Shown here piece after piece: positions 1 to 64,000 of a stretch of DNA of 64,000 nt. Where the stretch lies: assembly GCA_965261595.1 (NCBI GenBank), contig CBDHDG010000005.1, forward strand, positions 224,001 through 288,000, in the 5' to 3' direction. A program made the translations under genes and the position numbers. The stretch's first letter is position 1; every line of letters starts with the position of its first letter. The notes under the pieces were generated by a model. It made no database searches. It saw nothing but the letters and a program-made list of their open reading frames with translations, and had not been told where the DNA came from. The DNA comes from a bacterium (GTDB lineage Bacteria > UBA8248 > JACPRG01 > G963555815).

Positions 1-1
1 C

Positions 2-184
<183 letters not shown>

Positions 185-403
185 CGGGCAATCCAGCAGG
201 AGCGCGATGCGCTCGGCGTTGCGCCGTACGTCACGAGCGGCCTATTTCGCCCGCGCCGGGCGAGTGGATCGGCGGCGCGCAGAACTCGGGCGCCTCACCG
301 GCGGGCCGTGGACAGTGTAGTCCCGAAGGACCCATTCACGGACATCGTCAGAAAATTCGAGGTCGGAATATAGGCTTTTTTATCTCTCGGTACGCGCCAT
401 GAT

Positions 404-1345
404 TCAGCACAGGAGTGAGATAAGGGCTTCCTCGGGGGGAGTGGAGGCCTTCGCCGGAGAGGATGAGGCATTCAGCCGGGTGAGATAGAAAAAGGTTAAA
501 AAGGCTGGAACCTGGACTTTGATACGCTGGATGCCGAATACAGCGGCGCAGGTCTCCAACCATTCTTTCGCGGATGACGCGAGAGGCGAGAGCAGACAGT
601 CAAAAGCAAAGCCGGCCACGTCGAACATAATGTTCCCGAGTCGGGTCGCTTCGAAATCGATGATTCCAGCCAGTCGACGGTTGATTCCAGCGGATCGCGG
701 AGACGTGACCAGTACATTGTAAGTCGTGAGTGAGCCGTGCACGATTTTGTCCGTGCACCCTGCCCAGTCTTCTTGGCCGGCGTTGTCTAATACTCGTTGG
801 AGCGCTGAATTCAGCCGATCGGTCAAGTTTTCTTTATGAACCGCAAAAAATTCACCCGCGGCTTTTGTGGGATTGAAATCTTTAGCGTGAGTGCCGATCC
901 TTCGTTGCGCCTTGGCTTCGCACAGGTCGTGAACCCGGGTTTGGTTTTGGAAATCTCTGAGCCAAAATGCCATGTCTTGAAAGATTCGTTTTCTTGAAGA
1001 GCCATCCATGGTTCCCATCACGTGGTGAAGCGAGACCCCCTGGAGCTCTTCCGTGATGAGGAAATGGGACCCATCGGGAATGGCTCTCCCGTGGCAGAGC
1101 AGCCTGGGGACGAAACCGGCTGAATCCTCCAAGGCCTCCAGGACGTCCGCCTCATCGGCGACGGACATCGAAGGCTGCGGTCCCCCCTGAAACTTGAGGA
1201 AAATCGGGTTGGACGGCTCTCTCAGCGTAAGGCGATAGGTGAGGTTGCGGCCTTCGAGGTTACAGGCCTCGATGGCCAAAATTTCCTCCGGGCGGGTCTG
1301 AAGCGTCGAGGCCAGGGTCCGGCGGATCGCGTCCTTCGTTATCAA
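404..1345 (-). CDS. Aminoglycoside phosphotransferase (APH)/kinase-fold protein with an atypical catalytic loop
   Basis: Motifs FLK, E (helix C), VPRLL, LITEEL, HGSLTTYN (Brenner-like, Asp replaced by Ser) and IIDFE; likely TTG start overlaps the stop of the ATP-grasp gene (TTGA). Confidence 0.75.
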   Translation of the reverse strand: MITKDAIRRTLASTLQTRPEEILAIEACNLEGRNLTYRLTLREPSNPIFLKFQGGPQPSMSVADEADVLEALEDSAGFVPRLLCHGRAIPDGSHFLITEELQGVSLHHVMGTMDGSSRKRIFQDMAFWLRDFQNQTRVHDLCEAKAQRRIGTHAKDFNPTKAAGEFFAVHKENLTDRLNSALQRVLDNAGQEDWAGCTDKIVHGSLTTYNVLVTSPRSAGINRRLAGIIDFEATRLGNIMFDVAGFAFDCLLSPLASSAKEWLETCAAVFGIQRIKVQVPAFLTFFYLTRLNASSSPAKASTPPEEALISLLC

Positions 1346-2343
1346 ACCGGCCCCCGAGAGAGGAGATGGGCGATCGCCTTGGAGATTTCCAATCCGGTCA
1401 ACTCCTCGATCCACCCCCACTGCCCGTTGGGATTCAACTCCAGAAATGTGACGGCGCCGTCGGGCGACACAACGAGGTCGACGGTCGAGAACGCAAGACC
1501 GAGCCGCTTCGTGAGAGCGACACATTTCTCCGCGAGCTCCGGCTGAAGATCTTGAGCGACATGGGGGGTGTTCGGAAAGTCATAGCGCCGCCAATCCACG
1601 CTTGTTTGCGGCGTTGCTTGGGAGTGAATTTCACAGGCGAATGTTTCTTGGCCGACAACGGTGACCCTGAGCTCGCACTGCTTTTCCAGATAGGCTTGGT
1701 AGGTTGCCGGGCAAACCGCCAGTGGGTCATCGCGCCCAACGTCCTTGTCCTCAAGAAGAGCGGTATAGATGCAGTATTGCTCCTCGGGATTGGGCGCCCG
1801 GGGCGGGCCCTTTGAAACGAGCTTTGCCGCGCAACGCTGTCCCCGGTCCCGAAGAGCGGTGTAAAAGTCCCGCACCTCATCCGGCCGCGCGGAAACCAAC
1901 GTCTCCGGTATGCAGAACCCGCAGGCCCGGGCCACCTTGAGTTGATAGAGCTTGTAAGAAGCGGTTCGAATTGATTCGGGATGGCTGACCCAGGGACAAT
2001 CCAGAGAATACAAGGTCCCATAAAGTTGAGCCTTCAGCTCCGAAGCGGCAAATGCGCGCGCGCCGGGATCGGTAACCGAGGAATCCGGAACGGGCGCCTC
2101 GGGCCGGCGAACCCAGATCGAGGCGATATCTTTTCCGTCTACCACGACCTCATCCACCACGACCCTGACTTGCGGAGCTCCTGACCCGATCCGGTAGTCG
2201 ATGTGGGCGGATGTTCCGAAAATCTCGGTGTTCAGCCGAACATAAGACGCACCGATCCGTCCGAGCTCTTTTTCAACGAGCGAGGCGGTCTCATCGCCCT
2301 CGCTGGTCAGGATCAAAACAGTCGGCGGCGACGACGGTTCCAC
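1342..2343 (-). CDS. MvdC/MvdD-family ATP-grasp RiPP (graspetide) macrocyclase
   Basis: VLILT..D, WVRRP, KLYQLKVA..GF.IPETLVS, ELRVTVVG, EIHSQ, VDWRR, FLELNPNGQWGWIE. Confidence 0.9.
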   Translation of the reverse strand: MEPSSPPTVLILTSEGDETASLVEKELGRIGASYVRLNTEIFGTSAHIDYRIGSGAPQVRVVVDEVVVDGKDIASIWVRRPEAPVPDSSVTDPGARAFAASELKAQLYGTLYSLDCPWVSHPESIRTASYKLYQLKVARACGFCIPETLVSARPDEVRDFYTALRDRGQRCAAKLVSKGPPRAPNPEEQYCIYTALLEDKDVGRDDPLAVCPATYQAYLEKQCELRVTVVGQETFACEIHSQATPQTSVDWRRYDFPNTPHVAQDLQPELAEKCVALTKRLGLAFSTVDLVVSPDGAVTFLELNPNGQWGWIEELTGLEISKAIAHLLSRGPV

Positions 2344-2362
2344 GAATTTGCCCGAGGATGAT

Positions 2363-2551
2363 CTAGTCGTCCGAATTGTAATCCATCGGATCGCTGGTGG
2401 TCAGGGAGGACGAGGTCATTCCCCGATTCGACATGTCGACAATATATTCCCGCTTGCTGAAAAGAAGCGGCTCGGGACCCGGCGGATCTTCAGCCGGAAT
2501 CTTGATTTCTTCTACGGACGGCTCAACGTGTGCTGTCTTGGCTGAACTCAT
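2363..2551 (-). CDS. Putative graspetide precursor peptide (62 aa)
   Basis: AGGGAGG RBS 5 nt before ATG; ends 19 nt before the ATP-grasp gene; leader-like PEPLLFSK; Ser/Thr/Asp-rich C-terminus TSSSLTTSDPMDYNSDD. Confidence 0.8.
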   Translation of the reverse strand: MSSAKTAHVEPSVEEIKIPAEDPPGPEPLLFSKREYIVDMSNRGMTSSSLTTSDPMDYNSDD

Positions 2552-2720
2552 CGAATCCTCCCTGAATGGATGTCGGCGCTTCAAACCTCGAGGATCGAAA
2601 CACCTTTTTCGTCTTGGGCGCAACGTAACACACATCAAAACTCGCAATCAACCGAGATCCCGCCTCCCCCATCCAGCGCGGTGGCCAAAAGCAATCTTCC
2701 GCCGGTTGCTTCGCTTGCCC

Positions 2721-3314
2721 TCAAAACTCGATTCCGGGTTGCGCCTTGATTCCAGCCCGATATGGATGCTTCACCATCTTCATTTCCGTAACCAGGTCGG
2801 CCATTTCGATTAATTCGGGCTTGGCCCCGCGTCCGGTGAGTATCACATGAAGCATCTCCCGCTTTTTTTGAAGTGCGTCCAGGACTTCATCGAGCGACAG
2901 TTGATTCTTGTGGATGGCCACATTGATTTCGTCGAGCAGGACCATGCCGATGTCGCGCCGCTCCAACAATTCCAGCGACTTCTCCCAGGCCTTTCGAGCC
3001 GCGCGCCGGTCCATCTCTTGATCCTGGGTGATCCAGGTGAACCCATCACCCATCCGGCGCCACTCGACCTGGTCCCCAAATCTCTTGAACACTTCCGTTT
3101 CGCCGGTGGGCATCACGCCTTTAATGAATTGAACGACCCCGACACGAATTCCGTGGTGAATCGTCCGCAGCAGCATCCCGAACGCCGCCGTGCTCTTCCC
3201 TTTCCCCGGACCCGTGTGGACGATGATCAGGCCTTTTTCCCGCGTGGCCATCGCCTTTCGCTTTGCATGAGATTCATGGATGCGCTGCATCTTGTCTTGA
3301 TAGGCATCACCCAT
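2721..3314 (-). CDS. cobO: Cob(I)yrinic acid a,c-diamide adenosyltransferase (CobO/BtuR)
   Basis: VHTGPGKGKSTAAFG, QFIKG, LDEIN, TGRGA, KHPY...AQPGIEF. Confidence 0.95.
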   Translation of the reverse strand: MGDAYQDKMQRIHESHAKRKAMATREKGLIIVHTGPGKGKSTAAFGMLLRTIHHGIRVGVVQFIKGVMPTGETEVFKRFGDQVEWRRMGDGFTWITQDQEMDRRAARKAWEKSLELLERRDIGMVLLDEINVAIHKNQLSLDEVLDALQKKREMLHVILTGRGAKPELIEMADLVTEMKMVKHPYRAGIKAQPGIEF

Positions 3315-4086
3315 TTCTGATTCTCCTGGAGAAACCGTAATGGCGTTCGCCGTTGTGCACCCAATAGTGGGTCTCGACCTCGAACACCTTTCGCATCAAC
3401 CCGGGGAGCAACACTTCGTTCGTTGTCCCTTCGGCCACCAGCCGGCCGTCATGGACCAGCAAGAGCCGATCGCAGAATTGTTGGGCAAGGTTCAGGTCGT
3501 GAATCGCCACCGTAATCGTCCGCCCGTCGGCCGCCTGTCCGCGTAGGATGTCGAGAAGGTCCAGGCAGTGCCGAATATCCAGGTTCGCGGTGGGCTCGTC
3601 CAACAAAAGGACAGACGCCTCGGTCGCCAGGGTCCGCGCCAGGAGAACGCGCTGACGCTCTCCCCCTGAGAGATCGTTGACCGGCCGGCCTTTGAGCGAG
3701 TCCGCGTCGACCGCGCTGAGGGCGGCATCCACGGCCCGCCGGTCCTCAGGCCCCTCAGACCCGAACCGTTTTACGTGCGCGTACCGTCCCATCATCACAA
3801 CGTCTTCAATGGGCAGGGAAAAAGGGACTTCCGTGCTTTGGGGCAGGTAACCCACGCGGCGGGCCACTTCTCGCCGGGACAGAGCGGACAAGTCCCGCCG
3901 ATCGATTTTCACGCGACCCGCCGCCAGCGGGACGAGCCCCGTCAGGGCGCGCAACAAGGTGGATTTCCCCGCGCCGTTGGGCCCAAGAATCCCCGTGACC
4001 GCTCCCTCCTCGAACGAGAGCGTGACATCCCGCAGCACGGACCGTCCGCCGAGCTCCACGCTTCCATCTTCCATGGCCAGCTTCAT
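3307..4086 (-). CDS. Corrinoid/iron-chelate ABC transporter ATPase (BtuD-like)
   Basis: GPNGAGKS, LSGGERQR, LLDEPT; the ATG at 4086 overlaps the permease stop. Confidence 0.9.
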   Translation of the reverse strand: MKLAMEDGSVELGGRSVLRDVTLSFEEGAVTGILGPNGAGKSTLLRALTGLVPLAAGRVKIDRRDLSALSRREVARRVGYLPQSTEVPFSLPIEDVVMMGRYAHVKRFGSEGPEDRRAVDAALSAVDADSLKGRPVNDLSGGERQRVLLARTLATEASVLLLDEPTANLDIRHCLDLLDILRGQAADGRTITVAIHDLNLAQQFCDRLLLVHDGRLVAEGTTNEVLLPGLMRKVFEVETHYWVHNGERHYGFSRRIRNG

Positions 4087-5120
4087 CAGAACACCTCGGT
4101 CCGTTTCCGATGCCGCAAGACAAGATACAAGAAAAACGGCCCCCCCAGACCGGATGTCAAAATCCCCAGACGGATTTCCTCTCCGGCGAGGATTGAGCGG
4201 GAGAGAAGATCCATTCCCGTCAGCAAGACCGCGCCCGCCAGCATGCTCGCGGGCAAAAGACGCCGGTGGTCCGGTCCCAGAAGCAGCCGGACGATGTGAG
4301 GGACGAGCAGGCCGACGAACCCGATGACGCCGGCGACGGCCACGGCCGCTCCAGCCGCTCCGGCCGCGACCGTGAGGATCCAGCGCTTGGTTTGGGCCGT
4401 GTTCACCCCCAAGGCCAGGGCCGACTCCTCTCCGGTCATCATCACGTTGAGCTCTCTCGAAAAGCACAAAGAGGCGGCAACGCAGACGACGAAAAAGGGG
4501 AGGATCATGAAAACATGCTCCCACGTCCGGTTTGTCAGACCGCCCATCAGCCAGAAGAGGATCTGGCGTCCGATCTCCCATTCGCGGACGCTGAAGCTCA
4601 AGACCAGTGAGGTGAGCGCGCCGGCAATCGAGTTGATGGCAAGGCCGCAGAGGATGAGCGTGGCGATGGGCGTCCGTCCCCGATGGGTCGATAACGCGTA
4701 AACCTGGAAGGCGGTCAACAAGGCCGCGCCGAAGGCCATCCCGGGCACCGCCCAGATGGAGAGGGCGCCCAGGCCGAGCGCGATCGCCGAGGTCGCCCCC
4801 AGCGCGCCCCCCATGCTGACACCGATGACACCGGGGCTCGCCATCGGATTCCGGAACAGTCCCTGGAGGAGCGCCCCGGACAAGGCCAAAGCCGCTCCGA
4901 CCAGCGCGCCCGTCAGGACGCGCGGAAGGCGGATGTACCAAACGATCGCCCGTTCCTGTTGACTGATGTTCGCGGCTTCCGGGGATCTCAATCCCGTTTC
5001 GACCAGAAGAACATCGGCCACTTTGTCCCAGCTCAAATCCGCCGGCCCGGACGTGATCCCGAGAGTCATCGTCACAACGAGAAGCCCCAGGCAAAGGCTC
5101 AGGATGATCGAGCCTCTCAT
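4086..5120 (-). CDS. FecCD/BtuC-family ABC permease
   Basis: IRLPR, LQGLFRNPMASP, IGFVGLLVPH; hydrophobic. Confidence 0.92.
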   Translation of the reverse strand: MRGSIILSLCLGLLVVTMTLGITSGPADLSWDKVADVLLVETGLRSPEAANISQQERAIVWYIRLPRVLTGALVGAALALSGALLQGLFRNPMASPGVIGVSMGGALGATSAIALGLGALSIWAVPGMAFGAALLTAFQVYALSTHRGRTPIATLILCGLAINSIAGALTSLVLSFSVREWEIGRQILFWLMGGLTNRTWEHVFMILPFFVVCVAASLCFSRELNVMMTGEESALALGVNTAQTKRWILTVAAGAAGAAVAVAGVIGFVGLLVPHIVRLLLGPDHRRLLPASMLAGAVLLTGMDLLSRSILAGEEIRLGILTSGLGGPFFLYLVLRHRKRTEVF

Positions 5121-5239
5121 GGGCGCATTCCTTGAACGAGATCCCCGATGTCTTCAACGACGTAACGGGCGCCGGTTGTGACATGGGCAAAGAGAATGGC
5201 GAGGGCTCGTTCGTTCATGAGATGTCTGAAGAGACCCTC

Positions 5240-6085
5240 TTATTCAGCGAGAATGGCTCGTCGAATCAAACGCGCCCGCAAATCGGCGGCGGCGTCGGCG
5301 ATGAAATGGGAGTTGGTGTACAAGGTCCGGGCCGGGATTCCGATCACACGCCGGGTGCGCACCGCCGTCAGGGACGAATAGCGGAGATCCGTCCGAAGCC
5401 TCTTGATCCATCCCTCGAACTGAAGGTAACCCTCGCTGACCAGAATCAAGTCAGGATCCACTTTCAGGACCCATTCCAACTGGACGACCCTGTGGCCGTC
5501 GATTTCCGATGCGGCATTTTTCAACCCGGCGTACTTGATAATCACCTCCACGCTGGTGTTTTTGCCGGAGGTCCAACCGCCCGGTGTGTAGAACAAAGCG
5601 CTCAGCCCGGAGCTCGGAAGACCCTCCAGGTTTTGAAGCTTTCGATCCATTTTCCGGATGAGGCTCTCCGCTTTCAGCGTTTTCCCGATGGCCCGCGCCA
5701 CCACGAGAATGCTCCGGCGGATGTCCTCCAAGCCAAGCGGTGTGGGCACCCTCGTTACGGACACTCCCGCTTGCCTGATCAGGGCCTCCACTTCTTTGGC
5801 GGCTCGGGTGGAAAGAAGCACCAAGTCGGGACCCAGCTCCAGGATGCTCTCCACATCGTCTCGCCTGAGCCGGGGAATCCCCTTGGCCAGACTGAAAACA
5901 TAACACTTGAGCGGATCGTTCGCGTACCGCGAAACCCCGACGACTCTCTCTCGGGATGCCAGGGAAAGCAGAATTTCATCCGTGACGACGGACAGCGAGA
6001 CGATTCGCTTCGGCGCCGCCGCGGCCGATCCTTCAGCGCCGAAACACAGGATCATAAAGAGGAGAGGGAGGACCCAGCGTTTCAC
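5240..6085 (-). CDS. BtuF-like periplasmic binding protein
   Basis: Signal peptide, PKRIVSL..TDEIL, E.IL...PDLV. Confidence 0.85.
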   Translation of the reverse strand: MKRWVLPLLFMILCFGAEGSAAAAPKRIVSLSVVTDEILLSLASRERVVGVSRYANDPLKCYVFSLAKGIPRLRRDDVESILELGPDLVLLSTRAAKEVEALIRQAGVSVTRVPTPLGLEDIRRSILVVARAIGKTLKAESLIRKMDRKLQNLEGLPSSGLSALFYTPGGWTSGKNTSVEVIIKYAGLKNAASEIDGHRVVQLEWVLKVDPDLILVSEGYLQFEGWIKRLRTDLRYSSLTAVRTRRVIGIPARTLYTNSHFIADAAADLRARLIRRAILAE

Positions 6086-6723
6086 GGCCGGATCACCACA
6101 ATGCTCAGGTCACTGAAATCTCCGGAAAGGGCGTCCAGGCGTCCTTTCCATGTGCGCTCATCCAGTGAAAGAGATTCGAACACGATGACTTCGCGATCGG
6201 GCTCGACCCCTCTGGCCAAAAGATCCCCCGCGATATCGCGAGGCATGAAATCCCAAGGATGCGGCAGGACGATGGCGCCGCGTCCCAATTGCAGCGCCGA
6301 CGCGAGAAATCCTTTGTCCCGCTCTAAATCGCCTCTCTTGTGAAATGTGACAAAGACCAGATCCTCAAAGGCCAAACCCGTCTTCGCCGCGGCAAGTTGG
6401 ACTGAGCTGATCCCCGGGATCACTTCCACCCGCTCCCCGCAGGCCTTTTCTACGCGCGCCAACAGTTGATGTCCGGAAAAGCTTGGATCTCCCATGAAAC
6501 ACACGACACAACGCCGGCCGCTTTTGTGAAGAGAAGCCACTTCATCGAGCTTTTCTTCCTGGTCCTTGTACGTCAGGATGACCCGCTTCCCCCGACCGAT
6601 TTGTTCCACCACTTTGAGCACCGTGGCAAACCCCGCGACGATATCCGCCTCTTCCAGGAGACGGCGGGCGCTCAACGTCAGAAGTTCGAGGTCGCCCGGT
6701 CCTACGCCAACTGCGTAAATCAT
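6082..6723 (-). CDS. cbiE: Precorrin-6Y/cobalt-precorrin-7 C5-methyltransferase (CbiE-like tetrapyrrole methylase)
   Basis: VGVGPGD, GDPSFSG, IPGISSVQLAAA, ESLSLDER. Confidence 0.8.
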   Translation of the reverse strand: MIYAVGVGPGDLELLTLSARRLLEEADIVAGFATVLKVVEQIGRGKRVILTYKDQEEKLDEVASLHKSGRRCVVCFMGDPSFSGHQLLARVEKACGERVEVIPGISSVQLAAAKTGLAFEDLVFVTFHKRGDLERDKGFLASALQLGRGAIVLPHPWDFMPRDIAGDLLARGVEPDREVIVFESLSLDERTWKGRLDALSGDFSDLSIVVIRP

Positions 6724-6726
6724 CTC

Positions 6727-8589
6727 TCAACCCGCCCTCAGCAACTGCCGGATTCTTTTTGGCCGAAGCGCTTCCAGCGTGACCACGGGGATGTTCCAAC
6801 GAGAACCCCACCCCTGCATCATGCCCATCGTGAAAGGACCCTCTTCGGTATCGACGAGCAGAAGATCCACCCGGCTTTTCGAGAAATGATGGAGCTCTCG
6901 CTCTGCCGCGCGGACGGGATCGATGTTGCCGAACCCGACGGTCGGCCGGCCATCCGAAACCAGAACGAGAGATTGCGCAATGGCGGGATGTCGGCGCCGA
7001 GAGTGAGCCAGCACCTGACGGGCTGTGTGAAGCGCATGAGCGAGCGGCGTTTTCCCCCCGACCGGAAGATCGCGTATGCTCCGTTGAGCCCTTCGAACGC
7101 TCCGCGTTGGAGGCAGGACAACGCGAGCCTCCGAGCCCTGAAATGTGATCAATCCCACTTCGTCGCGTTTTTGATAGGCCTCTTCCAAAAGACCCAACAG
7201 GACGCCTTTGGTCACCTCCATTCGACGGCGCGCCCCCATCGAGCGGCTTGCGTCCAGAACAAACAGGAAAAGGCGTTGATAAGGCGTGCGCCGTATCTTC
7301 TCCCGGAGATCTGTCGATCGAATGGAAATCGCCGTGTCCTCAGTCCTCCCGTTTTCCGGTCTGATGACAGCGGCGCGAAGTGTGGCGTCCAAAGCGAGGT
7401 CCGTCACTTTCCCTTTCGGAAACCTTGCGCGCACATAAGGGCCGCGAAAGGCTTTGGCCGTCTCCCATCCGCTCCGTCCGCCCGGCTGAACGATGCGGCG
7501 CTTCATTCGGGACTCCGTTTGCGGATTCCGAACGGGTCCCTCAGTGAGGGGATCGAACCGCATGGAAGCATCGGGATCCGCAGATCGCGGGGCCTCCGTT
7601 TGTTGCTTTGGCCGTGGCGGGGCGGGGGGGCGGGGGGGGGAGGGGGGCGGCGGATCCGGCGGATTCTTTCTCCGGTGCGCCAGCGCGAACTCCGCAATCC
7701 TTTCCACGTCGTCCCGGTTGACGGTCTTTCGTCCTTCCCAGGCGGCCAAGGTCATTGCGCCCTTCTGGATCACGATATCGGCCCGAAGCCCCTCTACATG
7801 CTCCCGGCAACAGATCGCGGAGACCTCCTCGGTGATCTCTTCGGGAATACGAACTCCGCCCATCATGTCCCGCGCGCGAAGGATGCGTTCGCGCAATCGC
7901 GTTTCTTCATTCGCCCAGGTCCGCGCGAAGGCCTCGGGATCCGCCTCGAACGCAATCGTCCGCCGAACGATTTCGGTCCGTTGAGCCGGGTCGGAAAGAT
8001 TCTCCACTTGAACGGACATTCCGAAGCGGTCGAGCAGTTGGGGACGCAGCTCACCTTCTTCCGGGTTCATGGTGCCGATGAGAATGAACCGCGCCGGATG
8101 CCGAACGGAAACGCCTTCCCGCTCAACAACGTTGACCCCGCTCACGGCCACATCCAGCAGGATATCGACCAGGTGATCGGGCAGCAGGTTCACTTCATCG
8201 ATGTAAAGAACACCCCGGTGGACGCGAGCCAGGAGGCCGGGTTCGAAGCGCTTCTCCCCGAGGCGAATCGCCTTCTCCAGGTCGATCGTGCCGAGTACAC
8301 GATCCTCTGTGGCGCCGATGGGCAGGGACACGAAGGGCGTAGGGACCTCATCGGTTGCTGTCTCGCTTGTTTCCTCGTATGGATCATCCGGGTTGCTGTT
8401 GTAATGGGAATCTCGAATCACCCGAATGTCCGGGAGAAGGTTCGCCAGCCCACGGGCGGCGCAAGACTTGCCGGATCCTTTCACGCCGGAAATCAAAACA
8501 CCCCTGATGTTGGGGTTGATCCCATTCAGGATGAGAGCGAGTAACATGTCTTCCTGGCCGACGATGGCCGAGAACGGGTAGTCGTTCAC
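6727..8589 (-). CDS. ChlD/BchD-like chelatase subunit (AAA+, Pro-rich linker, vWA), probable partner of CobN
   Basis: YPFSAIVGQ, GVKGSGKS, LYIDEVNLL, NPEEGELRPQLLDRFG, poly-Pro linker, DASRSM MIDAS motif. Confidence 0.9.
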   Translation of the reverse strand: MNDYPFSAIVGQEDMLLALILNGINPNIRGVLISGVKGSGKSCAARGLANLLPDIRVIRDSHYNSNPDDPYEETSETATDEVPTPFVSLPIGATEDRVLGTIDLEKAIRLGEKRFEPGLLARVHRGVLYIDEVNLLPDHLVDILLDVAVSGVNVVEREGVSVRHPARFILIGTMNPEEGELRPQLLDRFGMSVQVENLSDPAQRTEIVRRTIAFEADPEAFARTWANEETRLRERILRARDMMGGVRIPEEITEEVSAICCREHVEGLRADIVIQKGAMTLAAWEGRKTVNRDDVERIAEFALAHRRKNPPDPPPPSPPRPPAPPRPKQQTEAPRSADPDASMRFDPLTEGPVRNPQTESRMKRRIVQPGGRSGWETAKAFRGPYVRARFPKGKVTDLALDATLRAAVIRPENGRTEDTAISIRSTDLREKIRRTPYQRLFLFVLDASRSMGARRRMEVTKGVLLGLLEEAYQKRDEVGLITFQGSEARVVLPPTRSVRRAQRSIRDLPVGGKTPLAHALHTARQVLAHSRRRHPAIAQSLVLVSDGRPTVGFGNIDPVRAAERELHHFSKSRVDLLLVDTEEGPFTMGMMQGWGSRWNIPVVTLEALRPKRIRQLLRAG

Positions 8590-11500
8590 TTCATGTCCTC
8601 CAGGGCGGCTTCGTTTTCCAGGAAGATTTGTTTCAGTTGAGCCGCCATTTCATCCGGCGGCGACTCCCAATATCCTCGCTCCTGCGCTTCCAGCAATCGC
8701 TCGACCATGCCCCGGAGGGCCCAGGGATTCTTTTCCTGTAAGAAATTTCGCACGGATTCGTCGAAGATATACGCTTCGGTGACCTTTTCATACATCCAGG
8801 GCTCGATGACGTGCGCGGTCACGTCATACCCGAAGAGATAGTCCACTGTGACGGCCAGCTCGAAAGCGCCGCGGTAGCCGTGTCGTTGAATCGATTTGAT
8901 CCACTTGGGGTTCACGACCCGGGAGCGAAAAACGCGCACGACCTCCTCGCGCAAGTCTCGAATCTTCACGCGATCGGGTTTCGACGTGTCCCCGAAGTAC
9001 GCCTTCGGATTCTTCCCGGTCAGCGAGCGAATGGAGGCGATCATCCCCCCATGGAACTGGAAGTAGTCATCACTGTCGAAGATGTCGTGCTCCCGGTTGT
9101 CCTGGTTCTGCACGGCCACATTCACGCCGGCGAGGCGGCGCCGAAACTCGTCAAAGGCCCGGACGCCGGGTGCGTCCCGGCCGTAGGCGTACCCGCCCCA
9201 CGCCACGTAGACATCGGTGAGGTCTTGGTCCGTTGACCAGTTGCGCCCATCGATCAAACTCAGCAGACCGGCCCCGTAGCTTCCCGGCTTGCTTCCGAAG
9301 ATTCGGTACGCGGCTTTTCGAGGATCAACGCCCCGCCGGACTTCTTCGGAGATGTTGCCCCGAACGTAGTTTTGCTCCGGAGACTCATCCAGATCAGCGA
9401 CGGTCTTCACGGCCTCGTCCAGAAGCTCAACGACATTCGGGAACGCGTCCCGGAAGAATCCGCTGATGCGAACCGTTACATCAATGCGGGGGCGTCCCAG
9501 TTCTTGGAGCGGAATGACCTCGATACCGATGATCCGCCGGTTGATGCCTTGCCATACCGGCCGAACACCGAGGAGATGGAGAATCTCGCCGATGTCGTCA
9601 CCACCGGTGCGCATGTTGGATGTCCCCCAGACGACGATGCCGATGGAACGCGGATATTCTCCCGTCTCTTTCAGATAGCGTTCCAGCACCCCTTCGGCGG
9701 CGCGCCGGCCGACTTTCACGGCGGTCTGGGTCGGGATGCCGCGGATGTCCACGGAGTAAAAATTGCGCCCGGTGGGTAGGATGGTGGCCATTCCCCGCGT
9801 GGGGGCGCCGCTCGGGCCGGGCGGGACGAACCGGCCTTCCAGCGCGACCAGGATATTGGAAATCTCGTCCGGGACCCGCTCCAGACGAGGCTTGACCTCC
9901 TCGGTCAGGAACGCGAGGGTTTTGGCTGAGCTCGGGCCGGCGGGGCGGGTTTCGGCCACCACCTCGCGCGAGCGTTGTTCTAAAAGTTCAATCAAATCAC
10001 CCGCCGTCCGGCAACCGGGATAGGAGACCCCCTTCGCGGGATCCTCAACCAGCGCCTCATAATCGACCCCGAGATCTTCCGCGACGGCGGCCGGCAAGCC
10101 GAGAACGCCGGACTGGTCCAAACGGACCAGTGAGACCAGGAGATCCGTCAGGCGGCCTTCTTCCGGCATTTCGCCCAGGACATGCAAACCGTCTCGAATC
10201 TGGGATTCCTTGATCTCGCAGAGATAACCATCGAACGTCTGAATGAAGTCATCCAACTCCTCCGCGGATGGCGGCCGGTCGTAATTCAGGTCCCGGTAGA
10301 TGCGGCTTTGGTCGATCAAATGCAGCATTTGCTCGGCGACGAGCGGGCATTTCGACGGATCCATAACGCTGACCTGTGCGTACTCGTCGGCGAGTTGTTC
10401 CAGTTTGACCAAATCTCCGTAGGACTCGGCCCGGGTCATCGGGGGGATCATGTGATCGACAATGACGGCATTCGAGCGACGCTTGGCCTGTGTTCCTTCT
10501 CCCGGATTGTTGATGATGTAAGGATAGATGTTGGGGATGGCGCCCAAGGCAATCTCCGGATAACAAGCTTCACTCAGCCCGATCCCCTTTCCGGGAAGCC
10601 ACTCCAGGTTTCCGTGTTTGCCGACGTGCACAATGGCGTGCGCCCCGAAGTCCTCGCGGATCCATTGGTAATAACTCAGGTAAAAGTGTGTGGGAGGCAG
10701 GTCCGGGCTATGGTAGACGGCGGCCGAGTCTTTCCCGTAGCCCCGGGAGGGCTGGATGCCGACAAAAACGTTGCCGAGCCGCAAACCGGGGATCGCCAGT
10801 CCGTCCGAGGCCATCATGTATGCGCCCGGCGGCTCGCCCCATTGCTCCGTGATGGCCTCGCGTCGGGACGTGGGTAAGCGCTCGAACCGCTCAAGATACC
10901 GCGTTGGACTCAACTTGAAAGGCGTGGAATCAAGATTCTCTTGTGTCTGAAACTCTTCGTCGTGTGTGCAGCCGGCCAAGAGCTCGTGAATCAAGGCGTC
11001 TCCGTTCTCCGGCAAAGGCCCCGTTTGGTATCCCGCCTCTTTCATGGACCGAAGCAGCCGGATAACACTCTCCGGTGTGTCCAGTCCCACGCCGTTGCCG
11101 ACCCGGGCGTCTCGGGTGGGATAGTTATTGAAAAGAACGGCAACGCGCTTTTCAGAGACGGGGGCCCGGCGAAGCGCGCACCAGGAAATCGCCAAACGGG
11201 CGATCTGACGGACCCGATCGTCTAACGGAACGTTGCGGCGCAATTCGACTCCCAGCGCGTCATCCCGTTCGCCATCTCCTTTAAAGGTCATGGGGACCGA
11301 GATGATCCGGCCGTCGAATTCTGGAAGGGCCACGTGCATGGCGACGTCCTGCGGACTCAGGCCTGTCTCCGACGCGCCCCATTCCTCGAGACTGGATCCG
11401 CTGAAGATAGCCTGGATCACCGGGCAATCAAGCCCGTGGGGCGCGCCGAAAGCCAGGGTCGAGATCAACACGTCCGCGTCCGGGAGATGATCGCGAATCA

Positions 11501-12176
11501 CCAACGGCACACCGTTTTCATCTCTTTCCTTGAGGGATTCGCAAAACACGGGACGGGCGCGGCCGCCCAAATGTTGGATTTCGCGGGCCAAGGCGTCGAC
11601 GGCAAGCAGGTTCCCCGAGAGCCAGTGCGCCCGATAGAACAAGATGCCGACGAGCGGCGCTTCCGCGCGAACCGGGGGCAGGTCCGTGGGCTCGTATACG
11701 CCTCGGTCCGGCGTCGGTTGAGCCGGGTCGTAGCCATATCCCGTCAGCAGAAAACGGTCGGAAAGATGTCGGAGAAGATGCTCGAAGTTGCTCACGCCCC
11801 CGTACACGAAGTATTCCAACACCCCGGTGAGTGTGGAAATAGGGGCTGTGCTGATCGCGGTAAGCTCGGGATCGAGCTCCCGGCTTCCAGGCAACGCGAT
11901 CAGCGGGACGTCATGGTCGCGGCAGGCTTTCGAGAGAATTTCAAAACCATCTTGAAAATAGGCGAATCCACCCAGGATTCGGACGAGAAGGACACGGGCC
12001 GTGGGAACGACCTCCCGTGCGTAGCGGTCGAGGTCTTCCGGCTGGGACAGGCGCCGGATGTGCGCGGCCCGAACGCGGGGGAAATCCTGAGGCAGCCGGC
12101 CGCGCGCCTGAGACAGGCTCAGGATCTCGGTGTCCGCCGCGGTGATGAACAGGATCTCTCCCTGCTGGCAACCCAT
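8586..12176 (-). CDS. cobN: Cobaltochelatase subunit CobN
   Basis: 1196 aa; LPEFDG, HVGKHGNLEWLPGK, PGEGTQAKRR, LPTGRNFY, RISGFFRDAFP, RVVNPKWI. Confidence 0.95.
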   Translation of the reverse strand: MGCQQGEILFITAADTEILSLSQARGRLPQDFPRVRAAHIRRLSQPEDLDRYAREVVPTARVLLVRILGGFAYFQDGFEILSKACRDHDVPLIALPGSRELDPELTAISTAPISTLTGVLEYFVYGGVSNFEHLLRHLSDRFLLTGYGYDPAQPTPDRGVYEPTDLPPVRAEAPLVGILFYRAHWLSGNLLAVDALAREIQHLGGRARPVFCESLKERDENGVPLVIRDHLPDADVLISTLAFGAPHGLDCPVIQAIFSGSSLEEWGASETGLSPQDVAMHVALPEFDGRIISVPMTFKGDGERDDALGVELRRNVPLDDRVRQIARLAISWCALRRAPVSEKRVAVLFNNYPTRDARVGNGVGLDTPESVIRLLRSMKEAGYQTGPLPENGDALIHELLAGCTHDEEFQTQENLDSTPFKLSPTRYLERFERLPTSRREAITEQWGEPPGAYMMASDGLAIPGLRLGNVFVGIQPSRGYGKDSAAVYHSPDLPPTHFYLSYYQWIREDFGAHAIVHVGKHGNLEWLPGKGIGLSEACYPEIALGAIPNIYPYIINNPGEGTQAKRRSNAVIVDHMIPPMTRAESYGDLVKLEQLADEYAQVSVMDPSKCPLVAEQMLHLIDQSRIYRDLNYDRPPSAEELDDFIQTFDGYLCEIKESQIRDGLHVLGEMPEEGRLTDLLVSLVRLDQSGVLGLPAAVAEDLGVDYEALVEDPAKGVSYPGCRTAGDLIELLEQRSREVVAETRPAGPSSAKTLAFLTEEVKPRLERVPDEISNILVALEGRFVPPGPSGAPTRGMATILPTGRNFYSVDIRGIPTQTAVKVGRRAAEGVLERYLKETGEYPRSIGIVVWGTSNMRTGGDDIGEILHLLGVRPVWQGINRRIIGIEVIPLQELGRPRIDVTVRISGFFRDAFPNVVELLDEAVKTVADLDESPEQNYVRGNISEEVRRGVDPRKAAYRIFGSKPGSYGAGLLSLIDGRNWSTDQDLTDVYVAWGGYAYGRDAPGVRAFDEFRRRLAGVNVAVQNQDNREHDIFDSDDYFQFHGGMIASIRSLTGKNPKAYFGDTSKPDRVKIRDLREEVVRVFRSRVVNPKWIKSIQRHGYRGAFELAVTVDYLFGYDVTAHVIEPWMYEKVTEAYIFDESVRNFLQEKNPWALRGMVERLLEAQERGYWESPPDEMAAQLKQIFLENEAALEDMK

Positions 12177-12267
12177 TCAGCTTCTCCCGCCGGCGTGAAT
12201 CCCGCGGACCGGCTTTGGACGCCTCATCCTGTTTTCACCTGGATGTCTCACGATAAGGTTTTTCCCA

Positions 12268-14382
12268 TCACCACCTCAGCTCGATTCCGCCCAGGACGTT
12301 GATCCCCGGAGATTCGATGCCGAACGTTTCCTGGTAATCGTTGTTGAGCAGATTCCGGATCAGGAGCCTGAGCCTGAGCTCGCGGCCCTTCGGTTTAAAG
12401 GCGATGACGCGATACGACGCGGCGAGGTCGAGCTTTCCGAACGCATTATTGACCACCCGCCGGCCGGACGAGGAAGCGGCGAAGTCGCGATCGATACGGT
12501 CACCGACCACGGTCCCGGATAAATTCGCCTGAAGGTCGCCCCACCGGACATCGATAAAGAACGATCCGCCGTGCCGCGGACGGCGAAGGAGCTGTTCGCC
12601 CTCTACGAAAGAAGTGTTCGTCAGCCCCCCGGCATCTGTGACTTCCGTTTCAAGATAGGTGTACGCGCCGCCGAACCTGATCTCTTCGGAGAGACGGAAT
12701 GTAAAGCCGGTTTCGAGCCCATGCGATTCCGCCTCTTGAATGTTCTGGTAGGTTCCGACGAGGAAAGAGCCGACCAGGGCAATCATATCCTTATACCGGT
12801 TCTGAAAATAGGTGGCCGACAGCAGGAGTTTACCCTCCCAGACAGTTTGGTCCAGACCGATTTCCCAGGAAAAGGATCGTTCCGGATCGAGATCGGAATT
12901 TCCTTGAATCCCTCCCAAGCCGAACGTCTCGAGGAAGCGCGGTTCCTTGAGCCCGGTTCCGATGGCGCCGCGGATCTTCGTCCCGATGGATCGAAGCAGA
13001 TACGCGATGGAGCCGCGTGGATTGAACGAGCTGCCGAACTTGGAGTTGTCATCGAAGCGAAAACCAGCGGTCAAATATAACCGCTCGGAGATGGAAAGCC
13101 GCTCTTGGAGGTAATAAGCGAATGTGGTTCTCGTCTCATCCAAATTACGTCTCGATACGGCGCCACTGGATGAAATTGTCTTGCGGTCCTGATTAAATGT
13201 TTCCGGCTCGAATTCGAAGCCCAGTGTGAGCGTGCTTCCCACGTGACTCCAGGGTGAGCCCCGAAAAAGTTGACGGTAATCCACGGAGAGTCTTCGCTCG
13301 TCCGTGAAGACCTCGATGTCCGAAAAATCCGAGGGGATGGGGTCGTTTCCATCGAAGTCCCGGTTGCTGTAGTCGAAAAGCCCCACCTTCAGACGATTTC
13401 CCCACCATTCATTGGCATTGAATTCCAGGTCGAAGCCGACGATGATTTCCTCGGTTTCGCGCCCTTGATCGGGATCGATTGGGGGAAACCCCCGTCCGGC
13501 GACAAAATCAGTCGGGAAGTTGAAGTCGCTTTGGATGTATCCCACGGTGAGACCGAGGGAGAGGAGTGGGTTCGGGTCGAGATCGAATCTTGCGCGGAGC
13601 GATGTGTTTTTCGCCTCGTTGTTCAGATCGAGCAGCCCATCGGTGTCGTATCGTCCGGCCGATAGGGAATACCCGAACTTTTTGATTCCTCCTCTGAGGG
13701 AAAGTCGTTCTTCCGTTGTGTGATAGCTCCCGCCTTGCGCCACCAATTCGGCCTTCAGCGGACCTTTCCCCCGCTTCGAGATAATATTGATGGTCGAGGC
13801 AATCGCGTCCGAGCCGTACAGGCTGCTCAAAGGTCCTCGGATGATCTCTATTCTCTCGATGTTGTCAGCCGCCAGATTGGCGAAGTTAAAGAATCCACCG
13901 GCCTGATTGATTTGAACGCCGTCGATCATCACCAGGTTGTAATCGGGTTCGCCCCCTCGGACGAAGGTGGAGGTCCTCCCGCCGCGGCTTCCCGCCTGCA
14001 CGATGGTGAACCCCGGAACTCCCCGGAGCAGATCGAGCACGTCTCGCGCTTTTCGGCGTTCGATCTCCTTCGCTGTGATAACGGTCACCGACGCGCCCAC
14101 CTGCTCCAAAGGGATCTCTATCTTCGTCGCGGTCACGATCACTTCCGGAAGGACGAATTCCTGTGCGGACTCCGTAGGGGCCGATTCGCCCGCGGGCCGC
14201 TGGGCGGGCGCCTCTTGACCCATGAGGAAAAGAGATAAGGCCGCCGCGCCATAAATACGGAAACGCTTTCGAGCGGTTTTTTTCCCGGAGGTGTTCCAAA
14301 GATCGGGTCCGGTCCATGTGACTTCATCACCGGGCCGTCGGACGTTTATGTTCCCAACGCTTGCCAAGACAAATGCCTCCAT
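12268..14382 (-). CDS. btuB: TonB-dependent receptor, BtuB-like (start codon uncertain)
   Basis: EVIVTATK TonB-box region, plug motif IERIEIIRGP.S.LYG, LDPERS, C-terminal aromatic residue (W); located in the B12 operon. Confidence 0.8.
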   Translation of the reverse strand: MEAFVLASVGNINVRRPGDEVTWTGPDLWNTSGKKTARKRFRIYGAAALSLFLMGQEAPAQRPAGESAPTESAQEFVLPEVIVTATKIEIPLEQVGASVTVITAKEIERRKARDVLDLLRGVPGFTIVQAGSRGGRTSTFVRGGEPDYNLVMIDGVQINQAGGFFNFANLAADNIERIEIIRGPLSSLYGSDAIASTINIISKRGKGPLKAELVAQGGSYHTTEERLSLRGGIKKFGYSLSAGRYDTDGLLDLNNEAKNTSLRARFDLDPNPLLSLGLTVGYIQSDFNFPTDFVAGRGFPPIDPDQGRETEEIIVGFDLEFNANEWWGNRLKVGLFDYSNRDFDGNDPIPSDFSDIEVFTDERRLSVDYRQLFRGSPWSHVGSTLTLGFEFEPETFNQDRKTISSSGAVSRRNLDETRTTFAYYLQERLSISERLYLTAGFRFDDNSKFGSSFNPRGSIAYLLRSIGTKIRGAIGTGLKEPRFLETFGLGGIQGNSDLDPERSFSWEIGLDQTVWEGKLLLSATYFQNRYKDMIALVGSFLVGTYQNIQEAESHGLETGFTFRLSEEIRFGGAYTYLETEVTDAGGLTNTSFVEGEQLLRRPRHGGSFFIDVRWGDLQANLSGTVVGDRIDRDFAASSSGRRVVNNAFGKLDLAASYRVIAFKPKGRELRLRLLIRNLLNNDYQETFGIESPGINVLGGIELRW

Positions 14383-15341
14383 GGTTCCATCGATAGGATG
14401 AACGCCCGAATTCCGGTGAAGAACGCGAGACCGATGATGGATGTCGCGTACATCCACTTGACAGCGCGGGGGATGTCCCGTGGTTCGAGGTCACGAAGCG
14501 CATCGCCGAGATGGGGTCGTTTTTCCGCCTTTCCTTGATAGATGTTGACGCCGCCCAACTGGACGCCCAGAGCGCCCGCCACGGCGGCTTCGCTGATGGC
14601 CGCGTTCGGACTGGGGCTCTTGCGCCCGTCCCGCCAAGAGACGGACCAACAGCGGGCGGCGTTCAGGCCGCACAGAAGCGAGGCTACGGGATAGAAGAAC
14701 CGGGCCACCCTCGCCGGAACGAGATTGAGCAGGTCATCCAGCCGGGCCGAGGCCCAGCCGAAGCGAATGTATCGTTCGTCGCGGTGGCCCGTCATGGAGT
14801 CCAGGGTGTTGGCCGCCTTGAAAGCCATGGCCAGGGGGGCGCCGCCGAGAACCGCGAAGAACAGCGGAGAAAGGATGCCGTCGACGGTTCCTTCCGCGAT
14901 GGTCTCCACCGCTCCCCGGACGATTTCCCGCTCATTCAACTGATCGGTCGAGCGGCCGACGATCATTGAGAGGTCCTTGCGCGCGGCGTTTCGGTCTCCC
15001 CGCTGGAGGGACCGGAAAACTTTCATGCTCTCTTGATCCAAGTCGCGCGCCGCGAGGGCCGAGTAGAGAAAGTACACGGTCAGGATCAGGGTCAGGCGGT
15101 GGTCGAATCTCTCAGCCGCATTCAGGATTCCCCACACGGCGAAATAGGCCCCCCCGGCGACCATCGCCGCGAGAAGCGTTCCGGAAGAGCGGTTGCGGCC
15201 AAAAAGGCGCGTCAACAGGGGTTCCAGTCTTACGGTGACCCGCCCAATCAGACGCACCGGGTGCGGAAGCCAGCGGGGATCGCCGAGGATCCGGTCCAGG
15301 CCGAAGGCGGCCATCATGGAAACGCTCAGCTCGTCGATCAC
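14346..15341 (-). CDS. cbiB: Adenosylcobinamide-phosphate synthase CbiB
   Basis: GDP..PHPV, IVGRST, ETIAE..DG..SPLF, NTLDSM.G, SPNA..EAA.AGAL. Confidence 0.93.
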   Translation of the reverse strand: MIDELSVSMMAAFGLDRILGDPRWLPHPVRLIGRVTVRLEPLLTRLFGRNRSSGTLLAAMVAGGAYFAVWGILNAAERFDHRLTLILTVYFLYSALAARDLDQESMKVFRSLQRGDRNAARKDLSMIVGRSTDQLNEREIVRGAVETIAEGTVDGILSPLFFAVLGGAPLAMAFKAANTLDSMTGHRDERYIRFGWASARLDDLLNLVPARVARFFYPVASLLCGLNAARCWSVSWRDGRKSPSPNAAISEAAVAGALGVQLGGVNIYQGKAEKRPHLGDALRDLEPRDIPRAVKWMYATSIIGLAFFTGIRAFILSMEPWRHLSWQALGT

Positions 15342-16825
15342 GCCACCCGCCTCACAATCTTGTAAATCTCGCCGATATCCAGGTCCGCCCTGACCCGATC
15401 CGCCAATTGATCAATCGCGCCGGAGAGGTTCGTATCGGCCGGCGTCCACAGCGGGTCCAGGCCTTTTCGAGCTCGCAACGCGTTGATGAAACGGCGGCGG
15501 AATGGACCGCTATCAAAAACCCCATGGATGTACGTGCCCCAGACCCGGCCTTGGTCGGCCGAGGCGCCGTCCCAGTCACTGGCGGGTTTTCCAAGTCGTT
15601 CCACAACCCGGAAGACGGCCTTCCCTTCGCCCCGTGTCTTTCCCATGTGAATCTCGTAACCGCTCACCTCCGCGCCGCTTTCGATGTGAATCGCTCGGAC
15701 CTGGGCGGTCTGCTTGTTCTCGTCGAACACCGTCTCCATCGGCAGAAGGCCGAGTCCCTTCTCCGTCTCTGTTTCTGATTCGATATGGTCGGGATCCCGT
15801 AACACCCTCCCCATCATCTGGAAGCCTCCGCAAATTCCGGCCACGGTGACTCCCTGTTCCCGGCAGCGCGCTACATGCTCGGGAAAACCCGCGGACTTGA
15901 GACGCCGGAGGTCGGGAATCGTGCTCTTGGTCCCAGGGAGCAGGAGGGCATCGGATAGAAGATCTTCAGGGCGGTCCACGTAGCGAAGGGAGACGTCCGG
16001 CTCGGCTTTCAGCGCGTCGAAGTCCGTGAAGTTGGAGATCCGGGGATGACGGATCACGTCGATACGGACGCTGCCTTCGTGATGCTCCGCGTTTCCGTTC
16101 CACAAAGGGACGCTGTCTTCCTCGGGAAGGCGGATGTCTTGATAGAACGGAAGAACGCCGAGCACCTTTTGTCCCGTCTCGGCCTCCAGGTAATCCAAAC
16201 CGGGTTTCAGGATTTCGGGATCGCCGCGGAACTTATTAATCACGAATCCACAAATCCGGGCCCGTTCTTCTTCCAGGAGCAGATGCAGCGTTCCGACCAA
16301 CTGCGCGAATACGCCGCCGAAGTCGATGTCTCCGACGAGGATGACCGGAGCGTCCGCCAGGGCGGCGGTCTTCATGTTGACGATGTCGCTCTCGCGCAGG
16401 TTGATCTCCGCCGGGCTGCCCGCCCCCTCGATCAGGACCAGGTCGTATTCATCTCGAAGCTGGTCAAGGCACCGCTGAACCGTCGGAATCAGGGAGGGCT
16501 TGAAGTTTTGGTATTCCCTTGCGTTCATCGTTTTGACCGGACGGCCCATGACAATGACCTGGGAACCCGAATCCGTGCATGGCTTGAGCAGAACGGGATT
16601 CATCTCAACTGCCGGCGCCACGCCGCAGGCCATCGCCTGCAAGGTCTGGGAACGCGCGATTTCTCCGCCGTCACGGCACACGAACGAGTTGTTCGACATG
16701 TTCTGCGCCTTGAAAGGGGCTACGCGCAGGCCGTCCTGGCGGAAAATTCGGCCAAGCGCGGTCACAAGAAGGCTCTTGCCGACGTGCGAGCCGGTCCCCT
16801 GGACCATCAGCGTCCGGCTGGGCAT
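15338..16825 (-). CDS. cobQ: Cobyric acid synthase CobQ/CbiP
   Basis: MVQGTGSHVGKS, PFKAQNMS, EGAGSPAEINL, GICGGFQM, GYEIH.G, GTYIHG. Confidence 0.95.
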   Translation of the reverse strand: MPSRTLMVQGTGSHVGKSLLVTALGRIFRQDGLRVAPFKAQNMSNNSFVCRDGGEIARSQTLQAMACGVAPAVEMNPVLLKPCTDSGSQVIVMGRPVKTMNAREYQNFKPSLIPTVQRCLDQLRDEYDLVLIEGAGSPAEINLRESDIVNMKTAALADAPVILVGDIDFGGVFAQLVGTLHLLLEEERARICGFVINKFRGDPEILKPGLDYLEAETGQKVLGVLPFYQDIRLPEEDSVPLWNGNAEHHEGSVRIDVIRHPRISNFTDFDALKAEPDVSLRYVDRPEDLLSDALLLPGTKSTIPDLRRLKSAGFPEHVARCREQGVTVAGICGGFQMMGRVLRDPDHIESETETEKGLGLLPMETVFDENKQTAQVRAIHIESGAEVSGYEIHMGKTRGEGKAVFRVVERLGKPASDWDGASADQGRVWGTYIHGVFDSGPFRRRFINALRARKGLDPLWTPADTNLSGAIDQLADRVRADLDIGEIYKIVRRVA

Positions 16826-17775
16826 GGATTCATGATCTCCCTGCATGCGGCCAGAAGTCGGTCATTTTCCTCCCCTGTGCGCACCGCGAACCTCACGTAG
16901 CGGTTTGGTTCGATGGCGGTGAATGAATCGCAGTTTCTGGCGGCAATGCCGCGGCTGAGGAGCTCTCGACATAGGGATCCCGTGTCGGGGACCTTGCAGA
17001 GAACGAAGTTGGTTTCCGACGGAAGCGGATTCAGCCCCGCGTCCGAGAGCCCCCGGGTCAGGCTCTCGCGTAGCCGCCGAACCGTCCGGCGCGTGCGTTC
17101 GCCATACTCCCGATCCGCCAGCGCCGCGACCCCGGCTTGAATCGCGAGGGCGTTGACGTTCCACGGAGGCTGCAGGCGCCGGAGGCGTGAGATGGTGTCA
17201 GGCGCCGCGATCAGATAGCCGAGGCGAAGACCCGGAATGGCGTAAAACTTCGTCAGCGAACGGATCACGATCACCCGGGGGTCTTCCGCCGCCCTGTCCA
17301 CCAGCGATTCCGATCCCGCGGTAAAGTCCATGAACGCTTCATCGATGACGAGCTTCCCGTCCAACCGCAGGATCTCTTCCCGTGGAATCAAGCGTCCCTC
17401 CGGGCTGGTCGGATTGCCGGCGAAGGTTACGTCGTAGTTCTCTTGGTTCACAGGGATCCCCGCGGCCTCACAGGCGTCCTCGTATTCCGTGAAGGCGGGG
17501 ACGACCACGCGGGCCCGGAGGCCCACAAAGAGGCGTGTCACCAGATAGATCAAATCGCTGGCGCCGTTGCCCGCGAGAACGCACCCACGCGGGATGCGGT
17601 GGTGAGAGGCGGCCGCCTCGCAAAATTCTCCGGCGTCGGGCGTCGGGTATCGCAGGATTGAATCCGTCCGCTGGATCAAAAGGGATCGCACCCCCTCGGG
17701 CGGACCCAGCGGGTTCACGTTCGCGCTGAAGTCCAGGACGAATGGGTCGATCGCGCCCCCATGCCCCCGTTTCAC
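16807..17775 (-). CDS. cobD: L-threonine-O-3-phosphate decarboxylase (PLP-dependent)
   Basis: HGG...LDFSANVNPLG, DEAFMDF, RSLTKFYAIPGLRLGY; GTG start after GGAGG. Confidence 0.9.
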   Translation of the reverse strand: MKRGHGGAIDPFVLDFSANVNPLGPPEGVRSLLIQRTDSILRYPTPDAGEFCEAAASHHRIPRGCVLAGNGASDLIYLVTRLFVGLRARVVVPAFTEYEDACEAAGIPVNQENYDVTFAGNPTSPEGRLIPREEILRLDGKLVIDEAFMDFTAGSESLVDRAAEDPRVIVIRSLTKFYAIPGLRLGYLIAAPDTISRLRRLQPPWNVNALAIQAGVAALADREYGERTRRTVRRLRESLTRGLSDAGLNPLPSETNFVLCKVPDTGSLCRELLSRGIAARNCDSFTAIEPNRYVRFAVRTGEENDRLLAACREIMNPCPAGR

Positions 17776-18560
17776 AGGCGCCACCTCCAAAACACTTCCG
17801 GCAGAACCCCTTCAACAGCGGAAAATGACAGAGATGAGGTTGCCAGGAGGACCAGGAGAAATACGGTTTCCGCCACTTCGTTGGCGGCGCCGCAAACGTC
17901 TCCCGTCACGCCGTGGATTTTCCGCCAGACGACGCGAAGCAATATTCCCAACCCCCCCAGGGCTCCCAGCAGCGCGCATATCCCCGCGAATTTGAGGACG
18001 GAAAACGCCGCGACAATCATCAGAGACAAGGCGAGCGGCCAGTCCCACTTCGAGCGATGATCGGCGAACGCTTTGCCGAGACCGGAGGGTCGCGCGTAGG
18101 GAAAGGCCAGAACCATGACCATCGACCCGCGTCCGATGGCCGGCGCGACCAGAATCCCTCCCCTGCAGAACTCCTCGGACAAGGAGGCGAGCACGGCGGT
18201 TTTCAGAAGGAGCACGGTGACGATGGCGATGACGCCCATGGCGCCGACCTGCGGATCTCGCATGATCCGGAGCGCGTGGTCTCGATCCTTTCCGCCGTAA
18301 ACGCCGTCAACGGTGTCGGCCAGTCCGTCCAGGTGGAAAGCGCCGGAAAAGAGGATCAGAACGACCAGGGTCAGCACCCGCGCGGCCAAAACCGGAAGGA
18401 AGGCGCTGAACAATAGATAGGCGCCCAACAAAACGCCGCCGATGAGCCCGCCCACGATCGGAAAGAAGACCGCCGAACGTCCGATCTCCTTTTCCGTCGC
18501 GCCCTCGGCGGATAGGGGGATGCGTGTGAGAAATTGAACCGCCACCCAAAGGGATCTCAC
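17772..18560 (-). CDS. cobS: Cobalamin (adenosylcobinamide-GDP ribazoletransferase) synthase CobS
   Basis: QFLTRIP, HLDGLADT.DG, IMRD..VG..G, GVTGDV.GA..E. Confidence 0.95.
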   Translation of the reverse strand: MRSLWVAVQFLTRIPLSAEGATEKEIGRSAVFFPIVGGLIGGVLLGAYLLFSAFLPVLAARVLTLVVLILFSGAFHLDGLADTVDGVYGGKDRDHALRIMRDPQVGAMGVIAIVTVLLLKTAVLASLSEEFCRGGILVAPAIGRGSMVMVLAFPYARPSGLGKAFADHRSKWDWPLALSLMIVAAFSVLKFAGICALLGALGGLGILLRVVWRKIHGVTGDVCGAANEVAETVFLLVLLATSSLSFSAVEGVLPEVFWRWRL

Positions 18561-18583
18561 GTTCGCTTCAGTCCTCCGTTTGT

Positions 18584-19666
18584 CTATGCCTTGCCCCGCG
18601 CGCCATGAGGTTTCCCTCTTTCGGCGCCCGCGCTACCTGAAACCCGCGCTTCTTCAAAGGTTGCCATCTCGTCGAGAACCTTGCCCGCCGCCTCGATGAT
18701 GTTCATCGCGAGAACCGCGCCCGTGCCTTCGCCAAGGCGCATGTCGAGGTCTAGAATGGGCTTGAGTCCCAACCACTCAAGCGAAACGGAATGACCCGGT
18801 TCCGCGGAACGATGCCCCGCAAACAGAAAGTCTTTGACCGAATGACAGAGCGTCGCGGCAATCAGCGCCGCGGCCGCCGAGATGAAACCGTCGATGACGA
18901 TCGGAATCCGTCGCGCGGCGGCGCCGAGCATGACGCCCGCCAGTCCCCCGATTTCGAATCCTCCGATCTTCGCCAGGATATCCAATCCATCCGATGGGTC
19001 CGGGCGGTGCTTGGCAATGGCCCCCCGAATGACCTGGATCTTGTGTTGCAGCGCAACGTCGTCGATGCCTGTCCCCCTTCCGGCGGTCTCTTCCGGCGGC
19101 CGTCCCGTGACGGCCGCCGTAATGGCGCCGGCCGCCGTGGTATTGCCGATCCCCATTTCGCCGGTCCCGATGAGGTCCGCTTCCCGGACGAGCTCGACAC
19201 CCGTCTCGACGGCGCGAACCGCCTGGTCCCGCGTCATCGCCGGCTCGCGGAAGAAATTGCGCGTGCCTGGACCGATCGGACGTGAGAGGAGGGCGGGATC
19301 AGGGTCCGGATCGGAGACCATCCCCAAGTCGGCCAAGATCATCTCTACGCCGGCATGCTTGGCCAAGACATTGATCGCCGCTCCGCCCTGTAGGAAGTTG
19401 CTGACCATCTGCCCTGTGACTTCCCGCGGGTAGGCGCTCACCCCCTCGGCGACGACCCCGTGGTCCGCCGCCAATAAGAAAATCATCTTGCGGCGGATCC
19501 GGGGTCTTGGATTTTTCGTCATGCCGGCGAGTCGGACAGAAATTTGTTCGAGAACCCCCAGACTACCCGGCGGCTTGGTCAGCGAGTCCAGACGTTCCCT
19601 CGCCCGCTCCATCGCGGATCGGTCCAGGGGGGCAATGGCCGTGAGGGTTTGTTTCAGCCTTTCCAT
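18584..19666 (-). CDS. cobT: Nicotinate-nucleotide-dimethylbenzimidazole phosphoribosyltransferase CobT
   Basis: LTKPPGSLG.LE, AADHGV, GEMGIGNTT, LDMRLGEGTGA. Confidence 0.95.
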   Translation of the reverse strand: MERLKQTLTAIAPLDRSAMERARERLDSLTKPPGSLGVLEQISVRLAGMTKNPRPRIRRKMIFLLAADHGVVAEGVSAYPREVTGQMVSNFLQGGAAINVLAKHAGVEMILADLGMVSDPDPDPALLSRPIGPGTRNFFREPAMTRDQAVRAVETGVELVREADLIGTGEMGIGNTTAAGAITAAVTGRPPEETAGRGTGIDDVALQHKIQVIRGAIAKHRPDPSDGLDILAKIGGFEIGGLAGVMLGAAARRIPIVIDGFISAAAALIAATLCHSVKDFLFAGHRSAEPGHSVSLEWLGLKPILDLDMRLGEGTGAVLAMNIIEAAGKVLDEMATFEEARVSGSAGAERGKPHGARGKA

Positions 19667-20172
19667 TCAGCCCCCTTCACCCAAACCGGAACCCCGCAAA
19701 CCATCAGGATCACCTCATCGCAGCGCTCGGCGGCGATGCGGTTCAGCCGTCCGGCCAGCTCTCGGAACCGCCGGGCAAGGGCATTTTCGGGGACGATTCC
19801 GCAGCCCACCTCGTTGGTGACCACCAACAACCGGCAGGGGGGCGAGTCAAATATGCGAGTCACCTCCGCGTCGATTTCCGACTCGGATACGCCGTCAACG
19901 AACATCTGGGAAATGAGCAAGGTCAGGCAGTCGATGATCGCGGCGTCATATTCAGCGGCGAGGACCACCGCGATCTCCCGGGTTCCTTCTACCGTGCGCC
20001 AAGTCGAAGGACGCTCCGCGCGATGACGTGCGACCTTGGCCCGCATCTCATCGTCACCAGGGACGCACGTGGCTACGAACAGGACATTTTCACCGCACCG
20101 AGCCGCGCGCTCGCACGCGTAGCGGCTCTTTCCGCTTGCCGCGCCTCCCGTGATGAGCGTGATGGCGGTCAA
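19654..20172 (-). CDS. cobU: Bifunctional adenosylcobinamide kinase/adenosylcobinamide-phosphate guanylyltransferase
   Basis: ITGGAASGKS, H...RP..W.T.E, IDCLT, NEVG.GIVP. Confidence 0.93.
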   Translation of the reverse strand: MTAITLITGGAASGKSRYACERAARCGENVLFVATCVPGDDEMRAKVARHRAERPSTWRTVEGTREIAVVLAAEYDAAIIDCLTLLISQMFVDGVSESEIDAEVTRIFDSPPCRLLVVTNEVGCGIVPENALARRFRELAGRLNRIAAERCDEVILMVCGVPVWVKGAEWKG

Positions 20173-20735
20173 GGAAGAGCCTCCCGTGTCTCACGCACGT
20201 TGTGGAGGAACAAACAGGCGGGAGGCGCTTCCGGTTTCCAGAATTCATCCAGGCGCCGGGCAAGCAGTATCCTGATGGGACCCCCATGTGTGATGAGCGC
20301 GATGGTTTGGCCGGGAGCTCGGCGGGCCAGATCACCAACAAAACAACGGATTCTTTCGGCGAGGCGGGTGAGGGATTCCCCGCCCGGCGGGCTCACGCTT
20401 TGGGGGTCATCGAGCCAGCGGCGGTAAAGCGATGGGTAGGCCCGGGCAAGGCTGTCGGAGGTCTGGCCCTCCCAGCGGCCAAAGTGCAGCTCCCGCAATT
20501 CTTCCGTATGGATGATGTTGGATTGAGGCGCCAGGATCTCGGCCGTTTCACAGCAACGACAAAGATCGCTGGAAAAAACTTGATCCACGTGAAATTTTTG
20601 GAAGCGTTGCCGCAGACGGAGGGATTGCCGCCGGCCATTGGAAGTAAGGGGGGTGTCTACGTGGCCCGCATATCGGCTTTGGGAACCCAGGACTGACTCG
20701 CCGTGACGGATAAGGAGAATCCGGGTCACAAACAA
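20169..20735 (-). CDS. cobC: Histidine phosphatase, alpha-ribazole phosphatase-like
   Basis: RHGES, SSDL.R, LRELHFGRWEG, PPGGES, THGG; first gene of the cob operon. Confidence 0.8.
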   Translation of the reverse strand: MFVTRILLIRHGESVLGSQSRYAGHVDTPLTSNGRRQSLRLRQRFQKFHVDQVFSSDLCRCCETAEILAPQSNIIHTEELRELHFGRWEGQTSDSLARAYPSLYRRWLDDPQSVSPPGGESLTRLAERIRCFVGDLARRAPGQTIALITHGGPIRILLARRLDEFWKPEAPPACLFLHNVRETREALP

Positions 20736-20851
20736 ACTCCCAACTGTCAGCTTGGGAGGGACTGCACCCGTGTCCTTGATCCCTCTATTCCGGGTATTAA
20801 ATTGCCCGGGCGACGTCCGCTCCCTCCATCGGAGAGCTTGATACGCGCTGG

Positions 20852-21010
20852 CTCAGGCAGGTCTTCTGGCTTCTGGACTTCCTACTCCCGCGCCTTCCCG
20901 GCCTCATCAAGAAGCCAGTGGCCTTGCGGTTTCGTTTCCAGTTACAGCGGCGGGACCGCCCCCGATTCTCACGGGGTTCCCTATTAAGCCTTCTCAGGCG
21001 CCTGGGCTTG
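20852..21010 (-). ncRNA. Cobalamin (AdoCbl) riboswitch
   Basis: Minus strand reads TAATAGGGAA..CCGTGAGAATCGGG..GCGGTCCCGCCGCTGTAA..GCCACTG..CCGGGAAGGC..AAGCCAGAAGACCTGCC (B12 box). Confidence 0.95.
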
Positions 21011-21016
21011 AGTTCG

Positions 21017-21046
21017 TTTATAGCTTAACGCTCTGCCGGATGTCAA
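21017..21046 (-). promoter_or_regulatory. Sigma70-type promoter of the riboswitch/cob operon
   Basis: TTGACA-18 nt-TATAAA immediately 5' of the riboswitch. Confidence 0.75.
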
Positions 21047-21152
21047 GAATCACATTGGAAGCGCCAAGCATTCCCTATGCAGGGCGATTTGTTGACGAAG
21101 CCGGACGATGTTTCCCTCGGGAAGATGGAAAGGAATATCCTGATTCGAACCG

Positions 21153-21833
21153 CTAAGCTCGACCTTCGACTCCTTCGAAGCGTTTGGAAAATAACCCCGC
21201 TATTCCACCCAGAATGAGCCAGTATATGGCAGATGTTGCAAATGTGACCATCACGAAGGAGCGCGATAATTGTTCCGGCGCCAGACCCCCGTGTTCCTCC
21301 GGAAGAGGGGCGCCAACGATATGAGGGAGAGCGATGAGGAGCACACCGAGACCCTTCCAATGGGCGCCCGCCTTGAACAGGAGCAGAATGAGTCCGCCGC
21401 CGGTTCCCGCGACAGTCGCAACCCACCACATCTGCCGTTCCTGAAGAGGCGCAGCGAGCGAGCCGGGCAGCTCAGGGGAAAGCCCGATGGATGGGGCCAA
21501 GAAGAAGGTCGCGAATCCACCCAGGCCCCAGAGGATGCCCTTTCTCCAGTCCACATCTCCATGGATGGTAAAGGCCGCGATCAGAAGGAGGGCGAAACCG
21601 ATAGAGGTTAGAACATTCGAGATGACTGTGAGTGCGGTCCGAGAAAATCCCCCTTCTTCTTCGTCACGAGGAGTCTGGCCGGCCTTGGTCATCTCCTCTT
21701 GTTTCTCGTAGGTCTCCGCTTTAAGAATCAGCGGAATGGCGCCAAAGGATTGCAAAGCGGAGAGAATCAAGCCGGCGACGAGTCCGGAAATCGCCGCGGC
21801 GAAGACGATGCGTCGAAACTTGACCGGAAGCAT
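21153..21833 (-). CDS. cbtA: Cobalt transporter subunit CbtA
   Basis: PLILKAETYE, APSIGLSPELPG..AA.LQERQ.WW, LPHIVGAP. Confidence 0.9.
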   Translation of the reverse strand: MLPVKFRRIVFAAAISGLVAGLILSALQSFGAIPLILKAETYEKQEEMTKAGQTPRDEEEGGFSRTALTVISNVLTSIGFALLLIAAFTIHGDVDWRKGILWGLGGFATFFLAPSIGLSPELPGSLAAPLQERQMWWVATVAGTGGGLILLLFKAGAHWKGLGVLLIALPHIVGAPLPEEHGGLAPEQLSRSFVMVTFATSAIYWLILGGIAGLFSKRFEGVEGRA

Positions 21834-21841
21834 TTTTCCGC

Positions 21842-22039
21842 TCAATGACAGGGAAACGCGGAGGCGTGGCGTATGTCGTGGGCAGCGTCGTGAATGGCCT
21901 GGGGCTGGGCGAAGGTGACGCCATAAAGGATTGCTATGCCGAGCAGGGCCGCGCAAAGGGCGGATTTAACCGCCGTGACGCGCTGGCTTACGGGCCCCGC
22001 AATAGCCCGTTGCGTCAACTCCGACTGCAGATTCACCAT
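21842..22039 (-). CDS. cbtB: Cobalt transporter subunit CbtB
   Basis: AAAGGAG RBS; one TM helix; C-terminal HDAAHDIRHASAFPCH. Confidence 0.92.
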   Translation of the reverse strand: MVNLQSELTQRAIAGPVSQRVTAVKSALCAALLGIAILYGVTFAQPQAIHDAAHDIRHASAFPCH

Positions 22040-22148
22040 CGTATAAGCTCCTTTGACTTGTAGCGGGATCCCTACACAAAACCCCGTAATGGATTGATGG
22101 CAACCCAAAAATCCCTCGCAGTTTATCACAAGCGGAGCATGGGAGGAA

Positions 22149-22290
22149 GTGGAGTCGAATCAGAGTTGGCCCGATTTCGTGGACCTTGCCCGCGGAATCG
22201 TGATGATTCGAGTCCGGAAGAGCAAGAGTCGGAAGGAGCGAGACATCTTCGTTGGAACTCGCTTGACAGAAATCCTCGGAGTGGCTAAAG
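22149..22290 (+). pseudogene. Possible tyrosine integrase fragment
   Basis: W.DFVDLARGIVMIRVRKSKSRKERDIFVGTRLTEIL resembles the DL..G.I.VR..K..K.R.I segment of tyrosine recombinases; adjacent to a tRNA. Confidence 0.4.
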
Positions 22291-22419
22291 ATAAAGATGA
22301 AGACGTGTTCAAAGGCCCAAAGGGGGATCCGATTTGTTCGGTCGGATGGTCGAAATATGGTCGAAGTGGGGGGCCATTATCAAGAGCCGATTCGGCTAAA
22401 TATTTCAAACTAAAAGCGT

Positions 22420-22497
<78 letters not shown>

Positions 22498-22503
22498 TAA
22501 TTC

Positions 22504-22542
22504 AAGGGGTTGCCGATACATTCGGCAGCCCCTTTTGTTTTT
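22504..22542 (+). terminator. Intrinsic terminator after the tRNA
   Basis: AAGGGGTTGCCGA-loop-TCGGCAGCCCCTT followed by a T-tract. Confidence 0.8.
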
Positions 22543-22808
22543 GTGATCGAGTCTATGTTCGAACGATGCCTTGGGCGGCTAAAAGACCATACCTCTGAAG
22601 CGAAGGGCTTCCGGATTTCGTCGGAATCAATGAATTGCTCATGCGCGGACGGACGGCTTTTGGCTTCCCCCCGTCGGAGAGCCTAAATTGAACGGGACGA
22701 AGAGGGTTTCGCGGCCCTTTTCTCCGTCATCGGAAGCGTGATTTGAGCCGCGGACCGGTCCGGCCCCTGGCATTCTGGGCGATGGGCCGCTCAGAGGGAG
22801 GTCAGGAA

Positions 22809-23536
22809 GTGAAGGGGTCCATCACCATTGCCCTGGCACTGATCCTGACGCCGGCCGGGCCGGTCTTGACGCCGCACGCCCAAGGCGCGGAAGAGATTAC
22901 GCTTCGCCTGATCGAGGCGGACGGAACGATCGGCCGCAGGGTGCGGGGAGGGATACTTCACGGCGACGGCGGGTTCTCCCCGATGGCCGAAGGGGTGATT
23001 TACCTTCGGGATGGAACGGTGGCGTTTGAGCGGGGGGGCTTCCTGATCCTTCCCGATGGGGGGCGATTTCCGTCCTCTCACCGGATCGGGGGTCCAAGGA
23101 GGTCCGGGACGAGAATGGAAAGCGTTATCGGATTTCTCCCGGATTTCACTTGGAGAAGGAAGCCGACAGCGGGCGGCACTTTGTCGTTCCGGAGGGCGGC
23201 GCCGTCGTCCTGGATCGGGAGGGGCGCTATCACGTCCTCCCGCCGGACGCCCGCCTCGAGCGGGACGGGAACGGCCGCACGATCGTTGTCCCGCCGGGGG
23301 CTGAGCTTGTTCTCGACGATTTCGGAAGGGCTTACGTGGTTCCGAAGGGCATGCGCATCGTCTTTCTCCCCTCGGCGACCCGGCCGCCCCGTTACGTGGT
23401 CCTCCCGTCCGGGGCGGAGGTGGTGAAGGCCGGAGGCCGGGCCTACGTTGTCCCCAAGGGAGGAAAGCTTGTCCGCGAGGAGACCGACCGCTGGCCGCCG
23501 AGGTTCAAGGTCGTCTTCGGGGATGAGGGGGAGTAA
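22809..23536 (+). CDS. Exported hypothetical protein with ~17-aa beta-type repeats; frameshifted near 23060-23095
   Basis: GGGAGG RBS, GTG start and signal peptide; repeats GRxYVVPxGxxLV continue in a second frame. Confidence 0.6.
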
Positions 23537-23638
23537 GCCCCCAACGCCGCTTCGGGGCCGGTGGGCGTTTCACGGTGGGCGGATCCGGATGAACCGAGCG
23601 GTGGCCGTTCGGGTTTGGGAGAGATTCAACTCCCGCGC

Positions 23639-24454
23639 CTAAAGTGACCATTTCCTGATCCTGGAGGGTTTTTTCTTCATCTGAACGGGTTCGATGAGGG
23701 TTTTCTCGACTTCGGATTCCAGGCTTTTCCAGATGCGCTTGACCGTTCTGGCGAAGGCGGGGTCGGACATGCTGTCGAACGTGCGCGGACGGGCGAGGGG
23801 GACTTCGACCACCTCGATCACACGTCCGGGCCCGGCTGAGAAGACCGCCACCCGGTCGCACAGCAGGACGGCCTCCTCCAGGTTGTGCGTTACATAGACG
23901 AACGTCTTGTTCTCCCTTTTCCAGAGTTCCTCCAACTCCTGCCGCATGAGGATGCGCGCCTGGGGATCGATCTGGGCGAAGGGCTCATCGAGCAGGAGCA
24001 CCTCGGGGCTTGTGGCCAGGGCGCGGCCGATGCCCGCGCGCTGCTTCATCCCGCCCGAGAGTTGTGCGGGGTAGAGGGTTTCCGTCCCCCGAAGGCGGAC
24101 CTTGCCCAAAAAGAAATCCGCGATGCGCCGGTAGATGCGCTTGGGCGCGCCCTTGACCTCCGGGCCGAAGCCCACGTTGCCCCGGGTGTACCGCCACGGC
24201 ATCAAGGCGAAGTTCTGAAAGACCATCGCCGAGCGTTGCTCACTCCTTTGCTCGCCGGTGAATACAATCGACCCGGAGGTGGGCTCCTTGATCTCGCCCA
24301 GAAGGTGAAGGAAGGTGGTCTTCCCGCAGCCGTTGGGGCCGATGACGCCGAAGAAGGCGCCGTCCTCGATGGTCAGGTTGACCCCATCCAGGGCGACCTT
24401 CTCCGTGTCCCGGCCGGTGTAGACATACGTCAGGTCCCGGACTTCGATCTTCAT
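23639..24454 (-). CDS. NitT/TauT-family ABC transporter ATPase
   Basis: GPNGCGKT, VFQ..ALMPW, YPAQLSGGMKQR, LLDEPF, VTHNLEEA. Confidence 0.9.
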   Translation of the reverse strand: MKIEVRDLTYVYTGRDTEKVALDGVNLTIEDGAFFGVIGPNGCGKTTFLHLLGEIKEPTSGSIVFTGEQRSEQRSAMVFQNFALMPWRYTRGNVGFGPEVKGAPKRIYRRIADFFLGKVRLRGTETLYPAQLSGGMKQRAGIGRALATSPEVLLLDEPFAQIDPQARILMRQELEELWKRENKTFVYVTHNLEEAVLLCDRVAVFSAGPGRVIEVVEVPLARPRTFDSMSDPAFARTVKRIWKSLESEVEKTLIEPVQMKKKPSRIRKWSL

Positions 24455-24608
24455 GATGGGAAAATCCTCCGTCCCGGCGGCGTTCCCCAGGCCCGCTCGC
24501 TCCGCGGCCCCCCCCTGCCAATCGCCTATGATACCATCGTCTCAACGGACGTTCCGTTCGTCCATCCGATGAATGCAGCCAAAAAGTTCGGACCGGGGAG
24601 GATAATCC

Positions 24609-25595
24609 TTGACCATCGATCTGCACGCTCACTATGTCCCGGGGGCCTATCTGCGTCTCATGCAAAAGGAAGCGGCGAGGTTCAACACCCGCTACGGCGA
24701 GGATGAGCAGGGCCGGCCCTACGTCGAGCATCCCGGCAGGGGCCGCGCGTTCTTTACGAATGAATTCACGGACAAGGACGCCATCCGGGCGCGAATGGAC
24801 AGGGCCCGGCTGGACCGCCAGATATTCTCCCCCCCGCCCCAGCTCTTCCACTACGACCTGGCGCCGGAGCCGGGGCTGGAGATCGCCCGCCTCTGGAACG
24901 ACGCGCTGGCGGAGTTCACGGCGGAAGACCCGAAGCGGTTCGGCGCGCTGGCTTCCGTCCCGCTGCAAAGCCCCGAGGCCGCCGCGACGGAGCTTCGCCG
25001 GGCGGTGAAGGAGAAGGGCCTGCTGGGCGTCGAGATCGCGACCAACATCAACGGAAAATATCTGGATGAATCCGGGCTGGACCCGTTCTTCGAAGAAGCG
25101 GCGTCACTCGGCATCCCCGTCCTGGTGCACCCGTGGAATCCCCCCGGGGGGGACCGGATGAGCGAGTACGCCTTGTTCGAGGTGGCGGCGTTCCCGTTCG
25201 ATTCGACCGTTTGTCTGATCCGTTTGATGTTGAGCGGAACGCTCGACCGGTTTCCCGATGTCCGGTTCTGCTTCGTTCACGCGGGGGCCTACGTGCCGAC
25301 GCTACTGGGCCGAATCCGGCGGGGGATGGAGGTCTATCCCGATATGGCCGGGAACCTGAAGGCCGGGCCGGAGGAATACCTGAGGCGGCTCCATTTCGAC
25401 ACCATCATCCTCAGCGCCCCGGCCCTTCGTTTCGTCATCGATTGCGTGGGGATCGATCGGTTGTTCCTGGGGAGCGATCACCCCTTCGGCGTCGGGGACC
25501 CGGACCCGGTCACCTCGGTCGAGGCTTTGGGCCTCCCGCCGGAGCAGGAAGCGGCCATCATGGAAGGGAACGCGAAGAGATTGTTGGGGATGTAG
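24609..25595 (+). CDS. Amidohydrolase_2 family (ACMSD-like decarboxylase/hydratase)
   Basis: IDLHAH, WND, VLVHP, HAG, LGSDHPF. Confidence 0.88.
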   Translation: MTIDLHAHYVPGAYLRLMQKEAARFNTRYGEDEQGRPYVEHPGRGRAFFTNEFTDKDAIRARMDRARLDRQIFSPPPQLFHYDLAPEPGLEIARLWNDALAEFTAEDPKRFGALASVPLQSPEAAATELRRAVKEKGLLGVEIATNINGKYLDESGLDPFFEEAASLGIPVLVHPWNPPGGDRMSEYALFEVAAFPFDSTVCLIRLMLSGTLDRFPDVRFCFVHAGAYVPTLLGRIRRGMEVYPDMAGNLKAGPEEYLRRLHFDTIILSAPALRFVIDCVGIDRLFLGSDHPFGVGDPDPVTSVEALGLPPEQEAAIMEGNAKRLLGM

Positions 25596-25658
25596 CGCTT
25601 TGGGGAGAGAGGGAGGGGGGGAGAAGCCAGCCGGAATCGGCGCCCCCGGGGCGCTTCG

Positions 25659-26132
25659 TCAGGTCTTCATCATCTTCGCGGCCTGTTGGATGGCGCGGAT
25701 GATCTCGAAGTAGCTGGTGCAGCGGCAGAGGTTGCCCTCCATGAACTTCTTGATCTCCTTCTCGGTCGGATCGGGATTTTCGTCCAGGAGGGCCTTCGCC
25801 GTCATGATCATCCCCGGCGTGCAGTACCCGCACTGAAACCCGCCCTGATCGATGAACGCTTCCTGGAGGGGATGGAGCTCGTCCTCGCTCGGGGCGAGGC
25901 CCTCGATGGTCTTGATGTCCGTCCCGTCGGCAAAGGGGGCCAGCAAGACGCACGTGGCCACCGGCCGGTCGTCGAGAAGGACCGTGCAGGCCCCGCAGAC
26001 CCCCAGTCCGCACACCTCCCGGGGGCCCGTCATCCGGAGCTGGTTGTGGAGGACGTCCATGAACGTGTGGTGAGAGCGGACGGTGATCCGGCGCTCCTCA
26101 CCGTTCAGCGTGAAGCGAATTTCCCGTTCCAT
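25659..26132 (-). CDS. Xanthine dehydrogenase/CoxS-family 2Fe-2S subunit
   Basis: CGLGVCGACTV, QCGYCTPG, GNLCRCT. Confidence 0.95.
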   Translation of the reverse strand: MEREIRFTLNGEERRITVRSHHTFMDVLHNQLRMTGPREVCGLGVCGACTVLLDDRPVATCVLLAPFADGTDIKTIEGLAPSEDELHPLQEAFIDQGGFQCGYCTPGMIMTAKALLDENPDPTEKEIKKFMEGNLCRCTSYFEIIRAIQQAAKMMKT

Positions 26133-28480
26133 CAGGATGAGGCCTCCCGTGCTTCCTTGTCCCGCAGGGCGCGGAGCACCTTCTCGGGGGTGATGGGCAG
26201 ATCGTGGATGCGCACCCCCACGGCGTCGAAGACCGCGTTGGCGACGGCCGGAGAGGGCGGGGTGATTGAAGTCTCCCCCGTCCCCCGCGCGCCGAAAGGT
26301 CCGTCTTTCACCGGCGTCTCGACCAGGATGTCCTCCATCTCTCCCGGGATTTCCTCAAACGAGGGGAGGATGTAGTCCACGAAGTGAGGGTTCAGGGGCT
26401 GTCCGTTGTCGAAGTTCAAGGACTCGAAAAAGGTCTGCCCCAGCGCCATCATGGCCGATCCGGAGACCTGCTCGCGGCAACTCTTGGGGTTCAGGGCTTT
26501 GCCCACGTCCACCGCGTTGACGAACTTGCGGACCTTCACGACGCCTGTTTCCGTGTCCACTTCCACCTCGGCCGCCCCCGCCGCGGGAAACCAGTACACC
26601 GTCGTCAGCTCTTCGAGCGCCAGGCCGGTTTCCTTGTCGAGCTTGCCGCCTTTGGTCTTGAGGACCCCCCGCCCGAGGATGTTCCCGCCGTCCATCCCGA
26701 AATAGCCCTGGATGACATCCTGGATCGAGATGTTCCGGTCCGGGTCGGTCTTCGGAAACACCCGCCCTTCCCGGATGTCCAGGTCTTCGGAGGCCGCCTC
26801 CAACAGGTCGGCGGCCAGATCGCAGATCTGCTTTTTGGCATCGACGGCCGCCATGCTCACAGCCGATCCCACGTGGAAGGTGGACCGGCTGGAGTTCGTC
26901 ATCTGGTCGTAGGGCGTCACGTCGGTGTCCGGGTGGACGATCTTCACGCTGTGGTAGGTCGTTCCCAGGGTCTCGGCCGCGATCTGGGCCATGACGGCGT
27001 CGGACCCCTGGCCCATGTCCACGGTGCTGCAAAGGACGGAGACGCTCCCGTCGTTGTTGACCGTGATAAAGGCGCTCGAGGTCGTGGGCGTCACGGTGCT
27101 CTTGATGGCGACGGCCACGCCCCGGCCCACTTTGACGTGCGCTTCCGCGGCGGGTTCGGGCGGCTTGTCCCAGCCCAGGGCCTCGGTGGCCCGGCGGAGG
27201 TTTTCCTTGAAGTCGATCTCTTTCATGATCGAGGTCGTGACGAATTCATCCCCCGGCTCGATCAGGTTCCGGTCCAGGAACTCCCGGCTCTCGATCCCCA
27301 GGGCGTGCGCGATGATGTCGTTTTGCTGCGCGTAGGCCCACGATACCTGCGCGACGCCGAATCCGCGAAACGGTCCGGACGAGGGCTTGTTGGTCAGAAC
27401 GCAGTGGGAATCGACCCAGGCGTTGGGCATCTTGAACGGTCCGCATGAGACGTACCCGCAGTTCTTGGCCACCCGAGGGCCGATGTCGGCGTAGGCCCCG
27501 GTGTCCAGGTAGATCTCCGTCTTCCGCGCCCGGAAGCGGCCGTCCCGGCCGACGCCGGTCTTGATCTTGACGAGGGAGGCGTGCTTGACGCATTCCAGGA
27601 AGCATTCCTCCCGGGACAGTGTCAGCCGGACCGGCCGGCCGCACTTCCAGGCCAGACAGGCCGTCACCGGCTCGATCCGGGCGTAGGTCTTGCTGCCGTA
27701 TCCGCCTCCGAGGTATCCGGGAATGATGATCCGGACATTGCCGACCTGCGTCTTGAAGACCCGCGCCACGGAGTTGCGCGCGAGGAAGGGGTTCTGGGTG
27801 CTGGACCAGATGGTGACCCGGTTGCCCCGCTCGACCTTCGCGACGGCGTTGTAGGGCTCGAAAGCCACGTGCTGCGTCGTCGGGGTGGTGAACTCGTGCT
27901 CGAAGACGTGGTCCGATTCGGCGAACCCTTTGTCCACATTCCCGTAGCGCAGCCGGTACTGGTTGCAGATGTTGGTGCCGGGGATGGGGCGGATCGTCTT
28001 CAGGTCGGCGAACCCCTGGGACGGGGGCTCCAGGATTCCGTGGATGAGAGGCGCCCCCTCGGCCAGGGCGGCCTCAAGGTCCGTCGCTGCGGGGATCTCC
28101 TCGTACTCCACGTCGATGAGACCGAGCGCCTCCTCGGCCGTGTCGATGTCCGCCGCGGCGACGGCCGCCACGCGGTCCCCCACGTAGCGCACCTTGTCCA
28201 GCGCGACGACGGGTTGATCGTAATAGACCGGACCGTAGGTCGGGGTGAAGCGGTCGTTACCGATGAAATCGTCCCGGGTCAGCACGCCGAAAACCCCGGG
28301 CAGCCGCTCCGCCCGGGAGGCGTCGATGTGGCGAATCCGGGCGTGGGGATGGGGGCTTCTCAGGACCAGGGCGTGGGCCGCCCCCGGCACTTCGAAGTGC
28401 ATCGTGTAGACGCCTTCGCCCCGCACCTTGGATTCGGCTTCGGGGCGGATCTCGGACAGGCCGATGGTTACATTGCCCAT
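26132..28480 (-). CDS. Xanthine dehydrogenase-family molybdopterin-binding large subunit
   Basis: LRSPHPHA, GGGYGSK, FRGFG, DMGQGS, GARGTGE; GGAGG RBS before ATG 28480. Confidence 0.93.
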   Translation of the reverse strand: MGNVTIGLSEIRPEAESKVRGEGVYTMHFEVPGAAHALVLRSPHPHARIRHIDASRAERLPGVFGVLTRDDFIGNDRFTPTYGPVYYDQPVVALDKVRYVGDRVAAVAAADIDTAEEALGLIDVEYEEIPAATDLEAALAEGAPLIHGILEPPSQGFADLKTIRPIPGTNICNQYRLRYGNVDKGFAESDHVFEHEFTTPTTQHVAFEPYNAVAKVERGNRVTIWSSTQNPFLARNSVARVFKTQVGNVRIIIPGYLGGGYGSKTYARIEPVTACLAWKCGRPVRLTLSREECFLECVKHASLVKIKTGVGRDGRFRARKTEIYLDTGAYADIGPRVAKNCGYVSCGPFKMPNAWVDSHCVLTNKPSSGPFRGFGVAQVSWAYAQQNDIIAHALGIESREFLDRNLIEPGDEFVTTSIMKEIDFKENLRRATEALGWDKPPEPAAEAHVKVGRGVAVAIKSTVTPTTSSAFITVNNDGSVSVLCSTVDMGQGSDAVMAQIAAETLGTTYHSVKIVHPDTDVTPYDQMTNSSRSTFHVGSAVSMAAVDAKKQICDLAADLLEAASEDLDIREGRVFPKTDPDRNISIQDVIQGYFGMDGGNILGRGVLKTKGGKLDKETGLALEELTTVYWFPAAGAAEVEVDTETGVVKVRKFVNAVDVGKALNPKSCREQVSGSAMMALGQTFFESLNFDNGQPLNPHFVDYILPSFEEIPGEMEDILVETPVKDGPFGARGTGETSITPPSPAVANAVFDAVGVRIHDLPITPEKVLRALRDKEAREASS

Positions 28481-28494
28481 GGTTCCTCCGCTCC

Positions 28495-29376
28495 TCAGGC
28501 GGTAACATTTTCGCCGATGGCCCGCTTCACGATACGGCGGGCGAAGACGCGCGAGAGTTCTTTCTTGTACCAGGCGGATCCCCGGGAATCCTCCATGGGG
28601 TCCACCCGGTCGAAGCAGTGCTCGGCGATCTCGTCGATGAGGGCGTCGTCCAGCCCCCGGCCGGCCGCCATCTCCGGGACCCCGGGCACGCGAAAGGGGA
28701 TTTCGGTCACGGACCCGAAAATGATCTCCAGCGAGCGGCACGTCCCGTCCCCTTCCAGTTCCGCAAACGCCGCCACGCCCAGGCAGGGCCAGTCGGTGGA
28801 GGTGTTGGGCGTGAATTTCAGATAGGCGGACCGCAAGGATGGCGGGGCGTCGGGAATCACGACGCTCCGGAGGATTTCGTCCTCCTCCAGGGCGGATTCC
28901 AGATAGCCGGTGAAGAAGTCGGCGAAGGGTATCTCCCGCTCCCCCCGGACGCTTTGGACGACCGCGTAGGCCCCCAGCCCGATGAGGACGGGGGGGGGGT
29001 CGGAATGCGGGTCCGCGTGAGCCAGCTCGCCGCCCAGCGTGCCCATGCACCGGATCCGGACGTTGGCCACCTGGCTCATCACCTCGGCCAGCAACGGGCA
29101 GTGCGCGCGGACCGTCGGTGAGGTTTCCAGCGTCCGGTGCAGAGCCCCGGCGCCGATGATCAGACCGACCCCCGATTCATGGCGGATGGCGTCGAAATCC
29201 CGGATGCGCCGCACGGCGACCAATCGCTCGGGCCGGAAGATTCGTTGTTTCATCAGGATGGAGAGCGCGATGCCGCCCCCGACGACCTTCACGCCTTCGC
29301 CAGCCTTGGAGAGTTGATCGCAGGCCTCCTCCAAGGAGGCGGGTTCGAGGATTTCCAGGGAGACCATCCGGTCCAT
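28495..29376 (-). CDS. Xanthine dehydrogenase/CoxM-family FAD subunit
   Basis: P.SLEEA, GGG..L, IR..GTLGG, D.RGSA.YK. Confidence 0.92.
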   Translation of the reverse strand: MDRMVSLEILEPASLEEACDQLSKAGEGVKVVGGGIALSILMKQRIFRPERLVAVRRIRDFDAIRHESGVGLIIGAGALHRTLETSPTVRAHCPLLAEVMSQVANVRIRCMGTLGGELAHADPHSDPPPVLIGLGAYAVVQSVRGEREIPFADFFTGYLESALEEDEILRSVVIPDAPPSLRSAYLKFTPNTSTDWPCLGVAAFAELEGDGTCRSLEIIFGSVTEIPFRVPGVPEMAAGRGLDDALIDEIAEHCFDRVDPMEDSRGSAWYKKELSRVFARRIVKRAIGENVTA

Positions 29377-29767
29377 CCTTTCTCAACATGAATTCACAGA
29401 GACAGGCGGTGAAGGCGCCCCCCTCCCGCGTGCAAACCATCCTGTCCTGTCGGGGAAGTCTCCAATCGGTCCGGTCAGGCCGCGGATCGGTCGCGGCGCG
29501 TCCCTGTCGTTACCGGATGCGGTTCCGCACGCGCCGACCGGACATTTGAATTCCAGGAACGGGAAAGTGTATTCCGACACGAAACGGGTTGTCAAGGTTG
29601 CGCGTTCGTTCGCGCTCCGGGATGGGCGGGGAGGCGGTTCACAAGCGGCGGGGCCGGACGCGCCGCGTCCCTCGGAAATCGGGTGTAAAATATCCAACCC
29701 CCAGTTTCCGGGGGGGATGGGCGCGTTCCGGTCCGGGATGAGCCCCGCGGTCAAGGAATTCTCGGAT

Positions 29768-30922
29768 ATGGCCAGCCGAAACCGATGGGTCCTCCTGGCA
29801 ATCGCCTGGTGCGTCGCGCTGAACCTGCGCGGGATCTCCCTCTCGGTGTCGCCCCTGTTGCCTTTCATCAAGAACGATCTGGGGTTGACGTACGTGGAGG
29901 CGGGGCTCCTGTTCTCGACGCCCACGATCCTGATGGCCGTCTTCGGGTTTCCCGGCGGATGGCTGGCGGACACCATCGGCATGAAGCGGACCCTGACCCT
30001 GGGCTTGGTGTTGATCCTGGCGGGCGCCGCGCTTCGGACGGCCGCGCCGGGTTTCCGGATGCTTTTGCTCTGGACGGCGCTTTTGGGGGCCGGTATGGGG
30101 ATCTCGGGCCCCTGCCTGACGCGGATGGTCAAGGACCGGTTCGCGGACCTGCCGGGCACGGCCACGGGCATCTACACGACCGGGATCATCATGGGCGCGA
30201 CGCTGGCGACGTGGCTGACCTATCCCTTCCTGTTGGGGTGGACCGGGTCCTGGAAGGGGACGTTCCTGGTTTGGAGCGCCGTCGCGTTGTTCGGGTTATT
30301 GGGATGGGTGCTGCTGGCCCCGTCCGGCGACGGCGCCGGCGGCGGCGCTCCGAAGATCGCGGGAATTTGGCGGGACAGGACGGTTTGGAAGCTGAACATC
30401 ATTTTTCTCGCCCAGGGGTTCGTGTTCTATTCCCTGTCCTCCTGGATACCGACGTACTATCACGAACTGGGCCTGACGCTGAAGACCAGCACGCGGATCC
30501 TGGCGGTGTTCATTTTTCTGAATCTGCCTTCAAGCCTGATCATTCCTTATGTCTCGGACAAAACCGGGGGAACCAAGACGAGCCTGATCGTTTCGGGCGC
30601 CATTCTTCTTCCGGCGGTGTTCGGGATAATCTTTTTTCCCCTGGCGTTGACTTGGTTCTACCCAATTTTGATGGGCGTTGCGATGGGGGGGATCTTCGCC
30701 CTGAGCTTTGCCTTGCCGCTGAAATACGTTGAGCCCCGCCTTGTGGGCAGCGTGGCGGGCGCGAACCTTCTGGTCGGGTACGGGGGGACCTTCGCCGGAC
30801 CCATCGTGATCGGTTGGGTCCACGACCTGACGGGCGAATTCACGGGGGGCTGGTTTCTCGTGATCAGGTCGATCGTCCTGCTCATGCTGACCGCCTGGCG
30901 GCTGCCGAAGCAGGTGTATTAA
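29768..30922 (+). CDS. MFS transporter (CynX-like)
   Basis: NLR...SVSPLL..I..DLGL; ~12 hydrophobic segments; GY...GP...G..HD.TG. Confidence 0.85.
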   Translation: MASRNRWVLLAIAWCVALNLRGISLSVSPLLPFIKNDLGLTYVEAGLLFSTPTILMAVFGFPGGWLADTIGMKRTLTLGLVLILAGAALRTAAPGFRMLLLWTALLGAGMGISGPCLTRMVKDRFADLPGTATGIYTTGIIMGATLATWLTYPFLLGWTGSWKGTFLVWSAVALFGLLGWVLLAPSGDGAGGGAPKIAGIWRDRTVWKLNIIFLAQGFVFYSLSSWIPTYYHELGLTLKTSTRILAVFIFLNLPSSLIIPYVSDKTGGTKTSLIVSGAILLPAVFGIIFFPLALTWFYPILMGVAMGGIFALSFALPLKYVEPRLVGSVAGANLLVGYGGTFAGPIVIGWVHDLTGEFTGGWFLVIRSIVLLMLTAWRLPKQVY

Positions 30923-30952
30923 TCCACCCTCGGGGAGGGGGACGCCGCCTGC

Positions 30953-31165
30953 CTACGAAGCGGTCGGATTTTCCCCGTCCCTGTTTTCCGGGTCTTTCTT
31001 CTCGGAGGGCGAGTATTCATCCAGATAACGGCGGATGGCCGACGTGACGATCTCTGTGACCGTTCTCCGCTCTTGGGTGACGATCGAGTCCAGCTTTTTT
31101 GTGACGTCCGGGGGCAGGGCGAGGGTGTGGACCCTGACCGCGCGGAATCGAATGCCCTGGGCCAT
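30953..31165 (-). CDS. Small ribbon-helix-helix (CopG-like) protein
   Basis: GGAGGAG RBS; TLALP.....LD......RT..EIV..AIRRYL pattern. Confidence 0.65.
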   Translation of the reverse strand: MAQGIRFRAVRVHTLALPPDVTKKLDSIVTQERRTVTEIVTSAIRRYLDEYSPSEKKDPENRDGENPTAS

Positions 31166-31242
31166 CTTTCTCCTCCCACCTTTCCTCCGGCCGCATCCCC
31201 CGGTCTTGCGGGGCGCCGTTTTCAAAACAGTGAACGCGGGCG

Positions 31243-31905
31243 TCAGGACGCCCCGTTGAAGTCGGGTCCGATGAACTCCATGTACGGCTTCGAATACGAA
31301 GCGATGAAATGATTCGTGCGATCCTCGATAAGCCCCTCCACCTTCTCCTGGATTTCCGGCGTCGTTGCGTAGCGCTCCAGGATCAGCCGGCCGGTGTGGA
31401 TGTGATTGCCCTCGTGGGCCATGACCTCCTCCTCGATGACCCGGGCGGACTCCTTATCCACAAGCGTGACCAGCTTTTCCATGCACGCGGCCAGGATGAA
31501 CTCGCCCGTCAGGTTGCTCGCGGCCGCGATGTAGACCGGATGGTCCCAGGAGAGGGTCTTCTCGAGCATGCCGTTGTGGGCGGGTCCGGCCTTGAATCGG
31601 GTGAGGTCGCTCTCCGCCCCGCGGTCGGCGACGAGCTTGGCGAAGACCTGGTAGTGGTGATATTCCTCGACGAGCTGTTGTGTGAGGAGAAGCTTGAGGT
31701 CGAGGTCTTCCGGAGAAATGAGGGTGATCATTTTGGCCGGGCAAAAGACGCCGAGGTAATACTCTCTCCATTCGTGAGACTGGAAGGTGGCGGTGATCTC
31801 GTCCTCGGAAAGCGTAGGCGTGCGCTCCAGGACGGTTTCCTTCATTTTCTCGGCGTTTTCCGTCGCCCTGGCAAGAATCCGCTTGGCAAATTCCCGGCTG
31901 TCCAT
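31243..31905 (-). CDS. Ferritin-like (di-iron carboxylate) domain protein
   Basis: E...EEYHH...E...HEGNH helical ligand pattern; AGGAGG RBS. Confidence 0.7.
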   Translation of the reverse strand: MDSREFAKRILARATENAEKMKETVLERTPTLSEDEITATFQSHEWREYYLGVFCPAKMITLISPEDLDLKLLLTQQLVEEYHHYQVFAKLVADRGAESDLTRFKAGPAHNGMLEKTLSWDHPVYIAAASNLTGEFILAACMEKLVTLVDKESARVIEEEVMAHEGNHIHTGRLILERYATTPEIQEKVEGLIEDRTNHFIASYSKPYMEFIGPDFNGAS

Positions 31906-32066
31906 CGCCTCGCCTCCTTCAGGTCTTGAGGGTGGATTTCAGACCCTTGAAAGTTCCGCCTTGGAGTCCCTTTCGCGGTTTGGGCGAAGGTGAAATCCTG
32001 TCATAAGGTGGAAGCCCCGGCGAGGCGTCCCTCGCGGCGCGGCGTCCGGCGCGTTTTTGGTTCGAG

Positions 32067-33003
32067 GTGTCAACGTTACTTGATTCCGGCGGGCTTGCAA
32101 AGTTGATTTTTTTCTCTGCTGAGGTTCTGGCCCTTCTGACCGCTCTGGCCTTCGCCGTCAGCGACACCTTGATGGGGGCGGGAGTCCGGACCTCGACCCC
32201 TTATACGGGCGCGGTCGCCCTGACCTTCCTGGTCGGGGTTTGCTACGCCGCGGCCATGCCGTGGGTCCTCCCCGGCCTGGAGTTGAACGCGGCGGGCGTC
32301 TTCTGGTTCCTTCTGGTGGGCATTTCCCAGCTCGGGTTGGGGATGTTCTTCTTCTACCTCAGCATGCGCCGCGTCGGCGTCGCCCGGGCGGCGGTGATCT
32401 CGGTCTCCGCGCCCGTCTTCAGCGTGGCCCTGGCCGTCCTCTTCCTGGGAGAGCGGCCCACGGTCTTCATCTACATCGGCACGGTGACGGTTGTCCTGGG
32501 CGTCATGGTCTCGGCGGGGAGGAAGCAGGGAACGGGGGAGGGTCGGCGGATGAGTCCGGCGGACCTGGCGTTCCCCCTCCTCACGGCCTTCCTGTTCGGC
32601 GTGAGTCCCCTCTTCCGCAAGGTCGGGCTGGGGAGCATCGCGTCCATCCCCCTGGCGTCGGCGCTTGCGGGGATGGGCGGGTTGGCGACGCTCCTGCTCT
32701 TGGGCCCGGTCTTCCCCCGGCCGGAGCGGTTTGTGTTCGCGCCGAGGTCCGCGCGGCTCTTTCGCCGGGGGCCTCGTGATGGTGGGCGCGCAGGCCACCT
32801 TCTTTCTGGCCCTGCAATCCGGACCGGTCTCCGTCGTGGTCCCCCTGATTTTCGTCAAGCCCGTTTTTGTCGCCGTCATTGTCTTTCTGACCGGCCGGGG
32901 GAGGGAGGGGAGGGGGGGGAAGAGGAAGAAGATGGGCGCGGGCGTCTATCTCGGCGCCGCTCTGATGGCGGCCGGGGCCTGGCTGCTTTTGGGATTTCGT
33001 TAA
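32067..33003 (+). CDS. EamA/DMT-family transporter, frameshifted at ~32760
   Basis: Two EamA-like halves; the second continues in another frame (ALQSGPVSVVVPL). Confidence 0.75.
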
Positions 33004-33028
33004 GGGGGGGGGATTTACGGGGTCTTGC

Positions 33029-33646
33029 TCAGGGGGCCGAGGCGTCCCGTCCAAGGAGGAGACGTTTCACCCGCGCGACCACGTCCGGCCTCATCCAGTC
33101 CCGGTCGCCGAAGATCCGTTTTACGATGAGACCGTCGCGTCCGATGAGGTAGGTGACGGGGAGGCCGTGGACGGCGTATGCCCGCACCGATCGGCCAAGG
33201 GGATCGAAGACGACGGGAAAGGTGACGCCCACATCTTTCACGAACGCGGCCGCGGACCCGCTTTCCGGCTCGTCCGCGTCGATGTTGATCCCTAGGACAA
33301 CCAGCCCTTCTTGTTTGTAGACCTTGCCCAGGGCCTCCAAGGAGGGCATTTCCTTCCGGCAGGGAACGCACCAAGTCGCCCAGAAGTTCAGGATCACCGC
33401 CTTCCGGTTCCGGTAGGACGAGAGTCGCAGCGTTCCGCCTCCCCGGCGCTCCAGCTCGAAATCCGGCGCGAGGAGACCGGGGCGGGTGCCCACGTCGCCC
33501 GCCTCCCGCGCGCGCTCCTCGATGCTTTTCGGGATCTCGGGCTTCCCTTTGAACCAATCCCGCCAGCCCGCCTCGGCGCCCGATGACGCGGCCAGCGCCA
33601 GAATGCCCGAAGCCAAGAGAACGGAAAGGACCGGATTCGCATTCAC
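33029..33646 (-). CDS. TlpA/ResA-like thiol-disulfide oxidoreductase
   Basis: Signal peptide; APDF, LNFWATWCVPCRKEMP, GLPVTYLI. Confidence 0.92.
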   Translation of the reverse strand: MNANPVLSVLLASGILALAASSGAEAGWRDWFKGKPEIPKSIEERAREAGDVGTRPGLLAPDFELERRGGGTLRLSSYRNRKAVILNFWATWCVPCRKEMPSLEALGKVYKQEGLVVLGINIDADEPESGSAAAFVKDVGVTFPVVFDPLGRSVRAYAVHGLPVTYLIGRDGLIVKRIFGDRDWMRPDVVARVKRLLLGRDASAP

Positions 33647-34032
33647 GGGCGGAGGTTCCCCCTTCGTGCGGGTGGGCTTGGAACAATCGCCCTGATTATA
33701 TGAAATGGATGACTTGCGATAAAGCGGGGGAGGGTGAAGGTGTGCCGGATGATCCGCAAGAACGCCGCGCCGGGTGCCGTCCGAACCGAATTATTTCTTC
33801 GAGTCCTCCGGGAATAATCTCTGAATAAAGTGGTTCTTATTTATTTACTATTGCTGTCTATGATAAGCGTTTATGGATATTTTAAGACATGTTGAATTTC
33901 GCTACAATTTAATATTGTCGAACAGATGGTTATTATCATCTGGAATAAATATGCAATAAGGCGGTTATCATCATCGAGAATGCGGAGGCGCCTCCAAAAC
34001 CCGTGTTTCTCTCAGGTAGGAGGAGTCAAGAG

Positions 34033-34488
34033 ATGAAGAAGCGGAATACGCCTGTTTGGCTTCTGGCATTGGTCGCCGCCGTTTCGCTGGCCGCGCTGAG
34101 CGCGGACGGGCTGGCCCAGTCCAAGCTGAAAGGCTTCGGCAGGACCGTCCAGATCGATGTGCTCGAAGGCTTTATGTCCGCCGAGCACATTGTGATCGAT
34201 CGCGGCACGACGGTCATCTGGCATAACGCCACGGACAAAGCGGTCAACATCGTTTTCGGCATCGGCGAGAAGGCCAAGCGCGCCTGCGTCGCCCCGACGC
34301 GGTTTGTCCTCCAGGGAGGCGAGTACTGGGCCCAGTCGATCCCCCCGGGCGGCGTGGCCAGCTTGTGCTTCGTACAGTCGGGAACGTTTGATTACTCGGT
34401 GGCCCCGGACGGCGTCCCCGGCGGCGAAGGCTCGAAACCCGCAAGAGGATTGATATCGGTCAGGAGTGGAAAACCGGCGGGCGCATAA
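34033..34488 (+). CDS. Exported cupredoxin-fold protein
   Basis: AGGAG RBS, signal peptide, I.RGTTVIW.N ... IPPG...SL.F...GTFDY. Confidence 0.65.
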   Translation: MKKRNTPVWLLALVAAVSLAALSADGLAQSKLKGFGRTVQIDVLEGFMSAEHIVIDRGTTVIWHNATDKAVNIVFGIGEKAKRACVAPTRFVLQGGEYWAQSIPPGGVASLCFVQSGTFDYSVAPDGVPGGEGSKPARGLISVRSGKPAGA

Positions 34489-34514
34489 GGTAAAAAGTAA
34501 AAAGAGAAATGGAG

Positions 34515-34551
34515 AAGGCCCCGCGGCGGGTGCGCCGCGGGGCCTTTTTTT
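34515..34551 (+). terminator. Intrinsic terminator between convergent genes
   Basis: AAGGCCCCGCGGCG-GGTG-CGCCGCGGGGCCTT followed by a T-tract. Confidence 0.85.
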
Positions 34552-34559
34552 CGGGTGCG

Positions 34560-35330
34560 TTAGATCAGCGAGCGGGACTGCCCGCCGTCGACGTTGAGGC
34601 AGACGCCGTTGATGAGGCTGGCCGGCGCGGACGCCAGGAAGGCCACGACGCTTCCGATCTCCTCCGGTCGGCCCATCCGGCCGTAGGGCATCTCGGCGCG
34701 GATGAAGGCGTCGACCTTCTCGGGGTCCTCCCGGCGGCGCTTCCACCAGGAGCCGCCCTCGAACATGATCGATCCGGGGGCGATGGAGTTGACGGTGATT
34801 GCGTCGTCCGTCACGGAGCGGGCGATCTGCTTGGTCAGGGCGATCATCGCGGCCTTGGAGGACATGTACGTGGCGTTGCCGCCCCACTCCCGGCCGAAGA
34901 TGGATGAGATGTTGATGATTCGGCCCCACCCGCGTTTTTTCATCCCGGGCAGCGCCAGGCGCGTCAGGGCGACCGCCGAGAAGAAGTTGATCTCGAACGC
35001 CCGCCGCCAGGTCTCGTCGTCCGCGTCGATGTTTCCGCCCGGGTTGGAGCCGCCGATGTTGTTGACGAGGATGTCCACGCGGCCGAATCGGGCCTGAGTC
35101 TCGGCGAAAAACCGATCGGTGTCCTCCTTCTTTCCCGCGTCCCCCTTAAGCGTGAGCGCCTCGACGCCCCGGGCCCCGATCTCTCTCGCGGCCGTTTTCA
35201 GATCCTCGGCGCCGCGGGCCATCGTGCTGACATGGCAGCCCTCGGCCGCCAGGGCCAGTGCGGAGGCCTTCCCGAGTCCCCGGCTTCCCCCGGTGATCAT
35301 CGCGACGCGGTCTTTGAGTTCCAGGTCCAT
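34560..35330 (-). CDS. SDR-family oxidoreductase
   Basis: TGGSRGLG, DILVNN, NISS, YMSSK, VDGG. Confidence 0.93.
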   Translation of the reverse strand: MDLELKDRVAMITGGSRGLGKASALALAAEGCHVSTMARGAEDLKTAAREIGARGVEALTLKGDAGKKEDTDRFFAETQARFGRVDILVNNIGGSNPGGNIDADDETWRRAFEINFFSAVALTRLALPGMKKRGWGRIINISSIFGREWGGNATYMSSKAAMIALTKQIARSVTDDAITVNSIAPGSIMFEGGSWWKRRREDPEKVDAFIRAEMPYGRMGRPEEIGSVVAFLASAPASLINGVCLNVDGGQSRSLI

Positions 35331-35522
35331 CTCATCGGCTCCTTCTGTGGCGGATTCGCGGGGTTTGCGGCCCCCGGGGTTGAAAGCCGCCGGTGTCCGG
35401 CGAGGTCGCCCGCTTGGTCGATACCGGATTTCCAATTCATGAGCTATAATAAAATTGTATTGTCGGAATGATCAATCCGGGGCGGGCGCGGTCCTGCCCG
35501 GAAGAATGAATCGGGGGAACCC

Positions 35523-37571
35523 ATGAAAACCATCCGGACCACCTGCGCGCTGGATTGCCAGGACGCCTGCGGCATCGACGCCGACGTCGAGGACGGTCGG
35601 GTCGTCCGCCTGCGCGGCGCCCAGGATCATCCCTACACCGAGGGCTTCCTGTGCATCCGCCTCAACCGGTTTCTCGACCGGCTCTACGGCCCCGAGCGGG
35701 TGACGCGCCCGAAGCGGAAGACAAAGTCCGGCTGGCAAGAGATCGCGTGGGACGACGCCCTGGACCTGGCCGCGGAGAAGTTCCGCGCCGCCGTGGACGA
35801 ATACGGCTCGACCTCGATTCTGTATTACATGGACGTGGGGTCGTTCGCGATCTCCAAGCAGTACAACATCCGCCTGTTCAACCGGTTGGGCGGGCCTACC
35901 GTCGCTTCGGGCAGTCTGTGTTTGGGCGCGGGGCTCGCCGGCATGCTCCAGAGCCTGGGCCGCGTGTCGGGACACGAGCCCTCGGACATGCTCAACAGCC
36001 GGATGGTCGTTCTGTGGGGCCGGAACCCGGCCGCGTACGCTGTCCACCTCGTGCCCCTGATCAAGAGGGCGCGGGAGCGGGGGATCGAGATCGTCCTCAT
36101 CGACCCGGTCCGGACTGAGTCGGCGAAGTTCTGCGACCGCCACTATGCCCCGAGGCCGGGGGGGGACGGATTTCTGGCGCTCGCCATCTGCAAGCACCTC
36201 CTCGATTCGGGCAAGGCCGACCGGAAATTCCTGGAGAACCGATCGGCGAACCCCGAGGCCATCGAGAAAATGGCTGAAAGCTTCTCCTGGGACCGGCTGG
36301 CGGCCGGCTGCGGGCTTCCGCCCGAGACCCTGCGGGAGATCGCCGGCCTCTTCGAGCGGAACCATCCCGCCTGCATCCTCATGGGCAAAGGCCCCCAGCA
36401 CTACCGGCAGGGGACCGAGATCACCCGCCTCATCCTGGCCGCCGCGGCGGTCTCCGGCAACATCGGGGTCCCGGGGGGCGGCTTTCAGTACTCCTCCGAT
36501 TTCTGGGCGCCCTTCGACCGGTCCTTGATGGGGGAGGCGTTCGTCGAAAATCGCCGGACCGTGCCCAAGGGGATCCTGGGCGAGGCCATCCTGAACACAG
36601 AAAATCCGCCCCTTCGGGCGGCCTTCATCAACGGCGGAAACCCTGTGACCCAGTGTCCCAACTCCAAGAAAGTGGCCAAGGCCCTCCGGTCCATCGATTT
36701 CGTGACCGTCGTCGACCAATTCATGACTGACACGGCCGAGTGCGCGGACCTGTTCCTTCCGTGCGCCATGTTTCTGGAGGAGCGCGACGTCCGGCCGGCG
36801 AGCTGGAACCCCTACGTCGGGCCGGTGATCCCGGCGGCGGCGCCCCTGGACGGCGTCAAAACGGATTGGCAGATCATCGGCGAGCTGGCGAAACGCATGG
36901 GGGTGGAAGACCCGTATCTGGGAGAGCCGGTCGAGAAGCTGCTCGAAGGGATCCTGGCGCCGATGGCGGCCCACGGCCTCGACCCCAAGCGGGCGATGAG
37001 CGAGTTCTTCCGCAAGCCCAACGCCCCGGACGTGGCCTTCGCGGAAGGGGAGGGGGGGGGAGATTTCTCGACCCGCTCGGGCAAGTTCGAGTTCCTGGAA
37101 GCGTGGACGCCGGACGGCCTCGGCGGCGTGAGCGGCGCGGACTCGCCCGCCGGTGGGACGGACCCGCCCGTCGGCGGGACGGACCGGGCTGAAGGCTCCG
37201 GCGCGCCGGATGGAGAGGATGACCCGTACCCCCTCAACCTGCTCTCTCTGAAGGACCCAAAATCCCAGGCGTCCCAGACCCTGGAGTCCACGCAGGAGCG
37301 GCGGGAGGCCAAGGCGTGGCTTCACCCCGAAACCGCCGCGCGGTTCGGGGTGAAAGAGAACGCGGAAGGGAGGCTGGTTTCCGCGTACGGATCTTACGCC
37401 GTGAGATTCGTCCTGGACGACGGCGTCCGGACCGACGTATGCGTGGCCCGGGCGGGGGGATGGCTGAAAAAGGACCGGGGGGTCAACGTCCTCACGGGCG
37501 ACGTTCTTTCGACATACGGCGAAACCCCCGGCTATTACGAGACGAAGGTCCGCGTCGTCATGGACGCCTGA
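35523..37571 (+). CDS. Molybdopterin-dependent oxidoreductase (DMSO reductase superfamily)
   Basis: N-terminal CALDCQDAC...C 4Fe-4S motif, WGRNP, IDP, DQFMTDTA..ADL.LP, C-terminal molybdopterin-dinucleotide domain. Confidence 0.9.
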   Translation: MKTIRTTCALDCQDACGIDADVEDGRVVRLRGAQDHPYTEGFLCIRLNRFLDRLYGPERVTRPKRKTKSGWQEIAWDDALDLAAEKFRAAVDEYGSTSILYYMDVGSFAISKQYNIRLFNRLGGPTVASGSLCLGAGLAGMLQSLGRVSGHEPSDMLNSRMVVLWGRNPAAYAVHLVPLIKRARERGIEIVLIDPVRTESAKFCDRHYAPRPGGDGFLALAICKHLLDSGKADRKFLENRSANPEAIEKMAESFSWDRLAAGCGLPPETLREIAGLFERNHPACILMGKGPQHYRQGTEITRLILAAAAVSGNIGVPGGGFQYSSDFWAPFDRSLMGEAFVENRRTVPKGILGEAILNTENPPLRAAFINGGNPVTQCPNSKKVAKALRSIDFVTVVDQFMTDTAECADLFLPCAMFLEERDVRPASWNPYVGPVIPAAAPLDGVKTDWQIIGELAKRMGVEDPYLGEPVEKLLEGILAPMAAHGLDPKRAMSEFFRKPNAPDVAFAEGEGGGDFSTRSGKFEFLEAWTPDGLGGVSGADSPAGGTDPPVGGTDRAEGSGAPDGEDDPYPLNLLSLKDPKSQASQTLESTQERREAKAWLHPETAARFGVKENAEGRLVSAYGSYAVRFVLDDGVRTDVCVARAGGWLKKDRGVNVLTGDVLSTYGETPGYYETKVRVVMDA

Positions 37572-37606
37572 ACCGTTGCCCCCCGGAGGGGAGCGGTCCT
37601 CGCCCG

Positions 37607-38375
37607 TTGAAAGGGCGCATTCGCGGCCCCCATCATCGACCACCATACGCACCTTCATCTCAACTACGGGCATGACGCCCGGACCGGGACCGGGGACGTC
37701 CTCACGGCCATGGAAGAGGCGGATGTCGCGCACTCGATCATCATCGACGTCTGCGGGATCTATGGCGAGGATTACCGCGAGGGGAACGACCACGCGGCCG
37801 AAGCCGTCCGGGAGCATCCCGACAAGCTGACCGGATTCGCTTATCTTCATCCCCCCTACGCCGGGATCGAAGCCTGTCTGGCGGAAGCCGACCGCTGCAT
37901 CCGGAAGCTGGGGTTCAGGGGGCTGAAGATCCACCCCGTCACCGATTACCACCCCATCAACAGCCCGGAGTTCGTCTATCCGCTGGTGGAGAAGGCCGTC
38001 GAGCACGATGTGCCCTTCTTCGTTCACACGGGCCACCCGCCCATGTCGGGCCCCATCCTGATGGCGGACCTGGCGCGCAAACACCCGAAGGCCAAGCTGA
38101 TCCTGGGCCACCTGGGGCACGCAATGTTCTCCGACGCCTGCTGGGTCGGGAAGGAATACCCCAACGTCTACGCGGACCTCTCGATGAACCAGTTCGGGGC
38201 CATCAAGAACGCCTACCGCGCCTTCGGGCCGGACCGGATGCTCTTCGGATCGGACAGCCCGACCAGCCACCCCATCGGCGCGAAGTCGTTCGTCGAGAAC
38301 CTGCCGATCCCCTCCGAAGAGAAGGAGCGGATCCTCGGCGGGAACATTGTCCGCCTTTGCGGGTTGGATCTGTAG
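37607..38375 (+). CDS. Amidohydrolase_2 family protein; probable +1 frameshift in the C-run at 37627-37631
   Basis: GGAGG RBS and TTG at 37607; IIDHHTH lies upstream of and in frame with ORF 37710; GLKIHP, HTG, GHLG, FGSDSP. Confidence 0.8.
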
Positions 38376-38418
38376 GAATTTTCTCCCCGGCCCGTGAAGG
38401 AGGGAATCCGCGCCCGTT

Positions 38419-39165
38419 ATGATCATCGACACCTCGATCTCCTACAAGCATCCCCATCACCCGGAGACCTCTACGGCCGACGCGCTCCTGCGGAGCCTGG
38501 ACACCGCGGGGATCGACCGGGCGGTCGTCCACCACTTCGGGCCGATTGTCGACTTCCGCTTCGAGGCGGCCAACGACGAGCTTTCCCGGGTGGTCAAGGC
38601 CCACCCGGACCGGTTCATCGGCGTCGGCACGCAGAATTATTACAAGGGGACGGACGAGACCGACCGCTGCCTGAACGACCTGGGCCTGCACGGCGTCAAG
38701 CTCTTCTCGTCCTGGGGGCTTGCGCCGGGCACGGGCCTGGTGGAGAAATTCTTCTTCCCCATCGCGGAGAAGCTCCAGGCGGCCGGCTCGGCCCTGATGA
38801 TCGAGCATGAAGGCCACACCCCCATCATCGGCGGAGCGGTCTTCTGGGACAACCTGATCGCCCGCGCGTTCCCGGACCTGCCCGTCGTGATGTGCCGGTG
38901 CTGGACGTGGGCCTACTGGCCCGATTACCTGATGACCGCCGAGCTGAACCCCAACGTCCTCCTGGAGTTCACCCTCGCGCCCACGTCCTGCGTCGACCGG
39001 GCCTTGCGGGAGCTCGGGCCAGGGCGCATGGTGATGGGGAGCTGGGCGCCCGAGATGGACCCCGGCGCCGTCGTGGACGCCGTGAACCGGTTTCCCATCG
39101 ACGACGAGGGGAAACGGAAGATCCTCGGGGGCAACGCCGCGCGGATCCTGGGGCTGGAGGGTTAG
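38419..39165 (+). CDS. Amidohydrolase_2-fold protein lacking canonical metal ligands
   Basis: MIID start, ND.L...V..HPDRF.G, GVKL, ILGGNAARIL, but DTSIS and MGSW in place of DxHxH and GSD. Confidence 0.7.
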   Translation: MIIDTSISYKHPHHPETSTADALLRSLDTAGIDRAVVHHFGPIVDFRFEAANDELSRVVKAHPDRFIGVGTQNYYKGTDETDRCLNDLGLHGVKLFSSWGLAPGTGLVEKFFFPIAEKLQAAGSALMIEHEGHTPIIGGAVFWDNLIARAFPDLPVVMCRCWTWAYWPDYLMTAELNPNVLLEFTLAPTSCVDRALRELGPGRMVMGSWAPEMDPGAVVDAVNRFPIDDEGKRKILGGNAARILGLEG

Positions 39166-39168
39166 TGT

Positions 39169-39250
39169 GGGGCGGGTACAGAACCCTGCCCCTACATTAT
39201 TAGTGCGTACAGGAGTTTTCCATGTAGGGGCGGGGCTCCGTACCCGCCCC
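39169..39250. repeat. Inverted pair of GTAG-type REP elements
   Basis: GGGGCGGGTACAGAACCCTGCCCCTACA and TGTAGGGGCGGGGCTCCGTACCCGCCCC. Confidence 0.75.
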
Positions 39251-39373
39251 CGCTTCCCGGCCTAACGGTGGACCACCGTTGTATCGAAGGTGCACTACAG
39301 CTCCGGCCAAAACTTTGTGAGATATAAAGGATGAGCCCGGAATCCGGCTGCCCATTCACAATAAGGAGCCGTC

Positions 39374-39841
39374 ATGCTCGAGAACCTGCATCACGCATCG
39401 ATCACCGTCGGCGATATCGATGAATGTCTCGAACTCTACCGCGACCTCCTGGGAATGGAAGTCGCCATGGACATGGAGTTCAAGGGCGAGGGTGTCGAGA
39501 AGATCATGGCCAGGAAAGGCGTGCGCTTTCGCGTTCTCCATCTCAAGCACAAAGACGCCGTATTGGAATTGCTCCAGTTCCACGAGCCCGAGAAATCGTC
39601 CGGCAGGGCGCCGATCACGCATCCGACGCAGGTCGGCCTCACCCAGATCGCCTTCACGGTGAAGGACATTCAGTCCCTCACCGACACGCTGAGCGCGCGA
39701 GGGTACGAGTTTCTCCAGCCTCCCGTTGAAACCCCGAGCGGCAGACGGGTGAACTACTTCCGCGCCCACGACGGCGTCCTCATCGAGCTGATGCAAGACC
39801 CGCCGACGGGCGGGTCCGTCCCACCGACGGGCGGGGCCTAG
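39374..39841 (+). CDS. VOC (glyoxalase/bleomycin resistance) family protein
   Basis: HHASITV.D, LELLQF, QIAFTVKDI, YFR..DG.LIEL. Confidence 0.9.
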   Translation: MLENLHHASITVGDIDECLELYRDLLGMEVAMDMEFKGEGVEKIMARKGVRFRVLHLKHKDAVLELLQFHEPEKSSGRAPITHPTQVGLTQIAFTVKDIQSLTDTLSARGYEFLQPPVETPSGRRVNYFRAHDGVLIELMQDPPTGGSVPPTGGA

Positions 39842-39929
39842 TGTCGCGTCTCGGAGATAGCTTCACGAATTCCGAACTTCCTCAAAGAAGGGCGGCACTG
39901 GCGGCTTGTCCGCCAGTGCCGCCCTTCGA

Positions 39930-41120
39930 TCAGCGTTTCACCAGGATGTACTCGTGCGCCCGCAGGGCGGCCTTGGCCCCTTCCCCGGCCGCCACGACGA
40001 CCTGTTTGTCCTTGACGTTCGTGACGTCGCCCGCGGCGAAGACCCCGGGGGCGCCGGTCCCGGTCTGGCAGTCGATGATGATCTCGCCGGTCTCGTTCAC
40101 GTCCAGGGCGTTCATCACAAAGGCGGAATTGGGCAGCAGGCCGACCTCGACGAAAACGCCGTCGACCTCGATGGCGCGCTCGGTCCCACCGGCCTTCGAG
40201 CGGATCCGCACGCCCGTCACCCCGCCTTCCCCGAGGATTTCCACCGGGACGAACTCCTGGAGGATCTCGACGTTCTTCATCCGGTGGACCCGGTCGATCA
40301 GGATGTCGTCGGCGATGAACTCGCCGCGCACGATGAGGTGGACCTTCCGGGCCATGCGGTCCAGCTCGCCCGCCGCTTCCAGGGCGGAATTGCCGGCGCC
40401 CACGACGGCGACCACTTTGTCTTTGTAAAAGGGCGCGTCGCACGTGGCGCAATAGGCCACGCCTTTTCCCATCAGCCGGTCCTCGCCGGGGATGCCCAGG
40501 GGGCGGGGGAACTTTCCGCTGGCGACGATCAGCGTGCGGCCCCGGTAGCGGTTGCCCGCCTCCGTGCGGACTGCCTTGATCTTGTCGTCGATCTCGATGT
40601 TTGTGACCGTTTCACCGATGACCCGGGTGATGTCGAAGCGGCCGACGTGTTCCTCGAAACGGTCAATCAGGTCCTGAGCCTCGATGTAGGAATACCCAGG
40701 ATAGTTCTCCAACTCGGCGGTGATGTTCAGCTGCCCGCCGACGTCCTTGGACAAGACCAGCGTCTGAAGCCCCTTCCGGGAGGCGTAGATGGCGGCGGTC
40801 ATCCCCGCCGGTCCCAGCCCGATGATCATCACGTCGTAGAGCGTTTCTTCGGCCCGATCGCTTTCGCGGCCGAGCTTCTCGTCCAGCACGCCCCGGGCGT
40901 TGAGCGTGGCAAGCTCGGTGTAACCGCCGATGATTTCCCCGCCGATGAGGATCTGGGGCGTGGTCCGGCCCCCGGTGCGCTCGATCATGGCCTCCCATTC
41001 GGGGGTGTCGCCGCTGACGAGGATCTCCTCGAATTCAATGTCCTTTTTCTTGAGCAGCCCCATGGCCCGGTGGCACCAGGGGCATTGCGCTTGCGAATAC
41101 ACCTCCACTTTGGGCGGCAT
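39930..41120 (-). CDS. Glutaredoxin-thioredoxin reductase fusion
   Basis: N-terminal Grx (CPWC, TTPQI, IGGY) plus TrxR (GLGPAG, CATCD, VGAGNSA, GVFAAGD). Confidence 0.9.
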   Translation of the reverse strand: MPPKVEVYSQAQCPWCHRAMGLLKKKDIEFEEILVSGDTPEWEAMIERTGGRTTPQILIGGEIIGGYTELATLNARGVLDEKLGRESDRAEETLYDVMIIGLGPAGMTAAIYASRKGLQTLVLSKDVGGQLNITAELENYPGYSYIEAQDLIDRFEEHVGRFDITRVIGETVTNIEIDDKIKAVRTEAGNRYRGRTLIVASGKFPRPLGIPGEDRLMGKGVAYCATCDAPFYKDKVVAVVGAGNSALEAAGELDRMARKVHLIVRGEFIADDILIDRVHRMKNVEILQEFVPVEILGEGGVTGVRIRSKAGGTERAIEVDGVFVEVGLLPNSAFVMNALDVNETGEIIIDCQTGTGAPGVFAAGDVTNVKDKQVVVAAGEGAKAALRAHEYILVKR

Positions 41121-41357
41121 GGATTCTCTCCTTCCGGCCTTCGTCAACCGGCGCCCCGTGAATCCATGTGAACTCCCAATCACCACCTTTTCCGAATCAT
41201 TAGATAGAAATTCGGCCGATTGGATTCATTCAGGGAAAGGTATTTCCGTGATCGTCTCCCCCCCCTCCTCCCCCTCCCGGGGATTTCGCTGATAAGATGA
41301 GCGGGTCTGAGCGGCGCCAATTTCAAGCCCTCGATATTTCGGAGTCCCGAATCCCTG

Positions 41358-42569
41358 ATGACCCGCAACCCCCCCCCCAGTACATCGGTCCCCAGCCGAT
41401 TGTTCGGCCGCGATTACACCCTCACGGTCCTGGCGACCTTTTTCTTCATGCTGAATTTTACGACGTTTTACCTCCTGCCGCTGTTCATTCAGCAGATTGG
41501 AGGCAACGAGACCGACATCGGGTTTGTTTCCGGATCCGGGTGGATCATTTCTTTCATCTGCACGCCGCTTTCGGGTGTCCTGGTGGATCGCTGGGGCGCC
41601 AAACGTCTCCTGCTCGCCGGGGCCGCGCTTTTGGGAATCGGCGCGGCGGGATACCTGTTCGTCCAGCGGGTCGGACCGTTGATTTATTTCCTCCGGGCCC
41701 TCCAGGGCGTCGGACTGGCCGCGGGCCTGACGGCCGGATACACGCTCGTGGCCGAATTGAGCCCGGCTTCCCGCCGGGGGGAGTCCTATGGTTTCTATAT
41801 GGTTTTCACCCTCTCTCCGCACGCGATCGGGCCTTGGGCCGGGGAAGGCTTGGTTTCGATCAGCGGGTTTCCGGCGTTGTTCGGGGTGACGGCCGCGTAT
41901 GCGTTCCTGTCGGTCCTTCTGGGGGCGTTCATTCGGGGCCGCGCCGATGATCCCGACCCGGCCCCAAGCTCTTCCCTTCGGGCCTTGCTGGTCCGGCGCG
42001 ATCTCTGGCCTGTGATGGGGACGGTCCTGCTGACCGGATCGAGCTTCGGGGCGGTGCTGACGTTTGTCCCCACGTACCTCAAAAGCCGGGGCTTCGAGAC
42101 CATCGGCTTCTTTTTCATCACCTACACGGTGGTCGCGGTTCTCATCCGAATCTTTCTGACGGGACTTTCGGATCAGTGGGGGCGGCGGCGGATTCTCCTG
42201 CCGAACCTGCTGGGGATGGCGGTCGTTTTGGTTCTCCTGGCCTTGGCGCGGAATGTCTGGGGATTCGCGGCGGCGGCCTTTTTCTTCGGGACGAGCCAGG
42301 GATTTGTCATGCCGACGTTGGGCGCGCTGGTCATTGACCGGGCGAACCCATCGGACCGGGGAAGGACGATGGGCCTCTTCTCAGGTTTCTTTCATTTTGG
42401 GGTGTTCCTCAATTCAGCCGCGCTGGGCGGCGTCGCCGCGCGCTTTGGCTATCCCGTGGTGTATTGGATCGCGGCCGCCATGGCCCTGGTGGGGGTGGCC
42501 TTCTTCGCCCGCTTCGACCCGTCGAGATCCCCCGACCCGGACCGGCTTGGACCCGCCGCGGCGCCTTGA
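41358..42569 (+). CDS. MFS transporter
   Basis: DRWGAK and SDQWGRR loop motifs; ~12 TM segments. Confidence 0.88.
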   Translation: MTRNPPPSTSVPSRLFGRDYTLTVLATFFFMLNFTTFYLLPLFIQQIGGNETDIGFVSGSGWIISFICTPLSGVLVDRWGAKRLLLAGAALLGIGAAGYLFVQRVGPLIYFLRALQGVGLAAGLTAGYTLVAELSPASRRGESYGFYMVFTLSPHAIGPWAGEGLVSISGFPALFGVTAAYAFLSVLLGAFIRGRADDPDPAPSSSLRALLVRRDLWPVMGTVLLTGSSFGAVLTFVPTYLKSRGFETIGFFFITYTVVAVLIRIFLTGLSDQWGRRRILLPNLLGMAVVLVLLALARNVWGFAAAAFFFGTSQGFVMPTLGALVIDRANPSDRGRTMGLFSGFFHFGVFLNSAALGGVAARFGYPVVYWIAAAMALVGVAFFARFDPSRSPDPDRLGPAAAP

Positions 42570-42700
42570 CGATGGGTCGCGTTTCGGCGGAGGATCGGGA
42601 AGACGCGCCGTAAGGTCATGGTCCGCTCAAGCCCGACTTCGAGGCGGCGGGGCGCCAGGTTTTTATCCGGCCGTCCAATCTCTTGCGGAAGGGATGAGGG

Positions 42701-43621
42701 TTGAAAATTCTCGTGACCGGCGGGGCCGGATTCATCGGGTCGCACGTTGTGGACGCCTACGTGGCTGAGGGCCATGAGGTCACGGTCGTGGATGCGCTCT
42801 TCCGGGAAAGCGAAGAAAACCTGAACCCGGGAGCGGCGTTCCACCGGGCGGACCTTTGCGACGCGGCCGCCCTGCGGGCCGTCTTCGAGCGCGAGCGGCC
42901 GGACCGGGTCAACCACCATGCCGCCCACGTGGACGTCCGGCGGGCGGTGGAAGACCCCGCGTACGATGCCCGGCAAAACGTCCTGGGGACGGTCAACCTC
43001 CTGGAGCTTTGTCGGGAGTACGGGGTCGGCAAGGTCATCTTCATATCGAGCGGGGGCGCGGCCTATGGAGAGCCGGAGTCGCTTCCGGTCCGGGAGGATC
43101 ACGCCGTCCGGCCCCTTTCGCCCTACGGGCTGTCCAAGTACGTCGGAGAGAAGTACGTCGAGCTTTACGCCCGTCTTCACGGCCTCGATTACACCATCCT
43201 ACGCTACCCCAACGTGTATGGTCCCCGGCAGGACCCCTCGGGAGAGGCCGGGGTGGTGGCTATCTTCTCCGAGCGTATCCGCGCGGGACGCCGCCCGACG
43301 ATTTTCGGCGATGGGACCAAGACCCGGGATTATGTCTTTGTGGGCGACCTCGTCCGGGCCAACCTCCTCGTCACCGGGGATGCCGGAAGCCGGGAGGCGT
43401 TCAACCTGGGGTGGGGCGAGGAGGTCACCGACCGGGAGGTCTTCGAGGCCGTGCGGGACGCCCTGGGGGCGGACGTGGAGCCCGTCTACGAAGAGCGGCG
43501 CCCCGGAGAGGTCGAGCGGATCTGCCTGGACGCCTCCAAGGCGGAAAGAGAGCTGGGCTGGCGTCCGGAGGTGTCCTTCCGGGAAGGGGTCCGCCGGACG
43601 GTTTCCGCGGGCGGGAAGTAG
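42701..43621 (+). CDS. NAD-dependent epimerase/dehydratase (UDP-glucose 4-epimerase-like)
   Basis: TGGAGFIGSH, SSGGA.YG, YGLSK, NVYGPRQ, RDYVFV. Confidence 0.93.
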   Translation: MKILVTGGAGFIGSHVVDAYVAEGHEVTVVDALFRESEENLNPGAAFHRADLCDAAALRAVFERERPDRVNHHAAHVDVRRAVEDPAYDARQNVLGTVNLLELCREYGVGKVIFISSGGAAYGEPESLPVREDHAVRPLSPYGLSKYVGEKYVELYARLHGLDYTILRYPNVYGPRQDPSGEAGVVAIFSERIRAGRRPTIFGDGTKTRDYVFVGDLVRANLLVTGDAGSREAFNLGWGEEVTDREVFEAVRDALGADVEPVYEERRPGEVERICLDASKAERELGWRPEVSFREGVRRTVSAGGK

Positions 43622-43797
43622 CCGCGGCCGGCGATCTTGAACGAATGTCGCGGGGGGGGGAGGAGGGGAGGGGGGGGATTCACCATCCTTCGTATCCGGA
43701 CCGGTGGATGGGCGGCGCTGACCGAAAGAATCGAGCGAGGATGAGCCCCGACTTCAAAAGGGATGAAGATGAATCGAAGCAACCCGGAGGCCCGCTC

Positions 43798-44489
43798 ATG
43801 ATCCGCTTCAGAAAACAATCCCATTCACGGGGTCCGATAACCATCCCGCCCAGGCGCCTTCCGGCGGGTTATGCGGCCGTTCTTCTTCTCATCGGATTGA
43901 CGGCGGCATCCGCGCGCCGACGGCGGGAAGCCTCAACGTTCGGGGAAATGCGGTTTCCGCGAAAGGCAATTACGACGAGGCCATCAGGCTCTATCGAAAA
44001 TCCCTGGCGTTGAACCCCAGGCTGCCGGCGGTCAACGCGAACCTGGGATGGGCCTATCTCCATAAGAAAAACTACGACGAGGCGGTCGTCTATCTCAAAC
44101 GGGCCTTGTCATACAAGCCCGAGTACAAGCACGCGATGCGGGGGCTCGCCCGGGCCCTGTTCCGGAAAAAGGATTACAAAGAAGCGCTTCGCTATTTCCG
44201 GCGGATCGTCGAAGCCGATCCAGGCGCGGTCGGAGATTTGGATTATCTCGGCGGGTCCCACTTGAACATCGGAAACTACGATCCGGCCATTTCCGCTTAT
44301 CGAAGGGTCCTTTCCCGAAAGCCTCGTCACCAATCCGCCCTGAACGGCCTCGGTATCAGTCTCTACAGAAAGGGAAGCTATCCCGAAGCGCTCGGGCATT
44401 TCCAGAAGTTGCTCGCGATCAAACCGAAGACGCCCCAGGCGATCTTTCGGAAATTCTCGCCCTACGTCGTCCTCATCGAAACCCGGTAG
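43798..44489 (+). pseudogene. Exported TPR protein, frameshifted near 43915 and truncated at a MITE-like end
   Basis: Signal-like segment, then TPR repeats in a second frame; ends abruptly at TAGT. Confidence 0.6.
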
Positions 44490-44705
44490 TATCGTGACTC
44501 GTAAATGGCTTTACATGACGAGACCGGAATTGTCCCTTCCGGCCGGGCAAGGGGTCAACCGACCCAAACGCCCGGCCTGCCGGTTGGTGAAAGGGCGGTG
44601 TTTTTTTAAGCAGGTAGGGCGGGCATCTTGCCCGCCTTTCGCTCAATGGTTCTCTGAGAGCCTTCTTTCCAATTCGTGAAGGGTCAACTTGTCTTCGAGA
44701 CACTA
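44487..44705. mobile_element. MITE-like element with TAGT...ACTA ends containing a GTAG REP
   Basis: Imperfect inverted ends at 44487 and 44705; related end at 39839; REP at 44614-44636. Confidence 0.5.
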
Positions 44706-44780
44706 CGGCAGGCTGTATTGTCGGGGATGCGGTGCGCCCCGCCCCGCTCCGGGGCGATGGGCCGGCGTCCGAGGGCGGAT

Positions 44781-45896
44781 TCAGGCCCCGAGCGTCTTCG
44801 CGATCACCCCGGCGATCCGCCGGACCTGCTCTTCTTCGAGCTCCGGGTACATGGGAAGCGAGAGGACCTCCGCGGCCGCGCGCTCCGACTCGGGGAAGTC
44901 GCCCGGCCGGCCTCCCTGGTCCTCGAGGGCGGGTTGAAGGTGAAGGGGCGGGGTGTAATGGAGACCCGTTTCGATGCCTTCGCGCGTGAGCGCCTCGCGG
45001 AGGCGGTCACGCGCGGGCGTTCGTATCACGTAGAGGTGATAGACGCACCGCCGTCCTTCGGGCGCCGCGGGGAGGACGAGGGGCAGGCCTTCGAGGGCCT
45101 CGCGATACCACCGGGCCGCCCGCCGGCGCTCCTCCGTCCACGCCTCCAGGTGTTTCAGCTTCACCGCCAGGACGGCGGCCTGGAGGGCGTCCAGGCGGTC
45201 GTTGGTCCCGATCTCTCCGTGGAGGTATTTCGCGCTCCGGCCGTGGTTGCTGGTCTTGCGCATCCGGTCCGCCGCTTCTTCGTTTCCCGTGACGACGGCG
45301 CCGGCGTCTCCGACCGCGCCCAGGTTTTTGCTGGGAAAGAAGCTGAAGCATCCCGCGTCTCCCAGGGATCCCGCGCGTTTTCCGAGAACCTCCGCCCCGT
45401 GGGCCTGGGCGGCGTCCTCGATGACGAGCAGGTCCTCGCGCTTGGCGATCTCCAAAATGGCGGGCATGTCGGCGGGCAGGCCGAACAGGTGAACCGGCAT
45501 CACGGCCCGGGTCGCGGGGGTCAGGGCGTTTTGGATCCCTTCGGGATCGATGCACATCGTCTCGGGATCGATATCCACGAAGACAGGCTTCGCCCCCACG
45601 TGCCGGATAGAAGCCGCCGTGGCGATGAAGGTGAAGACCGGCGTCACGACTTCGTCGCCGGGTCCGACGCCCAGGCACCGAAGGGCGTGGATGAGCGCCG
45701 CGGTTCCCGACGAGACGCCCACACAGAACGGGGCGCCGCAGAATTGAGCGAAGCGCGTTTCAAAGTCAAGAACGGCCGGACCGCCGATATAGCGTCCGGA
45801 GGGGAGAACGGCGTGGACGGCTTCTTCGATCTCCCCCTGAATCCTTCGGTATTGGGCTTGAACGTCACACAGCGGAATGGCTTCCGGCGAGATCAC
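44781..45896 (-). CDS. DegT/DnrJ/EryC1/StrS aminotransferase
   Basis: SSGT.AL, TFIAT, IEDAAQAHG, SFFPSKNLG..GD.G, LSLPMYP. Confidence 0.95.
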   Translation of the reverse strand: MISPEAIPLCDVQAQYRRIQGEIEEAVHAVLPSGRYIGGPAVLDFETRFAQFCGAPFCVGVSSGTAALIHALRCLGVGPGDEVVTPVFTFIATAASIRHVGAKPVFVDIDPETMCIDPEGIQNALTPATRAVMPVHLFGLPADMPAILEIAKREDLLVIEDAAQAHGAEVLGKRAGSLGDAGCFSFFPSKNLGAVGDAGAVVTGNEEAADRMRKTSNHGRSAKYLHGEIGTNDRLDALQAAVLAVKLKHLEAWTEERRRAARWYREALEGLPLVLPAAPEGRRCVYHLYVIRTPARDRLREALTREGIETGLHYTPPLHLQPALEDQGGRPGDFPESERAAAEVLSLPMYPELEEEQVRRIAGVIAKTLGA

Positions 45897-46083
45897 GGCT
45901 GAATCTCCCGGGAAGAATGAGGAAGGGGCGGGGTTGACGAACCGGTTTGATCCTCCTGTTCCGGATATCCCCCCGGAACCGTCGAGGCGCTCGTTTGTTT
46001 CAAGGCGGGGGACATGGAAGGAGACCCGGGAACGAGAAGGCCGCGCAAGGTTTTCGCGAAGGGCAAGACAACGGGCGGACGGA

Positions 46084-47346
46084 CTAAAAGCGAACCCCCA
46101 ACCCGCCCAAGTACATGAACGGTCCGAGGTTCAATGAGTCGTCACTGGTGTTGGTGTTCGTACCGAGCTTGGCGTAAAAGCCGCGGAACTCGCCCAACAG
46201 AAAGACCCTCGAGCTGATGTTGAACGCGACGCCGCCAACCCCGTGGTAGCCCACGGTGGCAAAATTCCGATCTTCATTGGCCTGAATGGCGACCTGCGGG
46301 ACGCTGTTGGTCAGCTTCACCTCGCGATTGAGGACGTACCACCCGACCCCGAGGCCCGCGTAGAAGTCGAACCGCTTGATCGGCCAATGCGCTTTCGCGG
46401 TGACGAGGCCGTAGAAGGTCTTGAATTTCACATCCCCGTCGAGCAGGATCCCCGTGGTGGTCGTCTTGTTGAGATTGGTTTGCTGGCCGCCGAAGTATCC
46501 GAATGATCCGGAGAAGCTGAAGTGCTTGTAGAACCGGTAGGACGCCTCGCCCTCGTAAGCGACGGAGTTGAAATCCTTCGCGTCGAAGGCGCCGATGGCG
46601 GCTGTCGAGTCGAAATATTCGCTGCCGACTCGCCGATCCACATAGCCGCCCTTGACGGCGAGGGAAAGGCCGATCAGGTCCGCGCCTGGGGCGGGGCGGA
46701 CCTGGAGGATCTGCCGGCGGAATAACCGCAAGGACCGCTGTTCCCCGGGATCTTTGTACTGGGCCAGCGCGCGGTCCACCGAACGCAGGGCGTCATCCCA
46801 TTTGGCCTGCTGGTATTGGGCGAGGGCCAAGTTGGAGAGTGCCCGCAATTTCGGGTTCGAGACCCTCCGGAAGATTTTTTCGGCCTCCGCGAACTGGTTC
46901 TGCATCAGCAGGATCACCCCCCGGTTCAGGATGGCGTCCTGGAAGTCGGGTCGAAGGCGCAGGGCGGTTTGAACGGACTCCAGGGCTTGTTTCATCTTTC
47001 GCCGCCGGATGAGGGCGCTTCCGAGGTTGTTGTGATAAATCGCTTCGCCGGGATCCAGCTTCGACGCGGTTGTGAACTCCCGCGAAGCCCGGGCCAGCCT
47101 GCCCTGGAAATAATAAGCGGTCCCCAGATCGGAATGAATGGCGGCCGAGTCGGGTATGGCCTGGACCGCCCGCTCCATGAGCCGGACCGCCCGAGCGAGT
47201 TTGCCCGCCTTCAGGGCGTCGAAACCATCGAAGTATTCTTTCGGGAAGAGCTCGGAGACGGCCGGCCGCGCCGGAATCAGGGTCAGCAACAGAAGAAGCG
47301 CAAGAATGCCTCCGGCCAAACTCCGCCGCGCCAATCCAATTCGCAT
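46084..47346 (-). CDS. TPR repeat plus outer-membrane beta-barrel protein
   Basis: Signal peptide, ~5 TPRs, then alternating beta-strands (YAGLGVGWY, GYHGVGGVAF) ending in VRF. Confidence 0.75.
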   Translation of the reverse strand: MRIGLARRSLAGGILALLLLLTLIPARPAVSELFPKEYFDGFDALKAGKLARAVRLMERAVQAIPDSAAIHSDLGTAYYFQGRLARASREFTTASKLDPGEAIYHNNLGSALIRRRKMKQALESVQTALRLRPDFQDAILNRGVILLMQNQFAEAEKIFRRVSNPKLRALSNLALAQYQQAKWDDALRSVDRALAQYKDPGEQRSLRLFRRQILQVRPAPGADLIGLSLAVKGGYVDRRVGSEYFDSTAAIGAFDAKDFNSVAYEGEASYRFYKHFSFSGSFGYFGGQQTNLNKTTTTGILLDGDVKFKTFYGLVTAKAHWPIKRFDFYAGLGVGWYVLNREVKLTNSVPQVAIQANEDRNFATVGYHGVGGVAFNISSRVFLLGEFRGFYAKLGTNTNTSDDSLNLGPFMYLGGLGVRF

Positions 47347-47611
47347 TCCACTTCCTCTGGTTGAAGGAATCAGGGTCGAATTCCTTGATGTTCTATGCAA
47401 CACCACCCATTTGGATAATATATCTGGATTTCACCTAATTTCAAGGCAATTATTCATAATCCTATGAGACTGAACGGCTTGCCGGATTAAGCGGTTTAGT
47501 TTTCCGGGCTGCGAACCTGCAATCCGTGTGATGACAACCCCTTCCCGTGGCGTCTCCGGGGGGGGGCAAACGGCCGTTGCGGGCCTCCCGGGATTTTTCT
47601 CTGTCCGGCCC

Positions 47612-48355
47612 TTAAATCAACAGCAGCTTCAAGGAGCCCGTGAGGGCGATGATCAGAATGACCGAATTGAACACGCGGTTGGAAACCGCCTTGTGGGCTT
47701 GGTAACCCAGATAGGCCCCGATCGCGAGGAGGGGGACGGTGTAAGCGGCCCACAGAATGATCTGCGGGTCGGTGATGTCCGCATACAGGTACGTCCCCAG
47801 CTTGAAGACGTTCGTAATGCCGAACAAGCCGAACCCCGTTGCGACCACGGCCCCCTTCTTGAGTCCGCTGGAGATGAAATAGGGCGTCGTAATCACCCCG
47901 CCCGAATGCGCCGCCGTCGTGCTGAATCCCGCCAGCATCCCGACCAGGTGTCCGGCGGTTCGGGTCGGCGGGACATAGGTGATTTCGGACCGTCGAATCA
48001 GCTTGATGATGTGGTAGAGGGAATAGAAGAACGCGAAACCGCCGATCATGCGGCGGATGCCGGCGTCGGAGAGGTAGGACAGCAGCGCCGTCCCCACAAT
48101 GGTTCCGACCACCATGCTGGGGAGGAGGGCCAGGACGAACTTGCCGTCCCATTTCTTCCAGAAGAAGTAAACCACCAGCAGGTCGCCCAGGACCATCAGC
48201 GGGGCGATGATCCCCATCGCCATCCTGGCCGAGACCAACAGCGTCAGGATGGGGGCGATGACCATCCCGATGCCGCCGCCGAAGCTGGTTTTGAAGAACC
48301 CCGTCAGAAAGCTCGCCAGCACGAACGCCAGCAGGGTGTCGAAGGTTGCTTCCAT
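47612..48355 (-). CDS. TauE/SafE (sulfite exporter-like) membrane protein
   Basis: GF.K..FGGG.G...PIL, G...GF....AH.GG, N..KL..Y. Confidence 0.85.
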   Translation of the reverse strand: MEATFDTLLAFVLASFLTGFFKTSFGGGIGMVIAPILTLLVSARMAMGIIAPLMVLGDLLVVYFFWKKWDGKFVLALLPSMVVGTIVGTALLSYLSDAGIRRMIGGFAFFYSLYHIIKLIRRSEITYVPPTRTAGHLVGMLAGFSTTAAHSGGVITTPYFISSGLKKGAVVATGFGLFGITNVFKLGTYLYADITDPQIILWAAYTVPLLAIGAYLGYQAHKAVSNRVFNSVILIIALTGSLKLLLI

Positions 48356-48385
48356 CTTGGAACCGGTCCGTCCTGTTTTGAGCGA

Positions 48386-49126
48386 TCAGAAAAAAAGCTT
48401 GAGCGCCCCCCCCACGGCCAGCGCGAGGGCGACGCGGTTGAACATCTCGCGGGAGACCGTCCGGTTCACCCACCGTCCGATGAACCCGCCCAGGACCGCG
48501 ATCGGGAGCACGGTGATCGTCCACCGGATGATCTCCCAGTTCACCATCCCGACCCCCACATAGGAGCCCAGCTTGATCCAGTTGCAGACCGCGAAGAGCG
48601 CGAAGTTCGTGGCCACGACACCCTCTTTGGAAAGCCCGCTGGCGACGAAATAGGGTACGGTGATGACGCCGCCGGAATGCGCGGCCGAAGAGCTGAACCC
48701 CCCGAGAAATCCCATCAATGCCCCGAATCCTTTTTTGGGCGGCACGTAAATGGGCGCCCCCCGGCGGTACAGGGTCAGGAGTTGAAAACCCGTGAACACC
48801 AGCACCAGGACGCCGATGGCTATCCGCGCCTGCTGGTTCGACAGCCGGCTCACGAGCAGCGTCCCCAAAACGACGCCGACCGCCATGGTCGGCAGCATCA
48901 CGAAGAAGAACTTGGAGTCCCACTTCCGCCACAGAAAGTAGACCACGGCCAGATCCCCGATGATCATCATGGGCGACAGGATTCCCAGGACGTATCGCGG
49001 GGCCAGATAGATGCTCAGGATCGGCGTCAAGATCAACCCGACGCCCGTGCCGAAGCTGGTCTTGGACAGGCCGACGGCGAACGCGGAGATGGCGAAGGCG
49101 GAAAATTCGACCCAGGTGATGCTCAT
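48386..49126 (-). CDS. TauE/SafE membrane protein, tandem paralogue
   Basis: GLSKTSFG.GVG...PIL, AAHSGG, NWIKL..Y; ATGA overlap with the peptidase gene. Confidence 0.85.
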   Translation of the reverse strand: MSITWVEFSAFAISAFAVGLSKTSFGTGVGLILTPILSIYLAPRYVLGILSPMMIIGDLAVVYFLWRKWDSKFFFVMLPTMAVGVVLGTLLVSRLSNQQARIAIGVLVLVFTGFQLLTLYRRGAPIYVPPKKGFGALMGFLGGFSSSAAHSGGVITVPYFVASGLSKEGVVATNFALFAVCNWIKLGSYVGVGMVNWEIIRWTITVLPIAVLGGFIGRWVNRTVSREMFNRVALALAVGGALKLFF

Positions 49127-50487
49127 ATTCTCGACAGCCCGTCCAAGAGGAGTCCGGCGGTCTGGATGCCCCGGTGGACGCACTCCAGCGGCATACGCTC
49201 GTTGGGAGAATGCGTGCGATCGTCGTGTCCGCCGAACGGGACCAGGAGGCTGTCCAGGCCGAGGACGTCCTGAATGGCGCCCACGACGGGAATCGTGCCT
49301 CCCTCCCGGACGAGGACCGGGGCGCGCCCGAACCCTTTCTCCAAAGCGGCGCTCGCGGCCTCGACCCCTTTGCTCTTGGCATCCACCAGAACGGCCCGGC
49401 TCCCCCAGTGCCGGGAGATTTCGACCCGGACGGTGTTGGGCAGGCGCTCCCGAATCGTCGCCTCGATAAGATCGTTGATTCGGTCCGGATCCTGGCGGGG
49501 CACGAGGCGCATGCTCACCTTCGCGGCCGCCCGCGAGGGGATGATGGTCTTGGCCCCGGGCCCCTGATAGCCGCCGTAAATCCCGTTGATGTCCAGCGTG
49601 GGCCGCCCCCACCGGCGCTCCAGCGTGGAGAATCCCTTCTCCCCGAACAGGGCCGGCGCGCCGATGCTTCGCTGATACTCGGCCTCGTCGAAGGGCAGGG
49701 CCGCGAAGGCCGCGCGCTCCCAGTCCTCCAGGGGGAGGACATCGTCGTAAAACCCCGGAACCGTCACGATTCCGTTCTCGTCCTGTAAAGTGGCCAGCAC
49801 CCGGACGAGGATGTTCGCCGGGTTGTCCACCGAGCCGCCGTACCCTCCCGAATGCAGGTCGTGATCGGGGCCCGTGAGAACGACTTCCAGATAGGAGAGT
49901 CCCCGAAGGCCGTACATGAGGGCGGGGACGCCTTCGGCGAACATCGAGGTGTCGGACACAACGGCGTAATCCGCCTTGAGCATTTCGGCGTTTGCACGCA
50001 TGAACCCTTCGAGGTTCGGGCTGCCGATTTCCTCTTCCCCTTCGATCATGAACTTCACGTTGAGCGGCAGCCGGCCCCGGACCCGGTGGAAGGTCTCCAC
50101 CGCCTTCAGGTGGCAGAAGTTTTGGCCCTTGTTGTCGTGTGCGCCTCGGGCGAAGACGTACCCGTCCCGGACGATCGGCTCGAAGGGGTCCGTCTCCCAG
50201 AGGTCGATGGGGTCGGGAGGCTGGACGTCGTAGTGGCCGTAGATGAGGACCGTCGGCAGGGCGGGGTCCTCTATCCGCTCCGCAAAGACGACGGGGTGGC
50301 GCGCGGTCGGGTGGATCTCGGCCGTGAATCCCGCCGCGCGCAGCAGTCCGGCCACGTACTCCGCGCAACGCCCGACCTCCCCGGCGAATTCCGGGTCGGT
50401 GCTCACGCTGGGGAAGCGGAGATAGGCCTTCAGCTCCTCCAGCGAGGCGTCTCGCTGAGATTCGATGGCGTCGAGGATGTCTTGCAT
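49123..50487 (-). CDS. M20-family dipeptidase
   Basis: YGHYDVQP, RGAHDNKG, EGEEEIGS, DLHSG, HSPNE. Confidence 0.93.
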   Translation of the reverse strand: MQDILDAIESQRDASLEELKAYLRFPSVSTDPEFAGEVGRCAEYVAGLLRAAGFTAEIHPTARHPVVFAERIEDPALPTVLIYGHYDVQPPDPIDLWETDPFEPIVRDGYVFARGAHDNKGQNFCHLKAVETFHRVRGRLPLNVKFMIEGEEEIGSPNLEGFMRANAEMLKADYAVVSDTSMFAEGVPALMYGLRGLSYLEVVLTGPDHDLHSGGYGGSVDNPANILVRVLATLQDENGIVTVPGFYDDVLPLEDWERAAFAALPFDEAEYQRSIGAPALFGEKGFSTLERRWGRPTLDINGIYGGYQGPGAKTIIPSRAAAKVSMRLVPRQDPDRINDLIEATIRERLPNTVRVEISRHWGSRAVLVDAKSKGVEAASAALEKGFGRAPVLVREGGTIPVVGAIQDVLGLDSLLVPFGGHDDRTHSPNERMPLECVHRGIQTAGLLLDGLSRI

Positions 50488-50645
50488 GAATCGGGTCTCC
50501 AAAGAATTCCGGGGATTGCCGGACAAACGAGAACCGTGGAATTATACGCGGATGGCGGCGTCGGCGTCACGATGGGCCGCGAGGGGCGGGGGTTTGAGGC
50601 TGAGGCCCTCCCATGTAAGGATTCTTATCGTTTCGAGGGGGAATC

Positions 50646-50975
50646 ATGGTCATCGCGGGGAAATCCATTTCCTTATTCCTGTTGGCGGGACTCCTGGAGA
50701 TCGGCGGGGGCTATCTCGTCTGGCAATGGTGGAGGAACGGAGCCCATTGGGGAATGGGGGCGCTGGGGGCGCTGACCCTGATCCTTTACGGAATCGTCCC
50801 GACCTATCAGCCCGCTCACTTCGGCCGTGTGTACGCGGCTTATGGAGGATGGTTTGTGGTCCTCTCGATCTTGTGGGGTTGGGGCGTGGATCATATCCCG
50901 CCGGACCGCTATGATCTCATCGGGGGCGCCGTCTGTCTGATGGGCATCGCCGTCATCATGCACTGGCCCCGGTAG
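50646..50975 (+). CDS. ynfA: YnfA (UPF0060) small membrane protein
   Basis: [24 protein letters not shown]. Confidence 0.92.
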
Positions 50976-51250
50976 TCAGGATTTCACACAAGGAAGGACG
51001 GTTCAGCGGTTTCGATTCAAGAAATTCTTTGAAGATCCACCGATTGGCCGGGAGATGGAAACCCAGGCGACTGGAACACCCTGTCCTTCAGGGGGACGGG
51101 TGCGGAGCCCCGCCCCTACATCGGATTTGGTGGTAGGGGGTCTGAAATGTAGGGGCGGGGCTCCGTACCCGCCCCGATGCGTTGGCCAACAATCCAATGG
51201 CCGATCTTGCACGGGCCTGTAACGGAATCGTTGTGAGAAATGCAGGCTTA
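50973..51250. mobile_element. MITE-like element (ATTTCwCACAA ends) enclosing an inverted REP pair
   Basis: Left TAGTCAGGATTTCACACAA, right TTGTGAGAAATGCAGGCTT; REPs at 51093-51120 and 51148-51175. Confidence 0.6.
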
Positions 51251-51349
51251 TCAAGGGAGAACACGAGGTCTTCAGGGGGGGAGGGGGGGAGGGGGAGCGC
51301 GCGTCATCCTCGGCCCGGGACTCCTCCTTCTCAAGAAAGGATCTGAGCG

Positions 51350-52360
51350 ATGAAATTCGTTCGGGATTTGGAGCCGGAAGACCAAATCATGGGATATTTC
51401 CGCGTGTCTTCGAAGCAGGTGCGGGAGACCCGAAACGGGAAGTCCTATCTGGACCTTCGCCTCGCCGACAAGACCGGTGAGATCCCCGCCAAGATGTGGG
51501 AAGACCCGGAGGGGCGGTGGGACGACTTTGTGCGCGGCGATATCGTCAAGGTGCAGGGGCGCGTCGAGGAGTACGACAACAAGCCCCAGATGGTCGTTCT
51601 GCGGATTCGGACCGTGACGCCCGAAGACGAGGGGTCCGAATTCGATCCGTCCAGGTTCGTCGAGTCCACCGAATACGACATCGACGCCATGTGGGAGGAG
51701 ATGCTTGCCCTGGCGGGAAGCATCGAGCCTCCGCTGGATTCCCTGGTTCTGGCCGTTCTGGAGGACCACCGGGAGGCGTTCCGCCTGGGTCCGGCGGCCG
51801 CTCACCTCCACCATCCCTACCTGGGGGGGCTCCTCGAGCACACCCTCAGCGTCGTCCGGACGTGCGAATACTTCGCGGGCAAATACCCCGTCCGGCGCGA
51901 CATCCTCCTGGCCGGCGCCATCCTGCACGACATCGGAAAGGTGGAAGAGATCCGCCCCTACCCCGATCAGGAGTACACGACGCCGGGCAAGCTCATCGGC
52001 CACATCGTCCAGGGCTGGGGGATCGTCCGGGGCAAGGCGCACGAGCTGGGGACGGTGGACGAGGAGACGTTGACGCTGGTGGGGCACCTCATCCTCAGCC
52101 ATCAGGGCCGGCCCGAGTGGAGCTCCCCCCGCGTTCCCCAGACGCTTGAGGCCCTGGTCCTTCATTACGCCGATGACATGGACGCCAAGGTCCAGATCTT
52201 CTGCCGCTCGGTGGACCGGGACAAGCAGGAGGGGGAGTTCACGGCCTGGAGCCGGTCCATGGCCCGGGATTTCTATAAGCCGACGTACGAGGCCCTTCGC
52301 GAAGAGGTCCGCGAGGCTTCCCCCACCCCGCCCGAGCCGGCGGAGCCCGATCCGTCCTGA
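51350..52360 (+). CDS. OB-fold/HD-domain 3'-5' exoribonuclease (YhaM/Cbf1-like)
   Basis: N-terminal OB fold (L.DKTG.I.AKMW), HH.Y.GGLLEHT, LHDIGK, SHQG..EW.SP, AD.MDAK. Confidence 0.9.
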   Translation: MKFVRDLEPEDQIMGYFRVSSKQVRETRNGKSYLDLRLADKTGEIPAKMWEDPEGRWDDFVRGDIVKVQGRVEEYDNKPQMVVLRIRTVTPEDEGSEFDPSRFVESTEYDIDAMWEEMLALAGSIEPPLDSLVLAVLEDHREAFRLGPAAAHLHHPYLGGLLEHTLSVVRTCEYFAGKYPVRRDILLAGAILHDIGKVEEIRPYPDQEYTTPGKLIGHIVQGWGIVRGKAHELGTVDEETLTLVGHLILSHQGRPEWSSPRVPQTLEALVLHYADDMDAKVQIFCRSVDRDKQEGEFTAWSRSMARDFYKPTYEALREEVREASPTPPEPAEPDPS

Positions 52361-52460
52361 TCCCCTTCGGTCGAACGGGGGGGGCCGGCGGCGGCGAATT
52401 CCCCTTGCTCACCCTTGATTCCGCCTTTTTTTATCCAACCCGGTGGGCGGTCTTCCGGCG

Positions 52461-52718
52461 TGGGGGGAAATCCCCCCAGTGTGGGGTGTTTCCCCCCCAC
52501 GCACCTTCGATCCCTGTATTTAAAGGCGTTTTTGAGAATATCCCGCCTCCGGTCCGCCTTATCCCGGGGGGAAATCCCCCCACCCCCGGGTTCCATTTTC
52601 GCCGGGTCGGCGGGACTTCCACGCAAAAACGCGACCTTTTAATGGCTATCGAATCAGTGAGTTACCTGACTTTAAAGCTCCGAGATCCGTGGGATTCCGA
52701 CTTTGGCACACCTCTTGA
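52461..52718 (+). promoter_or_regulatory. Sigma54-type promoter module, copy 1
   Basis: Palindromes TGGGGGGAAATCCCCCCA (52461, variants at 52482 and 52565), IHF-like AATCAGTGAGTTA (52652), TGGCAC-N5-TTGA (52704-52718). Confidence 0.7.
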
Positions 52719-52807
52719 GATATATAAGCGCGACTCCTCGGCATGGGGGGTCGAGGAAAACAACGGAACACCGACACTCAGTTACACGAAGTCGAGGAGA
52801 TAAGAAA

Positions 52808-53455
52808 ATGACTAGCGGAATCGGAGTCGCACCTATCGTAACGGGCGCCACGAAGATCAACCCCTCAAAGATGAGGGCCATGATCAAGAACCTCGAAGAG
52901 AAGAGGATGGAAGAGAAGGGGAAGAAGGCAAAAGGCGCGCCGCCCACCGATATGGTGAGCCTGAGCATGGAAGGAAAGGAAGCCGGGAAAAAGGGCAAAG
53001 CGAAAGCCGAGGCTACTCCTCATGAGAAGGGGCCCAAGGGTGTGAAAGGCCACCATGAGAAGGGGCCCAAGGGTGTAAAAGGCCACCATGAGAAGGGGCC
53101 CAAGGGTGTGAATGGCCACCGGAAGCGGATCACCGACGCCTATGAATTGATCAAGAAGCACGCGGCGGAAAATAAAAGCGAAGCTCCCAAGGCCGACTTG
53201 GCCTCGAACGTCTCCGCGAACATCAGTTTGAACGGGACGGCCACAGGGAAGGTCGAGGAGAAGACCCCGGCCGCGACAGAGACCTACACCCCCAAGGCCG
53301 CTCTTCCTGAGAACGACATCCTCAAAAGTTTGAACAACTTTGATAACTCTCTGAACCAGCTACTGAGCGGAAACAACGGCCTGGGCGCCGGCTCTCTGTT
53401 CAACAATCTGGATAACCTCGCGTCCAGTCTCGGCGCGCTGGGCAACATTTTCTAG
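52808..53455 (+). CDS. Hypothetical Lys/His-rich protein (cassette gene A)
   Basis: GAGGAG RBS; N-terminus paralogous to 55785; internal 11-aa repeat. Confidence 0.75.
   Translation: MTSGIGVAPIVTGATKINPSKMRAMIKNLEEKRMEEKGKKAKGAPPTDMVSLSMEGKEAGKKGKAKAEATPHEKGPKGVKGHHEKGPKGVKGHHEKGPKGVNGHRKRITDAYELIKKHAAENKSEAPKADLASNVSANISLNGTATGKVEEKTPAATETYTPKAALPENDILKSLNNFDNSLNQLLSGNNGLGAGSLFNNLDNLASSLGALGNIF
53021..53119 (+). repeat. 3 x 33-nt coding tandem repeat (HEKGPKGVKGH)
   Basis: CATGAGAAGGGGCCCAAGGGTGTRAAWGGCCAC x3. Confidence 0.95.
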
Positions 53456-53499
53456 AACCTCACGAATTCGGAAACCCCTCGGATAGAGGAGAAAAGACA

Positions 53500-54753
53500 A
53501 TGGAAATCGAACCCATCGAATCGAGCACCACGACCACGGAAATCTCGACGGTGGAGACCACGACCACGACCACGACCCTCGAAGAGACGGCGATAGTAGA
53601 GGAGACAGCCGAGGCCACCGATACGGTGACCCTGAGCGCGGAGGCATTGGAAGCCGCGGAAGCGAATGAGCCACTCTCGATCGAGGCGCTGGGCGAGAAG
53701 CTCTTAGCCGCCACGGGTCAGTTGCAGGCCCTCACCCAGGAATTGCAGGACCTGGGGGCGGACGAGACGGCCGTCGGAAACACGCTCAGCGAGGAAACTC
53801 AGGCGTTGAACGAAAAGGTGACGAAAACGAATGAGCAGGCAGTAACGGATTACCTATCGGGCAATATCAACGATGAGGAATACGTAACCATCCGTCTCCA
53901 ATCCGCCATCGAGCAGGTGGAGGGTATCAACTCCGTCCTGGGGAAAATTCGGGACGACCTGAAAGCGAGCGCTGAGGCGAGCGCCCCGGTCGAGATCGAA
54001 GCCCCCGAGGCCGACCTGACTGAGAATGTCTCCGCGAACATCAACGGAAACGGCGTGGCCAATGGGAAGGTCGAGGAGAAGGCCGAGGAGACGGGCGGGT
54101 ACTATTCCGCGAAGGCCGCGGCCCTTGCCAGGGCGGCCGAGGAAAAGGACAACGAGAAGTCTTTCGAGAAGGTGGAATCCAACGGCGTCGGTCCCGGGAA
54201 AGTGGGCCTCGGCATCCTCAAGAAGTTTGAGGACATCGAGGACTCTCTGGCCAAGCTGGTCGGCAAGAGAGGCCAGGGCAGCTTCGGCAACGGCGGCCAG
54301 GGCAACGGCTCATTGTTCGGTGCCCTGAATAAGTTCTCGGGCAACCTCGAACGCCTGGAAACCATTCTGGAAAAGGCCATGGAGGACAAGAAAAACGCTG
54401 AGAGCAGAGGTTTGAAGCTTAGTTTCACCGCCGAGGAGCTGCTCGAAAGAGCCCTGGGCGACGACCAGCGCAAAAAAGAGCTGGGCACCGTTATCCAACG
54501 AACCGGTTTCGGATATGGCGTGGCCGGGTTTGGCGGCGCCGCACCAGCGGGCGGGCCGGTGATCCATTCGCGGAACGAATCAGACGGTGAGCGTTCCGGG
54601 ATCCTGGCCGGCTCGGCCAGCGGCATCGGGATGGGCCAATTCACCGGGCGGGCGAATAAGGATGCGAACACCCCTTCGCTGATGAGCGCGTTCGGCGGGG
54701 TCCGCAACATCAGCGGCGCGGTGTCGCGCTCCAAGCTCAGCGTGGTGGCATAA
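53500..54753 (+). CDS. Hypothetical acidic/Gly-rich protein (cassette gene B)
   Basis: GAGGAG RBS; paralogous to 55785-57101, including the C-terminal GMGQFTGRA...SKLSVVA. Confidence 0.8.
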   Translation: MEIEPIESSTTTTEISTVETTTTTTTLEETAIVEETAEATDTVTLSAEALEAAEANEPLSIEALGEKLLAATGQLQALTQELQDLGADETAVGNTLSEETQALNEKVTKTNEQAVTDYLSGNINDEEYVTIRLQSAIEQVEGINSVLGKIRDDLKASAEASAPVEIEAPEADLTENVSANINGNGVANGKVEEKAEETGGYYSAKAAALARAAEEKDNEKSFEKVESNGVGPGKVGLGILKKFEDIEDSLAKLVGKRGQGSFGNGGQGNGSLFGALNKFSGNLERLETILEKAMEDKKNAESRGLKLSFTAEELLERALGDDQRKKELGTVIQRTGFGYGVAGFGGAAPAGGPVIHSRNESDGERSGILAGSASGIGMGQFTGRANKDANTPSLMSAFGGVRNISGAVSRSKLSVVA

Positions 54754-54788
54754 CCCGGTTCACGAAAGGCTGACGGAGACAGCGCACC

Positions 54789-54926
54789 ATGGCGACAGTA
54801 TCCGACATCCTGGCCGCAACCTTCCAGCACCGGATGCGGCTCCAGGACCTGAAGGCCAAAGAGGCGGAAGGGGCCGCCGGGTGGTTCGAGAAGAATCGAA
54901 CCGCTCGGGCGGCCCGCCCGCTTTAA
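54789..54926 (+). pseudogene. Truncated paralogue of 57137-58099 (cassette gene C, copy 1)
   Basis: MATVSDILAATFQHRMRLQDLK matches the copy-2 start; an internal deletion shifts the frame and homology stops near 54923. Confidence 0.8.
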
Positions 54927-54991
54927 AAAACCGGCCGCGGCGAGTATCCGCACCTTCAACGCCTCAAACCCTCCGATATCCATCCCTTCGC

Positions 54992-55288
54992 CAACCGGCA
55001 TTTCTCACAAAGATAATCAGCCGGCCTTTTTTCACGCGGTCAACTCATCGTGGTTCAACCCGTTTCCGGAAACAAGGATTTTGAATGGGTGCGGACAGGG
55101 TGTTCCCCCGAGGGTTTGTCGGGGGCGGGTGCGGCGCCCCGCCCTTACCTTGGTGTGATCGTGAGGGCTTTGGCGTGTAGGGGCCGGGCGCGAGGCGGTT
55201 GACTCCCGCACCGGCCCCCTGTTGCCGGCGCATGAGCCGTGAGCGGGTGACACGGCCCCCACAGAATATTTGTGAGAAATTCAGCCTA
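54992..55288. mobile_element. MITE-like element (ATTTCTCACAA ends) with degenerate REPs
   Basis: Left CAACCGGCATTTCTCACAA, right TTGTGAGAAATTCAGCCTA; REP-like sequences at 55121 and 55176. Confidence 0.6.
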
Positions 55289-55439
55289 AAGCTTAGGGTT
55301 TGCGACCCTTTCCGCGCTCCACCGCCTTCGCGGCTGGGTGAACCCGCTTTTGGACATCGGCTCCCCGCCGCCCCTTGAATCCCGCTTGATACCGCAGATT
55401 CCGCCTTTTTTCAGCCAACCCTCCGGGGGCCTTCGGGCA

Positions 55440-55695
55440 TGGGGGGAACCCCCCCCAGTGGGGGGTGTTTACCCCCACCCAAATCAACCCATTTAAAATC
55501 AAAGGGTTATTGAGAATATCCTGCTTTCGGCCCGATTTATATGGGGGGGATTCCCCCCACCCCCGAAGTCCATTTTGGGCGGGCCGGGGGGGCTTCCGCG
55601 CAAAAGCGAAATCTTTTAATCGTTGTTGAATCAGTATGTTACAGTTGTTTCAAGCCTCTCGATCCGGCCAATTCCGACTTTGGCACACCTCTTGA
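55440..55695 (+). promoter_or_regulatory. Sigma54-type promoter module, copy 2
   Basis: G6/C6 palindromes at 55440, 55459 and 55542; AATCAGTATGTTA (55629); TGGCAC-N5-TTGA (55681-55695). Confidence 0.7.
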
Positions 55696-55784
55696 GATAT
55701 ATAACCGCGACTCCTCGACGTGGGGGGTCGAGGAAAACAACGGAAACCGACACTCAGTCAACCCAAAGTCGAGGAGAAAAGAAA

Positions 55785-57101
55785 GTGGCTAACGGAATCG
55801 GAGTCGCCCCCGTCGCATCGGACAGCACGGACAGAAACCTCTCGGTCATGCAGGCATCGAAACAGAACCTCGAAGAGAAGATGGTAGGAGAGAATCAGAA
55901 CAATGGAAACGGCTCGCAGGCCGCCGACAAGGTGGTTCTGAGCCCTGAAGCCAAAGCGGCATCGGCTTCCTCGCAGGCTGGGACGACTCCTGAAGTCACG
56001 CCCGCGGCCGATTCGGCCCCGGCGGCTGCTCCCCGGGACATGTAGGCGATCAAAAAAGACATAGACACCGTCGTTCATGAGCTGAAGAGCCTCAATGTCT
56101 CCGAAAAGGACGTGTCGAAGGCCCTGACAGAAGCCGCCGTCGACCTCAAGAAGAAAACGGCGAAATCCATCCAGAAGGCCGTCAGTGACCACAAGACGGG
56201 GATCACCAACGAGACGAAATTCGCCAAGGCGCTGGACAAGATCGCCGCCGATCAGGCGGAGGGCGTCCTCGACGCGCTCAAGGGCCTCCGGGACCAGGCC
56301 GCCAAGCCCGCCGATAACGCGGCGACGCCGACTGCCAAGCCCGAAGTCGAGACCCCCAAGGCCGACCTGGCTGAGAACGTCTCCGCGAACGTGAGCAAGG
56401 ACGGCTCGGCCAATGGGAAGGTCGATGAGAAGACCCCGGCCCAGCCGGCCGCCAAGGTCGCCGAGAAAATCGAGAAGGCCGAGGACAACGATGGTGGGCG
56501 GTTCGTCGGAACAGCCTCCGCCCCGGGACTTTCGGGCTCCAACGGGTCCAACGGGTTCAGCAGGCTCAGCGGGATCAGCGCCTTCGCCGACAAGCAGTTG
56601 GAGAAGATAACGGAGCGGCTGAGTTTTCTCCAGAATGCCGTTTCAGCGCTGAAGCTGGGCGTGAATTCCAAAGACTCCGGGGGCTCCGCGTTCGACGCCC
56701 TGAGAATGTTTACGAGTCAATTGGACCGGGCCGATCGCTCTGTCGCCCGGGCGGACCTTTCAGGTGCCACGTTGAAGATGGAAGACCTGGAAGGCGCCCT
56801 GGGTTCTCTGGTGAAGAAGGCCCGGGAAGATAAAGCCGTAACGCGCAGCAGCGGCACGTTCCTGCAAGGCGGATTCGGAGTCGGGTTCGGCAGCGGAGGC
56901 AGCGGCTCCGGCGGCCCGGCGGTCCATACGCGGGAAGATTCGGACAACGAGCGTTCCGGGTTCATGGTCGGCTCGGCCGGCGGCATCGGCATGGGCCAAT
57001 TCACCGGGCGGGCGAAGCAGGATTCGCTCCTGACCTCGTTCGGCGGCATCCACAGCATCGGCGGCGCGGTGTCGGGCTCCAAGCTCAGCGTGGTGGCGTA
57101 A
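55785..57101 (+). CDS. Hypothetical protein (cassette A/B homologue) interrupted by an in-frame TAG at 56043
   Basis: GAGGAG RBS and GTG; ORFs 55623-56045 and 56112-57101 share one frame and homology to gene B continues across the stop. Confidence 0.7.
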
Positions 57102-57136
57102 CCCGGTTCACGAAAGGCTGATGGAGACGTAGGACC

Positions 57137-58099
57137 ATGGCAACGGTATCGGACATCCTGGCCGTGAACTTTCAGCACCGGGTGCGGCTCCAGGACCTGA
57201 AGGTCAAAGAGGCGGAAGGCGCCGGCTCGGCGAAGAAGGCCGAGTCGGCGGGCCGCCGGGCGGTTCGAGAAGACTCGATCCGCTCGGGCGGCCAGCCCGC
57301 TTCCAAGGCCTTCGTCGTCTCCCTCAGCGACGCGGCCCGCGACATTGCCGGAAAGACAACCAAGCGCCCGGCGGATTCCAAGGACGACGCCCCCCGAAAA
57401 GCGGGGACGGCCGCCGGGGGACCGAAGAGGGCCACCCGGACCGGGGGTCCGCAAGGCGCGGCCCCGGGGCATGAAGCCCGGGAGCTTCACGCCCTGTCCG
57501 CCGGCCTGGAGGAGCTGGGCGGCGGAATCGACGCCGTCCGGGCCATCATTCGGCGCGCGGCGAAGAAGGCGGAAACGCCCGAGAGACAACACCTTGAGCT
57601 GGATGTCGAGGCATTGCGGGCCGGCGAGACGGACGGCCGGACCGTCCTGGACCGCCACTATGCGGCGTCCTTCAGACAGAGCAAGACCTTCATATCGAGC
57701 CTGCGGGTGATTCGCTCGCGCCTGAAGGAGCGCTCGGCCGACGTGACGGGGACGGCCCCGGCCGGCGGGACGCCCGAAAGCCGGACACCGGACGCCCGGC
57801 GCGCGGCGGCGGCGAAAGCGTACGCTGAGGCCCCGCGAACCGGTGCCTCAGAGGTGGTGGCGAGATCCGTTCAGAGCCTCGACGGGTATCAGCGGGCTTT
57901 CGGCCGGGTCATCCATTCCGACGGGGACGTCTTCGAGGACCTGAGCCGGCTCGGCGGGAAGCTCGAAGACCTGGCGGAAACGCGCTCGGACTATCTGTCG
58001 GCGAAACGGACGGAGCGGGCCGAGGCCGCGCGCGCCAAACCCTCAGCCGTCCAATCGCCCCTCGCCGCGGGTCTCATCAGAGAGTTCGCCGCCGGGTAG
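57137..58099 (+). CDS. Hypothetical helical/low-complexity protein (cassette gene C)
   Basis: 320-aa ORF, AGGA RBS, start conserved with the pseudogene at 54789. Confidence 0.7.
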   Translation: MATVSDILAVNFQHRVRLQDLKVKEAEGAGSAKKAESAGRRAVREDSIRSGGQPASKAFVVSLSDAARDIAGKTTKRPADSKDDAPRKAGTAAGGPKRATRTGGPQGAAPGHEARELHALSAGLEELGGGIDAVRAIIRRAAKKAETPERQHLELDVEALRAGETDGRTVLDRHYAASFRQSKTFISSLRVIRSRLKERSADVTGTAPAGGTPESRTPDARRAAAAKAYAEAPRTGASEVVARSVQSLDGYQRAFGRVIHSDGDVFEDLSRLGGKLEDLAETRSDYLSAKRTERAEAARAKPSAVQSPLAAGLIREFAAG

Positions 58100-58274
58100 G
58101 GCCGGACTCGCCCACCAGACAGGATTTCTCAGCAAGATGATGGTTTCCCGCATCGCCCTGCTCCCGCGGTCTTTTTCTTCGATGGTGAGAATTTCGCTGA
58201 ACAAAAAAACCTCCCCTTCCGGTCGAAAGGCCCGGAAGAGGAGGTTTCGCGCGAAGAAAGAGATTTTCGCCGAT

Positions 58275-58499
58275 TCAGGATTCGGCCATGAGCACCTTTT
58301 CGGCTTCCGCCTCGAGAAGGGTCCAATCTCCCGAGCTGATCTCCAGCTTGGTGCTGCGCGCCCGGTTGGCGATGATCACCGGGTCCAGAATCTCGCCGCA
58401 ACATAAACAGTGCCAACCGTAAAACGTGCCGGCCAAGTCCGTCCCGAAGCCGTAATGCTTGAAGTAGGTCATGAAACCCGTGCATTTCGGACATTTCAT
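58275..58499 (-). CDS. Small zinc-ribbon protein (CxxC...CxxCG)
   Basis: GGAGG RBS; MKCPKC.G.M...GWHCLCCGEILDPVI..NR. Confidence 0.75.
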   Translation of the reverse strand: MKCPKCTGFMTYFKHYGFGTDLAGTFYGWHCLCCGEILDPVIIANRARSTKLEISSGDWTLLEAEAEKVLMAES

Positions 58500-58733
58500 C
58501 AATGGTGTCCTCCCTTCCGGGCCATGAGCCGAAGCCGGCTCAGGCGGCGGGAAAAAGGTTTGCACACTCCTTGAAGCGGGACGGCGGCGCGGATTCAGGT
58601 CACGTCTATGACCCCATCCGATTCGGGTGTCGTAATCGGAACGCCTGATGAGTGTCTCATCCTCCTATCCCACTTCAAGGGTTCTGGCGATGGCCGCCAC
58701 CCCGATTCACCGGTCGGTTGTTGAAGCCGGATC

Positions 58734-59186
58734 TTATCCGGAAAATTCCCCGACGACGCGCTCCTCGGAGGCCTGGCTGACCAGTTGGGCCAGCTCGCTC
58801 ACCGTCCGTCCGGACAGGGCGTTGTCGATGGCCTCCTGGATGTCTCGCCAGATGGGGATCTGGTAACAGCAATCGGCCCTTCCACAGGCACCCTCGAAAG
58901 GGATGCACTCGTGGACCACGATGGGGCCGTCCACCGCTTCAATCACCTCTTTCAAGGTGATCTCATCGGGATCGCTCCCCAGACAGTAACCGCCCTCGGG
59001 GCCGTAAGAAACCTTGACGAAACCGCGGTGGACCAATGGGCGAAGGAGCGTTTCGAGAAAATTTCCCGGTACGCGCTCTCTCTCCGCGATCTCCGCCAGG
59101 GGGGCGACCTTGCCGCCCGGGAGCGTCGCCAGGTATCCGATCGCCCTCAGGGCGAAATCCGCCTTTCGGCTGATCTGCATCTGCAT
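58734..59186 (-). CDS. Rrf2-family transcriptional regulator (probably Fe-S binding)
   Basis: ALRA...LA, EIAE, G..GGY.L, I.L.EVIEAVDG, C-x6-C-x4-C. Confidence 0.92.
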   Translation of the reverse strand: MQMQISRKADFALRAIGYLATLPGGKVAPLAEIAERERVPGNFLETLLRPLVHRGFVKVSYGPEGGYCLGSDPDEITLKEVIEAVDGPIVVHECIPFEGACGRADCCYQIPIWRDIQEAIDNALSGRTVSELAQLVSQASEERVVGEFSG

Positions 59187-59212
59187 GAGCGGTTCCTTAT
59201 ATCAGTCATGTC

Positions 59213-59267
59213 TAAAGGAGACTAAATTTTTCGCATTTAAAGTAAGTCGTCTTTTTCACCCTGTCAA
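59213..59267 (-). promoter_or_regulatory. Sigma70 promoter plus palindromic operator of the Rrf2 gene
   Basis: TTGACA-17 nt-TACTTT on the minus strand; adjacent imperfect palindrome TAAAGGAGACTAAATTTTTCGCATTTA. Confidence 0.65.
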
Positions 59268-59325
59268 GCCGAATTGAAAAATTTTCGGGGAATGAAAAAC
59301 CGGCCGGGGCGGAGCCGGATCGCGT

Positions 59326-60588
59326 TCAGCCTCGCGGTGCGGGGAGTAGATCGGAGGCCTTGTACAAGGCCGATTGGAGCGAGGAGAGGGCTTGGGCCTT
59401 CCCGGGGGCCACGCCTTTGTGCTGGATGAGGACTTTCAACGCGCCCCCCAGCCCGCCGGGGAGGAGAAGGTTCTTGATGGACAGATTCCGGTGAAGGGCC
59501 CGGATGGCTTCCTCGCCTTCCCCCGGTGGAACGCTCCGGATCTCTTCGGCCACGCCCAGTCCGACCAGGGCGTGGTGTTGGTCGGTGAAGCCGGCGGGCG
59601 CCAGCCCCTCCTCCCGGCCGGCCATCGCCAGCGCCGTGAAGTCCACGTGGGCCGTCAAGTCCTGTTCTCCCACGTGGATGTACGGGTCCGCATGCGCCCG
59701 GTGGCGGTGGTAGCACATCAACGTTCCTCCGTTCGAGAGACGGTGAGGCGCGTAGAGATCCGAAGCGGGGAGTCCATAATCCAACGTCAGGACGAAGCCC
59801 CGCAGCAGCTTTTGGCCGATTGTCCTCATCCAATCCATGGCTTTCAGGTTGATTTCGGTCCTCGCCTTCTCGTCCTCGCCGGCGGGGACGGGACCGAGGG
59901 TCTCGAAGTGGGCGGCCAGGGCCGGCGTGGAGGGATCGCCCAACTCCTCGTAGAATCCCCCCCTCTTCCCCCCCCCTCCCTCCTCTCCTCCGGCGGCGGC
60001 GCGGACGTAGACCTCAGACACCCCGTCCACTCGGGGGTGGACCCGATGAACGGGAAGGGCGTCGAAAAACTCGTTGGAAAAGACCACGCCCGTCATGCCG
60101 GAGGGAACTTCCTCCATGGAGTCCACCCACACAACGCGGCCGCGCCAGGCGTCGCCCGCGGAATCCAGCCCCTCCTCCAGGTCCCGGCGCCGCCCGGGGC
60201 TTCTTTCGACGGCCACGTAATCTGTGCGGGAGAGGCAGTCGGGCGCGTCCCGTTCCAGGGCGCGGCAGATGTCCCGGCAGAGCAGGCCCCGGCCCGCTCC
60301 CAGCTCGACGATCCGAAACCGGGGCGGTTCATCCAGGGCCCGCCACATTTCCGCGAGCTGGCGGGCCAGACACCTGCCGAAGATCTCGCTGACATCCGGA
60401 CTGGTGTAGTAATCCCGTTTTCGGACCTCCGGCGGCAGCCTCTTCATGTAGTAGCCCCCCTCCGGGTCGTAGAGGGCCCGTTCCATGAAGCGCGCGAAAG
60501 GGATCCGCCCCTCCCCGATATCTCGGGCGATTCTCAGCGCAAGGGGGGTGGGGGGGGGGTGGGGGGAGGGGAGGGGGGCTGAGTCCAT
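59326..60588 (-). CDS. SAM-dependent methyltransferase, MidA/NDUFAF7 family
   Basis: FM..ALY.P..GYY, DYYTSP, ELGAGRG, NEFFDALPV, DYG, GEQDLTAHVDF. Confidence 0.92.
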   Translation of the reverse strand: MDSAPLPSPHPPPTPLALRIARDIGEGRIPFARFMERALYDPEGGYYMKRLPPEVRKRDYYTSPDVSEIFGRCLARQLAEMWRALDEPPRFRIVELGAGRGLLCRDICRALERDAPDCLSRTDYVAVERSPGRRRDLEEGLDSAGDAWRGRVVWVDSMEEVPSGMTGVVFSNEFFDALPVHRVHPRVDGVSEVYVRAAAGGEEGGGGKRGGFYEELGDPSTPALAAHFETLGPVPAGEDEKARTEINLKAMDWMRTIGQKLLRGFVLTLDYGLPASDLYAPHRLSNGGTLMCYHRHRAHADPYIHVGEQDLTAHVDFTALAMAGREEGLAPAGFTDQHHALVGLGVAEEIRSVPPGEGEEAIRALHRNLSIKNLLLPGGLGGALKVLIQHKGVAPGKAQALSSLQSALYKASDLLPAPRG

Positions 60589-60627
60589 GGCGGCGTCGGG
60601 AAGGTTCTCGTTGAAAGGCGCAGGGGC

Positions 60628-61803
60628 CTACTTTTTCCAGAACATCAGCCGGTCGAGCCAGGTCTTCTTCTGGACGGCCTCCGCCGCCAGCAGGGGCGTG
60701 GAGGCCAGGACCCGGCCCCGGACGATCACCTCAATCTTCCCCACCTCCCGCCCCTTCCGGACCGGGGCCGAGATGGGGTTCCTCTTCAGGGTGATTCGGG
60801 TCTTGACTTTGGGGACGTGGATCCGCTTGACAAGAACCGAGATGGGCTTGGCCGCGACGATGGTTATGGTTTTTTTCTTCCCCTGAGCCACGGCGACGGG
60901 TTTGCCGATCGGCCTCCCGTCGGTGAAGAAGGAGACCTTTTTGTAAACGCGGAATCCCCGCGTCAGGAGTTTCCTGGTTTCCCGCACCCGGCCTTTCTGC
61001 GTGGGGGCCCCCAGGACCACCGAGATCAGCCGGAATCCGCTCCGCGTCGCGGTCGTGCAAAGGTTGAACCTCGCCTTTTTGTAGTAGCCCGTTTTGATTC
61101 CGTCCATTCCGGGGAAGCGGCGCAGGAGCTTGTTCGTGTTGTAGAGCTTGAATTTTCCGTTGCGGAAGGTGTCCTCCACCGTGGCCCCCCACTTGAGGAG
61201 GAGCGGGTGGCGGACGATTTGCCGGGCAATGATCGAGATGTCCCGGGCCGAGGTGTAGTCCTGGGGCTGGCCGGGGGCCGGCGGAAGGCCGTGGACGTTG
61301 GTGTACACCGTCCGGGTCAGTCCAAGATCGCGGGCGCGCTCGTTCATCAACTGGACCATCGCCTCGGGGGCGCCGGCGATGTGCTCGGCGATGGCGTAGG
61401 CGGCGTCGTTAGCCGAGGCGATGACGACCGCTTTGAGCAGCTCGCCCAGCGTGAAGACCTCCCCCTCCTTCAGGTAGACCTGCGATCCCCCGATGCGGCT
61501 GGCGGCCCGCGAGATGTGCACCTTCTGGTCAAGCGAGAAGGCGCCCTCTTTGACCGATTCCACCACGATGAGCATGAGCATCATCTTGACGAGGGAGGCG
61601 GGTATGAGCTTTCTGTCCGCCTGATCCTCGATGAGAACCTGGCCCGTCCCGGCTTCGATGAGGAGGGCGGCCCGGTAGCGCGGCGGTTTGTCCGCTTTGG
61701 GCTTGGCCCGCTTCGCGGCGGAGACCGGGAGCGCGGAAAGGCAGAACGCAAGGGCAATGAACGCGGCGATGGATCGGATGCATGGGGAGTGTCTGAATCG
61801 CAT
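60628..61803 (-). CDS. dacA: D-alanyl-D-alanine carboxypeptidase (PBP5/6, peptidase S11)
   Basis: PASLVKMM (SxxK), SANDA (SxN), N.HGL, KTG; PBP5 C-terminal domain. Confidence 0.92.
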   Translation of the reverse strand: MRFRHSPCIRSIAAFIALAFCLSALPVSAAKRAKPKADKPPRYRAALLIEAGTGQVLIEDQADRKLIPASLVKMMLMLIVVESVKEGAFSLDQKVHISRAASRIGGSQVYLKEGEVFTLGELLKAVVIASANDAAYAIAEHIAGAPEAMVQLMNERARDLGLTRTVYTNVHGLPPAPGQPQDYTSARDISIIARQIVRHPLLLKWGATVEDTFRNGKFKLYNTNKLLRRFPGMDGIKTGYYKKARFNLCTTATRSGFRLISVVLGAPTQKGRVRETRKLLTRGFRVYKKVSFFTDGRPIGKPVAVAQGKKKTITIVAAKPISVLVKRIHVPKVKTRITLKRNPISAPVRKGREVGKIEVIVRGRVLASTPLLAAEAVQKKTWLDRLMFWKK

Positions 61804-62152
61804 AGGGAATCTCTCGGATTGGGACCGCCCGGCGGGAGAGGCCTGCCCGTGCACCTCGCCCCGAATCTAGACCGGTCGGGGACGGGTGTCAAGATGCGGG
61901 AGGCGTCCAAGGTTTTGAAAATAGAGATTGCCGGGTTTGCGGACGACATGAAAGCGCCGCGCGGACTTCCGTGAGCGCTTGCGTTCCAGCGCGGAGTCCG
62001 GCGAATCCCATGATGCAAGCAGGGTGCCATTCGCCGCTCCTTGACACCCCCCGGCGGGGCGGTGGAAAATGGAACGTTTGGGCCTGTATTTTCTATGCCC
62101 GGGCAGGTGAATTTCGTTTCCCGGTCTTGAAATGTTCGGTGCGGAGGGCCGC

Positions 62153-64000
62153 ATGCTCGACACCATCTCCATCCGGGGGGCGCGCGAGCACAACCTCAAG
62201 GGGATCGACCTCGACCTCCCCCGGGGGAAGTTCATCGTGATCACCGGCCTCAGCGGGTCGGGGAAATCCTCCCTCGCCTTCGATACGCTTTACGCCGAGG
62301 GCCACCGCCGCTACGTCGAGTCCATGTCCACCTACGCCCGCCAGTTCCTCGAGCGGGTGGACAAGCCCGACGTGGACTACATCGAGGGCGTCTCCCCGGC
62401 CATCGCCATCGAGCAGCGCAACCCCGTCAAGCACTCCCGATCCACCGTCGGAACGGCGACGGAGGTCTACGATTATCTCCGCCTCCTTTTTGCCAAGGTC
62501 GGCGAGACCGTGTGCCCCGCCTGCGCGGCGCCGGTCCGTCCCGATACGGTCGAGGGCGCGGTGGACCGGCTGCTGTCCGGCCGCGCGGGCGACCGCGCTT
62601 ATGTGACCTTCCCGGTCGAGACGGCCCCGGCGGACCCGCCCAAGAAGGGAAGGGGGGGGAAGGGAAAGAAGGGCCCGGGAAAAGACGGCCGGAAGGAGCG
62701 CCTGTCGAACCTCCTCGATCATCTCCTCGCCCGGGGCTTCCTGCGGGTCTGGATCGGCGAGGAGCTGTTCAACCTGTCCGAGAAGGAGGAAATGGCCGAG
62801 GCGGCGAGTACGGAGTCGGACGACATTCAGGCCGTCGTGGACCGGCTGCGGCTCGGGAAGAATGTCCGCTCCCGCCTGGACGATTCACTCGAGATCGCCT
62901 TCCGTGAAGGAGGCGGCAAGGCCGAGGCCCGGATCGCCGATGGCCCGCGTCTTCCCTTTTCCCGGGGGTTTGTCTGCTCCTCGTGCGGGAGGGGGTTCGA
63001 GCCGCCGACGCCGCTGTTCTTCTCCTTCAACAATCCCCAAGGGGCCTGTTCGGAATGCGGCGGCTTCGGCAACAAGCTGGACCTGGACCTGGACCTCGCC
63101 ATCCCGAACCGGACGAAGACCCTCGCCGGGGGGGCCGTGGATCCCTGGACCCGCCCCCGGCACAAAAGCCATTTTCAGGAAGAGATCCGAAAGCTGTCCC
63201 GCACAGAGGGCGTGGACCTGAATGTCCCGTTTGAGTCTCTCCCCAAAAAACATCAGCGGATGGTCATCGAAGGGACGAAGGCGTTTCAGGGCGTCCGGCC
63301 CTTTTTCGAGCGGCTCAACCGGAAGAAGTACAAGATCTGGGTGCGGATGTTCCTGCGGCGGTACCTGGGGACGTTTCCTTGCCCCCGGTGCCGGGGGGCG
63401 CGCCTGCGCGAGGACGCCCTGTACGTGCAAATCGACGGCCGGAACATATCCGAGGTCTCGGCGCTATCGGTCCGCGACCTGAGGGGCTTCCTGGACGCGA
63501 TCGACTTTTCCCCCGGACAGGCCGACGTGGCCGGGGATATCCTGGCTCAGCTCCGGTCGCGGCTGGACTTCCTCGCGCACGTCGGCGTGGATTACCTCAC
63601 CCTCGGCCGCTTGACCCGGACGCTGTCGGGCGGAGAGGCCCAGCGCATCAACCTGGCCAACCAGCTGGGGGCGCAGCTCGCCGGGACCCTCTATATCCTC
63701 GATGAGCCTACGGTCGGACTGCACCCGAGCGACAACGCGAAGCTCCTGCAGATCCTCAAGGGGCTGACCGGCGCGGGAAACACGGTGGTGATCGTCGAAC
63801 ACGACCGGGACGTCATCCGGGAGGCGGATTTCCTGGTGGACCTCGGTCCCGGGGCCGGGGAGCGGGGCGGGGAGGTGGTGTTCGCCGGGCCCGCGGGGGA
63901 TATCCTCTCGTGCGAAGATTCGGTCACGGCGTCTTACCTCCGGGGAGAGCGGAAGATCCCCCTGCCCGAGCGGAGGCGGCCGGTGGGCGATCCGCCGGCC
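62153..64000 (+). CDS. uvrA: Excinuclease ABC subunit UvrA, partial (runs off the window)
   Basis: GAREHNLK, GLSGSGKSSLAFDTLYAEG, FSFNNPQGAC, LSGGEAQRI.LA, LDEPT.GLH. Confidence 0.93.
   Translation, partial: MLDTISIRGAREHNLKGIDLDLPRGKFIVITGLSGSGKSSLAFDTLYAEGHRRYVESMSTYARQFLERVDKPDVDYIEGVSPAIAIEQRNPVKHSRSTVGTATEVYDYLRLLFAKVGETVCPACAAPVRPDTVEGAVDRLLSGRAGDRAYVTFPVETAPADPPKKGRGGKGKKGPGKDGRKERLSNLLDHLLARGFLRVWIGEELFNLSEKEEMAEAASTESDDIQAVVDRLRLGKNVRSRLDDSLEIAFREGGGKAEARIADGPRLPFSRGFVCSSCGRGFEPPTPLFFSFNNPQGACSECGGFGNKLDLDLDLAIPNRTKTLAGGAVDPWTRPRHKSHFQEEIRKLSRTEGVDLNVPFESLPKKHQRMVIEGTKAFQGVRPFFERLNRKKYKIWVRMFLRRYLGTFPCPRCRGARLREDALYVQIDGRNISEVSALSVRDLRGFLDAIDFSPGQADVAGDILAQLRSRLDFLAHVGVDYLTLGRLTRTLSGGEAQRINLANQLGAQLAGTLYILDEPTVGLHPSDNAKLLQILKGLTGAGNTVVIVEHDRDVIREADFLVDLGPGAGERGGEVVFAGPAGDILSCEDSVTASYLRGERKIPLPERRRPVGDPPA

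Follow-up and report, generated by a model that had tools for sequence, protein, structure and literature searches.

What does an APH-fold protein do beside a graspetide ligase, and is the locus in which the two meet a graspetide cluster at all? The question is raised by three genes at one end of the window, by which we mean the whole stretch of 64,000 nucleotides of bacterial DNA that was analysed. Graspetide ligases form side-chain esters (Ser/Thr to Asp/Glu) or amides (Lys), and to our knowledge nearly all known chemistry of this fast-growing RiPP class is the work of that ligase; the characterisation of accessory proteins reportedly dates from 2026, with MirC and a 2OG oxygenase. The trio described here is a conserved, self-contained three-gene graspetide cassette, and we consider the locus very probably a genuine graspetide cluster. 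What appears new, as judged from sequence, is a family of APH-fold proteins in which the ATP/Mg residues are kept but the catalytic Asp is replaced by Ser. We propose, with a probability of roughly 0.45, that the member of this family encoded in the window is an active enzyme with a remodelled active site.

A three-gene graspetide cassette

All three genes lie on the minus strand, in one orientation and closely spaced as an earlier note on this DNA had described. The precursor peptide gene (2363..2551) encodes 62 aa plus a stop, with a leader containing PEPLLFSKRE and a core, TSSSLTTSDPMDYNSDD, that reaches the C-terminus; the strong ribosome-binding site ascribed to it corresponds to a Shine-Dalgarno sequence, GGGAGGA (2556..2562, minus strand), which can be read directly from the sequence 5 nt before the peptide ATG. 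The gene for the graspetide-type ATP-grasp ligase (1342..2343, minus strand; 333 aa) starts with a GTG 19 nt past the stop of the peptide gene, and that for the APH-fold protein (404..1345, minus strand; 313 aa) with a TTG that overlaps the ligase TGA as TTGA. The longest open reading frame in the last of these frames begins upstream, within the ligase gene; we infer the TTG start from where relatives of the protein begin. Base composition gives no clear genomic-island signature for the cassette (GC 54-60% versus 57-65% in the flanks), and scans of positions 100-2900 yielded no signal for promoters (one promoter-like site, inside the peptide gene, versus 0.9 expected) or terminators (three terminator-like sites versus 3.5 expected). 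None of the cassette proteins had a PADLOC match. Both of two RNA runs from a single study yielded short metatranscriptome contigs that match the peptide gene exactly; with a depth of about 3 and possible carry-over of DNA, they constitute a weak hint.

The ligase, which had been assigned from sequence alone to the MvdC/MvdD type, is placed there by independent lines of evidence. Pfam PF21068, the pre-ATP-grasp MvdD domain, matches it at 53.4 bits (cut-off 27), and it aligns end to end with MdnB (5ig8; 1.7e-41) and MdnC (5ig9; 1.7e-35), and over its full length also with AMdnB/CdnC. A DWR at residues 250-252, invariant in all 40 aligned ligase sequences, lines up with the DWR of MdnB and MdnC; a D(F/W)R loop is needed for macrocyclase activity, according to the available part of the PsnB preprint. 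The full-length matches to NCBIfam models reach 233.4 bits for TIGR04187 (SAV_5884 type; cut-off 350), 193.4 for TIGR04185 (MvdC; cut-off 425) and 182 for TIGR04184 (MvdD; cut-off 475), and TIGR04192 (grasp-with-spasm) scores 91.4 against a cut-off of 230. By these scores the protein is a relative, not a member, of the named NCBIfam graspetide subfamilies. It is the only MvdC/MvdD-like ligase in the window's genome, where the precursor gene is likewise present in a single copy.

That the ligase stays under every curated NCBIfam cut-off and that the locus has no known product are compatible with a reading outside RiPP biosynthesis altogether, in which a RimK-like or other ATP-grasp ligase would merely be preceded by a chance open reading frame. 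However, the RiPP maturase model matches the protein at 233 bits and the RimK family, which the earlier note had named as an alternative, at only 33; the ligase also carries the pre-ATP-grasp MvdD domain, and the upstream peptide recurs, with its leader/core pattern, in 32 sequences. The possibility raised at the outset that homologous ligases might lack similar upstream peptides is not borne out either: homologous peptides sit upstream of related ligases, and one is present at all 12 loci whose ligase identity is at least 43%. In light of this conserved precursor family we regard the chance-frame reading as effectively refuted and give it next to no weight.

A profile search with the peptide matched 31 peptide clusters, and the alignment of 32 peptides has a leader of the pattern P-L-L-F/Y-x-K/R-R-E and a core ending in DD, with the leader Pro and Arg, the first core Thr and both terminal Asp invariant in 32/32. 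The PEPLLFSK stretch that had been called leader-like is therefore a real conserved leader motif of the family. A conserved Cys is found in 30 of the 32 peptides, and many have Lys within the core. The window peptide is an outlier: at four positions that hardly vary in the family it has Ser for the second Thr, Asn for Gly, Ser for Pro and a residue other than Cys, its tail reading NSDD where the family has GPDD; on account of these departures its product may differ from that of the rest of the family, or the peptide may be degenerating. Its core holds eight Ser/Thr (five Ser and three Thr), one more than the seven counted previously, while the count of four Asp and no Lys stands; there is also no Cys. 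The accompanying restriction to omega-esters applies to the window peptide, but it cannot be carried over to a family with a conserved Cys and, in many members, core Lys residues.

The order peptide-ligase-APH is kept in ten lineages, eight of them from metagenomes or MAGs, the others being the window and one actinomycete genome. Of 159 loci retrieved by the ligase profile, 13 have an HGS/HGA-type APH gene directly after the ligase (12 recognised by HMM and one, L082, by a partial tblastn match at a contig end), and these 13 loci together with the window and a further locus, L163, make up the ten lineages. Kinase-first genome searches gave two matches, in the window's genome (G000) and in G321, both next to a peptide and a ligase gene. 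The APH start lies -32 to +4 nt from the ligase stop in nine of the ten lineages, so that stop and start overlap or nearly abut, and the kinase-fold gene, described earlier as translationally coupled in the window, is a conserved and coupled member of the cassette. Genomic context is known for the ten lineages, and about 56 HGS-type APH cluster representatives are known without context; the collection searched included 51 species genomes of the phylum of the window's genome. The cassette spans at least two phyla and turns up in many metagenomes. In the ligase tree the cassette ligases fall within one 21-row clade (support 100/99), and a sister subclade of ten ligase rows has a PLLF-x-K/R-R-like leader without an APH gene, so that ligases of this clade are evidently able to work without the APH-fold protein.

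No protease or exporter had been noted in the cluster, and no conserved one accompanies the cassette in related loci. Nothing is held in common among the flanking genes of those loci that would qualify as a conserved fourth gene, and the candidacy of a protease or exporter for that place was rejected on this ground.

A serine at the position of the catalytic aspartate

Searches with single sequences of the APH-fold protein were nearly blind, giving one match in the word-indexed search and nothing meaningful in the PDB, and a family profile was needed; the ESM Atlas returned generic APH clusters only. The fold itself is well supported: Pfam PF01636 matches at 48.7 bits (cut-off 23.2), the AF2 model has a pLDDT of 87.3, and a VIA comparison with APH(2'')-IIIa (3tdv_B) gives a Z of 24.1 with an rmsd of 3.5 A over 285 aligned residues. 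The best profile match among solved structures is Cph001-D189N (8i80; 6.9e-10), with the HGS, HGN and HGD columns in register, and the capreomycin phosphotransferase Cph (7f0a) is matched at 2e-4.

Across 54 aligned rows of the family the nucleotide/Mg residues, all kept in the window protein, are nearly invariant (Lys51 54/54, Glu65 54/54, Asn210 52/54, Asp230 53/54), and Glu232 (53 rows) and Arg235 (52 rows) are also conserved. The column of Ser205, which in the alignment falls on the HGD of MPH(2') and on residue 189 of Cph001, contains Ser in 51 rows, Ala in one, Asp in one and a gap in one; Ser accounts for 51 of the 53 residues aligned there, and the motif reads HGS in place of HGD. Lower-ranked generic APH matches mostly have Asp there (63 of the 83 with a recognisable motif). 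That the nucleotide/Mg residues are so strictly retained and the Ser is so specific points to function rather than decay, and the substitution of a conserved Ser for the general-base Asp argues against a textbook O-kinase.

Predicted roles of the APH-fold protein

The earlier note had envisaged tailoring by a kinase (+80 Da), and an ordinary enzyme of this kind would O-phosphorylate Ser/Thr of the core, possibly after cyclisation. Such an activity would accord with the full APH fold and the retained ATP/Mg residues, with the Ser/Thr-rich core, with the nearest solved match, Cph001 ('viomycin kinase'), which phosphorylates Ser of cyclic peptide antibiotics, and with the APH-fold kinases of class V lanthipeptide clusters, which act on RiPP precursors (SprPT). 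Yet the residue that would serve as general base is Ser throughout most of the family, and the equivalent substitutions D189A and D189N abolish the activity of Cph001, as reported in the available part of PMC10730852. Both points make simple +80 Da tailoring by a kinase unlikely, and the idea of the earlier note finds no support in that form, although O-kinase activity could still be possible with Ser at the base position were the base supplied from elsewhere or by the acidic substrate. A HopA1-type lyase (PF17914), the partner of the lanthipeptide kinases, is moreover not matched in the window's genome, which is 96.7% complete, although control genomes were matched, and none occurs in the flanks of related loci. 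Lanthionine formation by a kinase/lyase pair was dropped for want of this lyase in the window's genome.

The protein could instead serve in self-protection, sequestering or inactivating the mature peptide in the producer in the manner of Cph and capreomycin. APH-family proteins are classic resistance factors, the cassette lacks an exporter, and Cph protects by phosphorylation as well as by sequestration in its substrate pocket (PMC10730852, in the part available). This role nonetheless seems improbable: the translational coupling is tight and involves the ligase, not an exporter; nothing equivalent exists in the sister clade that lacks the kinase; and sequestration would not need strictly kept catalytic-site residues.

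The kept Lys, Glu, Asn and Asp are also compatible with a nucleotide-binding scaffold, and the APH-fold protein might thus assist the ligase as a chaperone or partner that binds nucleotide without being catalytic, the complex of the two stabilising the ligase or presenting the precursor to it, comparable to MirC and MirB. The loss of the catalytic Asp would fit such a role, the overlapping or near-abutting ligase-APH junctions in nine of ten lineages suggest stoichiometric co-production, and dependence of graspetide synthetases on a diverged, enzyme-like partner is documented in the accessible text of PMC13097080. On the other hand, near-invariance of the four nucleotide/Mg residues and of the specific Ser is a tighter constraint than is usual for a pure scaffold, and the ligases of the sister clade manage with no partner of this kind. 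We consider a purely non-catalytic role rather unlikely, if worth keeping in sight.

We favour the reading of the APH-fold protein as a remodelled but active enzyme. Based on the chemistry of the ligase family, we posit that the leader of the precursor would be bound by the ATP-grasp ligase, which would phosphorylate the side-chain carboxylates of core Asp residues (D57, D61 and D62 in the window peptide, and possibly D54), and that omega-ester rings would then be closed onto the Thr/Ser block (T46, S47 and neighbours). The APH-fold protein, as an ATP/Mg-binding enzyme with a remodelled active site, would act on the precursor jointly with the ligase, its likeliest targets being the acidic tail that the family keeps invariant (D-x-x-P-D-D-COOH) or the likewise invariant pair of Thr residues. 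Chemistry that needs no Asp base would include attack by a carboxylate, nucleotidyl transfer or substrate-assisted phosphoryl transfer. A precedent for ATP-dependent non-kinase chemistry by a kinase-derived 'pseudokinase' in natural-product biosynthesis is offered by CalN, which a single sentence of PMC13060819 cites in this sense. A bolder version, which we regard as speculative and unlikely to be correct in this precise form, would make the HGS-type APH-fold proteins new RiPP enzymes in which the Ser site and the nearby Arg235 activate a carboxylate of the acidic tail with ATP, leading to a second kind of linkage in addition to the esters made by the ligase. Activation might be directed at the side chain of an Asp or at the carboxylate of the C-terminus, and the possible linkages range from a thiolactone to the conserved Cys, through an extra lactone or an aspartimide, to a C-terminal modification.

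The interest of the cassette lies in its being a compact, portable three-gene unit whose third component is a kinase fold with a specifically remodelled active site. An enzymatic role for the APH-fold protein would mean a new reaction both for RiPP biosynthesis and for the APH fold, and a partner role would make it the second, and an independent, example of graspetide synthesis that depends on a partner protein. Either way, three small genes are directly testable in E. coli. A warning for annotation also follows, in that a 'phosphotransferase' beside a graspetide ligase should not be taken to mean '+80 Da'.

Comparison with known systems

The group 1 graspetide ligases MdnB and MdnC share with the window's ligase the pre-ATP-grasp and ATP-grasp domains, the D(F/W)R loop and a small precursor directly upstream. 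Microviridins have two ligases, whereas the window cassette has one ligase and an additional APH-fold gene, and the family leader, PLLF/Y-x-K/R-R-E, differs from the PFFARFL type of microviridins. The microviridin core motif, given as TxRxPSDxDE in the part of the PsnB preprint available, is absent from the window core, consistent with the earlier view that the core does not follow the microviridin pattern. The further suggestion of a new graspetide subtype is upheld to the extent that, by comparison of precursor peptides, the cluster appears to fall outside the 43 numbered graspetide groups as far as these were inspected in Carter et al. (PMC13097080).

In the accessible part of that study phosphotransferases are noted only for groups 29 and 37, two uncharacterised groups known there from Actinomycetota alone. 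A link between graspetides and phosphotransferases was thus already in print, and the novelty earlier attached to the kinase-fold gene narrows to its Ser-for-Asp site, which is new. As in the window, where the PF01636 gene directly follows the ligase, both groups combine a graspetide synthetase with a predicted phosphotransferase, and the group 37 peptides, as described there, resemble the family near the N-terminus, where they read PL(I/L)L-x-R-R, and at the C-terminus, where they read K(K/T)DD; but the precursors of groups 29 and 37 share no core with the window family and do not resemble it. Among the rows of the table of Carter et al. that the search covered there are no matches to TTSCQ, TTTCQ, DYNSDD, PLLFSK, PLLFQK or PLLYQK, and the one family member identified there, MDR0285446.1 (the peptide of locus L040), is ungrouped in their 2026 RODEO data set. 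Against three actinomycete genomes the APH-fold profile found only a generic HGD-type APH protein, away from any ligase, and profile P0169 gave no match in 401 genomes of one class.

With regard to the APH fold, Cph, Cph001 and Vph (7f0a, 8i80) have the same fold as the window protein (Z 19.8), conserve the Mg-binding Asn and Asp, and act on a small cyclic peptide, with Asp189 as an essential general base where the window family has Ser (PMC10730852, in the part available). They function in resistance within NRPS clusters, whereas the window protein belongs to a RiPP cassette. SprPT of class V lanthipeptide biosynthesis is, like the window protein, a PF01636 protein, and acts on a ribosomal precursor peptide; it needs the HopA1-like lyase SprH3, a type of lyase that was not found in the window's genome or in the cassettes, and no ATP-grasp ligase takes part there. 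A further parallel is the rosaritide pair MirB-MirC, in which, according to the available text of PMC13097080, a strictly co-occurring and required partner is enzyme-like but lacks the expected catalytic part. MirC is SurA/PpiC-like, whereas the partner predicted here, on which the ligase of the cassette might similarly depend, has a kinase fold.

The three-gene cassette and its ligase

The three co-oriented genes of the cassette occupy positions 404-2551 of the window on the minus strand. The first (2551-2363), which is single-copy in the window's genome, encodes a 62-aa peptide, MSSAKT...PEPLLFSKREYIVDMSNRGMTSSSLTTSDPMDYNSDD, from an ATG start, with a GGGAGGA upstream that ends 5 nt before it. 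The ligase gene (2343-1342; 333 aa, GTG start) begins 19 nt past the stop codon of the peptide gene, and the APH-fold gene (1345-404; 313 aa) probably starts at a TTG, placed from where the proteins of its relatives begin, which overlaps the ligase TGA as TTGA. The earlier note's description of these genes stands throughout, except that the core it quoted holds 8 Ser/Thr residues and not 7. A carbamoyltransferase gene (PF16861), of which the 3' end lies at 2-181 on the plus strand, faces the APH-fold gene tail to tail across a gap of ~220 nt. The region just upstream of the cassette holds a minus-strand row of cobalamin-related genes (2721-8589) coding for a corrinoid adenosyltransferase CobA/CobO/BtuR (2721-3314), the ABC ATPase, FecCD permease and periplasmic binding protein of a FecCD/BtuCDF-type importer (3307-6085), a tetrapyrrole methylase (6082-6723) and a Mg-chelatase/VWA protein (6727-8589); as this row is common to no related locus, it falls outside the cassette. 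Short metatranscriptome contigs from both of the two runs of one study match window positions 2274-2620, 1012-1188, 1698-1872 and 2957-3113 with 100% identity. In each run one contig covers the entire peptide gene, in one case extending 69 nt upstream of its ATG, and further pieces fall on the ligase gene, the APH-fold gene and a neighbouring gene; given a depth of ~3 and possible DNA carry-over, these RNA contigs are a weak hint that the peptide gene is expressed.

The ligase displays an MvdD pre-ATP-grasp domain (Pfam PF21068; 53.4 bits against a cut-off of 27) and matches the NCBIfam RiPP ATP-grasp maturase models over its full length (TIGR04187, 233 bits; MvdC, 193; MvdD, 182), whereas the RimK family model recovers it with only 33 bits. 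As these full-length matches fall under every curated NCBIfam cut-off, the protein is a relative of the named subfamilies and a member of none. It aligns end-to-end with the microviridin ligases MdnB (5ig8, 1.7e-41) and MdnC (5ig9, 1.7e-35), also with AMdnB and CdnC, and weakly with PsnB. The D(F/W)R loop, reported as essential in the available part of the PsnB study, takes the form DWR at residues 250-252, without change in any of the 40 close relatives compared. From these comparisons we identify the protein as a predicted graspetide macrocyclase, in agreement with its initial reading as a graspetide-type ligase; the window's genome encodes no second ligase of this kind.

Distribution of the cassette and the peptide family

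A search with a ligase profile led to 159 loci, 79 from species genomes and 80 from metagenomes. In the 12 nearest (L080-L089, L093 and L094; 43-55% ligase identity to the window's), a homologous peptide gene is present directly upstream of the ligase gene in every case and a homologue of the APH-fold gene directly downstream in 11, the contig of the twelfth (L085) stopping ~300 nt past the ligase. Scanning all ORFs of 163 loci with an HMM of the APH family recovered two more distant cases, L138 and the Propionibacteriaceae MAG L040, both preceded by a matching peptide. Searches begun from the kinase-like protein matched one of 51 species genomes (one class) of the window's phylum, namely the window's own, and one of 401 in a class-wide actinomycete sample (L163), where peptide, ligase and APH genes again occur in that order. 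With near-identical loci counted once, the trio is present in ten lineages; in nine of them the APH gene starts between -32 and +4 nt relative to the stop of the ligase gene. Thus, both the precursors upstream of homologous ligases and the co-occurrence of precursor and APH genes, which the earlier note had proposed as checks, are borne out. The occurrence of the cassette in a single one of the 51 phylum genomes suggests its horizontal acquisition by the window's genome; base composition gives no clear island signal.

No further conserved gene was found in the flanks of the related loci, and therefore the unit consists of three genes without a dedicated protease or exporter, as had been noted for the window itself. 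The cassette proteins have no match to the PADLOC models. In two related metagenome contigs the cassette adjoins mobile or defence genes: L081 carries a phage-type integrase and a type III Cmr CRISPR module (1154-1543 and 7161-10410) as well as a trypsin-like peptidase, and L086 an AbiEi/AbiEii pair (1039-2507). Other flanks contain AAA ATPases (L093) or a Sir2 gene (L163).

A profile built from nine of the peptides recovered small proteins in 31 clusters. Across 32 aligned sequences, the Pro and Arg of the leader P-L-L-F/Y-x-K/R-R-E, the first core Thr and the C-terminal Asp-Asp are invariant; the second core Thr and the Pro ahead of the terminal DD are each found in 31 peptides, and a later Thr (Ser in the other two) and an Asp four residues ahead of the terminal pair (Glu in the other two) in 30. 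A Cys two residues past the TT pair is likewise present in 30 of the 32, being absent from the window's peptide and from one other (P0321). From this alignment the family core can be written as TT-x-C-x-x-T...D-Y/W-x-P-D-D. The window's peptide is an outlier of its own family, with Ser for the second Thr and no Cys (residues 48-49), and NS for GP. Hence the proposal that only omega-esters are possible holds for this Cys-less peptide but does not carry over to the family, whose conserved Cys could act as a thioester or thioether donor or in metal binding.

Ligase trees were computed with 23-24 outgroup rows drawn at random from the remaining 125, after exclusion of eight long-branch rows and, for the careful tree, also of L024_1. 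The cassette ligases unite with a subclade lacking the kinase-like gene in one 21-row clade (support 100/99), within which the kinase-less rows form a single clade (100/99); an AU test does not reject a single clade for the kinase-bearing rows either (p 0.137), so that one gain or one loss of the APH gene would be enough. The ten ligase rows of this kinase-less sister subclade are accompanied by peptides that keep the leader PLLF-x-K/R-R ahead of a core of the QYVGTDTE(M/F)DPKD type (L001, 2980-3575; L004, 4494-4977; L090-L092); in some cases two or three such peptide ORFs follow each other in tandem, or the core is repeated. The absence of an APH gene from all ten counts against an obligate role of the APH-fold protein. 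At the more distant loci L002 (4584-4907) and L003 (1619-1822), with 39-40% ligase identity, the upstream peptides belong to a different type: the leader has a GG-type end and the tail is rich in Cys and Asp (...SSCTMDCDVDCD and ...GGTCSDTADCDQ).

Active site and possible role of the APH-fold protein

The third protein has a full APH/protein-kinase-like fold (PF01636). Its AlphaFold model (pLDDT 87.3, pTM 0.88) matches APH enzymes in Foldseek, and VIA-align superposes it on APH(2'')-IIIa with Z 24.1 (rmsd 3.5 Å over 285 residues) and on Cph001 with Z 19.8. By family profile its best solved relative is a 'viomycin kinase' (8i80, 6.9e-10), which by entry titles is Cph001-D189N; capreomycin phosphotransferase is also among the matches (2e-4). 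The family H-G-S aligns with the H-G-N of Cph001-D189N, the H-G-D of macrolide phosphotransferase and the H-N-D of APH(2'')-Id. The available part of the Cph001 study proposes Asp189 as general base, with D189A and D189N abolishing all activity, and places Mg binding at Asn194 and Asp211 (PMC10730852).

A profile search of 1.84 billion cluster representatives gave 2133 matches at E <= 1e-3, 75 at <= 1e-10 and 28 at <= 1e-30. In an alignment of 54 rows (the window's protein, six derived from the loci and 47 full-length representatives among ranks 1-56), Lys51 and Glu65 are invariant; Gly204, Asp230 and Glu232 are found in 53 rows, Asn210 and Arg235 in 52, and Ser205, at the catalytic-Asp position, in 51 (with one Ala, one Asp and one gap). 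Among the ordinary APH proteins of ranks 57-150, an approximate regular-expression count over the 83 in which the motif could be recognised gives 63 with Asp and 11 with Ser at this position. The HGS-type proteins thus form a distinct APH subfamily in which the nucleotide- and metal-binding residues are strongly constrained and the catalytic base is swapped for a specific Ser.

Judging from graspetide synthetases that have been characterised, the ligase is expected to bind the PLLF/Y leader, to phosphorylate the C-terminal Asp residues at their side-chain carboxylates and then to close esters with the Thr/Ser block. The third protein had been taken as a possible tailoring kinase (+80 Da), but as the residue doing that chemistry is replaced throughout the family, a simple Ser/Thr O-kinase is now the less likely reading, and an ordinary kinase seems doubtful to us. 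In light of the near-perfect conservation of the Lys/Glu/Asn/Asp set, of the Ser itself and of Arg235, we favor, at a tentative probability of roughly 0.45, a still active ATP-dependent enzyme of altered chemistry, whose attacking group can do without an Asp base; a carboxylate from the invariant acidic tail could play this part, or the reaction could instead be a nucleotidyl transfer. A kinase-derived 'pseudokinase', CalN, is cited as having recently been reported to make a nitrile with ATP (PMC13060819). The codon overlap of the APH and ligase genes argues for a nucleotide-binding partner of the ligase, comparable to MirC, which the rosaritide synthetase MirB is stated to require for activity and stability in the accessible portion of Carter et al. 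(PMC13097080); we consider such a partner somewhat unlikely, though it, like the altered-chemistry enzyme, fits the absence of the catalytic Asp better than an ordinary O-kinase does. An immunity function, by binding or inactivation, would be the least probable role.

Relation to known graspetides

Within the sections available, Carter et al. (2026) describe 43 graspetide groups and link a phosphotransferase to groups 29 and 37, neither of them characterised, whose peptides differ in look from those of the cassette (PMC13097080). Among the table rows listed there, TTSCQ, TTTCQ, DYNSDD, PLLFSK, PLLFQK and PLLYQK have no match; the L040 peptide is entered as MDR0285446.1 with no group number, and likewise ungrouped are two peptides that join the leader PLLFGKRR to the core QYEGTDTELDIK, related to the sister-clade type (PMC13097080). 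In the available text of Makarova et al. (2022), no phosphotransferase is named among the graspetide-ligase-linked genes ('phosphotransferase' and 'APH' each occurring 0 times). Among the open-access papers and preprints searched, none describes a graspetide cluster with an APH protein that lacks the Asp; the one paper recovered for omega-esters, ATP-grasp and a phosphotransferase together deals with class V lanthipeptides. We conclude that the three genes make up a genuine graspetide cassette, whose family carries no group number. The graspetide-phosphotransferase link is known already from one in-silico remark in the accessible literature, and the cassette is therefore not a new category. 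What is new is the family as defined here by ten contexts and 32 peptides, its presence beyond Actinomycetota in one member of a small phylum (0 of the 50 other phylum genomes having it), and the affiliation of the accompanying 'kinase' with an APH subfamily devoid of the catalytic Asp.
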